Source: an uncultured virus (IMG/VR IMGVR_UViG_2663763079_000004) (Duplodnaviria; Heunggongvirae; Uroviricota; Caudoviricetes). Taken from it: a DNA stretch of 64,000 bases. Location of the stretch: positions 1 through 64,000 of the IMG/VR virus record IMGVR_UViG_2663763079_000004; one strand, 5' to 3'. The notes under the pieces are model-generated. The model was given only the letters and a program-made list of their open reading frames with translations. It did not search any database and had not been told where the DNA came from. The stretch's first letter is position 1; every line of letters begins with the position of its first letter. Below, piece by piece: positions 1-64,000 of this stretch. The position numbers and the translations under genes are program-made.

Positions 1-1128
1 TCATAAGGCCACAGTTGTCCACCCCTTCCCTCGATCATCATGGTACCTATCCGTTTGTTGTTGAGTTTTATGTCCAAGTAAATCTTTCGTGTTTATACCC
101 TGGGCTTTATATAACCGCTCGGAAAGCGATCTTTGTTCATGGAAAGTTGCCGGTGTACCTTGTCCCCAGTCAATATCTGCACTGTCTCTTGCCTTGCTGA
201 AATTCATGGTCAGTGTTCTGGGTTTCACCTGTGCTCCTCGCTCAGCCTGTGAGGTGGTTCTAAAGAAATGAACCAAATAAGGGCTTACTGCATAATCCCG
301 GCAACGACTGATTACATCTCGGAGGCTCCAGTTGATTGCGTTGCAACGCAGAGCTAATGGTATAGCGATTTTGCTTCCGGTTTTCTCTTGCTCAACGTGT
401 AGATGATCGTCCCAGATGTCTGAGAATTTCATACGGGATATATCACCTAGTCGCTGTCCTGTTACTATGGCTAAAAGCATGGCGTTCCCCATGTATTTGT
501 GATTTTCATCGGCTATATCAAAAATCTTTTGCCATTCCTCAAGAGTGAGGCGCTGGCGAGTGATCTTTCTACGAGGTTGTTTAGTTGCTAGTGCAGGGTT
601 ATAACCAGGAGGTACTTCTCCCGCATGCTGAGCTTCTTTAAAAACATCTATTAGGACAGAGCGGATGACCTGAGCCATTCTGGGTTGTCCCTCCGCTAAA
701 TATTCATCAAGAATTTGCGCAACATCTCGAACATTGACAGCGGATATTAATTTCATTCCTACCCGCTCCTTAAGCAGAGATACTGGTTTTGCTTTTTGTT
801 TGATAGTGTTTTCTTTAATATCTCCGGACTTTAATCTTTCCTGCTGAATCTTCCAGTAACGTTCAAGCCAAGTGTTAGTTGATATTGATTTTCCTGAGCT
901 GGCGGAAATTCTGTCAGTGATTGCCATTATCTGGCGGGTTTGTTGTTCCGCCAGTCTTTTATTTGCTTCAATAGCTATTGCCGTGGCCTCTGCTTCATCT
1001 GTTCCTAGACTATGAAACTTACCAGTTATCGGGTGCTTATAACGCCAGTATACTTTATTAACCTTTCTACTGAAGAGCGGGTATAAATTTGGAATAGATA
1101 TATTATTTTTACGTGGTCTGGCAGCCAT
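1..1128 (-). CDS. int: Tyrosine integrase, lambda/phage 21 type
   Basis: N-terminal arm-binding domain; catalytic motifs TGQR, HEQR, LGH and Y in TDRYHD. Confidence 0.95.
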   Translation of the reverse strand: MAARPRKNNISIPNLYPLFSRKVNKVYWRYKHPITGKFHSLGTDEAEATAIAIEANKRLAEQQTRQIMAITDRISASSGKSISTNTWLERYWKIQQERLKSGDIKENTIKQKAKPVSLLKERVGMKLISAVNVRDVAQILDEYLAEGQPRMAQVIRSVLIDVFKEAQHAGEVPPGYNPALATKQPRRKITRQRLTLEEWQKIFDIADENHKYMGNAMLLAIVTGQRLGDISRMKFSDIWDDHLHVEQEKTGSKIAIPLALRCNAINWSLRDVISRCRDYAVSPYLVHFFRTTSQAERGAQVKPRTLTMNFSKARDSADIDWGQGTPATFHEQRSLSERLYKAQGINTKDLLGHKTQQQTDRYHDDRGKGWTTVAL

Positions 1129-1354
1129 CGTTCAAAATCCTCTGCAAAAGAACAGGGTCGCTTTTCTTTACTACAGGAGTGGTCAATGTACCGACCAACT
1201 CAGCATCCTCCCTGACGCGCCAGAATCGACCTTCTTTTTTGGCTGGGGGAGAAAACATATTCTGTTTAGCATAATTCCTGAGAGTGGAAACACTTGGAGG
1301 ATTGCTTCTGTATTTCTCGTTTGCCCACTCTTCAAGGGTTAACATCTGGAGCAT
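1109..1354 (-). CDS. xis: Excisionase
   Basis: MLQMLTLEEW...PPAKKEGRFWRV Xis-like winged helix; overlaps int start; GAGG RBS. Confidence 0.88.
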   Translation of the reverse strand: MLQMLTLEEWANEKYRSNPPSVSTLRNYAKQNMFSPPAKKEGRFWRVREDAELVGTLTTPVVKKSDPVLLQRILNDGCQTT

Positions 1355-1406
1355 ATGTTTTACCTCATTATGGCCCATTGCTGGGCCAGTATCTGAAAAT
1401 AAAAAA

Positions 1407-1770
1407 TCAGTCTTGCATCAATTTTTGCAGCACCTGATTGCCGGTAATTATTCGCTGCCAGATCGCTGATACATAGCGGGCCTGATGAATAGCATCAGCG
1501 AGGGCATTGTGACGAGACCCTTCAAACGGGATCGTTGTTTTGGGGTCGAAGCTAATGACCTGGCCGAGCTCTAACATTGTTCGTACGTCCCGATCGTTCC
1601 AGTATTCCCACGGATAATCTTCAGCAATGCAATCGTAAGAAGAACGCAGAATAGAGTTATCGAATTTTGCGCTCGGCGCGAGAATCGGATTTAGCAGAGA
1701 ACCAGCAGAAGAGACTTTTCGCTTCGTTTGCTTTTGCCTTAGCTTTAATGAGATACGGGTAGTTGTTCAT
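1407..1770 (-). pseudogene. Internally deleted RecE-like / 3'-5' exonuclease gene
   Basis: N-terminus MNNYPYLIKAKAK...RAERKI joined out of frame at ~1661-1668 to a DEDDh-type C-terminus FDNSILRSSY...RDVRT...HNALADAIHQA. Confidence 0.75.
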
Positions 1771-1834
1771 TGCGTTTGGGCTCCTTTGGATTGTAAGATA
1801 CCCGGCAGCTGATGGCAGCCGCCCTGGTGGTGGT

Positions 1835-2300
1835 CATTGGTCAAAACTCGATTCCGGAAAGCTTTGGTCGGCTGACCGGGTACTTAACCCGCCTTGTGCG
1901 GGTTTTGTGCTTTATGGGGCTGGCGAATCGCCCCGCAGCAGCTGCGATACGCGAACGTCGTCAAGCGCTCGCAGGATAGGCTCAAAAGTTTTATGGGCTG
2001 GCAGTTTAGATACCGCAGTGATCACTTCTGTAACGGTGATGTCATCACCGCGGGGGCTATAACCACCACCTGGGCCACGCTGTGAAATTACCAGGTTACC
2101 CGCCCGCAGCTTTTTGAAGATCTGCTCAAGGTATGAAGTAGACAGCTTTGACTCTTTACTGATGGCCGTCAGTGAAACAGGCGAGCCGTCATAGAGCTTA
2201 TTCAAAGTGGCGGCGGCCTGGACAGATGCCAGAACGCGTTTCATTCCAAATTCCATAATCACTTCTCCGGCCGTAATGGCCATTGGTCAAAACTCGATTC
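1835..2300. repeat. 20-bp direct repeats CATTGGTCAAAACTCGATTC bracketing the Rrf2 gene
   Basis: Identical copies at 1835-1854 and 2281-2300. Confidence 0.9.
1912..2256 (-). CDS. Rrf2-family winged-HTH regulator
   Basis: SYLEQIFKKLRAGNLVISQRGPGGGY signature; no Fe-S cysteines. Confidence 0.85.
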   Translation of the reverse strand: MEFGMKRVLASVQAAATLNKLYDGSPVSLTAISKESKLSTSYLEQIFKKLRAGNLVISQRGPGGGYSPRGDDITVTEVITAVSKLPAHKTFEPILRALDDVRVSQLLRGDSPAP

Positions 2301-2493
2301 AAAAACTCACTGCAGGCTGTTGGTCGTCAGCCATTTTTTGTGCATTTCGGTAGGGGAGGCACTGGCCCTGTACTTTTTGTTCATCGGCGTTGCTGTTGCA
2401 ACTGGCCTCTGATGGATAAACACCGATCAGAACATCAGAGCATTCACCAGTGAGAGCACATACGCTGATGACAAGGGCAAACAGGGTATTCAT
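2299..2493 (-). CDS. DUF1482 / YdfD-like protein
   Basis: 64 aa, hydrophobic N-terminus, conserved Cys pattern ending GQCLP, pL-operon position. Confidence 0.7.
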   Translation of the reverse strand: MNTLFALVISVCALTGECSDVLIGVYPSEASCNSNADEQKVQGQCLPYRNAQKMADDQQPAVSF

Positions 2494-2612
2494 GCCTCAG
2501 CCTCAGGGTTTCCTTTCTGCGCCAGCAAGTAACACAGCTGGCGTAGTCTCACCTCGAACCAGTTCAGGTGGGTCGCCTGGTTGCCGGTAGGTACTCGGGC
2601 AAAATCCTTCAT
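2490..2612 (-). CDS. YdaF-like 40-aa prophage protein
   Basis: Manual translation MKDFARVPTGNQATHLNWFEVRLRQLCYLLAQKGNPEAEA; GGAG RBS; ATGA overlap with next gene. Confidence 0.7.
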   Translation of the reverse strand: MKDFARVPTGNQATHLNWFEVRLRQLCYLLAQKGNPEAEA

Positions 2613-2655
2613 AGTTATCTCCAGTTAACTCAGTATTAGCATGTGGTTTTGCAAT

Positions 2656-2786
2656 GCGGCGCCGGGTGCCTCCCGGTGACGGCAGCCAGTTAACAACTAC
2701 CGCCGACAACTTTTTCCCCACAACATGTGAATAACCGCCATGTTTATTTTTTAACTGTGCCGCGTGCGCATAGCCGCATTCACCGC
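2656..2786 (-). ncRNA. Structured RNA motif copy A, inside a 15-bp inverted repeat (2645-2659 / 2783-2797)
   Basis: Minus strand reads GCGGTGAAT-GCGGCTATGCGCACGC...CACCGGGAGGCACCCGGCGCCGC, same architecture as copies at 17937 and 18427. Confidence 0.6.
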
Positions 2787-2882
2787 ATTGCAAAACCTAC
2801 TAGTCGTGATGCCTGTCTTTTCACCACTTCAGGCTCGGTGGTATTCTTGGCGCTCTCACACAGCCAAATAAAAGAGAGCAAA

Positions 2883-3197
2883 ATGTCTCGTAGCCCTATA
2901 CCTGTCTTCTGGTACGAAAATCCCGCTCACTATGAAGGATTCCAAAAAATCCTTTCAGATGCTTACGTCCTTCCCTTTGACTACCACGACTGGCGTATCC
3001 GCACCGATAGCATGGTGGAGCGCTACGAAAACAGCGGTATCCAGGCTGTGAAGGTGGTAGCCAGCACTTACGATTTCATCACCTGGTGCCAGGCCCATGG
3101 ACGTGATATCAGTACCAAAAGCTGCAATGATTACGCGGTCTCCGAATCGGGCCTCCAAATCCTGCGCGACAGAGAGTTTGATTGGGGAGACGAGTAA
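2883..3197 (+). CDS. Hypothetical moron protein antisense to the pL operon
   Basis: 104-aa ORF, purine-rich RBS, upstream motif also found in prophage 2. Confidence 0.65.
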   Translation: MSRSPIPVFWYENPAHYEGFQKILSDAYVLPFDYHDWRIRTDSMVERYENSGIQAVKVVASTYDFITWCQAHGRDISTKSCNDYAVSESGLQILRDREFDWGDE

Positions 3198-3313
3198 AAA
3201 GTAAATTTTCCCTATCTTGGATATATCTATTCTCATAGTGATGTCCTATCTCATGCCTGTAACGCCGGCCGGCGGAACGTTTAAACCTGCTGCGAATTCT
3301 TCTTGTCGTCATC

Positions 3314-3370
3314 TCATCCGGTGTTTCGTATGCCGCCGGCAGCTACTTCGTGGGCTTCCTGCCTCGATGA
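3314..3370 (-). ncRNA. Conserved pL leader RNA motif (prophage 1 copy)
   Basis: GGCAGGAAGCCCACGAAGTAGCTGCCGGCGGCATACGAAACACCGGATGA; homologous to 63332-63396. Confidence 0.5.
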
Positions 3371-3390
3371 CCCATACTGCTTTGTGTGTT

Positions 3391-3440
3391 TTGAAGTTTC
3401 ACATGTCGTGAAATTGTTGTCAATACAAAATGTGAAATCA
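3391..3440 (-). promoter_or_regulatory. pL promoter with repressor operators
   Basis: TTGACA-17 nt-GAAACT on minus strand overlapping palindrome TTTCACATGTCGTGAAA (3397-3413). Confidence 0.65.
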
Positions 3441-3526
3441 AAATTACTCATTTTGTGTAATTTATTGGTAAGTGTACAAAAAAACCGGCTCAAGGCCGGT
3501 TATGCAATGCTTATTTTTTGATTGAG

Positions 3527-3910
3527 TTAGGTGGGGTTGTATCTTCCGCGTAGGTATTTTTCTACATACTCATCAATTTCTTTAAGTCTAAGCTCAAAGG
3601 TATCGATCATGCGTTCCTGTTCAGCTTCAGGCAATTGATTGAATAGGGAAAGAACCCTTTTTTGTTTGTCTGTTAACCAGTTCGATGGATCACTTTGTTC
3701 GCCAAATAAAATCATAACGGGCGTGGTGCCTAATGCTTTCGCTAAGGACAATGCATCATCTACACCAACGTTTCGATTGCCATATTCATAATTGGCGACA
3801 CGCGACGCCCCAGACCAGCCACATAATTTCGCAAGCTGCCCTTGGCTCATTCCTTTCTCAGTTCTTAGCGCCTTGATGCGCTCACCGATTTCTTCAGCAA
3901 GTGTCTTCAT
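3527..3910 (-). CDS. cI: CI-like repressor (XRE HTH, no S24 peptidase domain)
   Basis: HTH RIKALRTEKGMSQGQLAK...VANYEYG; divergent from cro; only 127 aa. Confidence 0.85.
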   Translation of the reverse strand: MKTLAEEIGERIKALRTEKGMSQGQLAKLCGWSGASRVANYEYGNRNVGVDDALSLAKALGTTPVMILFGEQSDPSNWLTDKQKRVLSLFNQLPEAEQERMIDTFELRLKEIDEYVEKYLRGRYNPT

Positions 3911-3917
3911 ACCCTCA

Positions 3918-3990
3918 CTTTATCACGAAGAGTGAATATTGGGGATTCACGTTTTGTATTGACAGATATTTCACGATGTGTGAACATTGT
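3918..3990 (+). promoter_or_regulatory. pR / oR region
   Basis: TTGACA at 3959-3964; operator-like TATCACGAAGAGTGAA (3921-3936) and TTTCACGATGTGTGAA (3969-3984). Confidence 0.65.
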
Positions 3991-4011
3991 TTTACACAAC
4001 AGGAGAACTGT

Positions 4012-4236
4012 ATGAACTACATTTCGCATTTACGGAAAAAAGCCAACATTTCGCAGCAAGCCTTGGCTAAAGCGGCTGGTTGGAACCAACCTCGGTTAGC
4101 CAACTATGAAAAATCCTTACGCGTTCCAAGCCTAGCTGATTCTCGTCATATCGTGGCCGCACTTAATACGTTAGGGGTTAGTTGTTCGCTTGATGATGTA
4201 TTTCCTCCAGAACCCTCAAATCCTAGGGAGAAATAA
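4012..4236 (+). CDS. cro: Cro-like regulator
   Basis: 74-aa XRE HTH, AGGAG RBS, divergent from cI. Confidence 0.85.
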   Translation: MNYISHLRKKANISQQALAKAAGWNQPRLANYEKSLRVPSLADSRHIVAALNTLGVSCSLDDVFPPEPSNPREK

Positions 4237-4238
4237 AA

Positions 4239-4793
4239 ATGCAAACCATCTCTTTTGAAAATTATACCCAAGACATGGCGGTGCAACTGAAAACCAAAAA
4301 TCACTATTCGCTGATGCGCCGCGATCGCCAGAAGTGTAGGGCTATTTTTGCCGCTGTTCAGGAATGGGAATCTTCATTACCTGGTCGCGCGCAGGAGCTC
4401 GTCGCAAAGCTGGTGGCCGAACAGTGGGAGAAACAAAACGGTCGCGGCATCAGCGTTAATAAACAAAATCTGTACCGCTACCTGAAAAACGAATCTGGAT
4501 CAGAGAAGTACGCCAGTTACGTCATGCAGCTTTCAGGAGCGATCGCTGATGCAATGCCTATTGAGATTGCGCGCAAACACGGATTGAAACGTGGGTTGAC
4601 TGAAAGCGAGCTGGTGGCTCAAGCAATTAAAGAGTGTAGCGAAGCGCACCAGGCAAAATTGCTTGGCGCTCCGTTACAAAAGTTAGAGCGTGAAATTCGG
4701 GAGGCAGCAATTGCACTTTTTAACATGCTACCTGCAGATGCGGCGGGACCACTACTGGCGAGCATAAGCGCCGTAGCGCCACAGTTTTTTTAA
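4239..4793 (+). CDS. CII-like / YdaT-family regulator
   Basis: Position after cro; C-terminal AIKECSEAHQAKLLGAP helical motif. Confidence 0.7.
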   Translation: MQTISFENYTQDMAVQLKTKNHYSLMRRDRQKCRAIFAAVQEWESSLPGRAQELVAKLVAEQWEKQNGRGISVNKQNLYRYLKNESGSEKYASYVMQLSGAIADAMPIEIARKHGLKRGLTESELVAQAIKECSEAHQAKLLGAPLQKLEREIREAAIALFNMLPADAAGPLLASISAVAPQFF

Positions 4794-4837
4794 TCGAGTT
4801 TTGACAATGAGTACCGTACAGAAAATAGGGGGGCTTC

Positions 4838-5857
4838 ATGAGCATTGATGCAATGCGATGGGCCAAAAAAGTCAAGACAGGGAAGTCCTCTGCAAAAGCT
4901 GTTCTGACCTGGATGGCCGACATGTGCGGAGCTGATCTCTGTGCTTTTCCATCCATTCCTGCGCTGGCTGAAGCAACTGAGCTGGATAAGAAAACGGTCC
5001 AGTCGAGCCTGCAGTATCTGGTTTCGATCGGGCTTATTGAAGATACAGGTGAACGGCGTGGAAAGACTAAACAAATCCCGGTTTACAGGCTTCTTGGTGT
5101 GGAAGAAAGCGTTGCCGAAATTGAACACACCCAAAAACGGGAACATTACCAAAAACGGGATCGTTTAAACACACCCGAAAACGGGGTTGTTACAGCAGAA
5201 AAGGCACCCGAAAAAGGGACTGTTTCCTGTACACAAAAAAAACAAACGATCCCGTTTTTTCCGTCAAACGATCCCAAAAACGGGATCCGGAATCTACCAG
5301 AGGAACCAAAAGATATAACCCCCACACATAGGGTTTTGGTCGGACCAGTTGTGCCTGACTATCCGAATCAACCGGGAATAGTTCCTGGTGAAACACAAGC
5401 ATTCGGAAAATTTGCGATGTATTTCGGATGGAAACCTTCCGAGGATTTTCCCCGACTGGCAACGATTTGGGGAATGCCATTAAGACCGGGGATAAATCTT
5501 GCGGCCGAGTTGAGCAGTTTCATCGCGTACTGGCAGGCTGAAGGCAGGGCGTTTCACCAGGTCCAGTGGGAGCAAAAACTAGCAAGACATCTTAACCGTG
5601 CGGAAGTCCGCCAGAAAAAACCAGTGAATGGGGTTAACGATCATGTGGGAGTACGAGCAGAGCCAGCAGCATCCAGAGCTGTTCAACAGATTCGAGCCGC
5701 CCGAGAGCAACGGTTGCGAGTTGCAGGCACAGACGGCCGTAGAAACGGCGTGGCGCTTATGGGAAGTGATGGGCGAAATCTTTTCGAACCGATGGATCCT
5801 GAAGAACGGAGAGGAACCATCAGAACTCTGGATCGCTCAGATTGGGTCGATGAGTGA
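4838..5857 (+). CDS. Replication initiator (N-terminal HTH, C-terminal DnaT-like)
   Basis: [10 protein letters not shown]...[35 protein letters not shown] motif; internal iterons. Confidence 0.85.
5130..5285. repeat. Replication origin iterons (CCC[A/G]AAAACGGG-like)
   Basis: Copies at 5130, 5148, 5174, 5207, 5273, an inverted copy near 5250 and an adjacent A-tract, all inside the initiator gene. Confidence 0.8.
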
Positions 5858-6314
5858 AGCCCAGATTACGCTGGTTTGCCGGCAGTGCATGGAGCGTTGC
5901 GCCGCAGGCAGCACATGGCCGCCGGATCTTGCTGAGTTCGTTGCGCTGGTGTCTGCCAGCGGTGCTAATCCATTCAATCTGACATCCGATGCAGTGATGG
6001 CGGAGTACAAACGCTGGAGAAACGAGTCTTACCGATATTCGGGAAGCGACAAATACCCATGGAAACAGGATGTTCTGTATCACATTTGCATTGAGATGCG
6101 CAGAACTGGAGTTGAGAGGAACCTGACGGAGGGAGAGCTGAAAAAACTGGCAGAAAACTTACTCACGAAATGGACCAAACACCTGGCTAACGGGTTTTCG
6201 ATTCCCCCGATTCGTCGGCAGTTGGCAGCACCGAGGCATCCAGCAGGGCCGACGCCAGCGCAGGTTCTGATGGAAGAGTACAAACGCCGCAAGGCGGCAG
6301 GTTTAACCAAGTAA
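5628..6314 (+). CDS. Replication protein P-like (start uncertain)
   Basis: WPPDLAEF motif; overlaps initiator end. Confidence 0.75.
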
Positions 6315-6327
6315 ACGAGTTTTGACC

Positions 6328-6777
6328 ATGACCAAACAATCAAAAACCAAAGTAACCAAAGCGCAGATGGTGCTTGCCATCGTTAGCCGGACGCCAGAAT
6401 GCGTCCTGCAGGATGTCTGCGATGCACTCGACTTGCAAGCCAGTACAGCAGGTAACACGCTGCGGCAGCTACATGCCGCGGGAAAACTCCATCGTACTCA
6501 TAACGGCTGCCAGTATGTCTATCGAGTGGTTTCAGGCATTGAGGTTCCAGATGTTGCCCTGCTGCAGGCTGCAACACAATTATCTGAAGAGGATGTAAAA
6601 AAAGTCCAGGGCGCGTTGTCTCTGGCTAAGGCGCTGGAAGACAAAAAGCTGTGGCGCCGGGGTTCGACTGTTTACACATCGATGCTTGGTATGACTACAA
6701 CAGCAAACGAACTATGGTTGCTTGCCAAAATGCATAACCGCTGCCTGCGCATGCGGCGAGGTGCTGATTATGCCTAA
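6328..6777 (+). CDS. Winged-HTH + PerC-like protein
   Basis: N-terminal wHTH; AKALEDKKLWRR resembles the PerC motif. Confidence 0.6.
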   Translation: MTKQSKTKVTKAQMVLAIVSRTPECVLQDVCDALDLQASTAGNTLRQLHAAGKLHRTHNGCQYVYRVVSGIEVPDVALLQAATQLSEEDVKKVQGALSLAKALEDKKLWRRGSTVYTSMLGMTTTANELWLLAKMHNRCLRMRRGADYA

Positions 6778-6848
6778 AATGGAATCATCAGCAGCTGGTA
6801 CGGGATGTCAAAGCTAAGTTTAATTATTCCGGGGTGAGGCAAAGCTGA

Positions 6849-6917
6849 GATGTCAGCTGAGTGCCAAAAGCGGAAGTAACTAACAGCAGTCTGTGTGAAA
6901 ATACGGGGAGCAGGTTA
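6849..6917 (-). repeat. Left boundary element of the defence cassette
   Basis: Minus strand TAACCTGCTCCCCGT...TGTTAGTTACTTCCGCTTTTGGCACTCAGCTGAC; inverted counterpart at 13440-13526. Confidence 0.55.
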
Positions 6918-7079
6918 GTACTCCTTAATTACGCCCAACTGGTCGATGTTGGTGATGTGGAAAACCACGAGAAGAGGTGTCAGAAATCGACTTTAATACA
7001 TCCGGTCTCAAAATGGTCGATTAAGACTCTATATTTCAGACTATTAGTCTCTAAAAGTGGTTTTCCACACGGTTGACCT

Positions 7080-10000
7080 TCAAACAACATTAAGTATTGA
7101 TTCAATCCTTTTTTTTGCCTGACTGGTCAGGCGCTTAATTCCAAGCGAGCGGGTCATTTCCTGTATCTTATTGTCACCTTTAATACTCAGCGCCAGTGCG
7201 CGTAATTCCTCACTAGGGATCGCGTCAACCTGGCGAATGTCGTTATCCGTGGCAGGCAAACGAAACGCATTCCAGTCAGCACGTTGCTCAGCGGACAGCC
7301 AGACGAAGTTTTCACCTGAGTGATCGGCTGCAAGGTGATAGTGTTGATCCACAATTTCCATTACGCGTTCACGTATCAGTCTGCCAGCGCGAGTGAAGCC
7401 GTGTATACGTGCGATGCGGTGCACAAGCGTTGTATCCAGAACGGGTGATTCACTTGTTACCACCGCTTCAATGAGGGTTTTAAGTGTCTCATCATATTCA
7501 GCGATATAGAATTGTTCTGCATCTGTCCTGTCGTGCCATTCCTGAAGATCGTTAACGACATACTTACCGGCATGCGCTGGCTTGTTGTTATTCTGAGAAG
7601 CTGTAGATGCATACTTCAACTCAGTGCCACCATCATCTTCGCTTACTTCGGCGGGAGGCGTGATGATAGGGTTTACTGACGTGGATATTTCTTCATCATT
7701 AGCGACAGGTGTAATTTCAGATACCAGTATGTCTTCACTGGCATCATTGGTTACGTGACCGATGACTGGCGTAATCTGCTTTTGTTTTTCTGCTTCAGCA
7801 ATCAGTGCGGCTTCCGCTGCTCTGGATTCCTCCAGCAGGCGATTTATTGCTGTATCCAGCCTGTCGAGTGCACCTTCTTTATCAATCCACCATTCAGTTG
7901 ACCAGAGGCGCAGTAATTTCCAGCCCAGGCCCTGTAGGATAGCGCTGCGGACTTTATCGCGATCGCGTGCTGTTGCTGCGCTATGGTAAGTGGCACCGTC
8001 ACATTCAACACCGACAAGATAGTCGCCAGGCTTATCCGGATGAACGATCCCCAAATCAATACGGAAACGGGATACGCCAATTTGCGGGACAACATGCCAG
8101 CCTTTTCTCCTCAGACCATTTGCTACTGCCTCTTCAAACGGTGAGTCATAACCGCCTACAGACCCACGTACTGCCTGAGAAAGAGCTTCAGGGCCGCGCT
8201 GGGCAAACTCAATAAAGTGTTTGAGGTCAGCAACCGCGCGGGCGCTGGTCCGATTAAGGTCGATGAAGGAAGGATCGAACGAGCTGAAGACCATCATTTC
8301 CTGTCGCGCACGTGTGACGGCAACATTCAGCCGGCGCCAGCCTCCCTCGCGATTAAGCGGGCCAAAATTCATCGACATTGTATTTGCGCCCGGCTCAGTC
8401 GGGCCGTACCCGATGCTAATTATGATCAAATCGCGTTCATCCCCCTGAACCGTTTCGAGGTTTTTAACCACAACAGGTTCTTCCAGTTCAGACTGGAAGA
8501 AGGGTTCAATTTCAGGGTGATGCTGTCTGGCACGGTCCAGCAGATCGCTGACTAGCTTTTGCTGTTCAGTATTCAGCGTGATAATGCCTATCGATCTGCC
8601 TGATGCAACGAACTCTTTATCAGTCAGTCGCTTCACCGTTTCAGCGACGATCGCTTCTGCCTCGACCTGATTATGACGTCCTTTCCCTTTAGAGTAGACG
8701 CCTGTAACCTTGCACCACTGGACAGCACTTTGCTTTGTTTCGGAAGCGGGGAACGTAATCAGGTTGCTGTCATAGTAGCGATGGTTGGAGAAGGTAATCA
8801 GGCTTTCATGACGGCTCCGGTAATGCCAGCTCAGGCTGTGGTTATACAGGCCGGCAGCAAGACACTCATCCAGAATGCTTTCCATATCTTCTTCAGTATC
8901 ATCGTCCGTGTCATTAGCTGCACGATTAAAGAAGCTGGTTGGCGGCATCTGGCGGGGATCACCGGCGATTACCACCTGTTTGCCACGCGCCATGGTGCCG
9001 ATAGCATCCCACGGGGCAATCTGCGATGCCTCATCGAAAATCACCAGATCAAACAAGGCTTGGTCGGAGGGCAGGAACTGGGCGACTGAAAGCGGACTCA
9101 TCAGCATGCAGGGGGCAAGTTTGGCCATGGCATCGCCCATTTCGGCTGCCATCTGGCGTACCGGTTTATGACGACGGGATTTCTGTAGTTCATGTTTAAG
9201 CAGTGCAAAACCACTCTGCTTGCTGACCTCATTTTTTGCAGGAATGACGCCACATAAACGAGCACGGATATAGCGTACTGTCAGTTTGGCCAGACGATCG
9301 GTTTGAGCACGGTAAGCCTCAATATCACTCATGTGCTCAGCCGGCACAAAATTGTGCAGCAGCGGCTCTGAATCGATCATCCACGATGCAAACCAGCGGC
9401 AATAGGCAGTTTCAAAAATCTCTGCAGCGCTTATTTCTCCTGAGTTAACATGGATCAGCGCGTTGATCACTGGCTGCAGGCCATGTGAAATCGCTTCCTC
9501 ACGTACACGGCTCCAGTCACTCCAGGCTTTAAGAGCAGACTGATGTTGCAGGATATTGAGTGCGCAGTCACGCAGTGCCGGGAGCGATGGTTTGTCCTCA
9601 GCTGGTTTTATCAGATTGCAGAAGCTAACCTGTGCATCATTGAAATTGGCGATTGCTGTGCGCAGTTTCCGAGTCAGGGCGGAGATAACACCCTGCGAAC
9701 CGAGAAGGTCATTGGCATCAATAATCAGATTTTTTACAGCAGTGCGGATCTCGACCAACTGCTGTGGCGAAGAAGCAAAACCACCAAGCGAATTGCGGAT
9801 AGATTCTGCAAGTTCCAGGGTGGTCTGCAACTGTGCAACGTTGGTATCCAGCCCAGCCCATCCCGGCAGGAATAAAGTGACAGAGTTAAGCTCGGTCAGA
9901 CGTTGCAGCAATGTCTGCAGAGTTTCAGCAATGGGGAGATCAACGGATAAGTCGGGAGCTGACGTTAGCGAGTATTGTCGGATAACTTCACCAATGACTT

Positions 10001-12971
10001 TCTTGCGGGCACTGGTCGCAAAGAACCAGAATTTTTTGTCAGCGACGTCAAGTGCGTTTCTGATCTGCGGAGCATTAACGTACTGCCAGCTGTTACCAGG
10101 GTAGGTAACTGACAGATTAGCCTTTGTCACTTCAATCTCTTTCAGGAGGTGAACGGCTTTATTCGCTGACTCTATACGGCTTGTGGCATCCGGTGCGAAC
10201 ATGAAATTCAGATCAATGCCGTAAGCTTCCGTCAATAATTCACAGAATGAAGTTAGTTGCGACAGTCTCTCGGGCTCAGTAGAGTCCAGAGTAACTCCCG
10301 TCGCCTTCAGTAATTCCTCGGTGGCGTTTTCAAGGTGATCGATGATTGCAGGCAATGAATTTGCTGCAGCAATGAGAGAAGACTGCCACCCATTGGTCCA
10401 GTCAGCCTGCGTAATGAGGTCAAAATGATCGCCGTGCTGTTTCCAGGTATCACGGTTCAGCTCCAGACGTTTTACTATCTCTCTGAACTGAGTCATCTCT
10501 GAAGAAGAATGCAAAGTCGATGCAGGCCAGCTAAAGTGCGGCGTGGCGCTACTTGCATCCCTGATAACCGTGCCCATTGCCTGATGGAGCGTTAAGCCAT
10601 TTGGCCAGCGCAGATGGAGCAAACGGACAACCTCATTGAGTTTGTCTCGCAGGTGCTGCACCTTGGCCGCTTCTTCCTTCCACTCCGAGGTGGTCAGTAG
10701 ATCACGCGCATCCCATGCCCGCTCTAGCTGTTTCAGAAAATCCATCTTGGACGTTTTGCTCGAGTGCAGTTCCAGACAAAATTCACCGAGTCCCTGAGCC
10801 TCAAGCCTGCGATAGACCACATCCAGTGCCGCTTTCTTCTCAGCAACAAAAAGTACGCGCCTTCCCAGCGCAAGGTTATGCGCGATCATATTGGCTATGG
10901 TTTGCGACTTACCGGTACCGGGGGGGCCATCCAGAACAAAATCCCTCCCTTTTGCAGAGGCTACAACGGCGGCGATTTGCGAGGAATCTGCAGGCAGCGG
11001 TAGGAAAAGATCCTGCGTATTGACGTTGTCATCGAGTTCCTCAACGTTGATGACTTCTCCGCTCTTATCCAGAACGGCATTGTCCTGGCCGCGTTCGATG
11101 AGATACTTTACCAGCGCACTTTGCATCAACTGAGGTGCCCGATCGATTAGATCTTTCCACATCAGATATTTGGCAAAAGAGAATGTGCCAATCACGACAT
11201 CACGGGTGACTTCGAAACCGGGTATGTCGCGCACAGCACGCCGTACCATATTCCAGATGCCATCCACATCAACACCACTTTCATCGGTGGGCAGATCGCC
11301 ATCGAGGCCGTTAATTGTCAGAGCAAAGTCATTATGTAGCAGTTCAAGCAGAGTAAGGTTGAAGCGGGGCTCTTCTTCCAGCAAACGCATGGTCACGCCC
11401 GAAAGTACACTTTTACGGTCAAGCTGAATCGGCAGTAGTATCAGTGGAGCTGAGTAACTTTTGGGATCATCAGCGGATTTTTTCCATTTAAGGAAGCCCA
11501 CAGCGAGGAAAAGAGTGTTGGCACCACCTTCCTCCAAATCACTTTTCGATTTTCGATAGAGGTCGATTAGGGATGACTCGAGGCGGTATTTTTCCATTGC
11601 GGAGACGACTTCACCGCGTTCCAGCGCAATCTGGGCGTATTCTTCCCGCAGGTTCTCGTTTGTGAGCTGCTGATAAAGTTCGGCATCGCGGCCTCCACTC
11701 TCTAGATCAGGGAGCGGGACAATGCGAATGCGTTTGCCTTCAGCTAGCTTATCTTCAAGATGGCCCGGATTCGCACAGATCAAACGAATGCCTTTAGCGC
11801 TTTCAGGCAGGTGTAACAGGCGGTTACGGGTGGTTAAGTCCAGAAGTTTTCGTTGCCATTGTACAAGCCGGCCCCCAGCTTCTTTTTCGCCAGCTGTTTC
11901 AATATCAATGTCAACATCAGGGAGAGAGGGTGCGTCCTCAAACCCATGAGAAATAACCTCCTCAGCATCAGGCTGTTCTTCAAGGCGAGTGACACCCAGA
12001 GCCAGTGGCCGAATTTTCTGCATCCGCGCGCGACGCGAATCAATGGCTGCGTGAAAAACATCCTCGTTAAGATACTTTAACGCTTCATCAGATGCCTGAG
12101 TAAATGAAGGCGGGTGAGCTCTGGTCGCGAGAGTTGTCTCAAATACGACCATTTCTTTTAGGTCGACACGTTTGCGCACCGCAGAGACGTCTTCTGTCAC
12201 TAGCTGCGAAAATTCCTGTGGTTGTAACCAGACGCCAGCAAACGCATGACCTTCACTGAGCATTAGCAGTGAATTCAAACCAATCTGTTCCAGTGCTGAA
12301 GCAAATAATAAGGTTGTATCCAGACAGGTCGCGACTTTTCCTTCCAGAATGATGCCTGGTGTGCGAATTTTCTGGCCATTCCGTTCAAAGCTGGCTGGGG
12401 GAAGGGCATAACTGATATTGAGGTTGCAGACAGCAGTCCAGAGAGCTGAGGTAATTTCCCAGACACGAGTTCTCGACTTGCTTTCATAACCATCAAGAGC
12501 GTCATTCTTGCCTGCACGGCGAAGGACATCAGAGGCTGCCTTGAGTACACGATCTACCGCCGGATCATTAGGAATGATAAATGAAGGGAGCAATTCAATC
12601 ATTGCGCTGCCGCCCCATTCATTTTTCGCAAGTGCCTCAAGCGAATAATGAGTAATGAAGATTTCTTCCTCACCCTGGCACAAACTTATGGTGACTTCGC
12701 AGAGTACGCTTTCGGTCAGTTCGGCGAGCCATTTGGCATTAAGTTTGACATCCCGATCCCTGATATCCAGTGAAGTACCGGGAAGCAGGCGGTCGATATT
12801 CCATTTTTTATCTTCGAGCACGGCTGGCGCGGTCCGCAGATGCAGCGTCAGATCCTGAAATGTCTCTTCGGACTCATTATGCAAGATGAGCTCACGTAAC
12901 AGCGGAACTGCATTCTGGTGTGATGTGAACCCCAGCTTGTGCGCGATACTCACCTGCGCTTTTATACCCAT
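7080..12971 (-). CDS. hheA: Hhe-type anti-phage protein: transglutaminase-like + DUF4011 + SF1 helicase + Vsr-like nuclease + DUF3320
   Basis: WQRKLLDLTTRNRLL (DUF4011); GPPGTGKS, DEASQ, GDPRQMPP, HYRS, QGDERD, RRLNVAVTRAR; DSPFE..RIDL..VECDG nuclease; AAGGAG RBS before ATG 12971. Confidence 0.85.
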   Translation of the reverse strand: MGIKAQVSIAHKLGFTSHQNAVPLLRELILHNESEETFQDLTLHLRTAPAVLEDKKWNIDRLLPGTSLDIRDRDVKLNAKWLAELTESVLCEVTISLCQGEEEIFITHYSLEALAKNEWGGSAMIELLPSFIIPNDPAVDRVLKAASDVLRRAGKNDALDGYESKSRTRVWEITSALWTAVCNLNISYALPPASFERNGQKIRTPGIILEGKVATCLDTTLLFASALEQIGLNSLLMLSEGHAFAGVWLQPQEFSQLVTEDVSAVRKRVDLKEMVVFETTLATRAHPPSFTQASDEALKYLNEDVFHAAIDSRRARMQKIRPLALGVTRLEEQPDAEEVISHGFEDAPSLPDVDIDIETAGEKEAGGRLVQWQRKLLDLTTRNRLLHLPESAKGIRLICANPGHLEDKLAEGKRIRIVPLPDLESGGRDAELYQQLTNENLREEYAQIALERGEVVSAMEKYRLESSLIDLYRKSKSDLEEGGANTLFLAVGFLKWKKSADDPKSYSAPLILLPIQLDRKSVLSGVTMRLLEEEPRFNLTLLELLHNDFALTINGLDGDLPTDESGVDVDGIWNMVRRAVRDIPGFEVTRDVVIGTFSFAKYLMWKDLIDRAPQLMQSALVKYLIERGQDNAVLDKSGEVINVEELDDNVNTQDLFLPLPADSSQIAAVVASAKGRDFVLDGPPGTGKSQTIANMIAHNLALGRRVLFVAEKKAALDVVYRRLEAQGLGEFCLELHSSKTSKMDFLKQLERAWDARDLLTTSEWKEEAAKVQHLRDKLNEVVRLLHLRWPNGLTLHQAMGTVIRDASSATPHFSWPASTLHSSSEMTQFREIVKRLELNRDTWKQHGDHFDLITQADWTNGWQSSLIAAANSLPAIIDHLENATEELLKATGVTLDSTEPERLSQLTSFCELLTEAYGIDLNFMFAPDATSRIESANKAVHLLKEIEVTKANLSVTYPGNSWQYVNAPQIRNALDVADKKFWFFATSARKKVIGEVIRQYSLTSAPDLSVDLPIAETLQTLLQRLTELNSVTLFLPGWAGLDTNVAQLQTTLELAESIRNSLGGFASSPQQLVEIRTAVKNLIIDANDLLGSQGVISALTRKLRTAIANFNDAQVSFCNLIKPAEDKPSLPALRDCALNILQHQSALKAWSDWSRVREEAISHGLQPVINALIHVNSGEISAAEIFETAYCRWFASWMIDSEPLLHNFVPAEHMSDIEAYRAQTDRLAKLTVRYIRARLCGVIPAKNEVSKQSGFALLKHELQKSRRHKPVRQMAAEMGDAMAKLAPCMLMSPLSVAQFLPSDQALFDLVIFDEASQIAPWDAIGTMARGKQVVIAGDPRQMPPTSFFNRAANDTDDDTEEDMESILDECLAAGLYNHSLSWHYRSRHESLITFSNHRYYDSNLITFPASETKQSAVQWCKVTGVYSKGKGRHNQVEAEAIVAETVKRLTDKEFVASGRSIGIITLNTEQQKLVSDLLDRARQHHPEIEPFFQSELEEPVVVKNLETVQGDERDLIIISIGYGPTEPGANTMSMNFGPLNREGGWRRLNVAVTRARQEMMVFSSFDPSFIDLNRTSARAVADLKHFIEFAQRGPEALSQAVRGSVGGYDSPFEEAVANGLRRKGWHVVPQIGVSRFRIDLGIVHPDKPGDYLVGVECDGATYHSAATARDRDKVRSAILQGLGWKLLRLWSTEWWIDKEGALDRLDTAINRLLEESRAAEAALIAEAEKQKQITPVIGHVTNDASEDILVSEITPVANDEEISTSVNPIITPPAEVSEDDGGTELKYASTASQNNNKPAHAGKYVVNDLQEWHDRTDAEQFYIAEYDETLKTLIEAVVTSESPVLDTTLVHRIARIHGFTRAGRLIRERVMEIVDQHYHLAADHSGENFVWLSAEQRADWNAFRLPATDNDIRQVDAIPSEELRALALSIKGDNKIQEMTRSLGIKRLTSQAKKRIESILNVV

Positions 12972-13439
12972 GAAACTAGTTCTCCTTAAGAGGAAATCAC
13001 TCAAATATGCACAGTAGTGCTGACGACAGGAGACGCATTGAACAGGCAGAAAGCATCAGCAATTTGATTGCTCTGGCGGCGAGTATCAGAACAGGCGCGC
13101 AAGTACAGAAAGCATCATTCGCGGATTAGGTTGGGGGCGAAAGGTAGTGATTGTAAAAATCAATGCACGCTTCCTCTACCGTCAAGAGGTCGTCCCTAAG
13201 AATCATCTTAGTATTTTGCTAACATTAAAGTATAACGCGAACTTGATCTATAGATTAGGTCAGCCCAGTAATCTGAGGTGGGATAGCAATTTCAGAAAGA
13301 TTTATGTTTTTGATAAATATATTTTTTTTCTTTCATCCCACGATTCACTTGTAATGATGAACAACAAAAAAAAACAAGAAAAGATGATGTTCGATATAAT
13401 ATTTTGAAAAATTCCTGGATAACAATTGAATATATCTCT

Positions 13440-13526
13440 TGACCTGTTCCCTGTTGTTGAACAAGGCACTATTTTAATCATACCTTTGTCAAACTGTGAA
13501 CTTCCGCTATTCGCTCTAAGCGGTCT
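13440..13526 (+). repeat. Right boundary element of the defence cassette
   Basis: TGACCTGTTCCCTGTTG...ACTTCCGCTATTCGCTCTAAGCGGTC. Confidence 0.55.
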
Positions 13527-13838
13527 TAGAGACTGTCATGGCATATTACCAGGCGCGGAAACCCTGCGAAGGTAGGGTTATCTCGCCTTTGCTGTTGAGA
13601 AAGGTAGTTTAATTTGCACCCGACATCACTCTCATTGATTAAAGCACGGAGTGGAGATTACTGCGGTCCACAGTTCTGACAAACAGTGAAAGAGAAGGCC
13701 TGCGTAAAGAAAAAAGGTGTCGCGATGCGTGATGCAATTACCTTATGACAGACCTTGCGGTGATTTACGGCACAGGGCAGATTCCGGACGCTGTGAGCCC
13801 ACTCATTCCTGCGAAGCCTGATTCTGCTGTACCTCAGG

Positions 13839-14036
13839 CTATATGATGGCCTGCGCAACAATCACATCCTGCCCATTAAACGTCGCGGCGGGGGAACCAT
13901 ACAGTTGATAACCAAGCGCCAGTGCTTCTGAAACCCGATGACAAAATTTAGCGTCATCCTTACCTGTCAGGAGACGATAACGAGGAAGACCATCCGGAGG
14001 TTCATGGCCCTTATTTTTTATTTCTGGGTTGCTCAT
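13839..14036 (-). CDS. DUF1737-family protein, possibly clipped by TGG>TAG
   Basis: YRLLTGKDDAKFCHRVSEAL..GYQLYGSP..AQA motif; frame stays open for 11 codons (PEVQQNQASQE) after the TAG. Confidence 0.7.
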   Translation of the reverse strand: MSNPEIKNKGHEPPDGLPRYRLLTGKDDAKFCHRVSEALALGYQLYGSPAATFNGQDVIVAQAII

Positions 14037-14448
14037 GGTAGTGCTCCTCTTCAATTTTAGCCTTTTTGGCTCTGTCGTTATTTTTATCTTCACAAAACCA
14101 TAAAAAATCATAATGGTCAATCTGGGCCATGCGTGCAGGGGAGTACCCCCGGGCCCTGGACGTCCCCTGTGTGCCAAGAGCGGAATCTGGAGCGCCAGAG
14201 GCCCTTTAAAAATTGATGATTCGTTTTGCAGGGATACTTACATTGCCACGTGTGTACTGACCATCTTAATAAATTCGGGGGTACGCCAGAGGTAGCAACG
14301 TTTCTTATCAATGGTGTTGATCACTACAAAAATGACTGTATCCCTGTGATAGCGGATTTCGTCCTTAGTGGAGAAAAGATCAATCTAAACATGAGCATGG
14401 GTTAGCGAAAAGTGGCATTAAACGCTTGAACATTTCACCTAACAAGTA

Positions 14449-14468
14449 TACTGTTTATTTATACAGTA
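14449..14468. promoter_or_regulatory. LexA (SOS) box
   Basis: TACTGTTTATTTATACAGTA matches CTGT-N8-ACAG, ~20 bp upstream of dinI-like gene. Confidence 0.9.
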
Positions 14469-14487
14469 CTTGCGTGAGGAGCTAGTT

Positions 14488-14721
14488 ATGAAAGTGGAAA
14501 TCACAATTGATCGCCAAAAAAAATTGCCGGATGGCGCTGTGCCTGCTCTGGAGAAGGAGCTACTGCGGCGATTGGATCAAAACTTTAATAACTGCAGTCT
14601 TGTGATTCGTCGGGCCAGCTCCGATGGGTTGACCGTGCTTGGTGGAATGGACGGAGATAAAAAACGTGTAGAGGAAATCCTGCAGGACACCTGGGAAAGC
14701 GCTGATGACTGGTTCTATTAA
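14488..14721 (+). CDS. dinI: DinI-like protein
   Basis: MKVEITID..LPDGAVPALEKEL..ILQDTWESADDWF. Confidence 0.9.
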   Translation: MKVEITIDRQKKLPDGAVPALEKELLRRLDQNFNNCSLVIRRASSDGLTVLGGMDGDKKRVEEILQDTWESADDWFY

Positions 14722-14765
14722 GTTGAGGTCCAGTAGCTTGCCTGGTTTATTTTGAGGATTTTGCT

Positions 14766-15023
14766 GTGAGTAAAAAACAAGAAATGCCGAACACCGGCTA
14801 TGCAATTATCAGATGCGACGATGGGGTGATCGTTGCTCGTCTTACATCCTTTCCTGTGTGTGAGCGCGCTTTAATGTACCGGCGCGGCGACACTGTTTCG
14901 TTTATGCCTTTGCAGCCGGATGAGATAGTGGGGACTCTCTCTCTTTTTTCACAGATGATTGAAAAGGCTAGGTCTGGAGTTGGTTACCAGGTTCCCCCTG
15001 GTTCTGTTACAATCCCGTCATAG
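14766..15023 (+). CDS. Hypothetical protein, candidate SOS-induced antirepressor
   Basis: 85 aa with GAGGA RBS directly after dinI; function inferred from context only. Confidence 0.55.
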   Translation: MSKKQEMPNTGYAIIRCDDGVIVARLTSFPVCERALMYRRGDTVSFMPLQPDEIVGTLSLFSQMIEKARSGVGYQVPPGSVTIPS

Positions 15024-15063
15024 GCCTGAACAACCTATACCTGCTGCGTCACGGAGAGAAGCC

Positions 15064-15456
15064 ATGACGCAAACAACCGAAGTATCAAAATCCCCTCTGA
15101 CTGGTGCTCCTTCAACGAGCGCCGGTTTACTCTCGTCTTCGAAACTCACTTTTCGACAGCAGGAAGTTTTCGATCTGCTGGTGGCCTACATCAATCAGCA
15201 TGGCTACCCACCTACGCTATCTGAGCTGGCCGATATGCTCGGCGTTAGCTCGTCTAATGCTGTCCTGTTGCATCTGCGTGCGTTAGAGAGAAAAAATTTC
15301 ATAAAACTCTCTCGCCGTGTCTCCAGAGGAATTTCCATCGTCGGGCGAAAGGAGCCTATGCTCGCCGTGCAGCTGCTGCAGGAAATGATCGCTGAAGAAC
15401 CCGGCGCGCGTGAAAGAGCGATTGAGTTTTTGCGACTGTTCGGTGATCAGCCATGA
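15064..15456 (+). CDS. LexA-like DNA-binding domain protein without peptidase
   Basis: LTFRQQEVFDLL..HGYPPTLSELA..HLRALERK..SRGI matches the LexA N-terminal domain. Confidence 0.8.
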   Translation: MTQTTEVSKSPLTGAPSTSAGLLSSSKLTFRQQEVFDLLVAYINQHGYPPTLSELADMLGVSSSNAVLLHLRALERKNFIKLSRRVSRGISIVGRKEPMLAVQLLQEMIAEEPGARERAIEFLRLFGDQP

Positions 15457-15656
15457 AGAAAAGTTGGTTTTTACACGAGCAGCTTTCAGAGGCTGAGGCT
15501 ACAGAGCTGGTGGATCGATACCGTAAAAATAACTGTGTGGTTGAGAAGAGCTTATCCAGAGACTTTGCATCGTGGGAGATCCGCGTGTTGTTGCCGGAAT
15601 CGAAGAAGCCGCCACGGATTGACAGGACCTACATACAGAAGATGTGGAGGGACTGA
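15453..15656 (+). CDS. Conserved hypothetical phage protein
   Basis: 67-aa ORF translationally coupled on both sides. Confidence 0.65.
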   Translation: MKKSWFLHEQLSEAEATELVDRYRKNNCVVEKSLSRDFASWEIRVLLPESKKPPRIDRTYIQKMWRD

Positions 15657-16687
15657 TGCGAGCTTTGCTTAACGTGGATATTGCACGTCATCTTGGAATT
15701 GTGCTGCTTAAGCCGGGTAGTGAATTAATGCCGTTATTCGGTGCCGGCCGAGTTCTTGTTGAAATACCGCCGGCAAGCATGAAAAAGATACCCAGTGGAC
15801 GTCTTCCTGATGCCCGGCAGCCATTGCGGGATGATATAGGGATCAGACCTTTTTTCATGAAGAAGGCGGTTATCACTGCAGCTGGTGGGGTTAGTGCCCT
15901 CGAGTCATGGTTGCGTAGGCAGGTTAAAAACTGTCAGTGGACACATTCCGATTACCATCACCATGAGCTCGTCCCGTTTCGCCATTCGACGGGTGTAATA
16001 ATCGCATGCTGGCACTGTGATAATGAGCTGAAAAACCAAACGGAACACACCCTCGATCAACTGGTAGGTGTTAATAACGCTGACTGGGTAATCGACACTG
16101 CCCGCATCGCGCTTGGGCTGGACGCTCAGCGATCATTGTCACTGGCGGAGCTATGCTGGTGGGCGGTAGGCGCCGGGATTGGCGATGAAATTACAGAAGA
16201 AATGGCGCGCCGATCCCTGCGTATTAAAGACGATGGCATTAAATCTGTTTACAGGGAGAGTGAGATCGTTCCGTCGGTACCGGCCACCAGCATTCTTTCT
16301 CCCCGTATCGAAAAAGCAATCAGGCCAACGGCAAAAACAACGCCGGGCAAACCTCTGGTTCCTGTGAACGTCGATCCTGTTGCACCGGCGACACTATTCG
16401 CGAGACCTAAGCGGAGCCGATGGTTATCAGCTGACTTTATCTCATGGGTTAAAAAACAGCCGTGTATGTGCTGTGGGCAGCCTGCAGATGATGCCCATCA
16501 TCTTATTGGCTGGGGGCAGGGCGGCGTAGGCACCAAGGCCCACGATATTTTTACGATCCCATTATGCCGCAAGCACCACCGTGCTTTGCACCATGACCCT
16601 GCCGCTTTTGAGCGTGAATACGGCACCCAGCCGGTATTGATTATTAAATTGCTGGACCGGGCATACGCGCTCGGCGTTCTGGCGTAG
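15656..16687 (+). CDS. DUF968 / YdfU-like protein
   Basis: C-terminal CxCC..DDAHHLIG..KAHD..PLCRKHH nuclease-like motif. Confidence 0.8.
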   Translation: MRALLNVDIARHLGIVLLKPGSELMPLFGAGRVLVEIPPASMKKIPSGRLPDARQPLRDDIGIRPFFMKKAVITAAGGVSALESWLRRQVKNCQWTHSDYHHHELVPFRHSTGVIIACWHCDNELKNQTEHTLDQLVGVNNADWVIDTARIALGLDAQRSLSLAELCWWAVGAGIGDEITEEMARRSLRIKDDGIKSVYRESEIVPSVPATSILSPRIEKAIRPTAKTTPGKPLVPVNVDPVAPATLFARPKRSRWLSADFISWVKKQPCMCCGQPADDAHHLIGWGQGGVGTKAHDIFTIPLCRKHHRALHHDPAAFEREYGTQPVLIIKLLDRAYALGVLA

Positions 16688-16703
16688 TAAGGAGAAGAAC
16701 AGA

Positions 16704-17306
16704 ATGACACCACGTCAACGCCGTCTACACCGTGCAGGATTAGAAACAGTGGCCGCCGCCCCGCGCAAAAGCTGGCTGGGCCGATTCACTCCCCTTAATG
16801 GCATTCAGTCCGCCTGGATAAAATCTCTGCTTACTGTATGGGGAGAAGGTATGAGAGGAGGTGCGGCCCCTCGCAAACCATCAGGACATTCATGCTGGCG
16901 AGGTATGAAGGGTGATCACTGGTCAGATAGAGCATTAGAGCGCTTTACGGCAGCAATTGAGCAGGCAAGGAGTGAAGGCTATCGCGGGCGGCAGGCACTA
17001 AGCAGGGCGCATGCCATTTTGTGGCCAAAACCTGCAACTGTGGCCATTGACGCTGCGATCACTGAGGATGATGTTGAATTTGTTGAACGATGTGTACTGG
17101 CGATATTTGAAACGGGTGATCCTGTTTATCTCGTTGGCGTTAACTATTACACCACCCGCAAAAAAATCTCAGACATAACACGGGAAATACAGCTGGTGGC
17201 GCCATGGTTAACAGACAGTGAGGCCCGGAAAAGAGTGCGCTGGTGTCTTGAAATATTCAGAGCAAAAGCTTTCCTTTCTGTTCATAAGGCGATTCATGCG
17301 GATTAG
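16704..17306 (+). CDS. Late antiterminator Q-like protein (DUF1133)
   Basis: QSAWIKSLLTVWG motif; position before late promoter and lysis genes. Confidence 0.7.
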   Translation: MTPRQRRLHRAGLETVAAAPRKSWLGRFTPLNGIQSAWIKSLLTVWGEGMRGGAAPRKPSGHSCWRGMKGDHWSDRALERFTAAIEQARSEGYRGRQALSRAHAILWPKPATVAIDAAITEDDVEFVERCVLAIFETGDPVYLVGVNYYTTRKKISDITREIQLVAPWLTDSEARKRVRWCLEIFRAKAFLSVHKAIHAD

Positions 17307-17426
17307 CAAAAAGTGCTATGTTGACTTTTTGGTATTGAAAATGGGCCAGAAAGTTAGATAATCCCTTCATGCTTGGCAGAGCTGCGCCACTCGGCAGCGA
17401 CAAAAAGCGACAATCTGAATATAACG

Positions 17427-17452
17427 AAGACCCCGCCCGTGCGGGGTTTTTG
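17427..17452 (+). terminator. tR'-like intrinsic terminator
   Basis: ACCCCGC-CCGT-GCGGGGT followed by a T-run, downstream of TTGAAA..GATAAT (17335-17362). Confidence 0.75.
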
Positions 17453-17460
17453 CTTTCCGG

Positions 17461-17514
17461 CGATACGACAGGGGTATTCGCGAGATGCGCTGCATCAATA
17501 CCCCTGTCATATCG
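17461..17514. repeat. 18-bp inverted repeat / long hairpin
   Basis: CGATACGACAGGGGTATT (17461-17478) vs AATACCCCTGTCATATCG (17497-17514), one mismatch. Confidence 0.8.
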
Positions 17515-17549
17515 TCGTATTGCATACGCAATCTCACATGCTTCAGCAT

Positions 17550-17753
17550 TCACCGAGGATTTTTAATGATTTTTTTGAAGATCTCTAGGGCTTCGGTTGT
17601 TAACTGATCATGTTCGATAAAGTAACTGTCACATGCTGCCTACTTTTGAGCAGGGGATAGATTAGGGTTGCTTGTTAATTCAGCGGTTTTAGCTGCTATT
17701 TCTGCCAAACGTTCAAAAATCTCTGAAATTCTTTGGTTATCAGTAGATAGCAT
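17550..17753 (-). pseudogene. 67-codon moron gene with internal TAG
   Basis: GAGG RBS; MLSTDNQRISEIFERLAE...SPAQK*AACDSYF...KNPR; stop at 17640-17642. Confidence 0.65.
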
Positions 17754-17936
17754 TTTACTTACCTCGTATTTACCTGATATCAGTGGGTGACTGCATTGAG
17801 TCAGGGCTTTGCAATAGCTTCAAGTATCAGAATGCATACAATTTAAGTGGGCTGTTGCTGGCTTATATTATGGCAGAGGCGCTGGCGGTATGGTCAGATA
17901 TTGACACTTTGAATGTTTGCATCCTAAATTATTGAT

Positions 17937-18045
17937 GTGGTGAATCCCCCTATGCGGAGGGGCGACCAGTCAGTTACAGAAACCTGTAAATGCAGCGCGG
18001 GCCATGCCGACTGGGGCATGCTCACCGGGAGGCACCCGGCACCAC
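17937..18045 (+). ncRNA. Structured RNA motif copy B
   Basis: GTGGTG/CACCAC closing stem, CCCCT-ATGCGG-AGGGG hairpin, ACCGGGAGGCACCCGG hairpin; TTGACA at 17901. Confidence 0.65.
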
Positions 18046-18426
18046 ACTGTCACTAAGCATATTGAATATTTCATAGTGGGTTTACTTTTGCGGTTGCTCT
18101 GCTATGTTTATAGAACGTAAAGGCAAAAGTGAATGCTTCCTGGTAAATCGGTAGCTCGGACTATTAGGTGCACCTTCCTTTCGTTACAGCCTTGGTTGCC
18201 AATTTTCTTCCCGCTTCTCTGGCGGGTTTTTTTTGCTCGTAATCTGCCCAAATAAATCATCAAAACAAGGAAGGCGATGGATTCATTTGCAGGAACTCCT
18301 TTCCCCTTCAACGGAGTGAGGCTCAAAGCAATAAGAAGCGGAACAGAAGGATGCTTTACGCCGAAAAATTAGGTCATAGCGACGTTTGGCATTGAAGAGA
18401 CGTTATTGAGATGTTAAGTTTTATGG

Positions 18427-18537
18427 GTGGTGAATCCCCCTGAGCGGAGGGGCGTAAACAGTATTGTTTTATTGCTAAACCGAATGCGCGAGTCATGGTG
18501 GCTGACCAAAGGCTTACCGGGAGGCACCCGGCACCAC
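18427..18537 (+). ncRNA. Structured RNA motif copy C
   Basis: Same arms as copy B with a different middle; TTGAAG..TAAGTT promoter-like sequence just upstream. Confidence 0.65.
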
Positions 18538-18729
18538 AACTTCACCTCAAGCCCACGTTAACGCGTAGGCTGTTCTTTTCCAGCGGATCTATTCAAAGGC
18601 TGCGCATTTGCGTGGCCTTTTTCATTTCAGGCTCACGGGAATCATCATCGATACGGCTCGTTGTTAAATCAGCCCGATGGGCCTGACCCCCTACACGCAC
18701 AAAGCACCCCGTTAATCCGGAGGTGGAGT

Positions 18730-18945
18730 ATGTATCGAATGGACAAGCTAACAACAGGTATTGCCTACGGAACGTCCGCAGGTAACGCGGGGTTCTGGAT
18801 GTTGCAATTGCTCGACAAAGTATCCCCATCCCAGTGGGCCGCTATTGGTGTTCTGGGAAGTCTGGTATTTGGCTTGCTGACATACCTGACGAATCTGTAT
18901 TTCAAAATTAAAGAAGACCGGCGAAAAGCTGTGCGAGGTGAATAA
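18730..18945 (+). CDS. Pinholin, phage 21 S-like, dual start
   Basis: [14 protein letters not shown]...two TM segments...KIKEDRRKA; ATGs at 18730 and 18739. Confidence 0.9.
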
Positions 18946-19442
18946 TGTCTCCGACACTACGTAAAAGCGTTCTTGCTGCAGTCGGCGGTGGAGCCTTTGC
19001 GATTGCCTCTGCACTCATTACTGGCCCGACGGGTAATGATGGGCTTGAGGGAGTGCGATACGACCCTTATCAGGATGTGGTAGGTGTCTGGACGGTTTGC
19101 TACGGCCACACAGGTAAAGACATCATGCTCGGCAAAACCTATACCGAGGCAGAGTGTCGGGCGCTACTAAATAAAGACCTGAATACCGTCGCCAGGCAGA
19201 TCAACCCTTACATCAAAAAACCGATCCCAGAAACTATGCGTGGGGCTTTGTACTCGTTCGCCTATAACGTCGGAACTGGTAACTTCCAGACCTCCACACT
19301 GCTTCGCAAAATCAACCAGGGTGACCCTAAAGGAGCGTGCGATCAACTGCTCCGCTGGACCTATGCCAAAGGTAAGCAGTGGAAAGGACTTATTACCCGG
19401 AGGGAAGTTGAGCGTGAAGTTTGTTTATGGGAGCAAAGATGA
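18945..19442 (+). CDS. SAR endolysin (GH24 lysozyme)
   Basis: Gly/Ala-rich SAR segment, then [19 protein letters not shown]. Confidence 0.93.
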
Positions 19443-19789
19443 GTCGCTTAACCGCCGTTATCATCGCTATAACAATCCTGCTGGCCTCTAACGTGATTTC
19501 GTGGCGCTCAGGCTGGAGTTCTCACGCTGATCACATCAATGCTCAAGCTTCAAAGAAGAGAGAGAAGGCCGAGAGTACCATTAAGCCTGTAGAGGAAAAG
19601 GCCGCTACTGCTAACGAAGCGGGTAAGGTCATCTACAAAACAATAACCCGTGACGTGGTGAAATATGTTCAGTCTCCGAATCGTATTGTATGCAGGTTTG
19701 ATGATGATGCTGTGCAGCTGCGTCAGCGCGCCATCGATGCTGCCAACTCCATCCCCGGATTTGATGAGCCCGCCGTGCAAAGCAAGTGA
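19439..19789 (+). CDS. i-spanin (Rz-like)
   Basis: N-terminal TM helix, follows endolysin. Confidence 0.75.
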
Positions 19790-19907
19790 CGCCGCGAAGG
19801 ACAGCGACGAAGATCTGCAGGCTGATATTGAAAGCACTCAGTGCTTGCGGCAACTGAGATTGGATAAGTACCGCTGGCAGGCTTATTATAAAGCGATAGC
19901 CCGATAG
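19665..19907 (+). CDS. o-spanin lipoprotein (Rz1-like)
   Basis: Signal peptide with lipobox LCSC, Pro-rich, overlaps Rz in another frame. Confidence 0.75.
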   Translation: MFSLRIVLYAGLMMMLCSCVSAPSMLPTPSPDLMSPPCKASDAAKDSDEDLQADIESTQCLRQLRLDKYRWQAYYKAIAR

Positions 19908-20868
19908 GTTATTTTCTTGTTGAATTCAGTCCCTGCCTTGCTTATACCCTACCCAAAAATGAGTAGGTTGGTTGTGATTAGAAAATGTTATGCAAGAATG
20001 TCTGATCCAGCTTCAGGTGACAAACTGTCATTGGAAGTACTTGTATCAGATGGTGGACTTAAGATTTTATCTATTATTTTAATAAAGGAGTGGGACTCTC
20101 TCTCATGGTATAAAAGATAAGCAAGGTAAGTATATTTTACGAGGTGAACAGAATGCTGGGAATATCAATCTTGTCAGAGATGACACGATTGATTACACTC
20201 TTTGGGTGGTTAATAATTACACCGATGGAAATGGTGATTACGATGAATCCTCCCCTATGCTTTGCGCATTGTGCGAGGGGCAGATACTCATTATCTAATG
20301 CAAAAATACTTTTATAAGAAAACCATTAAGGCTTGATGAGCTCAGGTTTGAATATAACTAATCATCATACGCGCCTTATATGTTCGAAGGACATAACAAC
20401 TCTTAGGTATCCTGTTTATGGATATCCTGGAAATGTGCTGCTGGTGGGCTTAGTTCTTGGAGTCTTTTGTCCAGCAGTTTCAGGTTATAAAAAACCCCGT
20501 GGAGTAAATCCGACAGATTGACGGGGTGCTGCAGGGGCAGCCAATGTAGGAGTATAGTCAGATTGCGGGATGTTTTTCTACTGGTTTTGAGAAAAAATGG
20601 AAGGCCAGATACTACAGGAAGTGGCTCATCCCTAAGCTCACAGGTAGAACGACGGACTTTGTCGTGGCAGAGCAAAGTCATTAGATAGTTTAGACAACAC
20701 TCCGGATATAACAAGCGTAGCGGGTGTAAATCAGTTAACGGAGCTCAGCGGCTAAGGCATCAAGCATTCACTAAGTGGCTTTGATAATGCTATAGTTCGC
20801 CAGAAAGAACAGATTGCATGGTGTCATGCGATACAGCTCATATTTAGAACGTCAGGGTTAAGTTAGCG

Positions 20869-21057
20869 GTGAATATAACTATTAATAGTGGGTTTTTTGG
20901 TTATTTGCTTTTTTTATTGACTATGTGGCCAGTTTTTATAACGATGTGTCTAGCAATGTCTATAGCATTTTACGGAGTGCTAATGAAGAAGACTGCACTT
21001 GCCTGGCTGCTTTCTGCTTTATTTTTTGGCATATTTGGGGGGCTGTATGGGTATTAA
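20869..21057 (+). CDS. Small hydrophobic membrane protein (moron)
   Basis: 62 aa, nearly all hydrophobic, AT-rich. Confidence 0.55.
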   Translation: MNITINSGFFGYLLFLLTMWPVFITMCLAMSIAFYGVLMKKTALAWLLSALFFGIFGGLYGY

Positions 21058-21160
21058 CTTACTGATATTGAGGTTTTTTTGAAGCCTGCAAGAATTCATT
21101 GCAGTCGTCATCCATCGAATTCATGTATGCTGATAAGGATTTTTAAAGGAAAAGGAATGG

Positions 21161-21385
21161 ATGATGAATACCCAGAAGCTTCTGGATACATACATGTTAG
21201 TTGGTGCCGGTCTTTCTCGCGTCAAATATGAGATTTTCACGGGAGATGAAGGGTCATATGCATTTATTACGATTTATGCATATGAGCCTCATTTCCATAT
21301 TAAGGGCTATGATTCCTTAAAGTTAGACGAAACTGTTGATGTCAGATCTCAGATCGAAGGGCATTTCGCATATACCTACCAGTAG
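21161..21385 (+). CDS. Hypothetical moron protein
   Basis: 74 aa, AGGA RBS, followed by terminator AGCCCCGC-TTAT-GCGGGGCT-TTTT. Confidence 0.65.
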   Translation: MMNTQKLLDTYMLVGAGLSRVKYEIFTGDEGSYAFITIYAYEPHFHIKGYDSLKLDETVDVRSQIEGHFAYTYQ

Positions 21386-21538
21386 CCAAAACCATATTTC
21401 TGAATCTACAGCCCCGCTTATGCGGGGCTTTTTATTGGGGTGAATATGGCATCAAGTTCACCCAAGTTCACCCTGGCATCATCCCTGTAACACAAAACGG
21501 TGTTAACGACTGCGTTATCACTAACTTCGGAAAAAGTT

Positions 21539-21901
21539 ATGCCTCCACGCGCTAAACGACCTTGCCGGCACAAAGGATGCACGGCAGTAACGAATGATGT
21601 CAGTGGGTTCTGTGAGATCCATCGGCAGCAACACGCCGGTGATGGCTGGCGTAACTATCAGCCCGGAAAAACTCGGCATGAACGTGGTTATGGTCGTCCG
21701 TGGGAAATTAAACGGGCCCGTATCATGAAGAGGGATAAATACCTTTGTCAGAACTGCAGGCGAGACGGTATTGCCACGAAAGCTTCAAGTGTCGACCACA
21801 TCATTCCTAAAGCTCATGGTGGTACCGATGATGACTTTAATCTGGAGTCATTGTGCTGGACCTGCCACAGCAAGAAAACAGCAACAGAGAGAACCCGATG
21901 A
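21539..21901 (+). CDS. Terminase-associated HNH endonuclease
   Basis: RDKYLCQNC..VDHIIPKAHGGTDDDFNLESLCWTCHSKKT. Confidence 0.9.
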   Translation: MPPRAKRPCRHKGCTAVTNDVSGFCEIHRQQHAGDGWRNYQPGKTRHERGYGRPWEIKRARIMKRDKYLCQNCRRDGIATKASSVDHIIPKAHGGTDDDFNLESLCWTCHSKKTATERTR

Positions 21902-22170
21902 AGAGTTTCAAAATTGAATACGTTGATGGCGTTTTGACCGTTCTGGAGACTGATGGTCAGTCACGAATGAATGAAGCCGTGCATGGCATCCATTTTGAGC
22001 ATGTCCAGGGCGGCCGCCCACTGCTGAAACTGACGATTGCGCATGATATTGCACCGGCACCGGCTGCTGAGTCGGCCCAGGAACCTTTAGTGGGTGAGCT
22101 GGTACAGGATCAACAATCTCCGTTTCCCGGCGGTCGTCGTTCCCGCCATCGTAGGGGAGGTAAGCAATGA
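21898..22170 (+). CDS. Hypothetical phage protein
   Basis: ATGA-coupled ORF between HNH and terS. Confidence 0.6.
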   Translation: MKSFKIEYVDGVLTVLETDGQSRMNEAVHGIHFEHVQGGRPLLKLTIAHDIAPAPAAESAQEPLVGELVQDQQSPFPGGRRSRHRRGGKQ

Positions 22171-22598
22171 TGTATAAACGCACGGATCTGACGCTCTCCA
22201 TGTTCTATGCATCCAGCGCTGATGCAGACGGGAACAAAGTGGCTACGTTGACGATGCAGGTAATTGCAGCAGAGGTTGGAGCCGTCCAGACCAGCCAGCT
22301 GCGATGTATAACCGATAGCGCGAAGAAAAAAACGTATAGCGTAGGTGAACAATCTGTCAGTAATGGTTCCGATCCGTTGCTGGTCGCGATTGAGAATTAC
22401 TGGCGTCAGAGCACGGATGTCGTCGTTAAAGGATTGATCGCCGAGGTGACCGACTTCATCGCAGGGAACATCAACTCAGTTAGCACCTGGATTGGTCAGT
22501 TTGGGATGAAGGTTTTCGAGAACCAGCCATTAGATGAACGGCTTCCAGAAAGCGTACTGCAGGCCGATGGAGGATCTGCTACAGCGACAGGATCCTGA
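22167..22598 (+). CDS. Hypothetical phage protein
   Basis: 143 aa, GGAGG RBS, coupled to upstream ORF. Confidence 0.65.
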   Translation: MMYKRTDLTLSMFYASSADADGNKVATLTMQVIAAEVGAVQTSQLRCITDSAKKKTYSVGEQSVSNGSDPLLVAIENYWRQSTDVVVKGLIAEVTDFIAGNINSVSTWIGQFGMKVFENQPLDERLPESVLQADGGSATATGS

Positions 22599-22847
22599 CC
22601 GCCGGTATAACAACTGGTGTTCATTGAACGTCTGATATATGCCGGCCCACGCAGTGCGAACCATATTCGCTGCCGGCGCAGCCGGAATGACGACCTCCAC
22701 CTCGACTGAGACAGCAGCAGCCAGGGGGGAGGGGGGAGCAAATCCCTGACCCCTTTCGCGCTTCGGGACTGCCCGTTGAAGTCTATTTTTACACGCCAGA
22801 AATAAGAAACTTTTTTCCGGAAGGTTTCATCTATCAAAGGAACGTTT

Positions 22848-23282
22848 ATGGCCGGAGGAATTCGATCGTCCGGTGGTGGCCGAAAACCCACTTTACCCAC
22901 CGGGCAAAAAAGCAAATTAACACGTATTGCGCCTCCTGCTGAGTTAATGGGGGAGGCGGCAATAAGAATGTGGAAGACGCAAAGCAAAATACTCATCGAC
23001 CGAGGGGTGTTTGAGCTGGAGGACGCACCTTTGTTGCTGGCTTACTGCAATGCTTTTCATCTGATGCTCGAAGCCGAAAAAATGCTGGCCAGCGGACTGA
23101 CCTCAGAAAGTGAAATGGGGGGGCTGAAAAAACACCCTGCAGTTAATGTCCGGAATGACTCGGTTTCCCAGCTTGCCCGCCTGGGCTCTCTGTTGGGGTT
23201 AGATCCGCTCAGTCGTCTTCGCATGACCAGCGGACAAAAGGATCCGGACGATGACGGGAATGAATTCGATGAGTTTGACTGA
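22848..23282 (+). CDS. terS: Terminase small subunit (P27 family)
   Basis: GGRKP..APP..LAYC..KKHPAV..LGLDPLSR. Confidence 0.9.
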   Translation: MAGGIRSSGGGRKPTLPTGQKSKLTRIAPPAELMGEAAIRMWKTQSKILIDRGVFELEDAPLLLAYCNAFHLMLEAEKMLASGLTSESEMGGLKKHPAVNVRNDSVSQLARLGSLLGLDPLSRLRMTSGQKDPDDDGNEFDEFD

Positions 23283-24606
23283 TGGCAACCTATCCGAACG
23301 TCAATGCAGCGAACCAGTATGCGCGGGATATCGTTGGCGGGAAGATTCTGGCGTGTCAGTTAACGATACTTGCCTGTCAGCGACATCTGGACGACCTCGA
23401 ACGAGCAAAGGATCCCCACTGGCCCTACCGCTTCGATAAAAACAAAGCAGAACGATTTCTTCGTTTTGCCCAGAAAATGCCTCATACCTCAGGGGAATGG
23501 GCCCGGCGTAAACTCCGGATTGAATTTGAAGCCTGGCAGAAGTTCGCTCTTGGCGTACCGTTTGGATGGGTACACAAGAAGACAGGCCTGCGTCGTTTCT
23601 CTGAAATCTATATCGAGGTGCCCAGAAAGAACGGGAAATCCGCTATTGCCGCTGCTGTAGGAAATTATATGTTTTGTGCAGATGGCGAGCATGGTGCAGA
23701 AGTCTATTGCGGCGCCACGACTGAAAAACAGGCATGGAAGGTATTTTCTCCGGCGCTGCAAATGGTGAAAAAGCTGCCGGCATTGCGGCAAAAATTCTCG
23801 ATAAAACCCTGGGCAAAAAAAATGACGCGCCCTGACGGTTCGGTTTTTGCGCCTGTGATCGGTGACCCGGGGGATGGTGATTCGCCATCATGCGCCATCA
23901 TTGATGAATATCACGAACATACTACTGATGCGCTTTACACCACCATGACCACCGGTATGGGGGCTCGTGAACAACCGATGACACTGATCATCACCACTGC
24001 CGGCTATGACATTACATCCCCTTGCTATGAAAAGCGTACTCAGGTTGTCGAGATCCTGCGGAGAACCCGTAATGGCGAGGAAAATGAAACCATATTTGGG
24101 CTGATTTATGGCCTTGATGACGATGATGACTGGACGACTCCTGAGGCATTAATCAAGGCAAACCCCAACTATGGCATTTCGGTAAAAGCAGATTTTCTCC
24201 GGGCGAAACAATTATTGGGTATGTCGACGCCCGGGCAGACAAACAAGATTCTGACCAAACATTTCAATCGCTGGGTAAGTGCAAAATCAGCTTATTACGA
24301 CCTGAGAAAATGGATGGATGCGGCCGATAAAACCCTTAAGTTGTCAGATTTTGAAGGGGAGGAATGCTGGCTGGGTATCGATCTGGCCTCGAAAGTTGAC
24401 CTCAATGCCGTGGTTCCGGTTTTTCGTCGTGAAATAGACGGAATAACACATTTTTACTGTGTTTCTCCTCTGTTCTGGGCACCGGAAGAAACCATTTACT
24501 CGCAGGAGACCGCGCTGAAGAGTACCGCAGAACGTTATCAGTCCTTTATCCGGCAGGGGAAGTTGATCCCGACCGATGGCGGTGAAGTTGATTACAGACT
24601 GATATT

Positions 24607-25662
24607 GGCTTTGTTGAATAAATAAGATTTCGTGCGAACGACCCTGTAGCTGGCTGGATTTTCAGGCAATACGCACGCTTTCTGGCATCCCAGCCTTTGT
24701 CATCCTGTTCAACGCACGCACCATGGCCATAGCTTCCGATACCTGACCATCGTAGTCACGCAGCGTCAGTGAATCTCCCAACAACTGCTTCATTCTGTAC
24801 ATTGCCGTTTCCGCTATCGAGCGACGGTTATATTCCGTTGTCCATTTCCACCGTGCATTGCTTCCGCTCAGCCGCTGATTAGCAACGGCACGGTTGCGGT
24901 CTGCGTACTCACCGGGCCAGTAACCTGCTCCTTTTCGGGGAGGAATAAGCGCGCTGATTTTTTTGCGGCGCAGTTCATCGTGACAGAGCCGGGTATCGTA
25001 AGCCCCGTCTGCCGCGGCTGCCCTGATTTTTCTGTGAGTCTGCCGGATAAGGCCCGGGAAGGCTTCTGAGTCCGTGACGTTATTCAGCGACAGGTCTGCA
25101 CAGACAACTTCATGTGTGTTGCTGTCAACAGCAAGATGCAACTTTCGCCAGATACGACGGCGCTCTTTGCCGTGCTTTCTGACTTTCCATTCGCCTTCAC
25201 CAAAGACCTTCAGCCCGGTGGAATCAATCACCAGGTGTGCGATTTCACCCCGGGTGGACGTTTTGAAACTGACATTAACCGACTTTGCCCGCTTACTGAC
25301 ACTGGTGTAATCCGGGCAGCGCAACGGAACGTTCATCAGGGCAAAAATGGAATCAATAAAACCCTGCGCAGCCCGCAGGGTCAGCCGGAATACGCGTTTA
25401 ATCACCAGAACGGTGGTGATGGCGAGATCAGAATAGCGCTGGGGCCTTCCTCGTGATGAAGGCGTTGCCGACTCATACCAGGCCTGAATGGCCTCATCAT
25501 CCAGCCAGAAAGTGAGGGAGCCACGGTTGATGAGAGCTTTGTTGTAGGTGGACCAGTTGGTGATTCTGAACTTTTGCTTTGCCACGGAATGGTCTGTGTT
25601 GTCGGGAGGATGCGTGATCTGATCCTTCAACTCAGCAAAAGTTCGATTTATTCAACAAAGCC
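24607..25662 (-). mobile_element. IS903-like element (IS5 family), 1056 bp
   Basis: Terminal IR GGCTTTGTTGAATAAAT at both ends; 9-bp target duplication ACTGATATT at 24598-24606 and 25663-25671. Confidence 0.96.
24662..25585 (-). CDS. tnpA: IS903-type DDE transposase
   Basis: AKQKFRITNWSTYNKALINRG..IDSTG..DGAYD..RRSIAET; 307 aa from GTG. Confidence 0.95.
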   Translation of the reverse strand: MAKQKFRITNWSTYNKALINRGSLTFWLDDEAIQAWYESATPSSRGRPQRYSDLAITTVLVIKRVFRLTLRAAQGFIDSIFALMNVPLRCPDYTSVSKRAKSVNVSFKTSTRGEIAHLVIDSTGLKVFGEGEWKVRKHGKERRRIWRKLHLAVDSNTHEVVCADLSLNNVTDSEAFPGLIRQTHRKIRAAAADGAYDTRLCHDELRRKKISALIPPRKGAGYWPGEYADRNRAVANQRLSGSNARWKWTTEYNRRSIAETAMYRMKQLLGDSLTLRDYDGQVSEAMAMVRALNRMTKAGMPESVRIA

Positions 25663-26061
25663 ACTGATATTTGAAACGATCCTGAAATTGCGGAATACCG
25701 TAAAAATTGCCCAATGCCCCATTGACCCTTATGGCGCGACTTCATTACGTCACATGCTCGAGGAAGAGGGGCTTGAGCCTGTCGAGATAAGACAAAATTT
25801 TACCCATATGAGTGATCCTATGAGAGAGATTGAGGCTGCGCTCATCTCGGGGAGATTCCATCATGACGGACACCCTGTCATGAACTGGTGTATTTCCAAT
25901 ATTGTCGGCCAGTATCTTCCCGGAAGTGACGATATTGTGCGTCCCGGGAAGGAAGGGCGGCAGAACAAGATAGATGGTGCGGTTGGTTTAATGATGGGGC
26001 TGGGGCGCGCCATGCTTAACAGTTCAGTGATGACATCCGTATATGATGAGGAAGATATAGC

Positions 26062-26241
26062 ATGCTAATTTCAGTTCTGAGTTTTATTGTCGGCCTCACT
26101 GGTGCTGGATTGTTATCAGCAGGCGCCTGGCTTATTTCTCCATCAGTGGGATTGATAACAGGAGGGATTATTTGTCTGGGCTGGTCATATATGACAACCC
26201 GGGCCTTTTCCTCCGGCGTCAGCAATGGCGGAGGTAAATAA
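26062..26241 (+). CDS. Small membrane protein before portal
   Basis: 59 aa, two TM segments, coupled to terL and portal. Confidence 0.7.
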   Translation: MLISVLSFIVGLTGAGLLSAGAWLISPSVGLITGGIICLGWSYMTTRAFSSGVSNGGGK

Positions 26242-27500
26242 TGTTCCTACCCCAGATGTTCAGGGGCCGACAATACTCGGGTAATAGCTTCTGGGAAGCC
26301 ATGCTGGGCGGGGTTCGTTCAAGCCAGAGCAAAACTGGCATCATAATCACGCCGGAAACCGCTCTTGGACTTTCAGCGGTCCGGGCCTGTGTCACCCTCC
26401 TGGCGGAGTCCGTCGCGCAGCTGCCGTGCGAACTCTACCGGCGGGATAAAAATGGCGGGCGCCAGCGTGCGACGGACCACCCGGTTTATGACCTGATTCA
26501 CTCCCAGCCCAACAGGAAAGACACCTCATTCGAGTATTTCGAGCAGCAGCAGGGGTTGCTGGGGCTTGAGGGAAATTGCTACTCGATCATCGAACGGGAC
26601 GGAAAAGGCTACCCGAAAGAGCTGATCCCCATTAACCCGAAAAAGGTCATTGTGCTGAAAGGGCCGGACGGTATGCCGTATTACGAACTCCCGGAAGTCG
26701 GTGAAATTCTGCCGATGCGCATGATGCACCATGTGAAGGTCTTTTCTCTGGATGGCTATATCGGCAGTTCCCCCATTCAGACGAACGCCGATGTTCTGGG
26801 GCTAAATCTGGCGGTTGAGGAGCATGCGGCCGCGACATTCCGGCGCGGGACAACGATGAGCGGGGTGATAGAGCGTCCGAAAGAGGCCGCGACCATTAAA
26901 AGCCAGGATGCTATTGATCGCCTGCTGGCGAAATGGACCGAGCGCCATTCCGGTATTCACAATATGTTCTCTGTGGCATTGCTGCAGGAGGGCATGAGCT
27001 ACAAACAACTGTCGCAGGATAACGAAAAGGCGCAGCTGCTACAGTCGCGGCAGTGGGGCGTGGAAGAGGTCTGCCGGCTCTATAAAATCCCGCCACATAT
27101 GGTGCAGATGTTGGCGAAAGCGACCAACAACAACATTGAGCACCAGGGCCTGCAGTTCGTGATGTACACGCTGCTGGCATGGCTGAAACGCCATGAGGGT
27201 GCGCTGCAGCGCGATCTGCTTCTGCCCAGCGAACGCCGCGATTTGTACATCGAGTTCAACGTTTCCGGGCTGCTGCGAGGCGACCAGAAGTCACGCTATG
27301 AATCGTATGCGCTGGGCCGCCAGTGGGGATGGCTATCCACTAACGATATCCGGCGTATGGAGAATCTGCCGCCAATTGCCGGCGGGGACAAATACCTGAC
27401 GCCGCTCAATATGGTCGACAGCGCGAAGATCCTTCCTGGCGATAAGTCGCCGACAGCAAAACAGCTGGCCGAAATCGAAACCCTTCTGGCCAGAGCCTGA
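26241..27500 (+). CDS. Portal protein (HK97 family)
   Basis: SAVRACVTLLAESVAQLP..GNCY..NNIEHQ..LLRGD. Confidence 0.93.
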   Translation: MFLPQMFRGRQYSGNSFWEAMLGGVRSSQSKTGIIITPETALGLSAVRACVTLLAESVAQLPCELYRRDKNGGRQRATDHPVYDLIHSQPNRKDTSFEYFEQQQGLLGLEGNCYSIIERDGKGYPKELIPINPKKVIVLKGPDGMPYYELPEVGEILPMRMMHHVKVFSLDGYIGSSPIQTNADVLGLNLAVEEHAAATFRRGTTMSGVIERPKEAATIKSQDAIDRLLAKWTERHSGIHNMFSVALLQEGMSYKQLSQDNEKAQLLQSRQWGVEEVCRLYKIPPHMVQMLAKATNNNIEHQGLQFVMYTLLAWLKRHEGALQRDLLLPSERRDLYIEFNVSGLLRGDQKSRYESYALGRQWGWLSTNDIRRMENLPPIAGGDKYLTPLNMVDSAKILPGDKSPTAKQLAEIETLLARA

Positions 27501-27536
27501 TTATTTCCCGCCGCGCGGGATGACCTGGAAGACAAC

Positions 27537-28457
27537 ATGACAACGAAATTAATTAACCTGCCGCACCTGGCAGATATGGTCTTTGGCGTGCCGCATTACG
27601 TGACGCGGCAAACAATGGACTCCGTGAAAGCGGTGCTCATCCCCCGTATTCAGGGGATCACCGAAGATGCCGCCATTCAGATGGCATTGAATCCGGGTAA
27701 ATCACCTGCTGCTGAGCAGGTCCAGCCCACCGGCGGGGTGGCGGTGATCCCCGTTCACGGCATTCTCGTTCCACGCCGGGGGCAGATTACGGCGATGTGC
27801 TCCGAGCTGACCAGCTACGAGCGGATCCGCGGGCAGTTGCAGGCTGCGTTAAACGACCCCTCAATCAGCGAAATCGTTCTGGATATTAACTCCGGCGGCG
27901 GCGCAGCGGTGGGGTGCAAGGAGCTGGCCGATTACATTTATCAGTCTCGCGACACGAAACCCATCACGGCGATTGTGAACTACAGCGCGTATTCCGCCGC
28001 GTATTTCATCGCATCGGCCTGCAGCAAAATCATCGTCAGCCAGACCAGTGGCGTGGGGTCGATTGGTGTGATCATGGAGCACCTCGATACGTCGAAGATG
28101 GAAGAAAAAATGGGGCTGACGTTCACCACCATTTACCGGGGAGATAACAAAAATAACGGCACCCAACATGAACCACTGAGTGAAGAGTCGCTGGGTATGT
28201 TCCAGGGCATGATCGACGAAATGTACGAGACGTTTACGGGGTCGGTGGCCGAATATCGCGGCCTGAAGCAGCAGGCCATCATTGATACGCAGGCGGGGCT
28301 GTATTTTGGCCCTGGCGCTGTGTCAGCCGGCCTGGCGGATGAAGTCTCTGACCCCCAGGCGGCGATCAATGCTATCGCGGCAAAGTATCAGCAACCCCGT
28401 CAAAAAACCTCCATTCAGATGCAGGCAGCCGCGATGGACCTGCAAACCAAAATGTAA
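27537..28457 (+). CDS. Prohead protease (S49 family)
   Basis: LDINSGGG, SAAYFIAS, GSIGV. Confidence 0.9.
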   Translation: MTTKLINLPHLADMVFGVPHYVTRQTMDSVKAVLIPRIQGITEDAAIQMALNPGKSPAAEQVQPTGGVAVIPVHGILVPRRGQITAMCSELTSYERIRGQLQAALNDPSISEIVLDINSGGGAAVGCKELADYIYQSRDTKPITAIVNYSAYSAAYFIASACSKIIVSQTSGVGSIGVIMEHLDTSKMEEKMGLTFTTIYRGDNKNNGTQHEPLSEESLGMFQGMIDEMYETFTGSVAEYRGLKQQAIIDTQAGLYFGPGAVSAGLADEVSDPQAAINAIAAKYQQPRQKTSIQMQAAAMDLQTKM

Positions 28458-28534
28458 CCCGGCGCAAACACAAACCGCGTCACCTTAAGCAGCCAGCAGG
28501 CTGCTTTTTTTATGTCTAAAAAGAGAGAAATAAA

Positions 28535-29821
28535 ATGCCACATATTGAAGAATTGCGTCGTCAGCGTGCGGGTATCAACGAACAGGTTCAGGCCCTGGCA
28601 ACCATTGACGCCAGCGGCGGCACGCTGACTGCGGAGCAGATGACGGAGTTTGCGAACCTGCAGCAGCAGTTCACTGATATCAGCGCCAAAATTGAACGTC
28701 TGGAAGCCGCCGAACGTGCTGCGGCGCTGGTCGCAAAACCCGTGAAAGCGACTCAGCAGGCCCCCGGCATTATTGTTAAGCAGGAGCCGAAACAGTACAC
28801 CGGTGCTGGCATGACCCGACTGGTTATGTCTGTCGCCGCAGGCGCAGGGAATCTGCAGGACGCGGCAAAATTCGCTTCAGAAGAGCTGAATGACCAGTCC
28901 GTATCGATGGCCATTTCCACCGCAGCGGCGTCCGGGGGTGTGCTTATTCCGCAGAACCTCCACAGTGAGGTGATCGAGCTACTGAGCGACCGAACCATCG
29001 TCCGCAAGCTGGGTGCCCGTCCCGTTCCGCTGCCTAACGGTAATATGACGCTACCACGCGTGGCCGGTGGAGCAACGGCAAGCTACACAGGAGAAAACAA
29101 AGACGCCAAGACATCAGAAACACGCTTTGATGATGTAAAACTTACGGCGAAAACTCTGATTGCGATGGTGCCTATTTCCAATGCACTGATTGGCCGCGCC
29201 GGATTCAACGTCGAGCAGCTGGTCCTGCAGGATATTCTGACCGCCATCTCAGTGCGTGAGGATAAAGCCTTTATGCGCGATGACGGTACCGGCGATACAC
29301 CGATTGGTATGAAGGCGCGCGCGACGCAGTGGAACCGCCTGCTGCCGTGGGAAGCTGATGCAGCGATCAACCTGAACACGGTTGACGAGTACCTGGACAA
29401 GATCATTTTGATGGCGATGGACGGCAACAGCAATATGATCAGCAGCGGCTGGGGCATGTCGAACCGTACCTATATGAAGTTGTTTGGGCTGCGTGACGGC
29501 AACGGCAACAAAGTCTATCCGGAAATGGCTCAGGGATTACTTAAAGGATATCCGGTTCAGCGTACCAGCGCGATCCCTGCGAATCTGGGGACCGGGGGTA
29601 AGGAGACTGAGATTTACTTTGCTGACTTCAATGATGTGGTTATTGCTGAAGACGGCAATATGAAAGTCGACTTCTCGAAGGAAGCCTCTTACATCGATGC
29701 CGATGGCACCCTGGTATCTGCGTTTTCCCGTAACCAGTCGCTAATCCGCGTTGTTACTGAGCATGATATTGGCTTCCGTCATCCGGAAGGCCTGGTGCTG
29801 GGTACCGGCGTCCTGTTCTAA
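28535..29821 (+). CDS. Major capsid protein (HK97 fold)
   Basis: Coiled-coil delta domain, GGVLIPQ, size and position. Confidence 0.92.
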   Translation: MPHIEELRRQRAGINEQVQALATIDASGGTLTAEQMTEFANLQQQFTDISAKIERLEAAERAAALVAKPVKATQQAPGIIVKQEPKQYTGAGMTRLVMSVAAGAGNLQDAAKFASEELNDQSVSMAISTAAASGGVLIPQNLHSEVIELLSDRTIVRKLGARPVPLPNGNMTLPRVAGGATASYTGENKDAKTSETRFDDVKLTAKTLIAMVPISNALIGRAGFNVEQLVLQDILTAISVREDKAFMRDDGTGDTPIGMKARATQWNRLLPWEADAAINLNTVDEYLDKIILMAMDGNSNMISSGWGMSNRTYMKLFGLRDGNGNKVYPEMAQGLLKGYPVQRTSAIPANLGTGGKETEIYFADFNDVVIAEDGNMKVDFSKEASYIDADGTLVSAFSRNQSLIRVVTEHDIGFRHPEGLVLGTGVLF

Positions 29822-29879
29822 CCCATCCCTCAGTAAATACGGCCCGCATATGCGGGCTTTTCCCTTTCAGGAGAATGTT

Positions 29880-30140
29880 ATGGCTGCGAAAAATAAAGCA
29901 GTGGAGTCGGAAGAAACGGTCGCACAGGACAACCATGCGACCGTGGTCGCACAGGCAGAGCGTAAATCCGTTGTGTTCCTTGGGCCGCACCACCGTTATT
30001 CCCGTGGAGATATCGCGTGCTTTGAAGGAACGCGCGCCGAAGAGCTGGTTAACCGGCGTATCGCGGTATGGCCGGAGGATGCCGAACGTGCGCTGAAACC
30101 GAAGCCGGGAGACAGCGATTTTGATACTGACATTGGATGA
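29880..30140 (+). CDS. Small head-associated protein
   Basis: AGGAG RBS after capsid terminator. Confidence 0.65.
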   Translation: MAAKNKAVESEETVAQDNHATVVAQAERKSVVFLGPHHRYSRGDIACFEGTRAEELVNRRIAVWPEDAERALKPKPGDSDFDTDIG

Positions 30141-30438
30141 TGTGAAAACCCAGCTACGCCTGGAACTGGATTTCACGGAGCATGACGCCATGCTCACGCA
30201 AATGGTGAACGCCGCGCAGCGGAGCATCGAGCGTGATTATTACTGCAAGCTGGTCACCAGTGATGAAGAGCTGCAGGCACTCCCGGAAACCGTCCGCGGA
30301 TTTATCGCGGATGAAGATATCCGGCTGGCCATTCAGTTTCTGATCAGCGATGCGTATCTGAATGGCCATACCGGACAGTGGCTGGAAACCGCTGCGGTGA
30401 GGCATCTTCTTTTCCCCCTGCAGGAGCATACGCTATGA
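30121..30438 (+). CDS. Head-tail connector (gp6-like)
   Basis: LTLDDVKTQLRL..HDAML..LLFP. Confidence 0.85.
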   Translation: MILTLDDVKTQLRLELDFTEHDAMLTQMVNAAQRSIERDYYCKLVTSDEELQALPETVRGFIADEDIRLAIQFLISDAYLNGHTGQWLETAAVRHLLFPLQEHTL

Positions 30439-30773
30439 GCCTGAAACCGGGTGATATGAACTGTCGCATTGCGATTAGCTACGTTCAGTCCGGTCGGGGG
30501 CCGCTGGGCGAACCGCTACCGGAAAAGCAGGTTGAATCGGGAAAAGCGTGGGCAAAACGGGAGCTGGTATCGGGGCGAAAAGTCCGCACGCTGGATCAGC
30601 AGCAGGTGGTGGAAACCTGCCTGTTTACGGTCTATCCGGGTGTGCTGGTTGATATCGACTGGAAAATCACGACGAAAAACCTGGTTTATACCGTCCGGAA
30701 TATCGACCGCAAAACGGACCGGATCATTATCACGGGGGAGGCTGACGGGCGGCATGATAGAGCTGGCGATTAA
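30435..30773 (+). CDS. Head closure / head-tail adaptor
   Basis: GDMNCRI..WA motif and position. Confidence 0.75.
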   Translation: MSLKPGDMNCRIAISYVQSGRGPLGEPLPEKQVESGKAWAKRELVSGRKVRTLDQQQVVETCLFTVYPGVLVDIDWKITTKNLVYTVRNIDRKTDRIIITGEADGRHDRAGD

Positions 30774-31134
30774 GGGTGCGCTGGAGCGCATCACCGGCAT
30801 GAATGCGTATCCGCTTTTACTGCCGGACACGGTCCAGGAAGGGGTGACATACCAGCGTATTTCGGATGCGCCGGTAGGGGCTGGCCTGGCCAGAACCGGG
30901 ATTTCCTCTGTCCGCATACAGGTGGCGATTTATCTGATCGATAACTACAGCCGCCTGCTGATGCTGGATAAGCAGCTTTGGTCAGAATGGAAAGCCATTG
31001 TGCAAAGCCGGCTTGAGGATTGTCCGGTCAGTTACGTGACGCGCGGCAGTATCCAGCAGGACAAGATCACGCTGACCAGTGGTCGCATCCAGTACCGTCT
31101 GGTGCGCGACTTTATATTCACCACTCCGGAGTAA
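30754..31134 (+). CDS. Tail completion/terminator protein
   Basis: VTYQRIS..RIQV motif and position. Confidence 0.7.
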   Translation: MIELAIKGALERITGMNAYPLLLPDTVQEGVTYQRISDAPVGAGLARTGISSVRIQVAIYLIDNYSRLLMLDKQLWSEWKAIVQSRLEDCPVSYVTRGSIQQDKITLTSGRIQYRLVRDFIFTTPE

Positions 31135-31138
31135 CCCC

Positions 31139-31552
31139 ATGCGCATTGAGATGAAATTCCCGTCGGGGAAGGATTTTGAACGCCTGATTTCCGAGATGGA
31201 CAAGAAAGTCAGCACCAGGTTGTTGCGTGATGCCGGGCGCCGGGCGCTGGCCATCGTGCAGGAGGATATGCAGCAAAACGCCGGCTACGACGAGTTAAGC
31301 GGCGGGCCGCACATGCGCGACACGATCAAAATCCGTAGCTCAACCAGCGGAGCAAAGAGCGAGCGCTACGGGACTCTCATCACGTTTCGAGTCGGTCCCA
31401 GCAAAGCGCATCACATGAAAGCGTTGGCGCAGGAGTTCGGCACGGTGAAACAGGTGGCTAAGCCGTTTATCCGTCCGGCGCTGGATTACAACGTCGAAAA
31501 AGTGCTGTCGATACTGACAGCTGAAATTCGCTATGGGCTGGAAGGCCGGTAG
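31139..31552 (+). CDS. HK97 gp10-like tail component
   Basis: QEFGTVKQVAKPFIRPALD. Confidence 0.85.
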   Translation: MRIEMKFPSGKDFERLISEMDKKVSTRLLRDAGRRALAIVQEDMQQNAGYDELSGGPHMRDTIKIRSSTSGAKSERYGTLITFRVGPSKAHHMKALAQEFGTVKQVAKPFIRPALDYNVEKVLSILTAEIRYGLEGR

Positions 31553-31572
31553 TCAAAAAGAGAGAGAAAAAA

Positions 31573-32052
31573 ATGAGTGAAGACGTCATTAAAAGCCCTT
31601 CGGAATATGCAAGCATTCCGGCGGGAACCCGCACGTACTGGGGTATGAAAGGCACGCTGAAGGCGGCGGCAAAACTACTGCAAAGTACGATGGCCATCGG
31701 TGCCGTAGGCAAAAAGGGCACCTTCATGAAGGTGACACGCCTGATTGACCGTGATCCGAAATACATGGCCGATATGGGCGAGGGTGAGGATAAGACCCTG
31801 GTGTTTATTGCCGATCCGACAGATGCGAATCAGCAGGCATTGCTGGAAGCGGCGGAGGCCAATAAGACCGTGGTGTTTTTCTTCGACTTCCCAAATGGCC
31901 GCTCGGCGGAAATGGAGCTGGTGCTGTCCGGATGGGCGCAGCAGGCCGTTGACCAGCCTGATGGTAAAGTCCTGCAGGACGAGGTATACGGCAAGCAGAA
32001 CGGCGGCGTGAAGTGGACTACCACGAACGCCGCCAATAGTGGCACTGAATAA
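31573..32052 (+). CDS. Major tail tube protein
   Basis: Position before chaperones and tape measure; 159 aa. Confidence 0.75.
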   Translation: MSEDVIKSPSEYASIPAGTRTYWGMKGTLKAAAKLLQSTMAIGAVGKKGTFMKVTRLIDRDPKYMADMGEGEDKTLVFIADPTDANQQALLEAAEANKTVVFFFDFPNGRSAEMELVLSGWAQQAVDQPDGKVLQDEVYGKQNGGVKWTTTNAANSGTE

Positions 32053-32066
32053 AAGGAATAACGACT

Positions 32067-32647
32067 GTGAATTATCAAAACCTTCTCAACCCTATTATCA
32101 AAGCCCACCCGATTACGCTGCTTGGCCAGCAGATCTTTATCCGCCGCCTGACGCAGGAGGAACTATGGGATTATGAAGCCGATCTGCAGGCACTGGAAAA
32201 GAGCGATGACAACGCTCGCCAGACCTCTATCCGTGGCATCACACTGTTTCTATCTGCGCTGGTAAATGAGGACGGAAGCCGCCCGGCAGCGGATGAACTC
32301 CCGGCTGCAGAGGCTTTTCTGTCAGCCCATTCGGGAGCAGATCTGCTGGAGGCAGTCATTGCTGTACAGCGTCATGCTATCGGCACACTGGAAGATGCCA
32401 AAAAAAACTAACCGAATCACCCCAGCTGCGCACCCTGTTTGCGCTGGCAGATCGCTGGGGTGAGCCGGACCCCACGAAACTGGCCGCCATGCCTGCGAAC
32501 ATCCTGACCTACTGGGAGGCGTACTTTGCGCTCCTTAAAGAAGAGGGAAAACCACCGCTGGCGGCTCCACAGTCATCTGCAGCACCCTCTGCCGTGGCCC
32601 GGGATGATGATTTTGAAAACTGCCTGAGGGTTCTTGGAAATGGCTGA
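32067..32647 (+). CDS. Tail assembly chaperone G (32067-32411) and -1 frameshift product GT (to 32647)
   Basis: Slippery A AAA AAC at 32402-32408; -1 frame reads [22 protein letters not shown]... to TGA 32645-32647. Confidence 0.85.
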
Positions 32648-35636
32648 TGTAGCATCACTCGCCGTCGCATTGCACCTCAACCGTGCGACGTTTAATTCGC
32701 AGTTCGCTGACGCAATGCGTCAGGCGGATGGCAACGCACAGCAGTTCAACAAAAAGGCACAGGCTGATGCGGCAAAAACTGAGGCTGCCTTTAAGGGGAT
32801 CGGCGTAGGTGTAAAAGCCGCTGATGCTGAATTTTCCAGGCTGGATAAACGTATCGAAAAGCTGGGGTCACTACGGCTTACCGGGCTGGATGAGATGCGT
32901 AACGTACTGGCGAATCTGTCTGCCGGTAGTGGCGTTACCGGCAGCAGTTTCACCACTGCGGCGATCTCGGCGCTGACCGAAGGTATGAGTACTGCGCTGA
33001 CCAGTAGCACCCAAAGTCTGGAGCTACAGCGACAGGCTCAGATTGCCGCATCGCAGGCGGCGGTAGATGGCGCGCAGGCGTCTATCAACAATGCCCGCAC
33101 GCTGCGAGAAGAGGCACTGGCGCGGCAGAAAGCAGCCGTACAAACGATTCAGGCGGCGCAGGCGGAGCGCGAGAAGGCGTTTGCGCTGGATGAGTATTAT
33201 GCCAAACAGGCAGAGGTCAATAAGCAGTATGGCATCACGGCCAGCTATGAAGCAGAGCACGCGAAAAACGCCCGCACCATCAGCGAGGCCAATATAGCTG
33301 AGGCCCGCGGGAAAAAGAGCCTGGCAGAAGCCACAAAAGAGGTTCTGGCCGCAGATATCGCTGAGTCTGACGCCAAGCGTACCCTGACCACCTCAACGCG
33401 AACGCTGGCCACGGCCAGCCAGGAGCTGACGTTCCGGCAGCGCGCAGCGGCGGCGGCGGCGGGAACACTGCATGGCGCCCTGGCGCTGGTCGGTGGCCCG
33501 GTCGGGATCGGTATCATGGCGATCGCCGGCGCGGTGACGATGCTCTATTCGTCGTTTTCAAAGTCTCAGGAAACTATCAGCGGCTACAGCAATGCGTTAT
33601 TCAAATCAGGGCAGCAGTCGATTATGTCGGTTCAGTATCTCCAGAGCCTGCAGTCGCAGCTGGGAGATACTGACGGTGCCGTAAAAGCTATCACCGCGTC
33701 TGTTAATGCCGGATTCGGTGGTGAAATGCTGGACCGCGTTGCCGGACTTGGCGCCCGGATGGAAGAGCTGGGGCAGAGTTCGGGGGATCTGGTCTCGATG
33801 CTCACGAATCTGCAGGGCGATCCTGTCCAGGCGATGGAGAAGCTGAACAATCAGGGAATTCAGCTAAACGCGACGTTTATCGATCAGATAGTCACGCTGC
33901 AGCGCCAGGGCAGGGAAAGTGAGGCTACGGCGCTCCTGCAAAAGCAGGCGATGGCCGAGCTGGAAAAGCAGATAAAGGATCAGGAAGATAAGGTTGACGG
34001 GCTGAAAGGGGCCTGGAAATCGCTGAAGGATTATGTCAGCAGCGCGTTTAAAACAATGGGTGACGCCCAGATGGCCACAGCCCAGGCGCAGGCGTCAGCA
34101 TTGGGAATAAACCTGACACCCAGCCCGGACCCGGCGATAAAACAGCGCGAAGAGGTGGAAAGGCTGCGGAAGGAGCAAGAGAAGCTGCGGAAAGATACAG
34201 CTGATCGCCTGAAGGCCGAAAATACCGTTCAAGGACTGATGGCTGCTGGCGTGACAAAAGAGAAGCAGCGCGCCGATGCACTGGCGGTTCTCAATCGCAC
34301 TCTCAAGAAAGGAACGGAAGAGTACGCGCAGGCGTTACGCGGTATAGAAAAATTGTACGGGGAGAAGCAGAAGAAACCGGCGGCGTACAAAGATGACCAG
34401 GCCACCCAGCGTCTGCAGAGTCTGCGCGAGCAGGAATCGGTTCTTCGTCAGCAAAACCAGCAGACCGTTAACCTGACCGGTTCAGAGCGAAAGCTGCTGC
34501 AGTTCAACCAGGAGATCGCCGATCTCAAGGCAAAAAAAATCCTGACCGCCGGGCAGCGCAGCATTCTCAATGCTGAGCAGGAGCTGCGCGCTCAGCTGAA
34601 CATCAATGTACAGCTGGAGAAGGCGAACGTGCAGCGCCAGCTGTCGCTGAAAATGCAACAGGAGAATAATGAGCTGCACCGCTCAACCATTCAGCTACAG
34701 GCCGAGATGGATGCCAACGTGGCCAGGATGACGATGAGCAGCGCCGCCTATGACCAGATGGCAAAGGAGCAGCAGGTCAGGTCGAAATTTGCAAAGCTGC
34801 GCGAGGATGCAGAGAAAAAAATCAAACCAACTGAGGAGGCGTATTTTCAACAACAAACACGCTTCCTAAATGCAGAAGAACAAAAGCAACTGAGCATCGT
34901 TCGCAATGGTGCCCGGGATAAAGCGCAGATTGAGGGTTCATGGACCGAGGGGTTACGCGCAGGGTTGCGTGAATGGGGCGCCGATGCAACCAACATTTAT
35001 GCCCAGGTTCGTGACACCTCCGTCAATGCAATGGACGGCATGGCCAATTCTATCTGGCAAATGGCGTCGCGGGGTAAATCGTCCTTCAAGGAGATGGCGC
35101 TGTCTATCATTGACGATATTGGGCAGATGATAACAAAAATGCTCTTTTTTCAGTCTATCCGATCTGCAGGCTCTGCTATGTCGGGGTCCGGGATTGGCAT
35201 CCTCGCGGATTTTGGCGGGTTTCTGTCTGGATTCTCCGGCGGAGGGTATACCGGTGATGGCGGGAAGTATGAGGTTGCCGGACCAGTCCACCGGGGTGAG
35301 TGGGTTGTGCCACAGGAGGTGGTTAAAAGGCCAGGCATGCTCAGCTTTCTGAACCAGTTAACTTACGGTAGTGGCTACGCCAACGGTGGGCTGGCTGGCG
35401 TGCCGAGCGGGCCGCTTCCAATGACTGGTGAGAGCCAGCGAGCAGCAGGGGGAATAACGGTTAATATCCCGATACAGGTGGTCAATAGTAACGGTAATCC
35501 GGATCAGTCCGGGAAGCGGTCAGAGAGTGGTATCGCTCAGATGAAGCAACAAATCGTTCAGATAGTTTTGAGCACCCTGGATAAGGAAATGGGTAACGGT
35601 GGGATGATCGATGTGAAACTGAGGAGCATGCGCTAA
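32640..35636 (+). CDS. Tail tape measure protein
   Basis: ~1000 aa Ala/Gln-rich helical; C-terminal [16 protein letters not shown]. Confidence 0.93.
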
Positions 35637-35986
35637 TGGCCGCACTGGAAACCTTCGACTGGTCGCCGCTGAATGGTCCTGCCGCGGATATTAAATATGC
35701 GACCCGGTCCGTGAAATATGGTGATGGTTATGAGCAGATCACTGGCGACGGTATTAATCCTGAATCGCAATCATGGCCACTGACATTCACCGACTACAGG
35801 GAGGAGGTCATGCCGATCCTGCAGTTTTTACGCCGTCACGGTGAAACAAGCGCATTCCTGTGGGTTAATCCGCTGGGAGAACTGGGGCTATACCGTGCGA
35901 CACAGATAAAGCCTCAACTGCTTGATTTTGCGCGCATGACCGTTACTGTTACGTTTGTGACGGCATACAGAGCCGCACCGATATAA
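35636..35986 (+). CDS. Minor tail protein M
   Basis: YGDGYEQ..GIN..FLW.NP. Confidence 0.9.
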   Translation: MAALETFDWSPLNGPAADIKYATRSVKYGDGYEQITGDGINPESQSWPLTFTDYREEVMPILQFLRRHGETSAFLWVNPLGELGLYRATQIKPQLLDFARMTVTVTFVTAYRAAPI

Positions 35987-35992
35987 TGGAGA

Positions 35993-36358
35993 ATGATAAT
36001 GCAAAAAATGGTACTGGCGCTGGCCAGCATCGCCGTTCTTTTTTCCGGTACAACGGCAGCACGTGAGCTAACAGCGTCGGAAAAAAAGATTATCGAAGAG
36101 TCTGCTAAGCAAGAGCTAAAAGATCCGGATAGCGCAAAAATTTATTGGCAACCGGATATGGGAGGTAACTCCTATTGCGCACAAATTAACGCCAAAAATG
36201 CTTATGGTGGTTATGCAGGCAAGGCGCTGTTAACAGCGGCAGTAAAAAGAAGTGGAGAGGGGAAAATCATTCAGGCAGGTGTCATCATTTATAGCGACGA
36301 TATGATAGAGGTGATGATGCCAATCTGTACCGATGCTGGCTACCACTTTCCCCGTTAA
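35993..36358 (+). CDS. Exported moron protein inserted between M and L
   Basis: Signal peptide; LKDPDSA..YCAQINAKNAYGGYAG; terminator at ~36393-36417. Confidence 0.75.
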   Translation: MIMQKMVLALASIAVLFSGTTAARELTASEKKIIEESAKQELKDPDSAKIYWQPDMGGNSYCAQINAKNAYGGYAGKALLTAAVKRSGEGKIIQAGVIIYSDDMIEVMMPICTDAGYHFPR

Positions 36359-36450
36359 CCTCCCGTGCCGTCCGGCACCCATACCATCAACTTAACCCCG
36401 CTCAGCGGGGTTTTTTATTATTGGGACTACGGTCCCGCAGCGAGGACATT

Positions 36451-37200
36451 ATGGGCATTGCAGCCGACGATCAAAAACTGGAACCCGGGAACGTCATCAC
36501 TCTGTTCGAAGTGGATGGCACCACTTTTGGTGCAGACGTACTGTATTTTCACAACCACGCTATTCCGTATACCGAAGAAGAAATTATCGCCGCTGGCAGC
36601 GATGCGGAAAAGCTGACGGGCAAACCGATTTACTGGCAGGGCGTGAAATATACGCTCTGGCCATGTGAGATCGAGGACGTTGAGTCCAACGGTGAAGGTT
36701 CGCCAGCTTCCCCCAAGCTGTCCATTGCGAACCTGGATGGCTCAATCAGTGCGTTATGCCACATGTTCCAGGATATGAAGCAGGCGAAGGTAACGGTTCA
36801 CCGCACGTATGCGCACTATCTCGATGCCAGGAACTTCCCTGACGGCAACCCACAGGCTGACCCGACAGCAGAGCAGATTGATGTTTTTTACATTGACAGT
36901 AAATCCAGCGATGACGATGAACAGGTCCAGTTCAAGCTTAGCTCGCCGGTGGATGTTACCGGACAGAAGTTGCCTGCACGCCAGATGACCAACCGTTGTG
37001 CCTGGTGCATGCAGGGCCAGTACCGTGGTGCTGACTGCGGCTATACCGGCACGCGTTATTACGACAAATTCGGCAATCCGGTAGACAACCCGGCACTGGA
37101 CGTCTGCCCGGGAACGGTCGCGGGCTGTAAGTTACGTTTTGGTGATGATGCCATGCTGCCGTTTGGCGGATTCCCGGCTATTGGTCTGCTGAGGATGTAG
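36451..37200 (+). CDS. Minor tail protein L
   Basis: Cys-rich C-terminus CGYTG..CKLRFG..FGGFP. Confidence 0.92.
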   Translation: MGIAADDQKLEPGNVITLFEVDGTTFGADVLYFHNHAIPYTEEEIIAAGSDAEKLTGKPIYWQGVKYTLWPCEIEDVESNGEGSPASPKLSIANLDGSISALCHMFQDMKQAKVTVHRTYAHYLDARNFPDGNPQADPTAEQIDVFYIDSKSSDDDEQVQFKLSSPVDVTGQKLPARQMTNRCAWCMQGQYRGADCGYTGTRYYDKFGNPVDNPALDVCPGTVAGCKLRFGDDAMLPFGGFPAIGLLRM

Positions 37201-37202
37201 TC

Positions 37203-37910
37203 ATGCTGAGCCAGAGACTGAAAACCGCTATTGAGGCGCACGCCGCGGATGTTTACCCGAACGAATGCTGTGGCCTGATTACACGGGTCGGGCGGCAGCG
37301 CCGATATATTCGCTGCGAAAACAGTCATGAAATGCCGACGGAGCATTTTCGGATCGCAGCCGGTGACTGGATTGCCGCAGAGGATGCCGGCGACGTGCTG
37401 GCCGTAGTGCATTCGCATCCGGATGCCGGTCCGCATGCATCCGCCGAGGACCTGCAGGGCTGTCAGAAAACAGGCCTGCCGTGGATCATTATTAGCTGGC
37501 CAGGAGGCGACTACACCATCACGACGCCGGAAGATTCCCCGCCTCTTCTGAACCGTCCGTTTATCCACGGTAGCTGGGATTGCTATGGACTGGTCCGCGA
37601 CTGGTATATGCAGGAGCGTGGTATCGAACTGCCTGATTTTCCCAGAGAGGACAACTGGTGGACCCGGGGGGAAAACCTGTATGTGCGGCACTATGCGGAA
37701 GCCGGGTTTTATTCTCACGCCAGCGAGCTGCAGGCAGGTGATGTGATCCTCATGCAGTACAGAGCGGACGAAATCAACCACGCCGGCATTTACCTGGGCA
37801 ACGGAAAAATGTTGCACCACATGTATGGCCAGCTGAGTGGTGAGGTTCCATACGGTGGGATCTGGCGGGAGCGAACCATGCTGACGCTGAGGCATAAAAA
37901 TGACGACTAA
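37203..37910 (+). CDS. Tail assembly protein K (JAB + NlpC/P60)
   Basis: ECCG, HSHP, DCYGLVRD, NHAGIYLG. Confidence 0.92.
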   Translation: MLSQRLKTAIEAHAADVYPNECCGLITRVGRQRRYIRCENSHEMPTEHFRIAAGDWIAAEDAGDVLAVVHSHPDAGPHASAEDLQGCQKTGLPWIIISWPGGDYTITTPEDSPPLLNRPFIHGSWDCYGLVRDWYMQERGIELPDFPREDNWWTRGENLYVRHYAEAGFYSHASELQAGDVILMQYRADEINHAGIYLGNGKMLHHMYGQLSGEVPYGGIWRERTMLTLRHKNDD

Positions 37911-38499
37911 TATGATAGAGAAAATGGTTCTGGTTCGCCTGTACGGCAAGCTGGGCAAGTTGTTCGGCCGGGAGCATCGCCTGTCGGTATCTTCTGTACG
38001 GGAGGCTATCCGCGCGCTGTGCATCATGGTTCCAGGACTGGAACGATGGCTGGAGACCAGCGAGGGACGTGGAGTCACGTACATGGTCTTTAACGGTGAA
38101 AAAAATCTGAGCCAGGATGACCTGTTTCTGAATGGTGTGCATGACGTAATCAAAATTGCGCCTGTGATTATTGGCAGTAAAAAAGCCGGGGTGTTCCAGA
38201 CCATTTTTGGTGCCGTACTCGTTGCCGTTGGTATGGTGCTGAGTTTTACCCCTGCCGCCGCTGCCTCGCCGTTCCTCTACAAAATGGGGGCGGCGATGAT
38301 GCTGGGCGGCGTTGTACAAATGCTGGCGCCCAGCGGTACCCAGGGTATGACAACGGATCGGGATACGAAAAAATCGTACTCATTTGGTGCGCCTGCTAAT
38401 CAGGTCGCTGCCGGCAACGGTGTACCGATCTTGTATGGCCTGCGTGAAATAGGCGGCGTCATTATCAGTGGCGGTATTTATACCGAAGAACAGCAATAA
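37900..38499 (+). CDS. Tail assembly protein I
   Basis: RLYGKLGKLFG..VPILYG. Confidence 0.92.
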   Translation: MTTNMIEKMVLVRLYGKLGKLFGREHRLSVSSVREAIRALCIMVPGLERWLETSEGRGVTYMVFNGEKNLSQDDLFLNGVHDVIKIAPVIIGSKKAGVFQTIFGAVLVAVGMVLSFTPAAAASPFLYKMGAAMMLGGVVQMLAPSGTQGMTTDRDTKKSYSFGAPANQVAAGNGVPILYGLREIGGVIISGGIYTEEQQ

Positions 38500-38556
38500 A
38501 AAAATGCATTTTACCCTTCCCGCCACGGCGGGATTTTTTTTGCCCGGAGTTTGAGA

Positions 38557-41500
38557 ATGGCTGAAATAAAAGGAATCGCTGGCGCTAAAAATAACGGTGG
38601 TAACAAGGATAACGGGCAGAATCGCGGGACGGAAATTGCCTCGGTCGCCTATATGAAAATCTTGCTGGCACTGTCAGAAGGTCAAATTGCCGGTCAGTTT
38701 ACCGGTCAGGATATTTGCCTCGACGGTACGCCGTTGCTCGATGCCGATGGCCATGAAAATTTTCCGGGCGTGACGTGGGAGTGGCGCAGTGGTCTGGTTG
38801 ACCAGGATTACATTCAGGGTTTCCCGGCGGTCGAAAACGAAATCAGCGTCAGCACGGAAATCAAGTCTGGCACCCCGTGGGTAAAGGCGATCAACAACAC
38901 GCAGCTGTCGGCTGTTCGCCTGCGTATTAAATTTCCGAACGGGGTCTACAGCCTGCGTGACAGCGGTGGCAAAGATGGTTACCGCATTGAGTTCGCTATC
39001 GATGTTTCAACAGACGGCAGCACGTATACCGAATATGGCCGCGATACCGTCGATGGCATAGCTAACACGGGCTATGAGCGCAGCTACCGCATCGATTTGC
39101 CGCGGGCAAACTCCGGCTGGCAGATCCGCGTTCGCCGTCTGACTGAGAATAAGAATAATAACAAAACGGCGGACGTAAGTCGTATCGAGTCGATAACGGA
39201 AATCGTTGACGCCAAACTGCGCTATCCGAACACCGCGCTGTTGTTCGTTCAGTTCGATTCAACGCTTTTTGATGGCCGGACACCGACCGTGACGGTCAAG
39301 GCAAAGGGGCTGGTCATTCGCGTACCGTCGAACTATGACCCTGTCGAACGTACCTACAGCGGAAGCTGGGACGGGACCTTCAAGTGGGCCTGGTCGAATA
39401 ACCCCGCCTGGATTTTTTACGATCTGGTGCTGAACAAACGCTATGGACTTGGAAAGCGTATTTCGTCCGACCAGGTGGATAAATGGACCCTGTATCAGAT
39501 CGGCCAGTATTGCGATGCGCCGGTCTCAGATGGTGCTGGCGGAAAAGAGGCCCGTTATCTCTGCGATCTGTATATATCCCAGCGGACTGACGCCTGGACC
39601 GTATTAATGGATCTCGCGAACATTTTTCGGGGCATGATTAGCTGGTCGAATAATCTGCTGTCGGTTGATGCCGATATGCCGCGTGAGATGGACCCCGATT
39701 TTGTTTTCAACAAATCGAATATTGTCGGCTCCTTCACGTTCTCCAGCACGTCCGAGCGGACCAACTATAGCGCGGCCATCGTCACTTACAGCAACCCACA
39801 GAATAACTATCAGGACGATCAAGCCAGCGTCTATTCGCAGGAGGTTGCAGACCGCTTCGGATTTAACACTATCGAGTTGTCCCGGATTGGCTGTACACGT
39901 GAATCCGAGGCGCAGCGCCACGGCGCCTACGCCATCGAGACAAACCGCGACGACAATGGCGTTGAGTTTAAAACGGGGATGGAGGGTCGCATTCCCCGTG
40001 TTGGCAAGGTTATCGGTATCAACAATGCCCCTATGGCTGGCCGGCAGAACGGCGGTCGTGTGGCGGCAGTCTCAGGAAAAAGGATTACTCTCGACCGCGC
40101 GGTCGCGGCAAAAGCCGGGGATACGCTCATCATTAACCTGCCGGACGGAAAGTCGCAGGGGCGTAAAGTTCAGGGTGTGCAGGACCGTATTGTTACGGTA
40201 GAGCAGGAGTATAACCCGGCACCGCAGGCGGAGGCGGGTTGGATTCTGGATCAGTCAGACCTGGCCATTCAGCAATTCAGGGTTAAGCGCGTTGTGAACA
40301 ATAACGATGGCACGGTCACTATTAACGGCCTGCCGTATAACCCGAACAAGTTTCCCCGGGTGGATGATGGCGCGGTGATCGAAGACCGTCCTGTGACCGT
40401 TGTTCCCCCACGGGGACAGGAGGCACCGGACGACATTACCATTTCCAGCCTCTACCGGGTGTCGCAGGGGATTGGCATCACCACCCTGGTTGCCACCTGG
40501 TCGCCGGTGAAAAATGCGATTGCGTATGAAATGCAGTGGCGTCAGAACAATGGTGACTGGATTAACCTGCCGCGCACCGGCAATACGCGGTTTGAGGTCG
40601 ATGGTATCTATACCGGTCGATACGTTGTGCGTGTGCGGGCGATTAACGCGCAGGATATCGCGTCCGTATGGGGGATCTCGAAAGAAACCGAGCTGACCGG
40701 TAAGTCTGGTGCCCCACTTCCGCCGCTGGCGCTGGCAACCCGTTCGCTGGTTCATGGGGTCCAGGTTAGCTGGGAATTCCCGACCGGCTCCGGGGATACG
40801 CTGCGCACGGAACTGCAGTACAGCAAAAATCAGGACGGCAGTGCGCCGACGCTGTTATCAGACGTGGTCTATCCGGGGAAAAGCTATCAGCAGATGGGCC
40901 TCAGTATGGGCGCAGAATTCTGGTATCGGGCGCGCCTTGTGGATCGTCTTGGCAATGAAAGCCCGTGGACCGGCTGGGTCCAGGGGATGGCCAGCGATAA
41001 CTTTGATGACTACTACGAAAACCTGACCGACGCGATCAAGGATACTGCTGCCTGGGAGGAAACGCAGCGCACCATTAGCGAAACACAGGAAGGTATCCGC
41101 AATACGCAGCAGGAACTGGAGCAGACCGCTGAAGCTCTGCGTAAGGAAGCCGAAGACCAGACGAAGCAGGTCAGCCAGGATATTGATGCATCGGCGAAAA
41201 GCATCACGGCTGATGTTGACGGGAAGATCTCCGCCGTGAATAAAACCATCACGGATGAGATCACCTCGGTTAATGAGGCTCTCGATTCTGGTCTGGCTCA
41301 GGCAAACAAAGGCGTTCAGGAGGCAAAATCCGCCGTCGCAGATGCGAACAAGCAGATCGCAACTGTGAACAAGTCGCTGACCGACAGCATCACCCAGGTA
41401 AGACAGTCAGTCACCGATACGGCTGCGGAAATCAACGCCACCATCGACCTGGAGATTGCCAGGGGCAGCAAAACGCTGGCCGACGGCGATGCCGCATTGA

Positions 41501-44500
41501 ATGCGCAGATAAAGACTGCCGAAAATGGCCTGAAGCAGTCGCTGTCTCAGGTCAACACCACGCTGACCAATGCGGTGAAGCAGGAGACCGCGGATCGTAT
41601 CGCCGATGTTAACGCGAAGGCGTCACAGGCCGCTGATGAACTGCTGGCGGCAACGCAGGGGATTGAGGCGAGTATCGAGAGCCTGACTCAGGTGATGAAG
41701 ACCGCCGATGAAAATCTGGCGCGGGAAATGTCCAGCCTCGCTGCCGGCGCTAATATCCAGTTCGATTCGCAGGTTATCTGGCATTTCAACAATCAGACGA
41801 CCGAGGGCTGGACCGGCAGCGCCGGCGTACCGGGTGTGTCACAGGATGGCTGGTTACGCCCGGCGGACAGCGCCACCGATCCGTACATTACCTCTCCAGG
41901 CGGGCTGGCTGTCGATGGTGCGGCGTACCGTTTCATCATGCTGCGCTTTCGTAAAACCGGCAAACCAGTCTGGGCGGGTGAGATCCGCTGGGTGTCTGCC
42001 GGCGAAAACTTCAATAACACGAAGCGATACATTGTTGCTGAGCCGGAATATGCCGATGGGGTGGCAACCCTGACGGTGCGTGATATTCCGTGGACAGGGA
42101 ACATTGATCGTATTCGCCTGGACCTGACGAACCAGCAGGATGCCAGCAACTTTATCGAATTCGACTGGATCGCCGTTGGCCGGCCAGCACCCGGCGCCAG
42201 TACGGCGGCTTTGCAGGATGTGCGCAGTACGCTGAGTAACGCGCTGACTGCCGAAGCGCAGGCACGCAGCACGCTGGCGGCGCAGATGCGTGGCTCCTAT
42301 GATGGGAGCGATCTGGAGAAAGTCACCTCCGGGCTGCTGTACCAGGAAAAAACCGCACGCGTTACCGCCATCTCGGCGGAAGTTAAGGCCAGAGAGTCCC
42401 TGCAGACGCAGTTTAACGACAACAAAGCTGCTGTTTCTGGTGAACTGAGTTCTCTGACGACAGAGCAGAGCGCGCAGTCGAGCCGTATCGGTGGCCTGGA
42501 AACCAGCCTCGGGAAAAAAGCCGATGCAGCCGCGCTGACGTCCCTGACGCAGAAAGTTGAGCAACAGGGCGCCACGCTGACATCGCAGGGCGCCGCGTTA
42601 ACATCGCTCACTAACCGGGTTGGCCAGACGGAAACGGGCCTGGCTGGTACTAATGAGGCGCTGAGCGGGCTGCAGTCTGTTGTTACCCAGCAGGGTGACA
42701 GGATAACCAGCCAGGGTCAGTCCATCACGAAACTGACGAGCGATTTGGGCACGACAAATGCCGCGCTGGCGAAGAAAGCCGAAGCGGCTGCGGTCACTGC
42801 CTTAACGCAGCAGGTAGAGCAAAACGGGCAGGATATTCGCAGCAATACTGACAGCATCACCAGCCTGTCGAATCAACTGGTCAATGGCCAGCCGAATCGC
42901 TGGTCCCGTCGACTCTATCCGGTGCAGCTGGCTAACGCCGGGACAGTCCCGTCATTCAGCGATGTTCGCGCCGTGGCGCCAACGGTCGTGGATGAGGTGG
43001 CCGACGCGGCCAAACTGGACTTTACATCCGCCGGCAGCTATCTGATCGCGCTGTATTCCTGCCAGGTGAAAGTGGTCGCAGATACCACCATCACACTGGC
43101 GCCCGGCGCCAGGGTTTTTGATGATACCGGCGCCATATTTGTGAATGGGGTTCAGGTCGCCTGGGGTAACGCCAGCTGGAATACCGTCAGTTTTGAACTG
43201 AAAGCCGGCTGGAACACCGTTGAGTTTCTGGTGAATCAGTGGACCGGCCAGGCGTATATCAACCTGGGTCTGAAGCTGTCAGACAAGGTTGCTGAGATGT
43301 ACTGCGGTCTCGGGGTTTCCGCGCTGGCAAACGCAGCCGGCGTGCTCAGCTCGAATGTCAGCCAGATTGGCAACGATGTGGTCAGCAATTCGCAGAGTAT
43401 CACCCAGCTCCGGAATGCGCTGATGCAGACAGACGCGAACGTGGCCAGCAAAGCGGATCAGACGGCGATGAACTCGCTAACCGGACGAGTGGAGAAGACG
43501 GAATCCGGGCTGACGGCTGCTAACGCCAACATTACCTCGCTGAAATCCGCTGTACGGGCCGGAAACGCATCAGGCGGGGATTTAATTCCCAACCCGACGT
43601 TTGACCCGGCGTATGACCAGATGGGGTTCAGCGTGGTAGCCACGACGGCTGAGGAGGTCCCGCCGGGCTGCCCGTATGGTTATGCGGCCCGAATTGCCAG
43701 CCGGGATCACCATCCTAACTTTGCCGCGTTCCCGGCCACGCTTAACGATGTGATTGAGATCAGCGCACTGGTTGCCTGCGGCGCCGGCACGGCGAATTTT
43801 AATCTGTATGTTGGCACCGCCGTTCGGCCAGATACGAGCACCGGTGCGCCACTCATGGCGGGGGGCGGGAAATCACCCTCCGCGACCTGGCAGAGAACCA
43901 CCTGGCGCTTCAAGGTCACGCAGGCGATGGTGGACAGGGGTTATATCCGCCCGTTCCTGCAGATCTCGCAGAACAGCCCGTATGGCACCGTATGGTTCGT
44001 TACGGACTGGCATATGCGAAATGTGACAGCGGCGCAAAAGGTTCAGAATACTGCGGATGCCACGGCGGCGGCGGTTGACTCTCTGACCACCACCGTGACG
44101 CAACAGGGTAATCTGCTGACCTCGACCGGCAACCGGACAACCCAGCTGGAAAACGGGCTGGCAACCACCAATGCCGCAGTGGCCAAAAAGGCTGATGCGA
44201 CAGCGGTGCAGGATTTGACCAATACCGTCACACAGCTGGGCAACGATCTGACTGCTGCGAACAGCGCCATCACGAAACTGACCGGAAATCTGGCGAATAC
44301 CGATAAAGCGCTGGCGCAGAAAGCCGATGCGACTGCGCTGGCCACGCTCGACACGAAAGTGACGCAGCAGGGTAAAACGCTGGAGAGCCAGAGCAATTCG
44401 CTGACGAACCTGTCGAACAGTCTCTCGCAGGTTGCGGCAGATATCGATGCCAGCGGTCAGATACCGGGTAACCTGGTCGTGAATCCCTCGTTTGAACGTG

Positions 44501-47500
44501 GGCTGGATGGCTACACCGGGCGGTCAACCGCGACCAGTGTGGTGGAGGTTTCCGTTCCTCACAGCGGGACGCGGGCGCTGAAGGTTGATCCGGGGAATGT
44601 GACTCCGGGGCAATACATCCCGTTTGTTCAGGGGCGAACCTATGAAATCGGGGTGTGGGTCAAGGAACCCGGAGCGACGACGGATAATGGCGCGGGGAAC
44701 AACAAGCTGCGGATCGGCAACTCTGCCGGCCAGCCGGTTTTTGAGCGTCCATACAACAGCGGTACGGTGGGGACGAACTGGACCCTGATTTCCGGTCGCT
44801 GGAAAGCGACGGAGACAGCCAGCCTGCCGGTGACGCTGAGTAACTATCTGATTAGCGGCAGCCGCTACTTCGATGATTTTTACGTCACTGACGTTACCGA
44901 CCGGGTGGACATCGATGCCACCGCCGGCGCCGTGACCGGACTGACGAGCCGGGTCAGCACTGCGGAAGGGGCCATCACCTCACAAAGCCAGCAGCTGACG
45001 AACCTGCAGAACAGCCTGAATACGACCAACAGCAATGTCTCGAAGAAGGCCGATGCCACGGCACTGACTTCGGTCGATAACCGGGTGACAGAGGCGGAAG
45101 GGAAACTGACCACACAGAGCCAGCAGCTGACAAATCTGGCGAATGTGCTGACGGCGACCCGCAACGCCGGCGACAACCTGATCCCGAACTACGATTTCCT
45201 GCAGGGCAGCACGGCCTGGGATATTCAGTATCCAGCCGGTGTGACCTTTGGCGATTTCGGGGACGGGAAAGCGGGGGTCCGGCTGAACCGGACGACTAAC
45301 ACCAGTCCGGGGATCTTCTCCAACAACAACAAGCCGGTGCCGCTGAATGGCCAGCGCAAGTACCGGGTGGTGGTGAAGGCCAAAGGTATTTCCGGCGCGA
45401 TGAGTCTGCTGATCCGTCGCCAGAACAAAATCGGCCAGACGGACAGTACGTATGAGGATAAAACGGTCACGCTGACCACTGACTGGCAAACCATCACCTG
45501 GGAAACCGGATTGACGGCTGCCGGCGCGGATGGGCAGAACTTCAAACTTTATTCTCATCCGACAAACGGTGAAATCTGGCTCGATTCCGTCCGGGTGTTT
45601 GATATCACCGATGGAACCAACATCAAGGCGACCAGCGATGCTGTTTCGTCTCTGACCGGGACGGTGACGAACCAGGGGAACACCCTGACATCGCAGGGGC
45701 AATCCATCACGGCGCTGAATAACGCGCTGGAAGGGATCAAAGGCGATGTGGCGAAGAAGGCTGATGCGTCGGCGGTCAGTTCACTGACCAACCGGGTTAC
45801 CCAGACTGAAAAGGATATCCGTAGCCAGGCCGACAGCCTGACCAGCCTGAATATATCACTGAAGCAGCAGGCGACACGGGGAGCCAACGTACTGCCGGAC
45901 GGCAGTTTTGAATCCTATGCCGTCGGCGATGTTCTCAGTAATGCCCGCGCCGTTATCACCAGTGAAGCTGCGCACAGCGGGACCAAAAGCCTGCGTGTTA
46001 CGCGCAGTACGGAGTACAACCCGAACGCGACGGATAATAACGATACCCATATCTTTTCGGGCATGCAGGTTCGCGATAACGCGGTCTATTACGTGGAGGC
46101 GTGGGTTAAGTTGCCGGCTGGCTCGACCGCCGATCCGACCGTTTATATGGTGCTCGGATTTTCCTTCCAGGATTCTGCCAATGGCTGGTCGTGGCCTGGC
46201 CTGAACGTGAAAGTCTCCGAGTTGTCGGTGGACAACTGGACAAAAGTCAGTGGCTATCTGACCAACAACCGAACCGCGCTGAAACAGGCAATGGTGAGGA
46301 TCTCCATCCCGAATACACCAAAAGTTCGCCTGGGTGACGCCTTCCTGATTGATGATCTGATCATCACTGACGTGACCGATGCGAAAGCGGCTCTCGATGC
46401 CGCCGATGCGAATGCGCAGGCGCTTTCCAGTCTGTCCGCGTCAGTCACGCAGAACGGGAAGAATATTACGTCTCAGGGCAGCGCGATCACGAAACTGCAG
46501 TCGGATGTGACTCAACTTGGTAAGGATATCAGCGGCAAGGCCGATGCCAGCGCGCTGACGAATCTGACGACCCGCGTGACGGCTACCGAAGGCAGCCTGA
46601 AATCGCAGGGAGACAGCCTGACCAGCCTGCAGAACAGCCTGAATACGACTAACAGCAATGTGGCGAAGAAGGCTGATGCAACGGCGCTGCAGAGCCTGCA
46701 GAACACCGTTGAACAGCATGGGAGGGATCTGACCACGCAAAGCAGCGCGCTGACGAACCTGGAAAACAACTTTTCCTCCCTGGCCGTGGGCGGGACCAAC
46801 CTTATCCGCAATGCGGACACACTGGAAGGATGGAGCAGCCGCCACGCCACAGAGACCTATCTGGGCGACCGCGTGGCCTACACCCGGCTGGCGAAAGGTG
46901 CATCCGGTTATACCCAGCTGGATGAACAGACGCTGGACGTTACCGGGCGTACGGAATTTGTATTCAGCTTCTATGCGAAAGGGGCTTATGACGGGCAGGA
47001 GATGGCGAGTTATTTCTATAACCCGTCGAACACCACCACCACGGAAACCAGCCAGGGCGTTAAAGGCGGGGCCGGTGACGGCAAGGCGGTCACGAAACTG
47101 ACCACCGCATGGGCGCGTTACTGGGTGAAATGGGTTATTCCTGCCACCAGTGGCACCAAACGGCTGATTGCCGCGCGTCTGGAAAGCGCGACATCTGCCG
47201 ACAAAGAAGTCTGGCTCTGCCGCCCTCAGCTGGAAACCGGGACCGTGATGACCGACTGGTCACCGAGTCCGGATGATGCGGCCAGCGGTATTACCGCGAA
47301 CACATCGGCCATTAACAGCCTCACCAGTCGGGTGACGAATGCCGAGGGGCAACTGACCGCGCAGTCTCAGAGCATCACGAATCTGCAGAACAGCCTGAAC
47401 ACCACCAACAACAACGTGGCACAAAAGGCCAGCGCGCAGTCGGTGAGTGATCTCACCAGCCGGGTCACCAGTGCGGAAGGCAAAATCACCTCCCAGGGGC

Positions 47501-50500
47501 AGGCTATCACGAAGCTGCAGGGCGATTTGAGCAGCACCACCGATAAGGTCAACACCAAAGCGGATCAGACGGCGCTTAACGCGCTGACTGGCCGGGTGGA
47601 GAAAACCGAGGCAGGCCTCACGGCAGCCAACAGCAACATCGTCAGCCTGACGGCGGCGGTGAACGCCGGGAATGCTGCCGGGGATGATTACATTCCAAAC
47701 CCGTCATTTGATCCGGCGTATGACCGCATGGGTTATGACGTGGTGGAGACCACCGCCGATGGTGTGCCGGCTGACTGCCCGTTCAGGTATGCCGTCCGGC
47801 TGGCCGGGCGAGACCATGTGCCAAAAATCAACAATATCGCCGTGACACCGGGCGACGTTTTCGAAATGTCTGCTCTGGTAGCGTGTGGTACCGGCAGTGC
47901 TGACTTTAACTTCTATATCGGTCGGGCTACTACCGCCACCGGTGGCATCGGAGCGAAAGCGTCCGGGGGCAACACTAAGACCACCTCCGCGTGGAAACGA
48001 ACCACCTGGCGCTTTACGGTGCCATCCGATACCAGCTTGCTGCGGCCGTTCCTGCAGGTTAATCAGAGCAGCCCGTTCGGCACCGTCTGGTACGCTGCCG
48101 ACTGGCATATGCGTAACGTGACGGTGGCGAACAGTGCGCAGAAAACCGCAGATGCGACTGCAAAAGCGGTGGATTCACTGACCACCGCGGTTAGCCAGCA
48201 GGGCGATACGCTCAGCAGCATCGGCACGCGGACCACCTCGCTGGAGAACAGCCTCCGGTCGACAAACGATACGGTGAGTAAAAAGGCTGACACGACAGCG
48301 GTGACGCAGCTGCAGGGCACGGTGACGCAGCAGGGGAATGACATCGCGGCAGCTAACAGCGCGCTGACAAAACTCAGCAGCGATCTGGCCACGACGAATG
48401 CGAACGTGAACAAAAAAGCGGATGCAAGCGCGATGAACACCCTGCAGAACCAGGTCACGGAGCAGGGCAAAACACTCAGTGCGCAGGGGGATTCTCTGAC
48501 GAAACTGAGTAACAGCCTGAGCCAGACGGCAGCGGATATTGACGCCAGCGGGAAAATGCCGGGCAACCTCATTGTCAACGGCAGTTTTGAGCGCGGCGCG
48601 GCGGGCTTTACCGGCTGGAGCAGTACCGCGACGGTGGCCGATTTACAGGTTCCGCACTCGGGTAACAAGGCGCTGAAAATGTCCGCCGGCCAGTCGAACC
48701 TGGTCGGACAGGAAATCAGTATCACGCAGGGCCGTACCTACCGCATGGGGGTATGGGCGAAGCAGGACCCGGGGACCACGATTAAAGATGCGGGTAACAC
48801 GAAGTTTCGTGTGGCCGACAGCACTGGCCTGCTGGTCGGCTCAAACTACGGACCGTTTAGTTCTGGCTGGCAACTGGTAACGTTTGACTGGAAAGCCACG
48901 AAGACCACGACGGCCAGTTTCCAGCTGACAACCTTCCTCAGCGCGGGGGCAATGTATTTTGATGATTTCCATGTCCTCGATGTTACGGATGAAAAGGATA
49001 TCGCGGCTAATGCCGGGGCTATCTCTCAGATGAATACCCGCGTCACCGCTGCGGAAGGGGCTATCACCACCCAGGCGCAGCAGCTGACGAAACTCAGCGG
49101 CGATCTGGCTGTCACAAATGCGGCGGTCAGTCAGAAAGCAGAGCAAAGCGCTGTCACCGGGCTGACCACCCGGATGACGTCTGCCGAGGGTAAACTGGAT
49201 TCGCAGTCGCAGCAGCTCACCAGTCTGCAGAACAGCCTGACCACGATGAATACTGAGCTGGGTAAAAAGGCTGACACGTCCGCGGTGAGTTCACTGACCG
49301 GTCGCGTCAGCCAGGTGGAAAACACCATCACCAGCCAGTCGCAGAGCATCACGTCCCTGACCAGCACCATCAATACCATCCGCACTCAGGGAGCTAATCC
49401 GTGGGTTGACGGTACGTTTGAAAGCTACAGCGATGGCCAGGTGCTGGGCGGGAACGGCACCGCCGTTGTGGTGGCGTCTCAGAAATTCACCGGCGATAAG
49501 AGCCTGAAGTTGAGACGGGATGAGAACAACGGCGGCAACAGCGATAAACAGCTTGGCACCTGGCAGTCAGTCCGTGAGGACGCGAAGTTCCGGTTTGAGT
49601 TCTGGGCCATGATGCCGGCGGATCAGGCGCCCTCCTCCGGGTGGACAACGCTGGTCGGTATCCAGTCACAGAATGCTGCCGGGCAAAATGCCTGGCAGGC
49701 GGCGGTCACTGTCAGCGAAGCCTCTCTGGGCGCGCGCGATAAATGGGTGAAATTCACGGGTATCGCCAGTAACAACGGGGCGGGCAGAACACGCGCGGTG
49801 GTCTGGATCTCCACCCGTGGCGCCACCGGCAACGGTACCCCTGGCTATTCACTGTATATCGACGATCTGGTCATCACGGATGTTACCGATGCGAAAGCAG
49901 CACAGGATGCCTCTGACGCGACGGCGAGCGCCGTGAGTGGCCTGACGGCGCGCGTAACGGATGCCGAAGGGAAAATCACTGCCCAGGCGCAGCAGCAGAC
50001 GGCACTGGCTACGAAAGTGGATAACGCCAACTCCCGCGTCGATAACATGGCGAAGACGCTGAGCGACAGCCAGAGCACACAGGTCAGCCTGAATACCTCG
50101 CTTCAGTCGCAGATTGACGCGCAGGCGGCCGCCAACATCAAAAACCAGACGACGCTGGACAACACGATTAAATCGGTGGCCAGTATCACCAGTACCCAGC
50201 AGACGCATGCAACGGCACTGGAGGCGCTGGCAACGCAGCAGACGACCCTGACATCCAGTGTCGGGGATCTCAGCGCTTCCGTTCAGAACACCGCCAAAAC
50301 CGTGGCGGATGTGAATGGTACGGTGAGTTCGCTGTGGTCGATGAAGGTTGAGACGGTTAACGGGAAGAATGTTGGCGCGGGGATTACGCTGGGCAGCAAT
50401 GGTGAAACGAGCGACATGATCCTCTACGCCGACCGCTTCTCGCTGTTTAACCGTAACAATGCGACGGCAGTGCCGGTGATGATTGCCGAAGGCAATGAAC

Positions 50501-51150
50501 TGTATATCGATACGGCACGTATCAAAAACAGTTCCCTGACCTCAACCAAAATCGCGGACGGTTCCATCACGAACGCGAAGATCGGCAAAGAGATCCGCTC
50601 GGATGACTTTGTTGACGGGGCACGCGGCTGGAGCATCAACAAGGATGGTGGGGCGCAGTTCAACAATGGGATCTTCCGTGGTCACATTGAGGCGGCAAGC
50701 GGCAAGTTCAAAGGCACCCTGGAAGCTCAGTCATTTATCGGTGATATCGCAGTAGCTCGCCGCTACGATGATATGGCTTTCCGCCGCAACCAGACTGTTC
50801 AGCGTAACGGGGCATACCAGAACCGTGGATATGGGATGACGATTGTTCTGTCGTGCACACTGGTTTACCAGCTCACTGGCGCGGGCAATGTTCAGCAGTC
50901 GTATTCCGTTGATATCACGTTCAACATTGGCGGGCAGGAAGTAACACGTCGCTTCTTTGCCAACGCCGGCGGTTTCCAGTCTGGTGACTTCACTCAGGAA
51001 TTCCGCTTCGCTGCTGATCTGCTGGCTGATAACAACAATGTCAGCTTCTTTATCAAGGCGCGCGGCAACGATGCTTCGATTGACTATAGCTGCTCGATCC
51101 AGAACATCACCGCCACGGCGTTCCGTACAAACAGCAACTCATTCAGCTAA
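38557..51150 (+). CDS. Giant central tail fibre / host-specificity protein J with ~10 inserted globular modules
   Basis: Lambda J-like N-terminus (YPNTAL, WSNNPAW), FN3 region, KKADA coiled-coil repeats alternating with NL.PN.SF modules, DUF1983-like C-terminus. Confidence 0.92.
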   Translation: MAEIKGIAGAKNNGGNKDNGQNRGTEIASVAYMKILLALSEGQIAGQFTGQDICLDGTPLLDADGHENFPGVTWEWRSGLVDQDYIQGFPAVENEISVSTEIKSGTPWVKAINNTQLSAVRLRIKFPNGVYSLRDSGGKDGYRIEFAIDVSTDGSTYTEYGRDTVDGIANTGYERSYRIDLPRANSGWQIRVRRLTENKNNNKTADVSRIESITEIVDAKLRYPNTALLFVQFDSTLFDGRTPTVTVKAKGLVIRVPSNYDPVERTYSGSWDGTFKWAWSNNPAWIFYDLVLNKRYGLGKRISSDQVDKWTLYQIGQYCDAPVSDGAGGKEARYLCDLYISQRTDAWTVLMDLANIFRGMISWSNNLLSVDADMPREMDPDFVFNKSNIVGSFTFSSTSERTNYSAAIVTYSNPQNNYQDDQASVYSQEVADRFGFNTIELSRIGCTRESEAQRHGAYAIETNRDDNGVEFKTGMEGRIPRVGKVIGINNAPMAGRQNGGRVAAVSGKRITLDRAVAAKAGDTLIINLPDGKSQGRKVQGVQDRIVTVEQEYNPAPQAEAGWILDQSDLAIQQFRVKRVVNNNDGTVTINGLPYNPNKFPRVDDGAVIEDRPVTVVPPRGQEAPDDITISSLYRVSQGIGITTLVATWSPVKNAIAYEMQWRQNNGDWINLPRTGNTRFEVDGIYTGRYVVRVRAINAQDIASVWGISKETELTGKSGAPLPPLALATRSLVHGVQVSWEFPTGSGDTLRTELQYSKNQDGSAPTLLSDVVYPGKSYQQMGLSMGAEFWYRARLVDRLGNESPWTGWVQGMASDNFDDYYENLTDAIKDTAAWEETQRTISETQEGIRNTQQELEQTAEALRKEAEDQTKQVSQDIDASAKSITADVDGKISAVNKTITDEITSVNEALDSGLAQANKGVQEAKSAVADANKQIATVNKSLTDSITQVRQSVTDTAAEINATIDLEIARGSKTLADGDAALNAQIKTAENGLKQSLSQVNTTLTNAVKQETADRIADVNAKASQAADELLAATQGIEASIESLTQVMKTADENLAREMSSLAAGANIQFDSQVIWHFNNQTTEGWTGSAGVPGVSQDGWLRPADSATDPYITSPGGLAVDGAAYRFIMLRFRKTGKPVWAGEIRWVSAGENFNNTKRYIVAEPEYADGVATLTVRDIPWTGNIDRIRLDLTNQQDASNFIEFDWIAVGRPAPGASTAALQDVRSTLSNALTAEAQARSTLAAQMRGSYDGSDLEKVTSGLLYQEKTARVTAISAEVKARESLQTQFNDNKAAVSGELSSLTTEQSAQSSRIGGLETSLGKKADAAALTSLTQKVEQQGATLTSQGAALTSLTNRVGQTETGLAGTNEALSGLQSVVTQQGDRITSQGQSITKLTSDLGTTNAALAKKAEAAAVTALTQQVEQNGQDIRSNTDSITSLSNQLVNGQPNRWSRRLYPVQLANAGTVPSFSDVRAVAPTVVDEVADAAKLDFTSAGSYLIALYSCQVKVVADTTITLAPGARVFDDTGAIFVNGVQVAWGNASWNTVSFELKAGWNTVEFLVNQWTGQAYINLGLKLSDKVAEMYCGLGVSALANAAGVLSSNVSQIGNDVVSNSQSITQLRNALMQTDANVASKADQTAMNSLTGRVEKTESGLTAANANITSLKSAVRAGNASGGDLIPNPTFDPAYDQMGFSVVATTAEEVPPGCPYGYAARIASRDHHPNFAAFPATLNDVIEISALVACGAGTANFNLYVGTAVRPDTSTGAPLMAGGGKSPSATWQRTTWRFKVTQAMVDRGYIRPFLQISQNSPYGTVWFVTDWHMRNVTAAQKVQNTADATAAAVDSLTTTVTQQGNLLTSTGNRTTQLENGLATTNAAVAKKADATAVQDLTNTVTQLGNDLTAANSAITKLTGNLANTDKALAQKADATALATLDTKVTQQGKTLESQSNSLTNLSNSLSQVAADIDASGQIPGNLVVNPSFERGLDGYTGRSTATSVVEVSVPHSGTRALKVDPGNVTPGQYIPFVQGRTYEIGVWVKEPGATTDNGAGNNKLRIGNSAGQPVFERPYNSGTVGTNWTLISGRWKATETASLPVTLSNYLISGSRYFDDFYVTDVTDRVDIDATAGAVTGLTSRVSTAEGAITSQSQQLTNLQNSLNTTNSNVSKKADATALTSVDNRVTEAEGKLTTQSQQLTNLANVLTATRNAGDNLIPNYDFLQGSTAWDIQYPAGVTFGDFGDGKAGVRLNRTTNTSPGIFSNNNKPVPLNGQRKYRVVVKAKGISGAMSLLIRRQNKIGQTDSTYEDKTVTLTTDWQTITWETGLTAAGADGQNFKLYSHPTNGEIWLDSVRVFDITDGTNIKATSDAVSSLTGTVTNQGNTLTSQGQSITALNNALEGIKGDVAKKADASAVSSLTNRVTQTEKDIRSQADSLTSLNISLKQQATRGANVLPDGSFESYAVGDVLSNARAVITSEAAHSGTKSLRVTRSTEYNPNATDNNDTHIFSGMQVRDNAVYYVEAWVKLPAGSTADPTVYMVLGFSFQDSANGWSWPGLNVKVSELSVDNWTKVSGYLTNNRTALKQAMVRISIPNTPKVRLGDAFLIDDLIITDVTDAKAALDAADANAQALSSLSASVTQNGKNITSQGSAITKLQSDVTQLGKDISGKADASALTNLTTRVTATEGSLKSQGDSLTSLQNSLNTTNSNVAKKADATALQSLQNTVEQHGRDLTTQSSALTNLENNFSSLAVGGTNLIRNADTLEGWSSRHATETYLGDRVAYTRLAKGASGYTQLDEQTLDVTGRTEFVFSFYAKGAYDGQEMASYFYNPSNTTTTETSQGVKGGAGDGKAVTKLTTAWARYWVKWVIPATSGTKRLIAARLESATSADKEVWLCRPQLETGTVMTDWSPSPDDAASGITANTSAINSLTSRVTNAEGQLTAQSQSITNLQNSLNTTNNNVAQKASAQSVSDLTSRVTSAEGKITSQGQAITKLQGDLSSTTDKVNTKADQTALNALTGRVEKTEAGLTAANSNIVSLTAAVNAGNAAGDDYIPNPSFDPAYDRMGYDVVETTADGVPADCPFRYAVRLAGRDHVPKINNIAVTPGDVFEMSALVACGTGSADFNFYIGRATTATGGIGAKASGGNTKTTSAWKRTTWRFTVPSDTSLLRPFLQVNQSSPFGTVWYAADWHMRNVTVANSAQKTADATAKAVDSLTTAVSQQGDTLSSIGTRTTSLENSLRSTNDTVSKKADTTAVTQLQGTVTQQGNDIAAANSALTKLSSDLATTNANVNKKADASAMNTLQNQVTEQGKTLSAQGDSLTKLSNSLSQTAADIDASGKMPGNLIVNGSFERGAAGFTGWSSTATVADLQVPHSGNKALKMSAGQSNLVGQEISITQGRTYRMGVWAKQDPGTTIKDAGNTKFRVADSTGLLVGSNYGPFSSGWQLVTFDWKATKTTTASFQLTTFLSAGAMYFDDFHVLDVTDEKDIAANAGAISQMNTRVTAAEGAITTQAQQLTKLSGDLAVTNAAVSQKAEQSAVTGLTTRMTSAEGKLDSQSQQLTSLQNSLTTMNTELGKKADTSAVSSLTGRVSQVENTITSQSQSITSLTSTINTIRTQGANPWVDGTFESYSDGQVLGGNGTAVVVASQKFTGDKSLKLRRDENNGGNSDKQLGTWQSVREDAKFRFEFWAMMPADQAPSSGWTTLVGIQSQNAAGQNAWQAAVTVSEASLGARDKWVKFTGIASNNGAGRTRAVVWISTRGATGNGTPGYSLYIDDLVITDVTDAKAAQDASDATASAVSGLTARVTDAEGKITAQAQQQTALATKVDNANSRVDNMAKTLSDSQSTQVSLNTSLQSQIDAQAAANIKNQTTLDNTIKSVASITSTQQTHATALEALATQQTTLTSSVGDLSASVQNTAKTVADVNGTVSSLWSMKVETVNGKNVGAGITLGSNGETSDMILYADRFSLFNRNNATAVPVMIAEGNELYIDTARIKNSSLTSTKIADGSITNAKIGKEIRSDDFVDGARGWSINKDGGAQFNNGIFRGHIEAASGKFKGTLEAQSFIGDIAVARRYDDMAFRRNQTVQRNGAYQNRGYGMTIVLSCTLVYQLTGAGNVQQSYSVDITFNIGGQEVTRRFFANAGGFQSGDFTQEFRFAADLLADNNNVSFFIKARGNDASIDYSCSIQNITATAFRTNSNSFS

Positions 51151-51211
51151 CAGAGGCCCCGCAAGGGGCCTTTTCTTTTTCCAGGGATAACCATCCAGGA
51201 GGAACTTTATT

Positions 51212-52636
51212 ATGGCGATGTATGAAGTCGGCACCGTCACGGGCGCAGCATCTCAGGCGCGGGTGACAGGAGCGACAACAAAGTGGGCACAGGTGGCGCT
51301 GGGGATACAGCCGGGGTCGATTCTGGTGGTCTACCGCAGCGGTAGTGCTGACCTGTATGCGATCAAATCCGTGGACAGTGACACGCAGCTGACGCTGACC
51401 CGGAATATCACCACCGCATTTTCCGGCGCCAGTTACGGCATTATTACCGCTGAAACCGCCAGTACCTCGTCGTTTGCTAACCAGCTGGCCAGCGCATTTG
51501 CATTCTGGCGTAGTGTGGTGGAGGGCTGGTCGATGGCCCTGACCGGCAGCGGCAATATCACCCTGACTGACCCGATCACAGGAAAGCAGGTAACCGTGCC
51601 GGCGATAGGCGGGATGGCGAAGGCATCGGATCTTAACGCGCTGGCAAAACTCACCGGAGGAAACAAACTCGACGGCTCGCAGGTTATAACCAGCGATAAT
51701 GCCGGTTTTATTCTCGGTAAGAACTCAGATCTGGCTCTGCTCAAAAAACAGGGGCAAGGCGGGACAATTGCCGTTGGCTCGGGAACACCGTTCAGAGTTC
51801 AGCGTTCAAGAGCGACCACTGTGTCACCGTCAGATACCTTTGATGACATCCTCGTTATTGGGACCGATAACCAGACGACTTTGCCCGGTGGGTTATCAGC
51901 TGGCGGCAACATCGATAACACGTCAAAGGGGAAGGTTCTGACGCAGGCGATCGAGCTGTCAATGAGCACGCCTTACATTGACTTCCACTACAACGGCAGC
52001 AGTGCGGATTATACCGCTCGCCTTATCCACGACAGGCAGAACCGCCTGAACGCGCAGGTACAAAGTTTTTGGGTAACGGACGGGAGGATCACAGCATCAT
52101 CGACCATGCCAGCCAACCCAGCCATCGGAACGCAACTGACCTCCAATCCGGTACGCTCATTGATGGCAGGGCGAGGAGCGTATGGTGACGTGGATGGCGC
52201 TTACGTCCAAATGTACATGGAGGAGCAGGTAGGCACCGAACACCGACTTGTTCTGTACGCTGACGGATTCGGGCGAACCGATGCATGGATTTTCCGGGCT
52301 GGCGGCACGATCTCCACCGGTAAGGGTGACGTCCTGACCACCGGCTCAGATGTCCGGCTGAAAGATGCGTTCATGGAGCCTCAAGAAGGGGCCTGCAGGC
52401 GCATTAACTCGCTGGGAGTATGCGAGTTCAATATGAAAGGCGAAACGCGCCGGAGGCGTGGCTTTATCGCCCAGCAGGCTGAAAAAGTTGACGACTTGTA
52501 TACCTTCCTCGGCATCGAGCAGGAGATCGATGGTGAAAAATTCAGAGTGATGAATGTGGATTACACGGCAATCATTGCCGATTTGGTGACCGTGGTACAG
52601 GATTTGATTAGGCGAGTTGACGCACTAGAAAGTTGA
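51212..52636 (+). CDS. Side tail fibre with C-terminal S74 intramolecular chaperone
   Basis: PYIDFH..DYTARL fibre motif; GSDVRLK cleavage motif; GFIAQ. Confidence 0.85.
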   Translation: MAMYEVGTVTGAASQARVTGATTKWAQVALGIQPGSILVVYRSGSADLYAIKSVDSDTQLTLTRNITTAFSGASYGIITAETASTSSFANQLASAFAFWRSVVEGWSMALTGSGNITLTDPITGKQVTVPAIGGMAKASDLNALAKLTGGNKLDGSQVITSDNAGFILGKNSDLALLKKQGQGGTIAVGSGTPFRVQRSRATTVSPSDTFDDILVIGTDNQTTLPGGLSAGGNIDNTSKGKVLTQAIELSMSTPYIDFHYNGSSADYTARLIHDRQNRLNAQVQSFWVTDGRITASSTMPANPAIGTQLTSNPVRSLMAGRGAYGDVDGAYVQMYMEEQVGTEHRLVLYADGFGRTDAWIFRAGGTISTGKGDVLTTGSDVRLKDAFMEPQEGACRRINSLGVCEFNMKGETRRRRGFIAQQAEKVDDLYTFLGIEQEIDGEKFRVMNVDYTAIIADLVTVVQDLIRRVDALES

Positions 52637-53058
52637 GGAGCATAAAAAATCCCCCGGAGGCACTTGCCGGGGGCAACTGAAACGACATTAATTGCTGTGT
52701 ACATCACAGAATAATTTGCAGTAAACGATAAGTAAGTTCAAGTAAAGTTTTACTGGTCAGATGTTGTGTTATTTTTTAATAACCTACCAAAATTAATAAT
52801 GAAGTAGTGCTAAATTCTGCTGGGAATTAATTTTTAAGGATATAGCCCTAAAATATTGCTGTGCATCAGATATAAATCGTGAGAATAGGTTCAAAAAAAT
52901 GGATGCCAAATGTTATTATTGAGACGTTTATCATTAATTGAAGTGCAATCTTGTAATTTTCACATTCGTGTTATAACTTTGTAATGCAGGAAGGTTTTAT
53001 CTTGTTATTTAGTGGGTTGACGTGATGGCAGTTCTTAGTGATTTATAATAGGCTTTCT

Positions 53059-54117
53059 ATGTTGACAAATTTCCCGGATGAGAAGTACATATCTGATAGA
53101 AATACATCGTTCATTAAGCGAGTATATTTTTTACGTCAGATTGGTGTCGTTCTTTGCTTTATTCCTATATATTCAGTCCTCCAGGAACAGTCACATCAAA
53201 AAATAACAACAGCCTTGTTAATTCTGAATGCACTCATCTGGCCATCGGTTGCTTATCTTGCAAGCATGATGTCGAAGGATATGCTGAGTACTGAAAAGAA
53301 GAATATGATACTTGATTCATTCTGGGCTGGAATCTGGATAGCCGTAATGCAAGTTAGTCCAATTCCATCATTATTCATAATCTCAGTTCAAATAGCTGAT
53401 CGCTATGCTGCTGGTGGATGGAAAATTTTAAAACCAGCATTAATGTGGATGATGATTAGTTTCCTGACAGTTTGGTTAGTAAATGATTTCAGATATACGA
53501 TAGAATTCAGTACCCGAACGGTATTGCTTTCTTTACCCTTGGCGACCTGTTATCCCATATTACTGAGTATTGTTTCAAGGCACTTATCTATAAAGTTGAG
53601 GAAAAGAAGGGAGTTACTGGAAAAACAGGCTCTGATGGATCCTGGCTTAGATCTGCCAAATCGCCGTTTTTTTGAGCAGAAAATGGAAAGTGCTTTTCGT
53701 GCGACACGTAAAAAGAGAACGCATTCTTATCTTATGCTCATTGATGTTGATAATTTTAAAAAAATTAATGATACCTATGGGCATGAAGTAGGTGATGCGG
53801 TGTTATCTCGTATATCATCAATATTACGAGACTGCGCTGGCGAGAAGGACGTACCAGCAAGATTTGGTGGCGATGAGTTGGCTATTATTGTTAACAATAG
53901 TAATAATAAGCTTGTTATAGCTATGGTTCATATAATTCAGAAAAAAATTAAAGATCTTTCATTATCTTCTCACAAAGATATTTACTGTACTGTCAGTATT
54001 GGTATTTCTTGCGCAGAAAATAAAGAATCAATCATCGAGTGGATCAAAGAGGCTGATGAAATGCTATATGAAGTTAAACGTAACGGGAAGAATGGATATT
54101 GCATGCCGAATAATTGA
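53059..54117 (+). CDS. Membrane-bound diguanylate cyclase (MASE2-like + GGDEF, AdrA/DgcC-like); start may be 53038
   Basis: Several TM helices; DVDNFKKINDTYGHEVGD; RFGGDEL. Confidence 0.9.
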   Translation: MLTNFPDEKYISDRNTSFIKRVYFLRQIGVVLCFIPIYSVLQEQSHQKITTALLILNALIWPSVAYLASMMSKDMLSTEKKNMILDSFWAGIWIAVMQVSPIPSLFIISVQIADRYAAGGWKILKPALMWMMISFLTVWLVNDFRYTIEFSTRTVLLSLPLATCYPILLSIVSRHLSIKLRKRRELLEKQALMDPGLDLPNRRFFEQKMESAFRATRKKRTHSYLMLIDVDNFKKINDTYGHEVGDAVLSRISSILRDCAGEKDVPARFGGDELAIIVNNSNNKLVIAMVHIIQKKIKDLSLSSHKDIYCTVSIGISCAENKESIIEWIKEADEMLYEVKRNGKNGYCMPNN

Positions 54118-54473
54118 AGATGATATGATTTCTTTTCTCATGAGTTTATGCTTATAAATTTTAAAGATAGTTTATGATCGGCATTACCAATACGGATAAA
54201 TTTATTCGGAACCACAGACACCATCTCAACTAACGTTTGATACCTGCCACCAAATTAGTGGCACCACTTAACTGTATGATTTTATTATAATTAATGACGG
54301 TCTCGTGTTAATTGCTTTTCCCTTTTGAGTCATTTGATTTGAATAATCGATCAATTTATGAAATGTGATAGGTTTCGCCTATTGTTCGATCGTTATCGAT
54401 CATTTTAAACTATTTCTCTTTCATTATTAATTATGACACGATTAGGATTATTCTTGGTTCCGGTGTTTTTTTA

Positions 54474-55166
54474 ATGATAAAGAACAGTGTGGAAATAGAT
54501 TTCTGTAGATTTGTTTTAGAACCATCTTTTAAAAAAGATGGTTCTATTCATTCTTGGGAAATTCTCACGAAAAATGTTAAAAAAAAGCATTGCAATGATT
54601 ATCTTGCTAATGAAGTTGGTTTTTGTTTCACTTCATTAAGCGATAAAGAAAAAATCGATGTGTTTAAGAAACAGATATTGACAATTGAAAGACTTGATAC
54701 ATCAAAATTGAAGTCCAAGCCAGTTTCGTTGAATGTTGATAGTCTTATTAGCGATTGTATTTTGAACGATAAATATATTGGTGATTACTTAAAAAACCAA
54801 AAAAACATTGCTTTTGAGATTAACGAGCATTTTCATGAATTCAATACTAAATGCTCTATGGTTGACTTAAAGTGTCTTTCAAAATTGTGTCCAGTATGGC
54901 TGGATGATTTTGGGAGCGGCTTAACAAGCTTAACAATTATAGATATGTTTAATTTTGAATGTATAAAAATTGATAAAGATTATTTCTGGGAAATACAGAG
55001 TGAGAGCGAATTCTTTAAAGTAATAAATAAAGTAAAATCATACTGCAATTTCGTGATTGTTGAGGGAGTTGAGACAATAGAACAAAAAAATAAAGTACAT
55101 TCTGTTGTTGATTGCGCTTGCCAGGGAAGGTTGTGGATGAGTGATTACTATTATATTGAGATTTAA
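54474..55166 (+). CDS. Stand-alone EAL phosphodiesterase (PdeH/YhjH-like)
   Basis: EIL, SLN, FEINE, DDFGSG, IKIDK, VEGVE, QG motifs. Confidence 0.88.
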   Translation: MIKNSVEIDFCRFVLEPSFKKDGSIHSWEILTKNVKKKHCNDYLANEVGFCFTSLSDKEKIDVFKKQILTIERLDTSKLKSKPVSLNVDSLISDCILNDKYIGDYLKNQKNIAFEINEHFHEFNTKCSMVDLKCLSKLCPVWLDDFGSGLTSLTIIDMFNFECIKIDKDYFWEIQSESEFFKVINKVKSYCNFVIVEGVETIEQKNKVHSVVDCACQGRLWMSDYYYIEI

Positions 55167-55171
55167 AATAA

Positions 55172-55495
55172 ATGACAATAAAAGATGATAAATGTCCATT
55201 TTGTGGTGCAAATTTAATTAATGAGGACCGCTGCCACAGTTGCCATGCCTTTAAGATTAAAGGTTATGTATCAAGAGACGCACGCAAGACAATTAATTTG
55301 ATATCTATCTGCACATCTTTACTGGTAGCATTCTTTGGGATCTTGGTTATGTTTCTGGTATCTTTCGGTATCGGGACGTATATTGCTATCATTGCGTTTT
55401 CGCTTATTTTATATTTCATTATGAAAAGGATTCTGTATATAAAAGAAGAAAAAAAAGGGAAGATGGTATGGAAAAGAGCAATCATTACATGGTAG
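55172..55495 (+). CDS. Zinc-ribbon + two-TM membrane protein
   Basis: CPFCG..CHSC then two hydrophobic helices; 5 bp after EAL stop. Confidence 0.75.
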   Translation: MTIKDDKCPFCGANLINEDRCHSCHAFKIKGYVSRDARKTINLISICTSLLVAFFGILVMFLVSFGIGTYIAIIAFSLILYFIMKRILYIKEEKKGKMVWKRAIITW

Positions 55496-55804
55496 GTAGT
55501 AATTAAATAATATAATGGTGCTGCTGGTTCCAATGCAAGCCTCGGATTTCGAGGCTTTTTTATTTTCTTTTCAAATGATGAGTTATAACACCGGAAATAT
55601 TTAACCCGACTCACAGGGAGTGAGTATTATTGGCTAATAATTCACTATCCAGATGAGCTGAAAGACTCAAAGCTGGTTATCAAAACTAAAAATATACTAA
55701 TGAATTTCAATAGGTTAGAGATTAGACTAAAAACATTAACCACGCATCAAAAACACCTATTTTCCTTTTTTAATCAATAAGTAATGACGTTATTAGTTAA
55801 CTAC

Positions 55805-55968
55805 TGCTGCGCCATATGCAGTGGTTCGAAGCCGCAGACCTGATCGTCAAAGGCATGGAAGGCGCTATCGCCGCCAAGACCGTGACCTATGACTTCGAAC
55901 GTCTGATGGAAGGCGCTAAACTGCTGAAATGTTCAGAGTTTGGCGACGCGATTATCGCGAACATGTAA
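55805..55968 (+). other. icd: Duplicated icd 3' end; att junction between prophages
   Basis: Translates [53 protein letters not shown], the Icd C-terminus, with no upstream icd sequence. Confidence 0.93.
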
Positions 55969-55991
55969 TCCCGTTGGTGGATTAAGTAAGA

Positions 55992-56020
55992 GCGGGAGCC
56001 GATGGGCTCCCGTTTTTTTT
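55992..56020 (+). terminator. Intrinsic terminator after icd fragment
   Basis: CGGGAGCC-GATG-GGCTCCCG followed by T8. Confidence 0.85.
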
Positions 56021-56034
56021 GAAGTTTGCGGATG

Positions 56035-56069
56035 CTTCCCCAAAACTTCCCCAAAATTCTTCCCCAAAA
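56035..56069. repeat. Three CTTCCCCAAAA repeats, probable integrase arm-type sites
   Basis: Copies at 56035, 56046 and 56059 between att core and int stop. Confidence 0.7.
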
Positions 56070-56080
56070 CTGATTGAAGA

Positions 56081-57223
56081 TCATACTGCTTTTTTACCAA
56101 CAACGATCCACTCTTTGCCGCGGTCATCATTGTATCTGTCAGTCATTTTCATTGTTTTGTGGCCCAATAGTTTCTGAGTGTCTATTCCTTGCTCACGATA
56201 CAAGCGCTCTGAAAGAGACCTCTGTTCATGGAAAGTCGGTGCTGTTCCTTCTTCCCAGGTAAGACCGCTTTTATCCCGTGCTTTCTTGAACGTTGAAGTA
56301 AGTGTTTTGGCTGACACTTGGTCACCACGACTGGCCTGTGAGGTGCTATGGCGAAAATGAACAAGATATTTACTCACCACAGCATCTCTACATTTTGAAA
56401 TAACATCACTCAGAGTAATATTTAACGCTTCATTTCTGAGAGAAAGGGGAATGGCTAAACGAGTTCCTGTTTTCTCCTGCTCAATATGCAGCATATCATC
56501 CCATACATCCGAAAACTTCATATTGCAAATATCCCCAAGGCGTTGCCCTGTTACAATGGCAAGCAACATTCCACATTGCAAATAAGGTTGTTGTTGTTCG
56601 GCGGATGTATAAATAGCCTCCCATTCCTCCAGAGATAGCCTTTGTCTGCTTATCTTATTTCGTGGCTGTTTCGTTGCTTGGGCAGGGTTGTATCCTGGAG
56701 GAACGTGACCAGCATGTTGAGCCTCTTTAAAAACATCTATTAGTACCATGCGTACAACTTGAGCCATCCTGTTATGACCCTCAGCCTTAACAGCATCTGT
56801 TATTTCGGAAATATCAAGTGCTGTTATATCTTTTAGATATTGCATACCACAATGCTCACGAAAAAGACGGATTGGTTTAGCTTTCTGTCGAAAAGAGTTT
56901 GGGCGCAGTTCGTTGTGTTTCAATCTTTCCTCCTGCACCAATTCATATTTGTCGAGCCATGAAGAAACTGTAATATCCGTGCGGTTTCCTTTCATGCGAG
57001 CCAGACGCTCGTTAATACCAAGGATCTGCCTGGTGCGCTGCTCTGCAATAATCGTATTTGCTTCACTTGCCACCTGCTTTGCTTCAGCTTCGTCCGTGCC
57101 GAGGCTATGAAAACGACCAGAGATAGGGTGTTTGTATTGCCAGTAAACCTTTCCGGTACGTTTATCAAGTTTGCAATATAGGTTTGGAATAGTGATTTTA
57201 TGGGTACGCGGTTTAGCTGCCAT
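56081..57223 (-). CDS. int: Tyrosine integrase, homolog of 1-1128
   Basis: TGQR, HEQR, LGH, TDRYND; aligns end to end with the first integrase. Confidence 0.95.
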   Translation of the reverse strand: MAAKPRTHKITIPNLYCKLDKRTGKVYWQYKHPISGRFHSLGTDEAEAKQVASEANTIIAEQRTRQILGINERLARMKGNRTDITVSSWLDKYELVQEERLKHNELRPNSFRQKAKPIRLFREHCGMQYLKDITALDISEITDAVKAEGHNRMAQVVRMVLIDVFKEAQHAGHVPPGYNPAQATKQPRNKISRQRLSLEEWEAIYTSAEQQQPYLQCGMLLAIVTGQRLGDICNMKFSDVWDDMLHIEQEKTGTRLAIPLSLRNEALNITLSDVISKCRDAVVSKYLVHFRHSTSQASRGDQVSAKTLTSTFKKARDKSGLTWEEGTAPTFHEQRSLSERLYREQGIDTQKLLGHKTMKMTDRYNDDRGKEWIVVGKKAV

Positions 57224-57449
57224 CGCTAATTATCCGTCTCAGTTTTGGGTTAACATGTATTGGAAGTTGAGGTTCAGCAACTACACCTATAAAACGAGCT
57301 TCTTTGTCAACCATCCAGCGCCGCCCGACTCTCATCGGTGGTGGTGCTATCATCTGACCTTTAGCGTATTTTTTTAATACTCGCTCGCTAGGGGCTTCAC
57401 TGCCGAATTCATCTTTCGCCCATTCGAGTAAAGAGACCATACGTGACAT
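57213..57449 (-). CDS. xis: Excisionase
   Basis: MSRMVSLLEW..PPPMRVGRRWMV; GGAG RBS. Confidence 0.88.
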   Translation of the reverse strand: MSRMVSLLEWAKDEFGSEAPSERVLKKYAKGQMIAPPPMRVGRRWMVDKEARFIGVVAEPQLPIHVNPKLRRIISDGS

Positions 57450-57477
57450 TTCTTCTCCATATACCGGCTGCACCCGG

Positions 57478-57750
57478 TTATCGAACGTTATAAGCACATG
57501 ACGAGCAACCACCACGGATCCCGTCATTACATCTTCTGCATAGCTGGTGGTCTCGATCATCCTTATCTGTTTCGTAAATCTTCAGTTTGGCAATCACCGT
57601 TTTAGATACTGGGAGAATCTGTTTGCGAAGGTTTGCAACTTCATCGGCTAATTCCATAAGACGTCAATGAAGGTCCTTTGCTTCATCCTTATACCAGGCT
57701 AAATCATCCCGCATACGCCTCCATCGCCGGCGCTTTAATTTACTTGGCAT
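57478..57750 (-). pseudogene. Eaa-like gene with nonsense codon 29
   Basis: MPSKLKRRRWRRMRDDLAWYKDEAKDLH*RLMELADE...CRRC...CSSC; TGA at 57664-57666. Confidence 0.7.
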
Positions 57751-57859
57751 CAGTCATCATCCTCATCTTCGTCGTCATCGCAGGATGCGAGCAATGGATT
57801 CATTCGCCGCCCTCTGCAGTAGTCTTCATACGCTGCGCCAGTTCGGTGATATCAGTCAT
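57750..57859 (-). pseudogene. Deletion-fusion remnant (Ead/Ea22-like start plus acidic tail of another gene)
   Basis: MTDITELAQRMKTTAE joined out of frame to RRMNPLLASCDDDEDEDDD*. Confidence 0.55.
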
Positions 57860-58125
57860 TCTGTATCCTCCGGACTAATTAGCTCGGCAATCTGTGCCAG
57901 CGTGTCTTCGCTTTCACCTACCGGCTTATCCATCCAGTCAAACGAAATCAATTTGCCGCCCTCGATAACTCCGATGTTGAAATCGTCGCTTTCACGCAGC
58001 TTAAATCCGTGCCTGATAGCCTTATCGCGCTTATCAAATTTGACGCAGTCAGAGGTGTATTCAATGCCTCCGCCAGTTTCGTTGCACCACAGGTATTGCA
58101 GAATCACTATGTATGACTTGCTCAT
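57856..58125 (-). CDS. Hypothetical phage protein
   Basis: 89 aa, ATGA-coupled on both sides. Confidence 0.65.
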   Translation of the reverse strand: MSKSYIVILQYLWCNETGGGIEYTSDCVKFDKRDKAIRHGFKLRESDDFNIGVIEGGKLISFDWMDKPVGESEDTLAQIAELISPEDTE

Positions 58126-58586
58126 TTGTCGGCCCCCTCGCGCATCTGGTGGCGAATATAGGCCGCGTAGCTTTCGGCTCGTTCTGCGGTGAGGTTGTAG
58201 CTGCATTTCATGTTTACAGAGCAGCCATCCTTATTGGCAAAACCGCGGTAAGTTGACGCCATTTCCTCCACCCCATCAGCCTTAATCCCGGCATAGATGC
58301 GATCGGTGGCTGGGACCGGGTTTTCAGCATTAACATCGCGGGAAACGTACATGTTGATTTCTGAAACATAATCCAGCGGCACACCCGCGAACATGGTTCC
58401 TTCGCCTTCAGAGAAGTATTCAACGTGGTTGTCGCTTATGTCGGTCAACAAGCGAATCATCGACATGTTCTCCGCAGCCAGCTGCACATATGCTTTAGCC
58501 AGCTTCAGGAACTTCTGCTCTCTGATCGACAGCTCGCCTGCCGACTCCAGGGAAGCGATGAGCTCGTTTACTGTTTCGATGTTCAT
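58122..58586 (-). CDS. Ea/Ead-region hypothetical protein
   Basis: MNIETVNELIASLESAGELSIRE N-terminal module; coupled. Confidence 0.7.
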   Translation of the reverse strand: MNIETVNELIASLESAGELSIREQKFLKLAKAYVQLAAENMSMIRLLTDISDNHVEYFSEGEGTMFAGVPLDYVSEINMYVSRDVNAENPVPATDRIYAGIKADGVEEMASTYRGFANKDGCSVNMKCSYNLTAERAESYAAYIRHQMREGADK

Positions 58587-58717
58587 GCTGTCACCCATTC
58601 AATAACCATGCAGATCCCCCAGGTCACGACGAAAACAGCGACCCAACCGGCAATTTCGATCACAGCTGCGAACCAGAGCAGGGCGCGCCGGCTGTAATTT
58701 TCAGGTTCAAAGTTCAT
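58583..58717 (-). CDS. 44-aa membrane peptide
   Basis: MNFEPENYSRRALLWFAAVIEIAGWVAVFVVTWGICMVIEWVTA; ATGA overlaps. Confidence 0.6.
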   Translation of the reverse strand: MNFEPENYSRRALLWFAAVIEIAGWVAVFVVTWGICMVIEWVTA

Positions 58718-59499
58718 TGCGCCTCCCCAAGCACCCAGCGCAGAGCCTCGGCATATTCGCCGCTGGCATCTTCGAGGGCTTTTGCAATTTCCTTGCGCGA
58801 TTTGATACGCGGCTTTGCTTCACCGAGTATCTGACGTTGCCGACGGGCTTTTTCGTGGCCTTTGGTACCAGCGGTCGCCAGCTCGATTTCTGCCACTTTT
58901 GTCCGCTGTTCTTCAGGTGGGAGCGCACCAAGCTGACGCGCCTGGGTAACGGTGACAGTTCCGGACTCCACTGCATCCCGAACAGCCTGGGTGGCATCCA
59001 GCAATGACAGCGTTGCGCGTACGGTCTGGACACTCACGCCAAACATCAGCGCTAAATCGTCCTCGTCGTGGCCGCGCTCCAGCGCATCAGCCATTTTCTT
59101 TGCTCGGCCCAGCGGTGTATCTGCCTGGCGGATTTCGTTAGCACTTACCATCGCCTGCGCCATGCGAATGGCGGAGCCACGTTTAGCGACTGCCGGAACC
59201 AGTAACGGTTCTTTGCCTTCTTTCGTCAGACGCTTGTTAGCTTCCAGTGTATGGCGCACACGCTGGCGGCCATCAACCACACAAGACAGCCCTGTCTCCG
59301 GGTCTTTCCAGACGATAATCGGCTCAAGAACGCCCTGGTCCATGATGTTCAGCACCATTGCCTCGCTGATAGGCAGGTGGATGCGCTCATCGTAAAGCGG
59401 GTGCGTTTTGTCGATAACCAGGTGCAGTTTTTCAGGTTCAAACGCTAAAACGTTCGTTTTGCCGCTGGCGCCGTATACAACCTTTGAGTCTTTAGCCAT
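58714..59499 (-). CDS. ParB/Srx-domain protein
   Basis: GVLEPIIV..VDGRQRVR..ANEIR plus HTH. Confidence 0.82.
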   Translation of the reverse strand: MAKDSKVVYGASGKTNVLAFEPEKLHLVIDKTHPLYDERIHLPISEAMVLNIMDQGVLEPIIVWKDPETGLSCVVDGRQRVRHTLEANKRLTKEGKEPLLVPAVAKRGSAIRMAQAMVSANEIRQADTPLGRAKKMADALERGHDEDDLALMFGVSVQTVRATLSLLDATQAVRDAVESGTVTVTQARQLGALPPEEQRTKVAEIELATAGTKGHEKARRQRQILGEAKPRIKSRKEIAKALEDASGEYAEALRWVLGEAQ

Positions 59500-59692
59500 G
59501 GTTATTAACCCCATTCAGGCCTGCCAACACTGCAGCCTGTGCTGTGTTTTGGTCCATTGCTTCGGTAAGGGCGATGAACGTTACATCCAGCCGTGAAGCG
59601 ATATTGCGCATTAACTCTGCTTTTTCCGGTGGTAGATCGGGTGCCGCAGCGTAAGCTGCAGCGACCAGTTCTTTAACTTTCATATGTGCCAT
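59492..59692 (-). CDS. Hypothetical phage protein
   Basis: 66 aa, coupled. Confidence 0.6.
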   Translation of the reverse strand: MAHMKVKELVAAAYAAAPDLPPEKAELMRNIASRLDVTFIALTEAMDQNTAQAAVLAGLNGVNNHG

Positions 59693-60219
59693 TAGCGCCG
59701 CTCCATCAACTGGTGGAAGCGGTTCATGAACATCCCATAGGCCTGGCCTGGGCGAACCGGATTAATAACGAATTGATCCGTCGGAATAATGCCTTCGAGC
59801 ATGGGCCAGACAGTGCCGTCGTCGATCTCAAAGTCGCGACGTTCGCTGGCCAACATCACCAGGTCGGCATATTTAACGGTCGGGTGCTGCTCAGCCGGCA
59901 GGCCGAATTTCTGACGTATTGCAGCATCAACCCGAATCTCCATTGCGCGATAGTCAGGTAAGAGGTGCTTAAGCGGAGCCGGAATATCCTGCAGGTAAGC
60001 CTCGGCAGCATCGTGGAGAAGTGCCTCAAGTGCGAACTCCTGTGGTACGAGCCGGCTGGATAAAACGCTGTGCTGTCCAACGCTGTAGAACTCTGGCAGG
60101 TGGCCAGCAAATCGGCAGATATGCGAGAGGGCGGTGGCAATATCCTCGATCTCGATCGCGTCTTGCTGGATATCGAGATAATTAAAATGTTTGCCTGAAA
60201 TGGTTTGTATAAATCTCAT
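59692..60219 (-). CDS. HD-domain 5'-deoxynucleotidase-like (YfdR-like)
   Basis: CRFAGH..YSVGQHS..LLHDAAEAY..D. Confidence 0.85.
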   Translation of the reverse strand: MRFIQTISGKHFNYLDIQQDAIEIEDIATALSHICRFAGHLPEFYSVGQHSVLSSRLVPQEFALEALLHDAAEAYLQDIPAPLKHLLPDYRAMEIRVDAAIRQKFGLPAEQHPTVKYADLVMLASERRDFEIDDGTVWPMLEGIIPTDQFVINPVRPGQAYGMFMNRFHQLMERR

Positions 60220-60410
60220 TTTTTCTCCATAAACCAAATATCGCCTTGCTAGTTGCGTTTATTTGTGAATGCGGTATAATCCGCGCACGGATCATTCCAA
60301 ATCAACTCTGGTTGTTTGGCGTGAATTTGCTCTCTATTTCAGTAGCTGCATTAGCGTTGGTAGCCGATATTGTGACTATCTATCCGTTTATCGCATTAGG
60401 AGAAACCGCT

Positions 60411-60494
60411 ATGACTGCAACTGTTTTCACTGAAATCTTTGTATTAGTAACTTGCGGGTGTGCGCTGCGGGCTGCAAACCTGATGCAAAGCTGA
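60411..60494 (+). CDS. 27-aa hydrophobic peptide in a stand-alone antisense unit
   Basis: TTGCGT..TATAAT (60253-60280), AGGAG RBS, terminator 60566-60594. Confidence 0.45.
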   Translation: MTATVFTEIFVLVTCGCALRAANLMQS

Positions 60495-60695
60495 ATTTGA
60501 GACTAGTTTCTGCCATCCGAACCATACTCTTCGATGAGATGAGTAGCTCATGCCCGCACCAATTTAAGAACCTCGCCTTTGGCGGGGTTTTTTGTTATGG
60601 CGTTATTGTGATGTTTCCATCTGCCAACTTAGTCAAAGCTGGTGGCTATCCCCGCCGCTGCGGGGATTAAAGACTGAGCCATCATGCTGGATCCA

Positions 60696-61523
60696 TCAGG
60701 CCTTGAAATTACCGATAAAGGTATCTACCGGCTTGTTATTGAACTGAGCGACCAACAAATCGCGGAATTCGTTAGCCATTTCTTCTTCCTGTGCTTCGAG
60801 TTGAACGATCCGCAGCACAAATACTGGTTCGCCACTTTTAAGAAGGCTATTACGAAGACTAAATCGGCGTTCGCCGAGGCCTTCGTAAGGGATGCACTTA
60901 AATTCGAATGCGACCGGCATTACATCTTTGCTGCTCGCTTCAACACTTTGCATCAGAGATTTTTTACCGGCGAAATCACTATCTTCGTGGTCGGCCTGAT
61001 TAGTCTGCTGGATAGTCACACGACGAACAGCCAGTGCCGCTTTGGAGATATCCATGGTTGTCCCTTCAGCATCGAAAGCGAGCAAGAAATCGCTCCAGTC
61101 TTCGAGCCATTCGGCAATTTGTTTCTGGCTCAGGCGATCGCCATTGATTGCGAGCAACGCCCGGAAAGGTGCTGTTTTTTTGAGGCGGATAGACGCTACG
61201 TTGTCTGCATGTCCGGGTTCGTCCAAGGAACCGATGTTAAACACAGCACGGGCTGACATACTCTCTGCGTCGATGAAACAACGGGCTGGGGTATCAGTAA
61301 CGGCATAGCCAACTGAATAACGAACGAAATCGGTAATGCTGGTTGTTTCCAGAGCACCACGGAAGCGGAAGCGGTTGAGGTTAAAGCGCTCAAGGCTTTC
61401 AATACCGTACCCAGATGGCAACATAACCGTAGGACAATGGGTAACTTTCAGCTCCTGAGTGTGGACCGCGGCAAGAGTCAGTTCCTGAATTTTCTCGATA
61501 GCATTGCCGTTTAATTGTGACAT
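60696..61523 (-). CDS. YfdQ / DUF2303 protein
   Basis: RFRFRG..GHADN..AEWLEDW..CIPYEGL. Confidence 0.85.
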   Translation of the reverse strand: MSQLNGNAIEKIQELTLAAVHTQELKVTHCPTVMLPSGYGIESLERFNLNRFRFRGALETTSITDFVRYSVGYAVTDTPARCFIDAESMSARAVFNIGSLDEPGHADNVASIRLKKTAPFRALLAINGDRLSQKQIAEWLEDWSDFLLAFDAEGTTMDISKAALAVRRVTIQQTNQADHEDSDFAGKKSLMQSVEASSKDVMPVAFEFKCIPYEGLGERRFSLRNSLLKSGEPVFVLRIVQLEAQEEEMANEFRDLLVAQFNNKPVDTFIGNFKA

Positions 61524-61569
61524 AGGTTTTCCTTAAAGATTTACGGTTAAAGAGAAGGTCGGTCGCAGC

Positions 61570-61941
61570 TTATTTAGCTGCCCGTAGCTTTCCATCAGGA
61601 TCGCCAGCGAGGTTAAACAGGTTGCCCTGATCTTCCTGCAGGATCGTGAGCTTCCCGCCTTTGTTGACCCACATTGGTGTTTCGGTGGTGTCCTCTTCGG
61701 ACGCTTTGCCGCGTGGGGTAGGGGTGCTGTAATTCAGGCGGTGTTTGATCTTGACGCGCTTCTCTTCGACAGAGTTGCCCATACGCTCAAAATCAAATGT
61801 GAGAACTACCTTGCCTTTGTTGCCGTTGTTCAGAACGCCGAGTGCGGTGGTATTGAGAGCCGCCGCTATCTTGTTCATGAATACGCCGGCGTCAAGTTCG
61901 CCCAGAAAATCGGGCACGACTGTCATGCGATCATTACTCAT
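61570..61941 (-). CDS. YfdP-like protein
   Basis: FLGELDAGVF..PTPRGKASEEDTTETPMWVNKGG. Confidence 0.8.
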   Translation of the reverse strand: MSNDRMTVVPDFLGELDAGVFMNKIAAALNTTALGVLNNGNKGKVVLTFDFERMGNSVEEKRVKIKHRLNYSTPTPRGKASEEDTTETPMWVNKGGKLTILQEDQGNLFNLAGDPDGKLRAAK

Positions 61942-61988
61942 GGTTTTATCCTCAGAAAAGGCGGCTGCCACCGCCGGAGCTTTCTCCA

Positions 61989-62656
61989 TACACAACACAC
62001 AAGAGCACCTGCGGCTGCAATCCGCCCGGGTGGATTGGGTTATGAGCCCGTCGCCCGGTGATGCTCTTGTGTCTTGTGTAAAAAGGGCGGTACCAGAAAC
62101 AAAGGGAAACTGGCACCGCCAAAACTTCACACAGCTTTCGTTACAGGTACTACGGGTTACCACGCTGGCTACGTGATGGGGTTGTGACACCAGGTCGCTA
62201 ATCTGCTTACTTCCCGCCGCTCTGTTTTGGTATTGGCAACCAGTTAATGTTGCTCAGTCGATTTCCGGGTCTTTGCGTAGACCGGCGCTGCAGTACGCTT
62301 GTACACGTCACAACGAGGAGAGCACTGATACGATTAGCTATTGCGTTCGGATCGGCTTACGGCTTGTGTGTTTGCCCGTTCACCGCCAATGCTCTCATCT
62401 GTTGCGTCCCGGACTCTTCCCGGGCGTCACACCTTTTCGCCACGCTGGTGGGGCGCACGTCGTGCCTGAAACACTTAGCTTGCACATTCTTCCGGAATTC
62501 CTGAGAGCGCATGGATAAAGGTAACTCTCTGGCGGCTCACGCTGCATGTGCCATACAGCGGTTGCGAATATTGCCGTTCACAACTGGAAGCGCACTCCTT
62601 CAGTAACAAACCAGTCCCCACGACCGATGGAAGATGGAATGCGCTTTCATGTTGCG
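61989..62656. repeat. Three related long hairpins (CACAAC..GCA / TGC..TTG[CT]G) with unrelated interiors
   Basis: 61989-62080, 62309-62406, 62579-62656. Confidence 0.7.
62080..62130 (-). ncRNA. DicF-like small RNA / terminator hairpin
   Basis: Minus strand TTTTGGCGGTGCCAGTTTCCCTTTGTTTCTGGTACCGCCCTTTTT; ends resemble DicF as recalled, loop differs. Confidence 0.55.
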
Positions 62657-62781
62657 TGCCTGCTTTTACCCACATCAGGCGAGGTGGATCCTGGTTATTC
62701 CACAACAACAAGGATTCGGGTAATCTGGATGACTCTGGTCTAATTGGTTGAAATAAAGTGGAACTACTTTCTTTAAGGAAT

Positions 62782-63273
62782 ATGCTTTTATCTTTGGCAT
62801 TGATACTTCCGATGGCGTCAAACGCTTCTGATGCTTCAGACCAACCAAGCAGTAGTCTAAGTGATGGCGTTGAAACCTTTTCAATTGCCTGCTTTGGTAT
62901 GCCTCAACAGACAACTATCGATATGGATGCATGCTTAGGGGCTCAATTGACTCAGGTTGAATGGGTTAAGGACAAGTACCTGGTAACAGCCCAAAATCGT
63001 TTAAAACAAGACAATAAAGATGACCCTCAGCATCTACAGGAACTGACCACTGCTTTTGAGGCTGAAAATAAAGCATGGACTGATTTAATCGAGAGAGCTT
63101 CGGCGTCAGTGAAAGTTGATTATGCCGGCGGCACGATCGTTGGTTCGGAAGTTACAACACGCAAAATTGGTCTGTATGAATTACAAGTGCATGATATCTG
63201 GGAGCACTGGTTGCGATTTGAGGATTCAACACCTCCACTGTTACCAGAACCCAAGTTTAAATCTGACCAATAG
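62782..63273 (+). CDS. Exported DUF1311 / LprI-like protein (moron)
   Basis: Signal peptide; C..QTTIDMDAC..AENKAW pattern; antisense to pL operon. Confidence 0.7.
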   Translation: MLLSLALILPMASNASDASDQPSSSLSDGVETFSIACFGMPQQTTIDMDACLGAQLTQVEWVKDKYLVTAQNRLKQDNKDDPQHLQELTTAFEAENKAWTDLIERASASVKVDYAGGTIVGSEVTTRKIGLYELQVHDIWEHWLRFEDSTPPLLPEPKFKSDQ

Positions 63274-63282
63274 TCATCCAGA

Positions 63283-63294
63283 TTGTTAAAGAGC
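63283..63294 (-). promoter_or_regulatory. boxA antitermination element
   Basis: GCTCTTTAACAA on minus strand downstream of pL. Confidence 0.65.
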
Positions 63295-63331
63295 TAAGCG
63301 TCCTACGGGGCGCTTTTTTCATATCTGCGAA

Positions 63332-63396
63332 TCATCCCGGTCTTCGTATGCCCCGGTCGGCTACTTCGTGGGCGTCCTGCCTGTTCGCTGTCGATG
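63332..63396 (-). ncRNA. Conserved pL leader RNA motif (prophage 2 copy)
   Basis: GGCAGGACGCCCACGAAGTAGCCGACCGGGGCATACGAAGACCGGGATGA. Confidence 0.5.
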
Positions 63397-63400
63397 GATT

Positions 63401-63475
63401 AATAATACAGATAAAACTGTTAATTCGTCAACAGTCAAAACTGTTTTTAGTGGTGGTGTTTACTATAAAAACTGT
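63401..63475 (-). promoter_or_regulatory. pL / oL of prophage 2
   Basis: TTGACG..TATTAT on minus strand; operator-like ACAGATAAAACTGT, ACAGTCAAAACTGT, ACTATAAAAACTGT. Confidence 0.7.
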
Positions 63476-63544
63476 AATTTATTGTTTTTTATGAAACTAA
63501 AGACGTAAAAAAACCGGCGCTGGCCGGTTCATGTGAGGAAGGAT

Positions 63545-64000
63545 TTACCTTTTTCGCCTGTAAATTCTATGTTCGACCATTACGCCGATAATTTTCAACG
63601 GGCGTTCAGAGCTATTAATGGTGGGGTAGTCGTCATTGAGGGGGACCAGTTCATATTGCTGGCGGCCTGAAATATCAGTAAATGTAGGACGGTATTTTTT
63701 AAAAGTAGCTTCATTATCACCATTTTTAGCAACAACAAACTCGCCCGGAACTGGCTCTAACTCTGGATCAACAATGATAATATCGCCTTCTTTAAAGTCA
63801 GGCTCCATTGAATCACCTTCTATCCTTAGTGCAAAAGTAAACTCAGAAATATCAATGTCTGTCATGATGTATTCGAAGCTACCATCAAATGCATCAATAG
63901 GGTTTTTTTCTGCTAATGCCCCAGCTTGGACGTAACTGATCAAAGGCACTTTCCTTGAATTCACATCGGCAAGAGCCATGAAAGGCCCACCGTTCATCAA
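63545..64000 (-). CDS. cI: CI repressor, C-terminal S24 peptidase part (5' end outside window)
   Basis: VQAG cleavage site, GDSMEP, ATFKKY. Confidence 0.92.
   Translation of the reverse strand: MMNGGPFMALADVNSRKVPLISYVQAGALAEKNPIDAFDGSFEYIMTDIDISEFTFALRIEGDSMEPDFKEGDIIIVDPELEPVPGEFVVAKNGDNEATFKKYRPTFTDISGRQQYELVPLNDDYPTINSSERPLKIIGVMVEHRIYRRKR

Follow-up and report, generated by a model that had tools for sequence, protein, structure and literature searches.

The window, a 64,000-nt stretch of a viral record, comes from a lambdoid, Klebsiella-type provirus, in which two copies of a structured RNA element lie between a Q-like gene at 16704-17306 and the holin, endolysin and spanin genes that follow from 18731, the placement between Q and lysis genes that the sequence-only reading of this DNA had described. 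The genes and the candidate late promoter and terminator that frame the two units are as follows.

16704-17306, plus strand: Q-like late antiterminator gene (phrog_753 'anti-termination protein Q-like', E 1.1e-54; no Pfam match)
17335-17362, plus strand: candidate late promoter TTGAAA-16-GATAAT, a promoter-like site with 10/12 matches (promoter scan)
within 17335-17457, plus strand: intrinsic terminator, stem at 17430-17447 with a T-run after it (identified from the sequence itself)
ORF 18661-18945, probable start 18731, plus strand: holin (PF04971 P21 holin S, E 1.4e-34)
18945-19442, plus strand: endolysin (PF00959, E 6.1e-47)
19421-19789, plus strand: Rz-like spanin (phrog_2536)

From its position 30 nt past the Q stop codon, we infer that the segment 17335-17457 is a candidate short PR′-tR′-type leader upstream of the small RNA units, which begin 570 (unit 1) and 1060 nt (unit 2) beyond it and are spaced 490 nt apart. 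The stem at 17430-17447 is a palindrome, and the terminator tool lists it on the minus strand only. A weak isrK match at 17394-17451 (16.9 bits, with a cut-off of 50) is sub-threshold. Reading the units themselves as the short PR′-tR′ leader RNA of the lambda 6S, StxS or IsrJ type was rejected, as the separate promoter-terminator pair at 17335-17457 already fills that place.

The two repeat units were recovered at 17937-18047 and 18427-18539, with the 5′ arm GTGGTGAATCCCCCT-NN-GCGGAGGGGCG, the 3′ arm ACCGGGAGGCACCCGGCACCAC and the interior pattern AATGC..GCG.G.CATG present in both. The suspicion that the family might already be in Rfam proved right, as the covariance-model search assigned unit 1 (78.6 bits over 17904-18089) and unit 2 (72.8 bits over 18398-18577) to RF02076 STnc100, both above its curated gathering cut-off of 47 bits, and other Rfam families gave only sub-threshold noise in 17300-18740 at E<=10. 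Together with the plus-strand transcription of a related copy and the co-variation of the helices, these matches bear out the earlier proposal of a prophage ncRNA family with a constant scaffold. Units 1 and 2 are real STnc100-family small-RNA genes, members of a catalogued prophage family related to PasD and EcOnc27. A fourth STnc100 match in the record, at 81246-81375 and outside the window (22.5 bits), is read as spurious, because it has neither arm and sits in an ORF 3′ end and a terminator. It had also been remarked that no partner protein is identifiable, which is correct for the locus itself.

As had been described, each unit forms a multi-stem fold, consisting of a closing stem (P0) and four hairpins (P1-P4), with the following assignments.

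17937-18045, plus strand: unit 1, 5′ structured domain (Rfam STnc100, fold, covariation of P0, P1 and P3)
17937-17942/18040-18045, plus strand: unit 1, P0
17946-17950/17956-17957+17959-17961, plus strand: unit 1, P1, with A17958 bulged
17974-17979/17984-17989, plus strand: unit 1, P2
17999-18008/18015-18023, plus strand: unit 1, P3
18025-18029/18035-18039, plus strand: unit 1, P4
18427-18537, plus strand: unit 2, 5′ structured domain (Rfam STnc100, fold)
18427-18432/18532-18537, plus strand: unit 2, P0
18517-18521/18527-18531, plus strand: unit 2, P4

The minimum free energies are -48.5 kcal/mol for unit 1 (z -2.51; 3/200 shuffles equally good) and -40.0 for unit 2 (z -1.52; 14/200 equally good). 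Because the fold energy is only weakly above chance, the real support for the structure comes from the Rfam match and from covariation. The latter was assessed on 120 units selected on P4, three from the window and 117 from genomes of many genera. Across this set P0 is 95.1% paired with three pairs changed on both sides, P1 in the bulged register is 99.3% paired with three of its five pairs changed on both sides, and outer P3 is 74.3% paired. The whole structure is 81.0% paired, compared with 39-46% when the partners are slid by 1-3 columns, and none of 500 shuffles reaches the observed value. The covariation that the earlier reading had named as a check is therefore present, with P0, P1 and P3 kept by compensatory changes. 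For P1, the register with the bulged A differs from the Rfam STnc100 consensus line, which pairs at 82.0% in place of 99.3%, and the covariation data favour the bulged-A register. P4 is invariant among the 120 units, but it is the search pattern itself; when the search pattern did not constrain the loop, P4 (stem and AGGCA loop) was identical in 48/48 unique cores, and two positions of the P1 loop, G22 and C23, do not vary among the 120 units chosen solely on P4. Part of the sequence invariance is imposed by the search patterns used. The near invariance of P4, the P1 loop and the junctions across genera is unexplained by a simple base-pairing sRNA model.

Within the 5′ domain, a pseudoknot joins the strand that follows the first hairpin, P1, to the loop of the third hairpin, P3.

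17966-17971 (CCAGUC) with 18009-18014 (GACUGG), plus strand: unit 1, pseudoknot
18459-18462 (CAGU) with 18501-18504 (GCUG), plus strand: unit 2, candidate pseudoknot of only 4 bp

A contiguous pseudoknot helix of at least 5 bp is found in 114/120 units and one of at least 6 bp in 94/120, unit 2 being one of the six with a shorter helix. Since the loop lengths differ and the register slips, counting pairs by column in the MAFFT alignment yields no more than 47% paired, and the pseudoknot was therefore scored in each sequence on its own, against permutation controls. The 120 units have 81 distinct 5′ strands between them; in 40 classes the cognate partners reach a mean score of 6.22, compared with 4.71 (sd 0.16) for shuffled partners, a value reached in 0/2000 permutations, and in the viral set of 41 unique combinations the score is 5.93 versus 4.53, reached in 0/10000 permutations. 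The pseudoknot is thus strongly co-varying and is maintained through many independent compensatory changes. The Rfam STnc100 consensus line is drawn without it, and no mention of a pseudoknot in the STnc100 5′ domain was found in the searchable literature. That it is kept implies a globular 5′ domain, which would be unusual among Hfq sRNAs.

The middle of about 55-60 nt, which had been proposed as a free targeting segment, lies mostly within P2, P3 and the pseudoknot, and the changes there are compensated. The same compensation speaks against the opposite outcome that had been named as a refutation, interiors drifting neutrally, and where the interiors of units 1 and 2 differ, this is for the most part structural drift with compensation, not guide sequence. 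A search of the full unit RNAs for complementarity to the rest of the 64-kb window found a longest stretch of 12 nt, which is at chance level.

What follows the scaffold is distinct in the two units.

18046-18234, plus strand: unit 1, 3′ part with variable linker, 31-nt hairpin motif and intrinsic terminator
18139-18169, plus strand: unit 1, conserved 31-nt hairpin motif CCTGGTAAATCGGTAGCTCGGACTATTAGGT, nearly invariant in 33 unique relatives, flanks variable
stem 18210-18226, T-run to 18234, plus strand: unit 1, intrinsic terminator (terminator scan)
18538-18630, plus strand: unit 2, tail, just before the holin gene
about 18538-18549, plus strand: unit 2, single-stranded linker of the tail (fold)
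18550-18579, plus strand: unit 2, first terminator-like hairpin (18549-18577 is where the Rfam model puts the family terminator)
18595-18620, plus strand: unit 2, second, stronger terminator with T-run (terminator scan)

In a motif-first scan, all 115 occurrences of the 31-nt motif with enough upstream DNA follow an STnc100 scaffold; 109/115 lie 90-103 nt after a pattern-fitting P4 and one lies at 42 nt, and in the other 5/115 P4 has one mismatch. A remnant of the tRNA-Asn of a related phage was rejected as the source of the motif, as that tRNA sits past the last terminator and does not align. Complements of the motif loop with at most three mismatches numbered 12, 19 and 18 in three Klebsiella genomes, compared with 10, 17 and 13 for the reversed control, which is no excess, and the near-matches that cluster are intergenic repeats of the REP/BIME type and neither tRNA nor Rfam RNAs. 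Among 241 unique units there are 94 interior clusters, 109 tail clusters and 132 combinations of the two, with the unit 1 interior joined to seven tail clusters and the unit 2 interior to four. The module that is swapped among relatives is the 3′ tail after the scaffold, and this exchange of 5′ domains and 3′ tails suggests that seeds are best sought in the tail.

A sigma70-like promoter had been described just upstream of each unit; this holds for unit 1, and the unit 2 site is only weak and is not listed by the promoter scan.

17901-17930, plus strand: unit 1 promoter, -35 TTGACA at 17901-17906, -10 CTAAAT at 17924-17929 or TAAATT at 17925-17930 (TTGACA-18-TAAATT, 10/12 matches)
18392-18420, plus strand: weak promoter-like site before unit 2, TTGAAG-17-TAAGTT, 4/6 + 3/6 (7/12; read from the sequence)

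The -35 TTGAC of unit 1 is kept in 32/33 unique relatives of its type. A family-wide logo of 200 unique upstream sequences, of which 84 pass 8/12, shows a -10 of TAAAnT and a -35 of TTGAC in fixed register, and the unit 2 site, below the scan threshold, is yet in the register of this logo. The number of promoter-like sites that the scan found in 17200-18800 is not above chance (2, with 2.2 expected).

Transcription was followed in RNA-seq data from related strains, wherein the raw reads represent a sister copy 93-99% alike, not the exact locus. In run X24, raw stranded reads cover 17937-18083 at a depth of 94-427, with all first mates on the minus strand; none fall in 17300-17936, no loose ends precede 17937, and the reads begin in the bin 17937-17985. 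The same reads show a compensatory double change in P3, 18007 C>T / 18016 G>A. Plus-strand RNA of the sister copy thus starts at about 17937, so that the transcription proposed as a check was found for that copy. RNA contigs, which cannot show RNA ends, strand or level, have depths along the locus of 413, 1930-2351, 1958 and 226 in X1 and of 255, 3234/2315 and 148 in X4, with depths 5- to 20-fold over the flanks in two studies; for unit 2, the X1 contig 18171-18654 has a mean depth of 1958 compared with 226 for 18625-18760. The region 18016-18167 is bridged by contigs at scaffold-like depth (X1 2351, X4 2315), which suggests a single unit 1 transcript of about 300 nt. Run X3 yields a single flat contig that is uninformative on expression.

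The third, diverged copy that had been noticed far upstream does exist, although on the minus strand; it extends over 2648-2792 and stays below the STnc100 cut-off.

2648-2792, minus strand: copy 3, diverged 5′ domain (STnc100 33.8 bits, E 1.6e-5, under the 47-bit cut-off)

Its P1 is kept through compensatory changes, and its pseudoknot, CAGUUAA/UUAACUG, has 7 bp. Around it the minus strand carries int, xis and small ORFs, the first ORF after the copy being 2490-2612 on that strand, with a Shine-Dalgarno sequence about 35 nt past the domain; the promoter scan found no promoter-like site for the copy. As no terminator lies between the domain and this first ORF, copy 3 has the appearance of an early-left operon leader acting in cis.

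The arms, helices and promoter register of the units are those of STnc100 (RF02076, 'Gammaproteobacterial sRNA STnc100', with a reported overlap with EcOnc27/sRNA103 of EHEC), unit 2 likewise has a terminator after a short tail, and STnc100 is likewise reported from lambdoid prophages, placed after the late promoter and before the lysis genes (PMC7873438, PMC12711010). The hosts differ, being Salmonella or E. coli for STnc100 and a Klebsiella-type lineage here, and unit 1 departs from STnc100 in its 3′ part of about 190 nt with the lineage-specific conserved 31-nt hairpin. The best functional precedent is PasD1/PasD2 of EPEC E2348/69, likened to the units through the published kinship with STnc100: PasD and STnc100 are reported to have a common ancestor and structure and to lie both near Q (Zhu, Shabalina and Storz, 10.64898/2026.05.13.724894), and Hfq-dependent stability and RIL-seq targets are reported for PasD (PMC8550237). 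The PasD copies are described in the preprint as far apart, not tandem, whereas the two units here are 490 nt from each other. In EDL933, 11 STnc100 copies are reported with RNA-seq read counts, one of them confirmed by Northern blot (PMC5331693).

Based on these findings, we propose that units 1 and 2 would be adjacent, independently promoted STnc100 sRNA genes, sitting as morons between the PR′-tR′-like pair and the holin gene, in the leader region of the late operon of a Klebsiella-type lambdoid prophage. Each RNA would start flush with P0, fold into a compact five-helix 5′ domain (P0-P4) locked by the pseudoknot, and run on into a 3′ tail ending at the intrinsic terminator; the base-paired 5′ end would hinder 5′-end-dependent decay. 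By analogy with PasD and EcOnc27, which published work places among Hfq-associated prophage sRNAs that act in trans, the RNAs may be made in the lysogen and bind Hfq via the tail and terminator, and the tail-plus-terminator architecture, as judged from sequence, would be compatible with an Hfq-dependent sRNA. They could then act in trans on host and prophage mRNAs, base-pairing by way of unpaired regions, of which the 3′ tail is the likeliest, while the conserved 5′ domain may serve as a stabilising and/or protein-binding chassis. Taken as a whole, this explanation, namely paired, trans-acting STnc100 sRNA genes with a pseudoknotted 5′ domain, is in our judgement probable, though well short of certain.

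The same RNAs could be viewed from their 5′ domain, which would then be a protein-binding chassis that recruits or titrates CsrA, Hfq or ProQ while the 3′ tail selects the targets, so that the RNA would guide or sponge a protein and not act as plain antisense. Identity of P4 in the 48 unique cores, invariance of G22 and C23 in the 120 units and the GGAGG/GGA-type motifs that both P1 and P4 bear at the stem-loop boundary point in this direction, as does the shuffling of 5′ domains and tails among relatives; moreover, yjbJ-3′UTR-PasD2 is reported as the most abundant CsrA-bound chimera in EPEC, with about 20% of the chimeric reads, and PasE, another sRNA, is reported to guide CsrA (10.64898/2026.08.12.744399). 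However, the GGA motifs lie partly within stems, which is not the usual CsrA site, and part of the invariance comes from the search patterns, and we consider this reading rather unlikely. A function in cis appears more doubtful still, wherein the domains would be operon leaders that stabilise, process or modulate late or early-left read-through and the short RNAs would be by-products. The units do sit in the leader of the late operon, after tR′ and before the holin gene, and copy 3 stands directly before the first early-left ORF without an intervening terminator, but units 1 and 2 have promoter-like sites and terminators of their own, RNA of the sister copy is plentiful in a standard RNA-seq library, its 5′ end at the domain itself, the EHEC and EPEC relatives are reported as discrete, Northern-verified sRNAs, and in Stx2 phages a copy reported 75 nt after stx2 is remote from the late promoter (PMC12370729).

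Two further readings have very little probability. That the units are tRNA mimics or decoys, an idea already raised by the sequence-only reading, draws on topology: there are five helices, ordered as in class II tRNAs, and the 5-bp P4 adjoins P0 without a linker and would stack on this closing stem as the T arm does on the acceptor. Nevertheless, ARAGORN found 0 tRNA or tmRNA genes in the window, the Rfam models for tRNA and tmRNA gave no match in 17300-18740 even at E<=10, the P4 loop (AGGCA) is 5 nt long in place of the 7-nt T loop, the 3′ strand of P0 has no free CCA end after it, and the true tRNA-Asn of the related phage sits elsewhere and does not align, which leaves this reading highly improbable. 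Scarcely credible, and a shade less likely than mimicry, is a plain duplication with neutral interior drift, or short coding ORFs such as the GTG frame at 18427-18561 (44 aa). Open frames do span both units; however, the cores measure 100-130 nt, with length differences not divisible by three, the conserved 3′ arm falls in different frames in units 1 and 2, low ribosome coverage is reported for most EDL933 copies (PMC5331693), and the interior changes are compensatory, a covariation that refutes neutral duplication.

Beyond the locus, it is conceivable, if more speculative than our preferred explanation of paired trans-acting sRNA genes, that the STnc100 5′ domain is a portable pseudoknotted chassis, either protein-recruiting (e.g. 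CsrA or Hfq) or decay-resistant, which in temperate phages of Enterobacterales would be recombined with interchangeable 3′ effector tails, occur in arrays and serve also as a cis leader of early operons; we hold this as a tentative possibility. If true, it would amount to a modular phage-borne platform of RNA regulators in place of a single sRNA family with a single seed. The finding is otherwise largely ordinary, concerning a catalogued family, except for the co-varying pseudoknot of the shared core. For annotation, it settles the repeat as an STnc100 sRNA gene pair and fixes its position with respect to late promoter, terminators and lysis genes; the P1 register, the pseudoknot and the tail exchange could help work on PasD, EcOnc27 and STnc100. 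As STnc100-family members are reported to be statistically tied to clinical outcome in O157 (PMC12711010), a correct structural model may be of some practical value.

Other phage RNAs resemble the units in concept or in niche. The C4 antisense RNAs of phages P1 and P7 likewise combine a conserved scaffold with variable recognition loops. In the units, however, the variable interior is paired internally and not presented to a target, and the C4 model of Rfam gave no match in the whole window at its gathering cut-off, nor at E<=10 in 2300-3100 and 17300-18740. The AgvB/AsxR dyads and the StxS, IsrJ and IsrK leader RNAs are reported from the same niche, the late leader from Q to lysis, as Hfq-binding RNAs, with such dyads between the late promoter and the lysis genes in at least eight Sakai prophages (PMC7873438). 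The Rfam search found no match to AgvB, AsxR or IsrJ in the window, and, unlike the StxS/IsrJ/IsrK-type leaders, the units lie downstream of a separate PR′-tR′-like pair. In a related Klebsiella phage, an isrJ match directly follows Q, and STnc100 comes further on.

Units 1 and 2, two repeated RNA units on the plus strand (17937-18047 and 18427-18539), are further members of the already catalogued STnc100 family (Rfam RF02076), and the interest of the locus lies in an apparently undescribed pseudoknot, a corrected register of hairpin P1, and the apparent shuffling of 5′ domains and 3′ tails. The two units share the 5′ arm GTGGTGAATCCCCCT-NN-GCGGAGGGGCG, the 3′ arm ACCGGGAGGCACCCGGCACCAC and the interior motif AATGC..GCG.G.CATG, constant arms that the sequence-only reading had described within 17900-18540, and both are predicted to fold into a closing stem (P0) enclosing four hairpins (P1-P4). 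Folding energies beat those of shuffled sequences only modestly (z -2.51 and -1.52), thus energy alone is insufficient for the claim. An Rfam scan of the whole window returned exactly two matches above the gathering score, both to STnc100; the proposed non-coding RNA family with a constant scaffold is therefore borne out, and the caveat that it might already be in Rfam was correct. A permissive scan of 17300-18740 added no other Rfam family of weight. ARAGORN found neither tRNA nor tmRNA, which contradicts the suggested tRNA mimicry. One further STnc100 match elsewhere in the record (22.5 bits) was rejected as spurious, as it lies in an ORF end plus terminator and has neither arm.

The window makes up the opening 64 kb of an IMG/VR provirus record 96.9 kb long. 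Its closest phage records come from Klebsiella prophages (46 of 57 matching records), and no match spans 80% of the 1.1-kb query.

Features of the units and their surroundings
2490-2883: divergent intergenic region between the int/xis-side and cII/O/P-side operons, with an STnc100-like domain at 2648-2792 (minus strand)
Upstream neighbours: LexA-type repressor-like gene and DUF968/HNH gene
16704-17306, plus: Q-like antiterminator gene, upstream of the units
17335-17362, plus: promoter-like site TTGAAA-16-GATAAT, 30 nt past the Q stop codon
17430-17457, plus: G+C-rich hairpin then T-run, ~70 nt beyond the preceding site
17901-17906, plus: TTGACA of the unit 1 promoter-like site, strong (10/12)
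17904-18089, plus: STnc100 match, unit 1, 78.6 bits (cut-off 47)
18210-18234, plus: unit 1 terminator
Before unit 2, plus: promoter-like site TTGAAG-17-TAAGTT, weak, read directly from the sequence and uncalled by the tool
18398-18577, plus: STnc100 match, unit 2, 72.8 bits (cut-off 47)
18550-18579 and 18595-18630, plus: unit 2 terminators
Downstream neighbours: P21-type holin, endolysin and Rz-like spanin

Covariation was assessed on 120 units, three from the window and 117 from genomes; of 119 unique genome units, a 388-nt contig of an unrelated phylum (L144) and a G+C-rich chance match (L249) were left out. The whole structure is 81.0% paired, versus 39-46% with slid partners, and its covariation score was reached by 0 of 500 shuffles; the compensatory changes on which the sequence-only reading had made the family depend are thus present. 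P0 is 95.1% paired, with three pairs changing on both sides, in 12, 15 and 32 sequences. The Rfam consensus register of P1 is 82.0% paired, its last pair being unpaired in 62 of the 120 sequences, and a register with a bulged A (C14-G29, C15-G28, C16-G27, bulge, C17-G25, C18-G24, in unit 1 numbering from 17933) is 99.3% paired with both-side changes in three of five pairs; this bulged register corrects the Rfam consensus line. P4 is invariant across the genome units, where P4 itself was the search pattern, and in the viral set, where the search did not fully fix it, CCGGG-AGGCA-CCCGG occurs in 48 of 48 unique cores.

Beyond these helices, the strand 3′ of P1 in unit 1 (CCAGUC, 17966-17971) is complementary to the P3 loop (GACUGG, 18009-18014), and other types carry differing but matching strands: AUCAGCA/UGCUGAU, CUGGUG[U/A/C]/[A/U/G]CACCGG, UUCCAGCA/UGCUGGAG, UUCCAGAA/UUCUGGAG, UGCGGC/GCCGCA and CCAAC/GUUGG. 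A column count of this pseudoknot on the MAFFT alignment fails (47% paired) because loop lengths differ; therefore each sequence was scored by the best uninterrupted helix that its P3 hairpin could form with the 12-13 nt following P1, with partners permuted among sequence classes as the control. In the viral set (41 unique combinations, 14 classes) the cognate mean was 5.93, matched by none of 10000 permutations, versus 4.53 among 182 non-cognate pairs. The genome set, with 81 distinct 5′ strands in 40 classes, gave a cognate mean of 6.22 versus 4.71 (sd 0.16; 0 of 2000 permutations as high), with a helix of at least 5 bp in 114 of 120 units and at least 6 bp in 94, and the 3′ strand lying mostly at one place, mid-hairpin of P3. 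Unit 2 is among the six weak cases (CAGU/GCUG, 4 bp). The Rfam RF02076 consensus line draws no pseudoknot, the word is absent from the PasD/STnc100 preprint (10.64898/2026.05.13.724894), and the searchable full-text literature, in which the term stands beside STnc100 or PasD2 in a single paper that applies it to other RNAs, yielded no description of one for either; the STnc100 pseudoknot is apparently so far undescribed in print.

The variable middle had been read as a targeting segment, which is wrong: about 46 of the 60 interior bases of unit 1 lie inside P2, P3 or the pseudoknot, thus the differences between the units and among relatives are largely compensated rather than free. P2 is the least constrained element, absent or of a few bases in some units and of tens of bases in others. 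Clustering of 241 unique units gave 94 interior clusters, 109 tail clusters (by the tail's first 50 nt) and 132 combinations; 16 tail clusters occur with at least two interiors and 19 interiors with at least two tails, the unit 1 interior being paired with seven tails and that of unit 2 with four. Given these combinations, the tail is the exchangeable module, and the comparison points to 5′ domains and 3′ tails being shuffled among relatives. The tail of unit 1 contains, in the Klebsiella lineage, a hairpin motif of 31 nt (18139-18169) that hardly varies across more than 100 viral contigs although its flanks do. A scan that started from the motif gave 115 occurrences with sufficient DNA upstream, every one of them behind a scaffold and 109 at a distance of 90-103 nt, and the motif was found after none of the E. 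coli-type interiors (0/23, 0/10, 0/8). The motif's loop is similar to one arm of the REP/BIME-type intergenic repeats of Klebsiella, and pairing with their other arm would be possible over 15 bp including one G-U; total genome matches did not outnumber those of a reversed-pattern control.

Relatives are numerous. An exact-pattern scan of viral contigs for the 5′ arm found at least 120 loci, those listed containing 48 unique cores of 100-130 nt, and a P4/P0 20-mer scan of one genome per species found at least 126. The loci listed are mostly from Enterobacteriaceae (Klebsiella, Enterobacter, Kosakonia, Raoultella, Salmonella, Escherichia, Shigella, Trabulsiella, Superficieibacter and others), with some from Pantoea, Erwinia, Rahnella and a Serratia MAG. 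A GGTGAAT-type 5′ arm lies within 150 nt of 115 of the 136 P4 matches, and several others have variants such as GGTGGAT; a few G+C-rich chance matches (Streptomyces, a Planctomycetaceae MAG) have no 5′ arm. Tandem sets recur: among 80 listed of the at least 126 genome loci, one has three units (spacings of 255 and 268 nt) and four have two, and the window's own two-unit arrangement recurs in only one of 80 listed of the at least 120 viral loci. In other genera, arrays of two or three STnc100-type units 220-560 nt apart occur in a Superficieibacter electus contig (L168) and at L162, L167, L186 and L187, and one Pantoea plasmid carries at least four.

In fourteen RNA runs, half or more of the words sampled from 17300-18760 are present, and four of these runs were mapped onto the locus. 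X24 consists of raw stranded reads from another strain, whose sister copy is 93-99% alike; depth was 224, 427 and 94 in three bins of 17937-18083, zero in 17300-17887 and 0.02 in 17888-17936. The first mate was always on the minus strand, which conventionally indicates plus-strand RNA. With no such coverage and no loose ends before 17937, the 5′ end of the sister-copy RNA lies approximately where P0 begins. Two substitutions in these reads, 18007 C>T and 18016 G>A, fall on one P3 pair and compensate each other. Contig depth, which is blind to ends, strand and level and is inflated by the repeated arms, was in X1 25-49 (17300-17446), 413 (17468-17959), 1930-2351 (17930-18158), 1958 (18171-18654) and 226 (18625-18760), and in X4 rose from 255 to 3234 and 2315 (17981-18167) before falling to 148; X3 gave a single flat, uninformative contig. 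The RNA data thus support expression of the locus rather than a map of its RNAs.

By place and form, the stretch 17335-17457 (plus strand) would be a PR′-tR′-type short leader, distinct from the STnc100 units; X1 depth over it is the low 25-49, and both units lie downstream of the candidate tR′. As promoter-like sites occur here at chance frequency (2 found, 2.2 expected), the promoter argument rests on conservation: 32 of the 33 unique unit 1 relatives retain TTGAC at -35, and a logo for the whole family, built on 200 unique upstream sequences, 84 of which pass an 8/12 criterion, has -35 and -10 in fixed register. Of the sigma70-like promoters proposed for both units, that of unit 1 stands as a strong site, and that of unit 2 is weak and uncalled. 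In a related Klebsiella phage (L005, MK448233, 2366-2989) the order is Q, an Rfam isrJ match at the very place of the window's leader, STnc100 (85.1 bits), terminator, tRNA-Asn and holin gene; RNA genes accumulate in the late leader.

A third, diverged copy had also been proposed, and it exists at 2648-2792, on the minus strand. It scores 33.8 bits against STnc100, under the cut-off of 47 (E 1.6e-5 in an 801-base search), with a pseudoknot helix of 7 bp. The scan of 2490-2883 found no promoter-like site for it, and it continues directly into the first ORF of the early-left operon (40 aa, phrog_22279), which shows that the STnc100 domain can also sit in cis.

Published accounts of relatives provide precedent for function. 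PasD1 and PasD2 of EPEC are described as abundant RNAs, verified by Northern blot and dependent on Hfq, for which RIL-seq gave many partners (PMC8550237), and PasD and STnc100 as sharing fold, origin and a place near Q (10.64898/2026.05.13.724894). EDL933 has 11 STnc100 copies with RNA-seq read counts, one Northern-confirmed (PMC5331693). EcOnc27/sRNA103 of EHEC overlaps STnc100 downstream of stx2 and binds Hfq, and its over-expression raises fimZ and espA transcripts (PMC7873438, PMC12711010); in at least eight Sakai prophages, Hfq-binding sRNA "dyads" occupy the interval from the late promoter to the lysis genes, for a reason that the review calls unclear (PMC7873438). On this precedent, we propose that units 1 and 2 would be lysogen-expressed, Hfq-associated, trans-acting sRNAs with the seed in the 3′ tail, and we infer that the pseudoknotted 5′ domain, in which P0 buries the 5′ end, would make the RNA more stable and/or bind a protein. 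Alternatively, the 5′ domain may be a protein chassis, in favour of which P4, the P1 loop and the junctions are near-invariant and CsrA-bound PasD2 chimeras are reported as very abundant (10.64898/2026.08.12.744399).

Other features of the surroundings were observed. The gene at 14959-15456 (plus strand), in the nin-like region before Q, has a LexA DNA-binding domain (phrog_362, transcriptional repressor), an unusual location for a repressor-like gene. A 37-aa ORF lies antisense (17640-17753, minus strand) in the gap from tR′ to unit 1; it has a good Shine-Dalgarno and drew no match in Pfam or PHROG, and its transcript could also end at the 17430-17447 hairpin. Something in 17468-17959 is expressed, given the step in X1 depth there relative to upstream. 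In the early region, a 1974-aa gene (7080-13004, minus strand) with DUF4011, SF1-helicase, REase_MTES_1575 and DUF3320 domains matches PADLOC PDC-S37 (1184.8 bits) and Hhe (601 bits), thus making it a candidate prophage-borne anti-phage defence gene.
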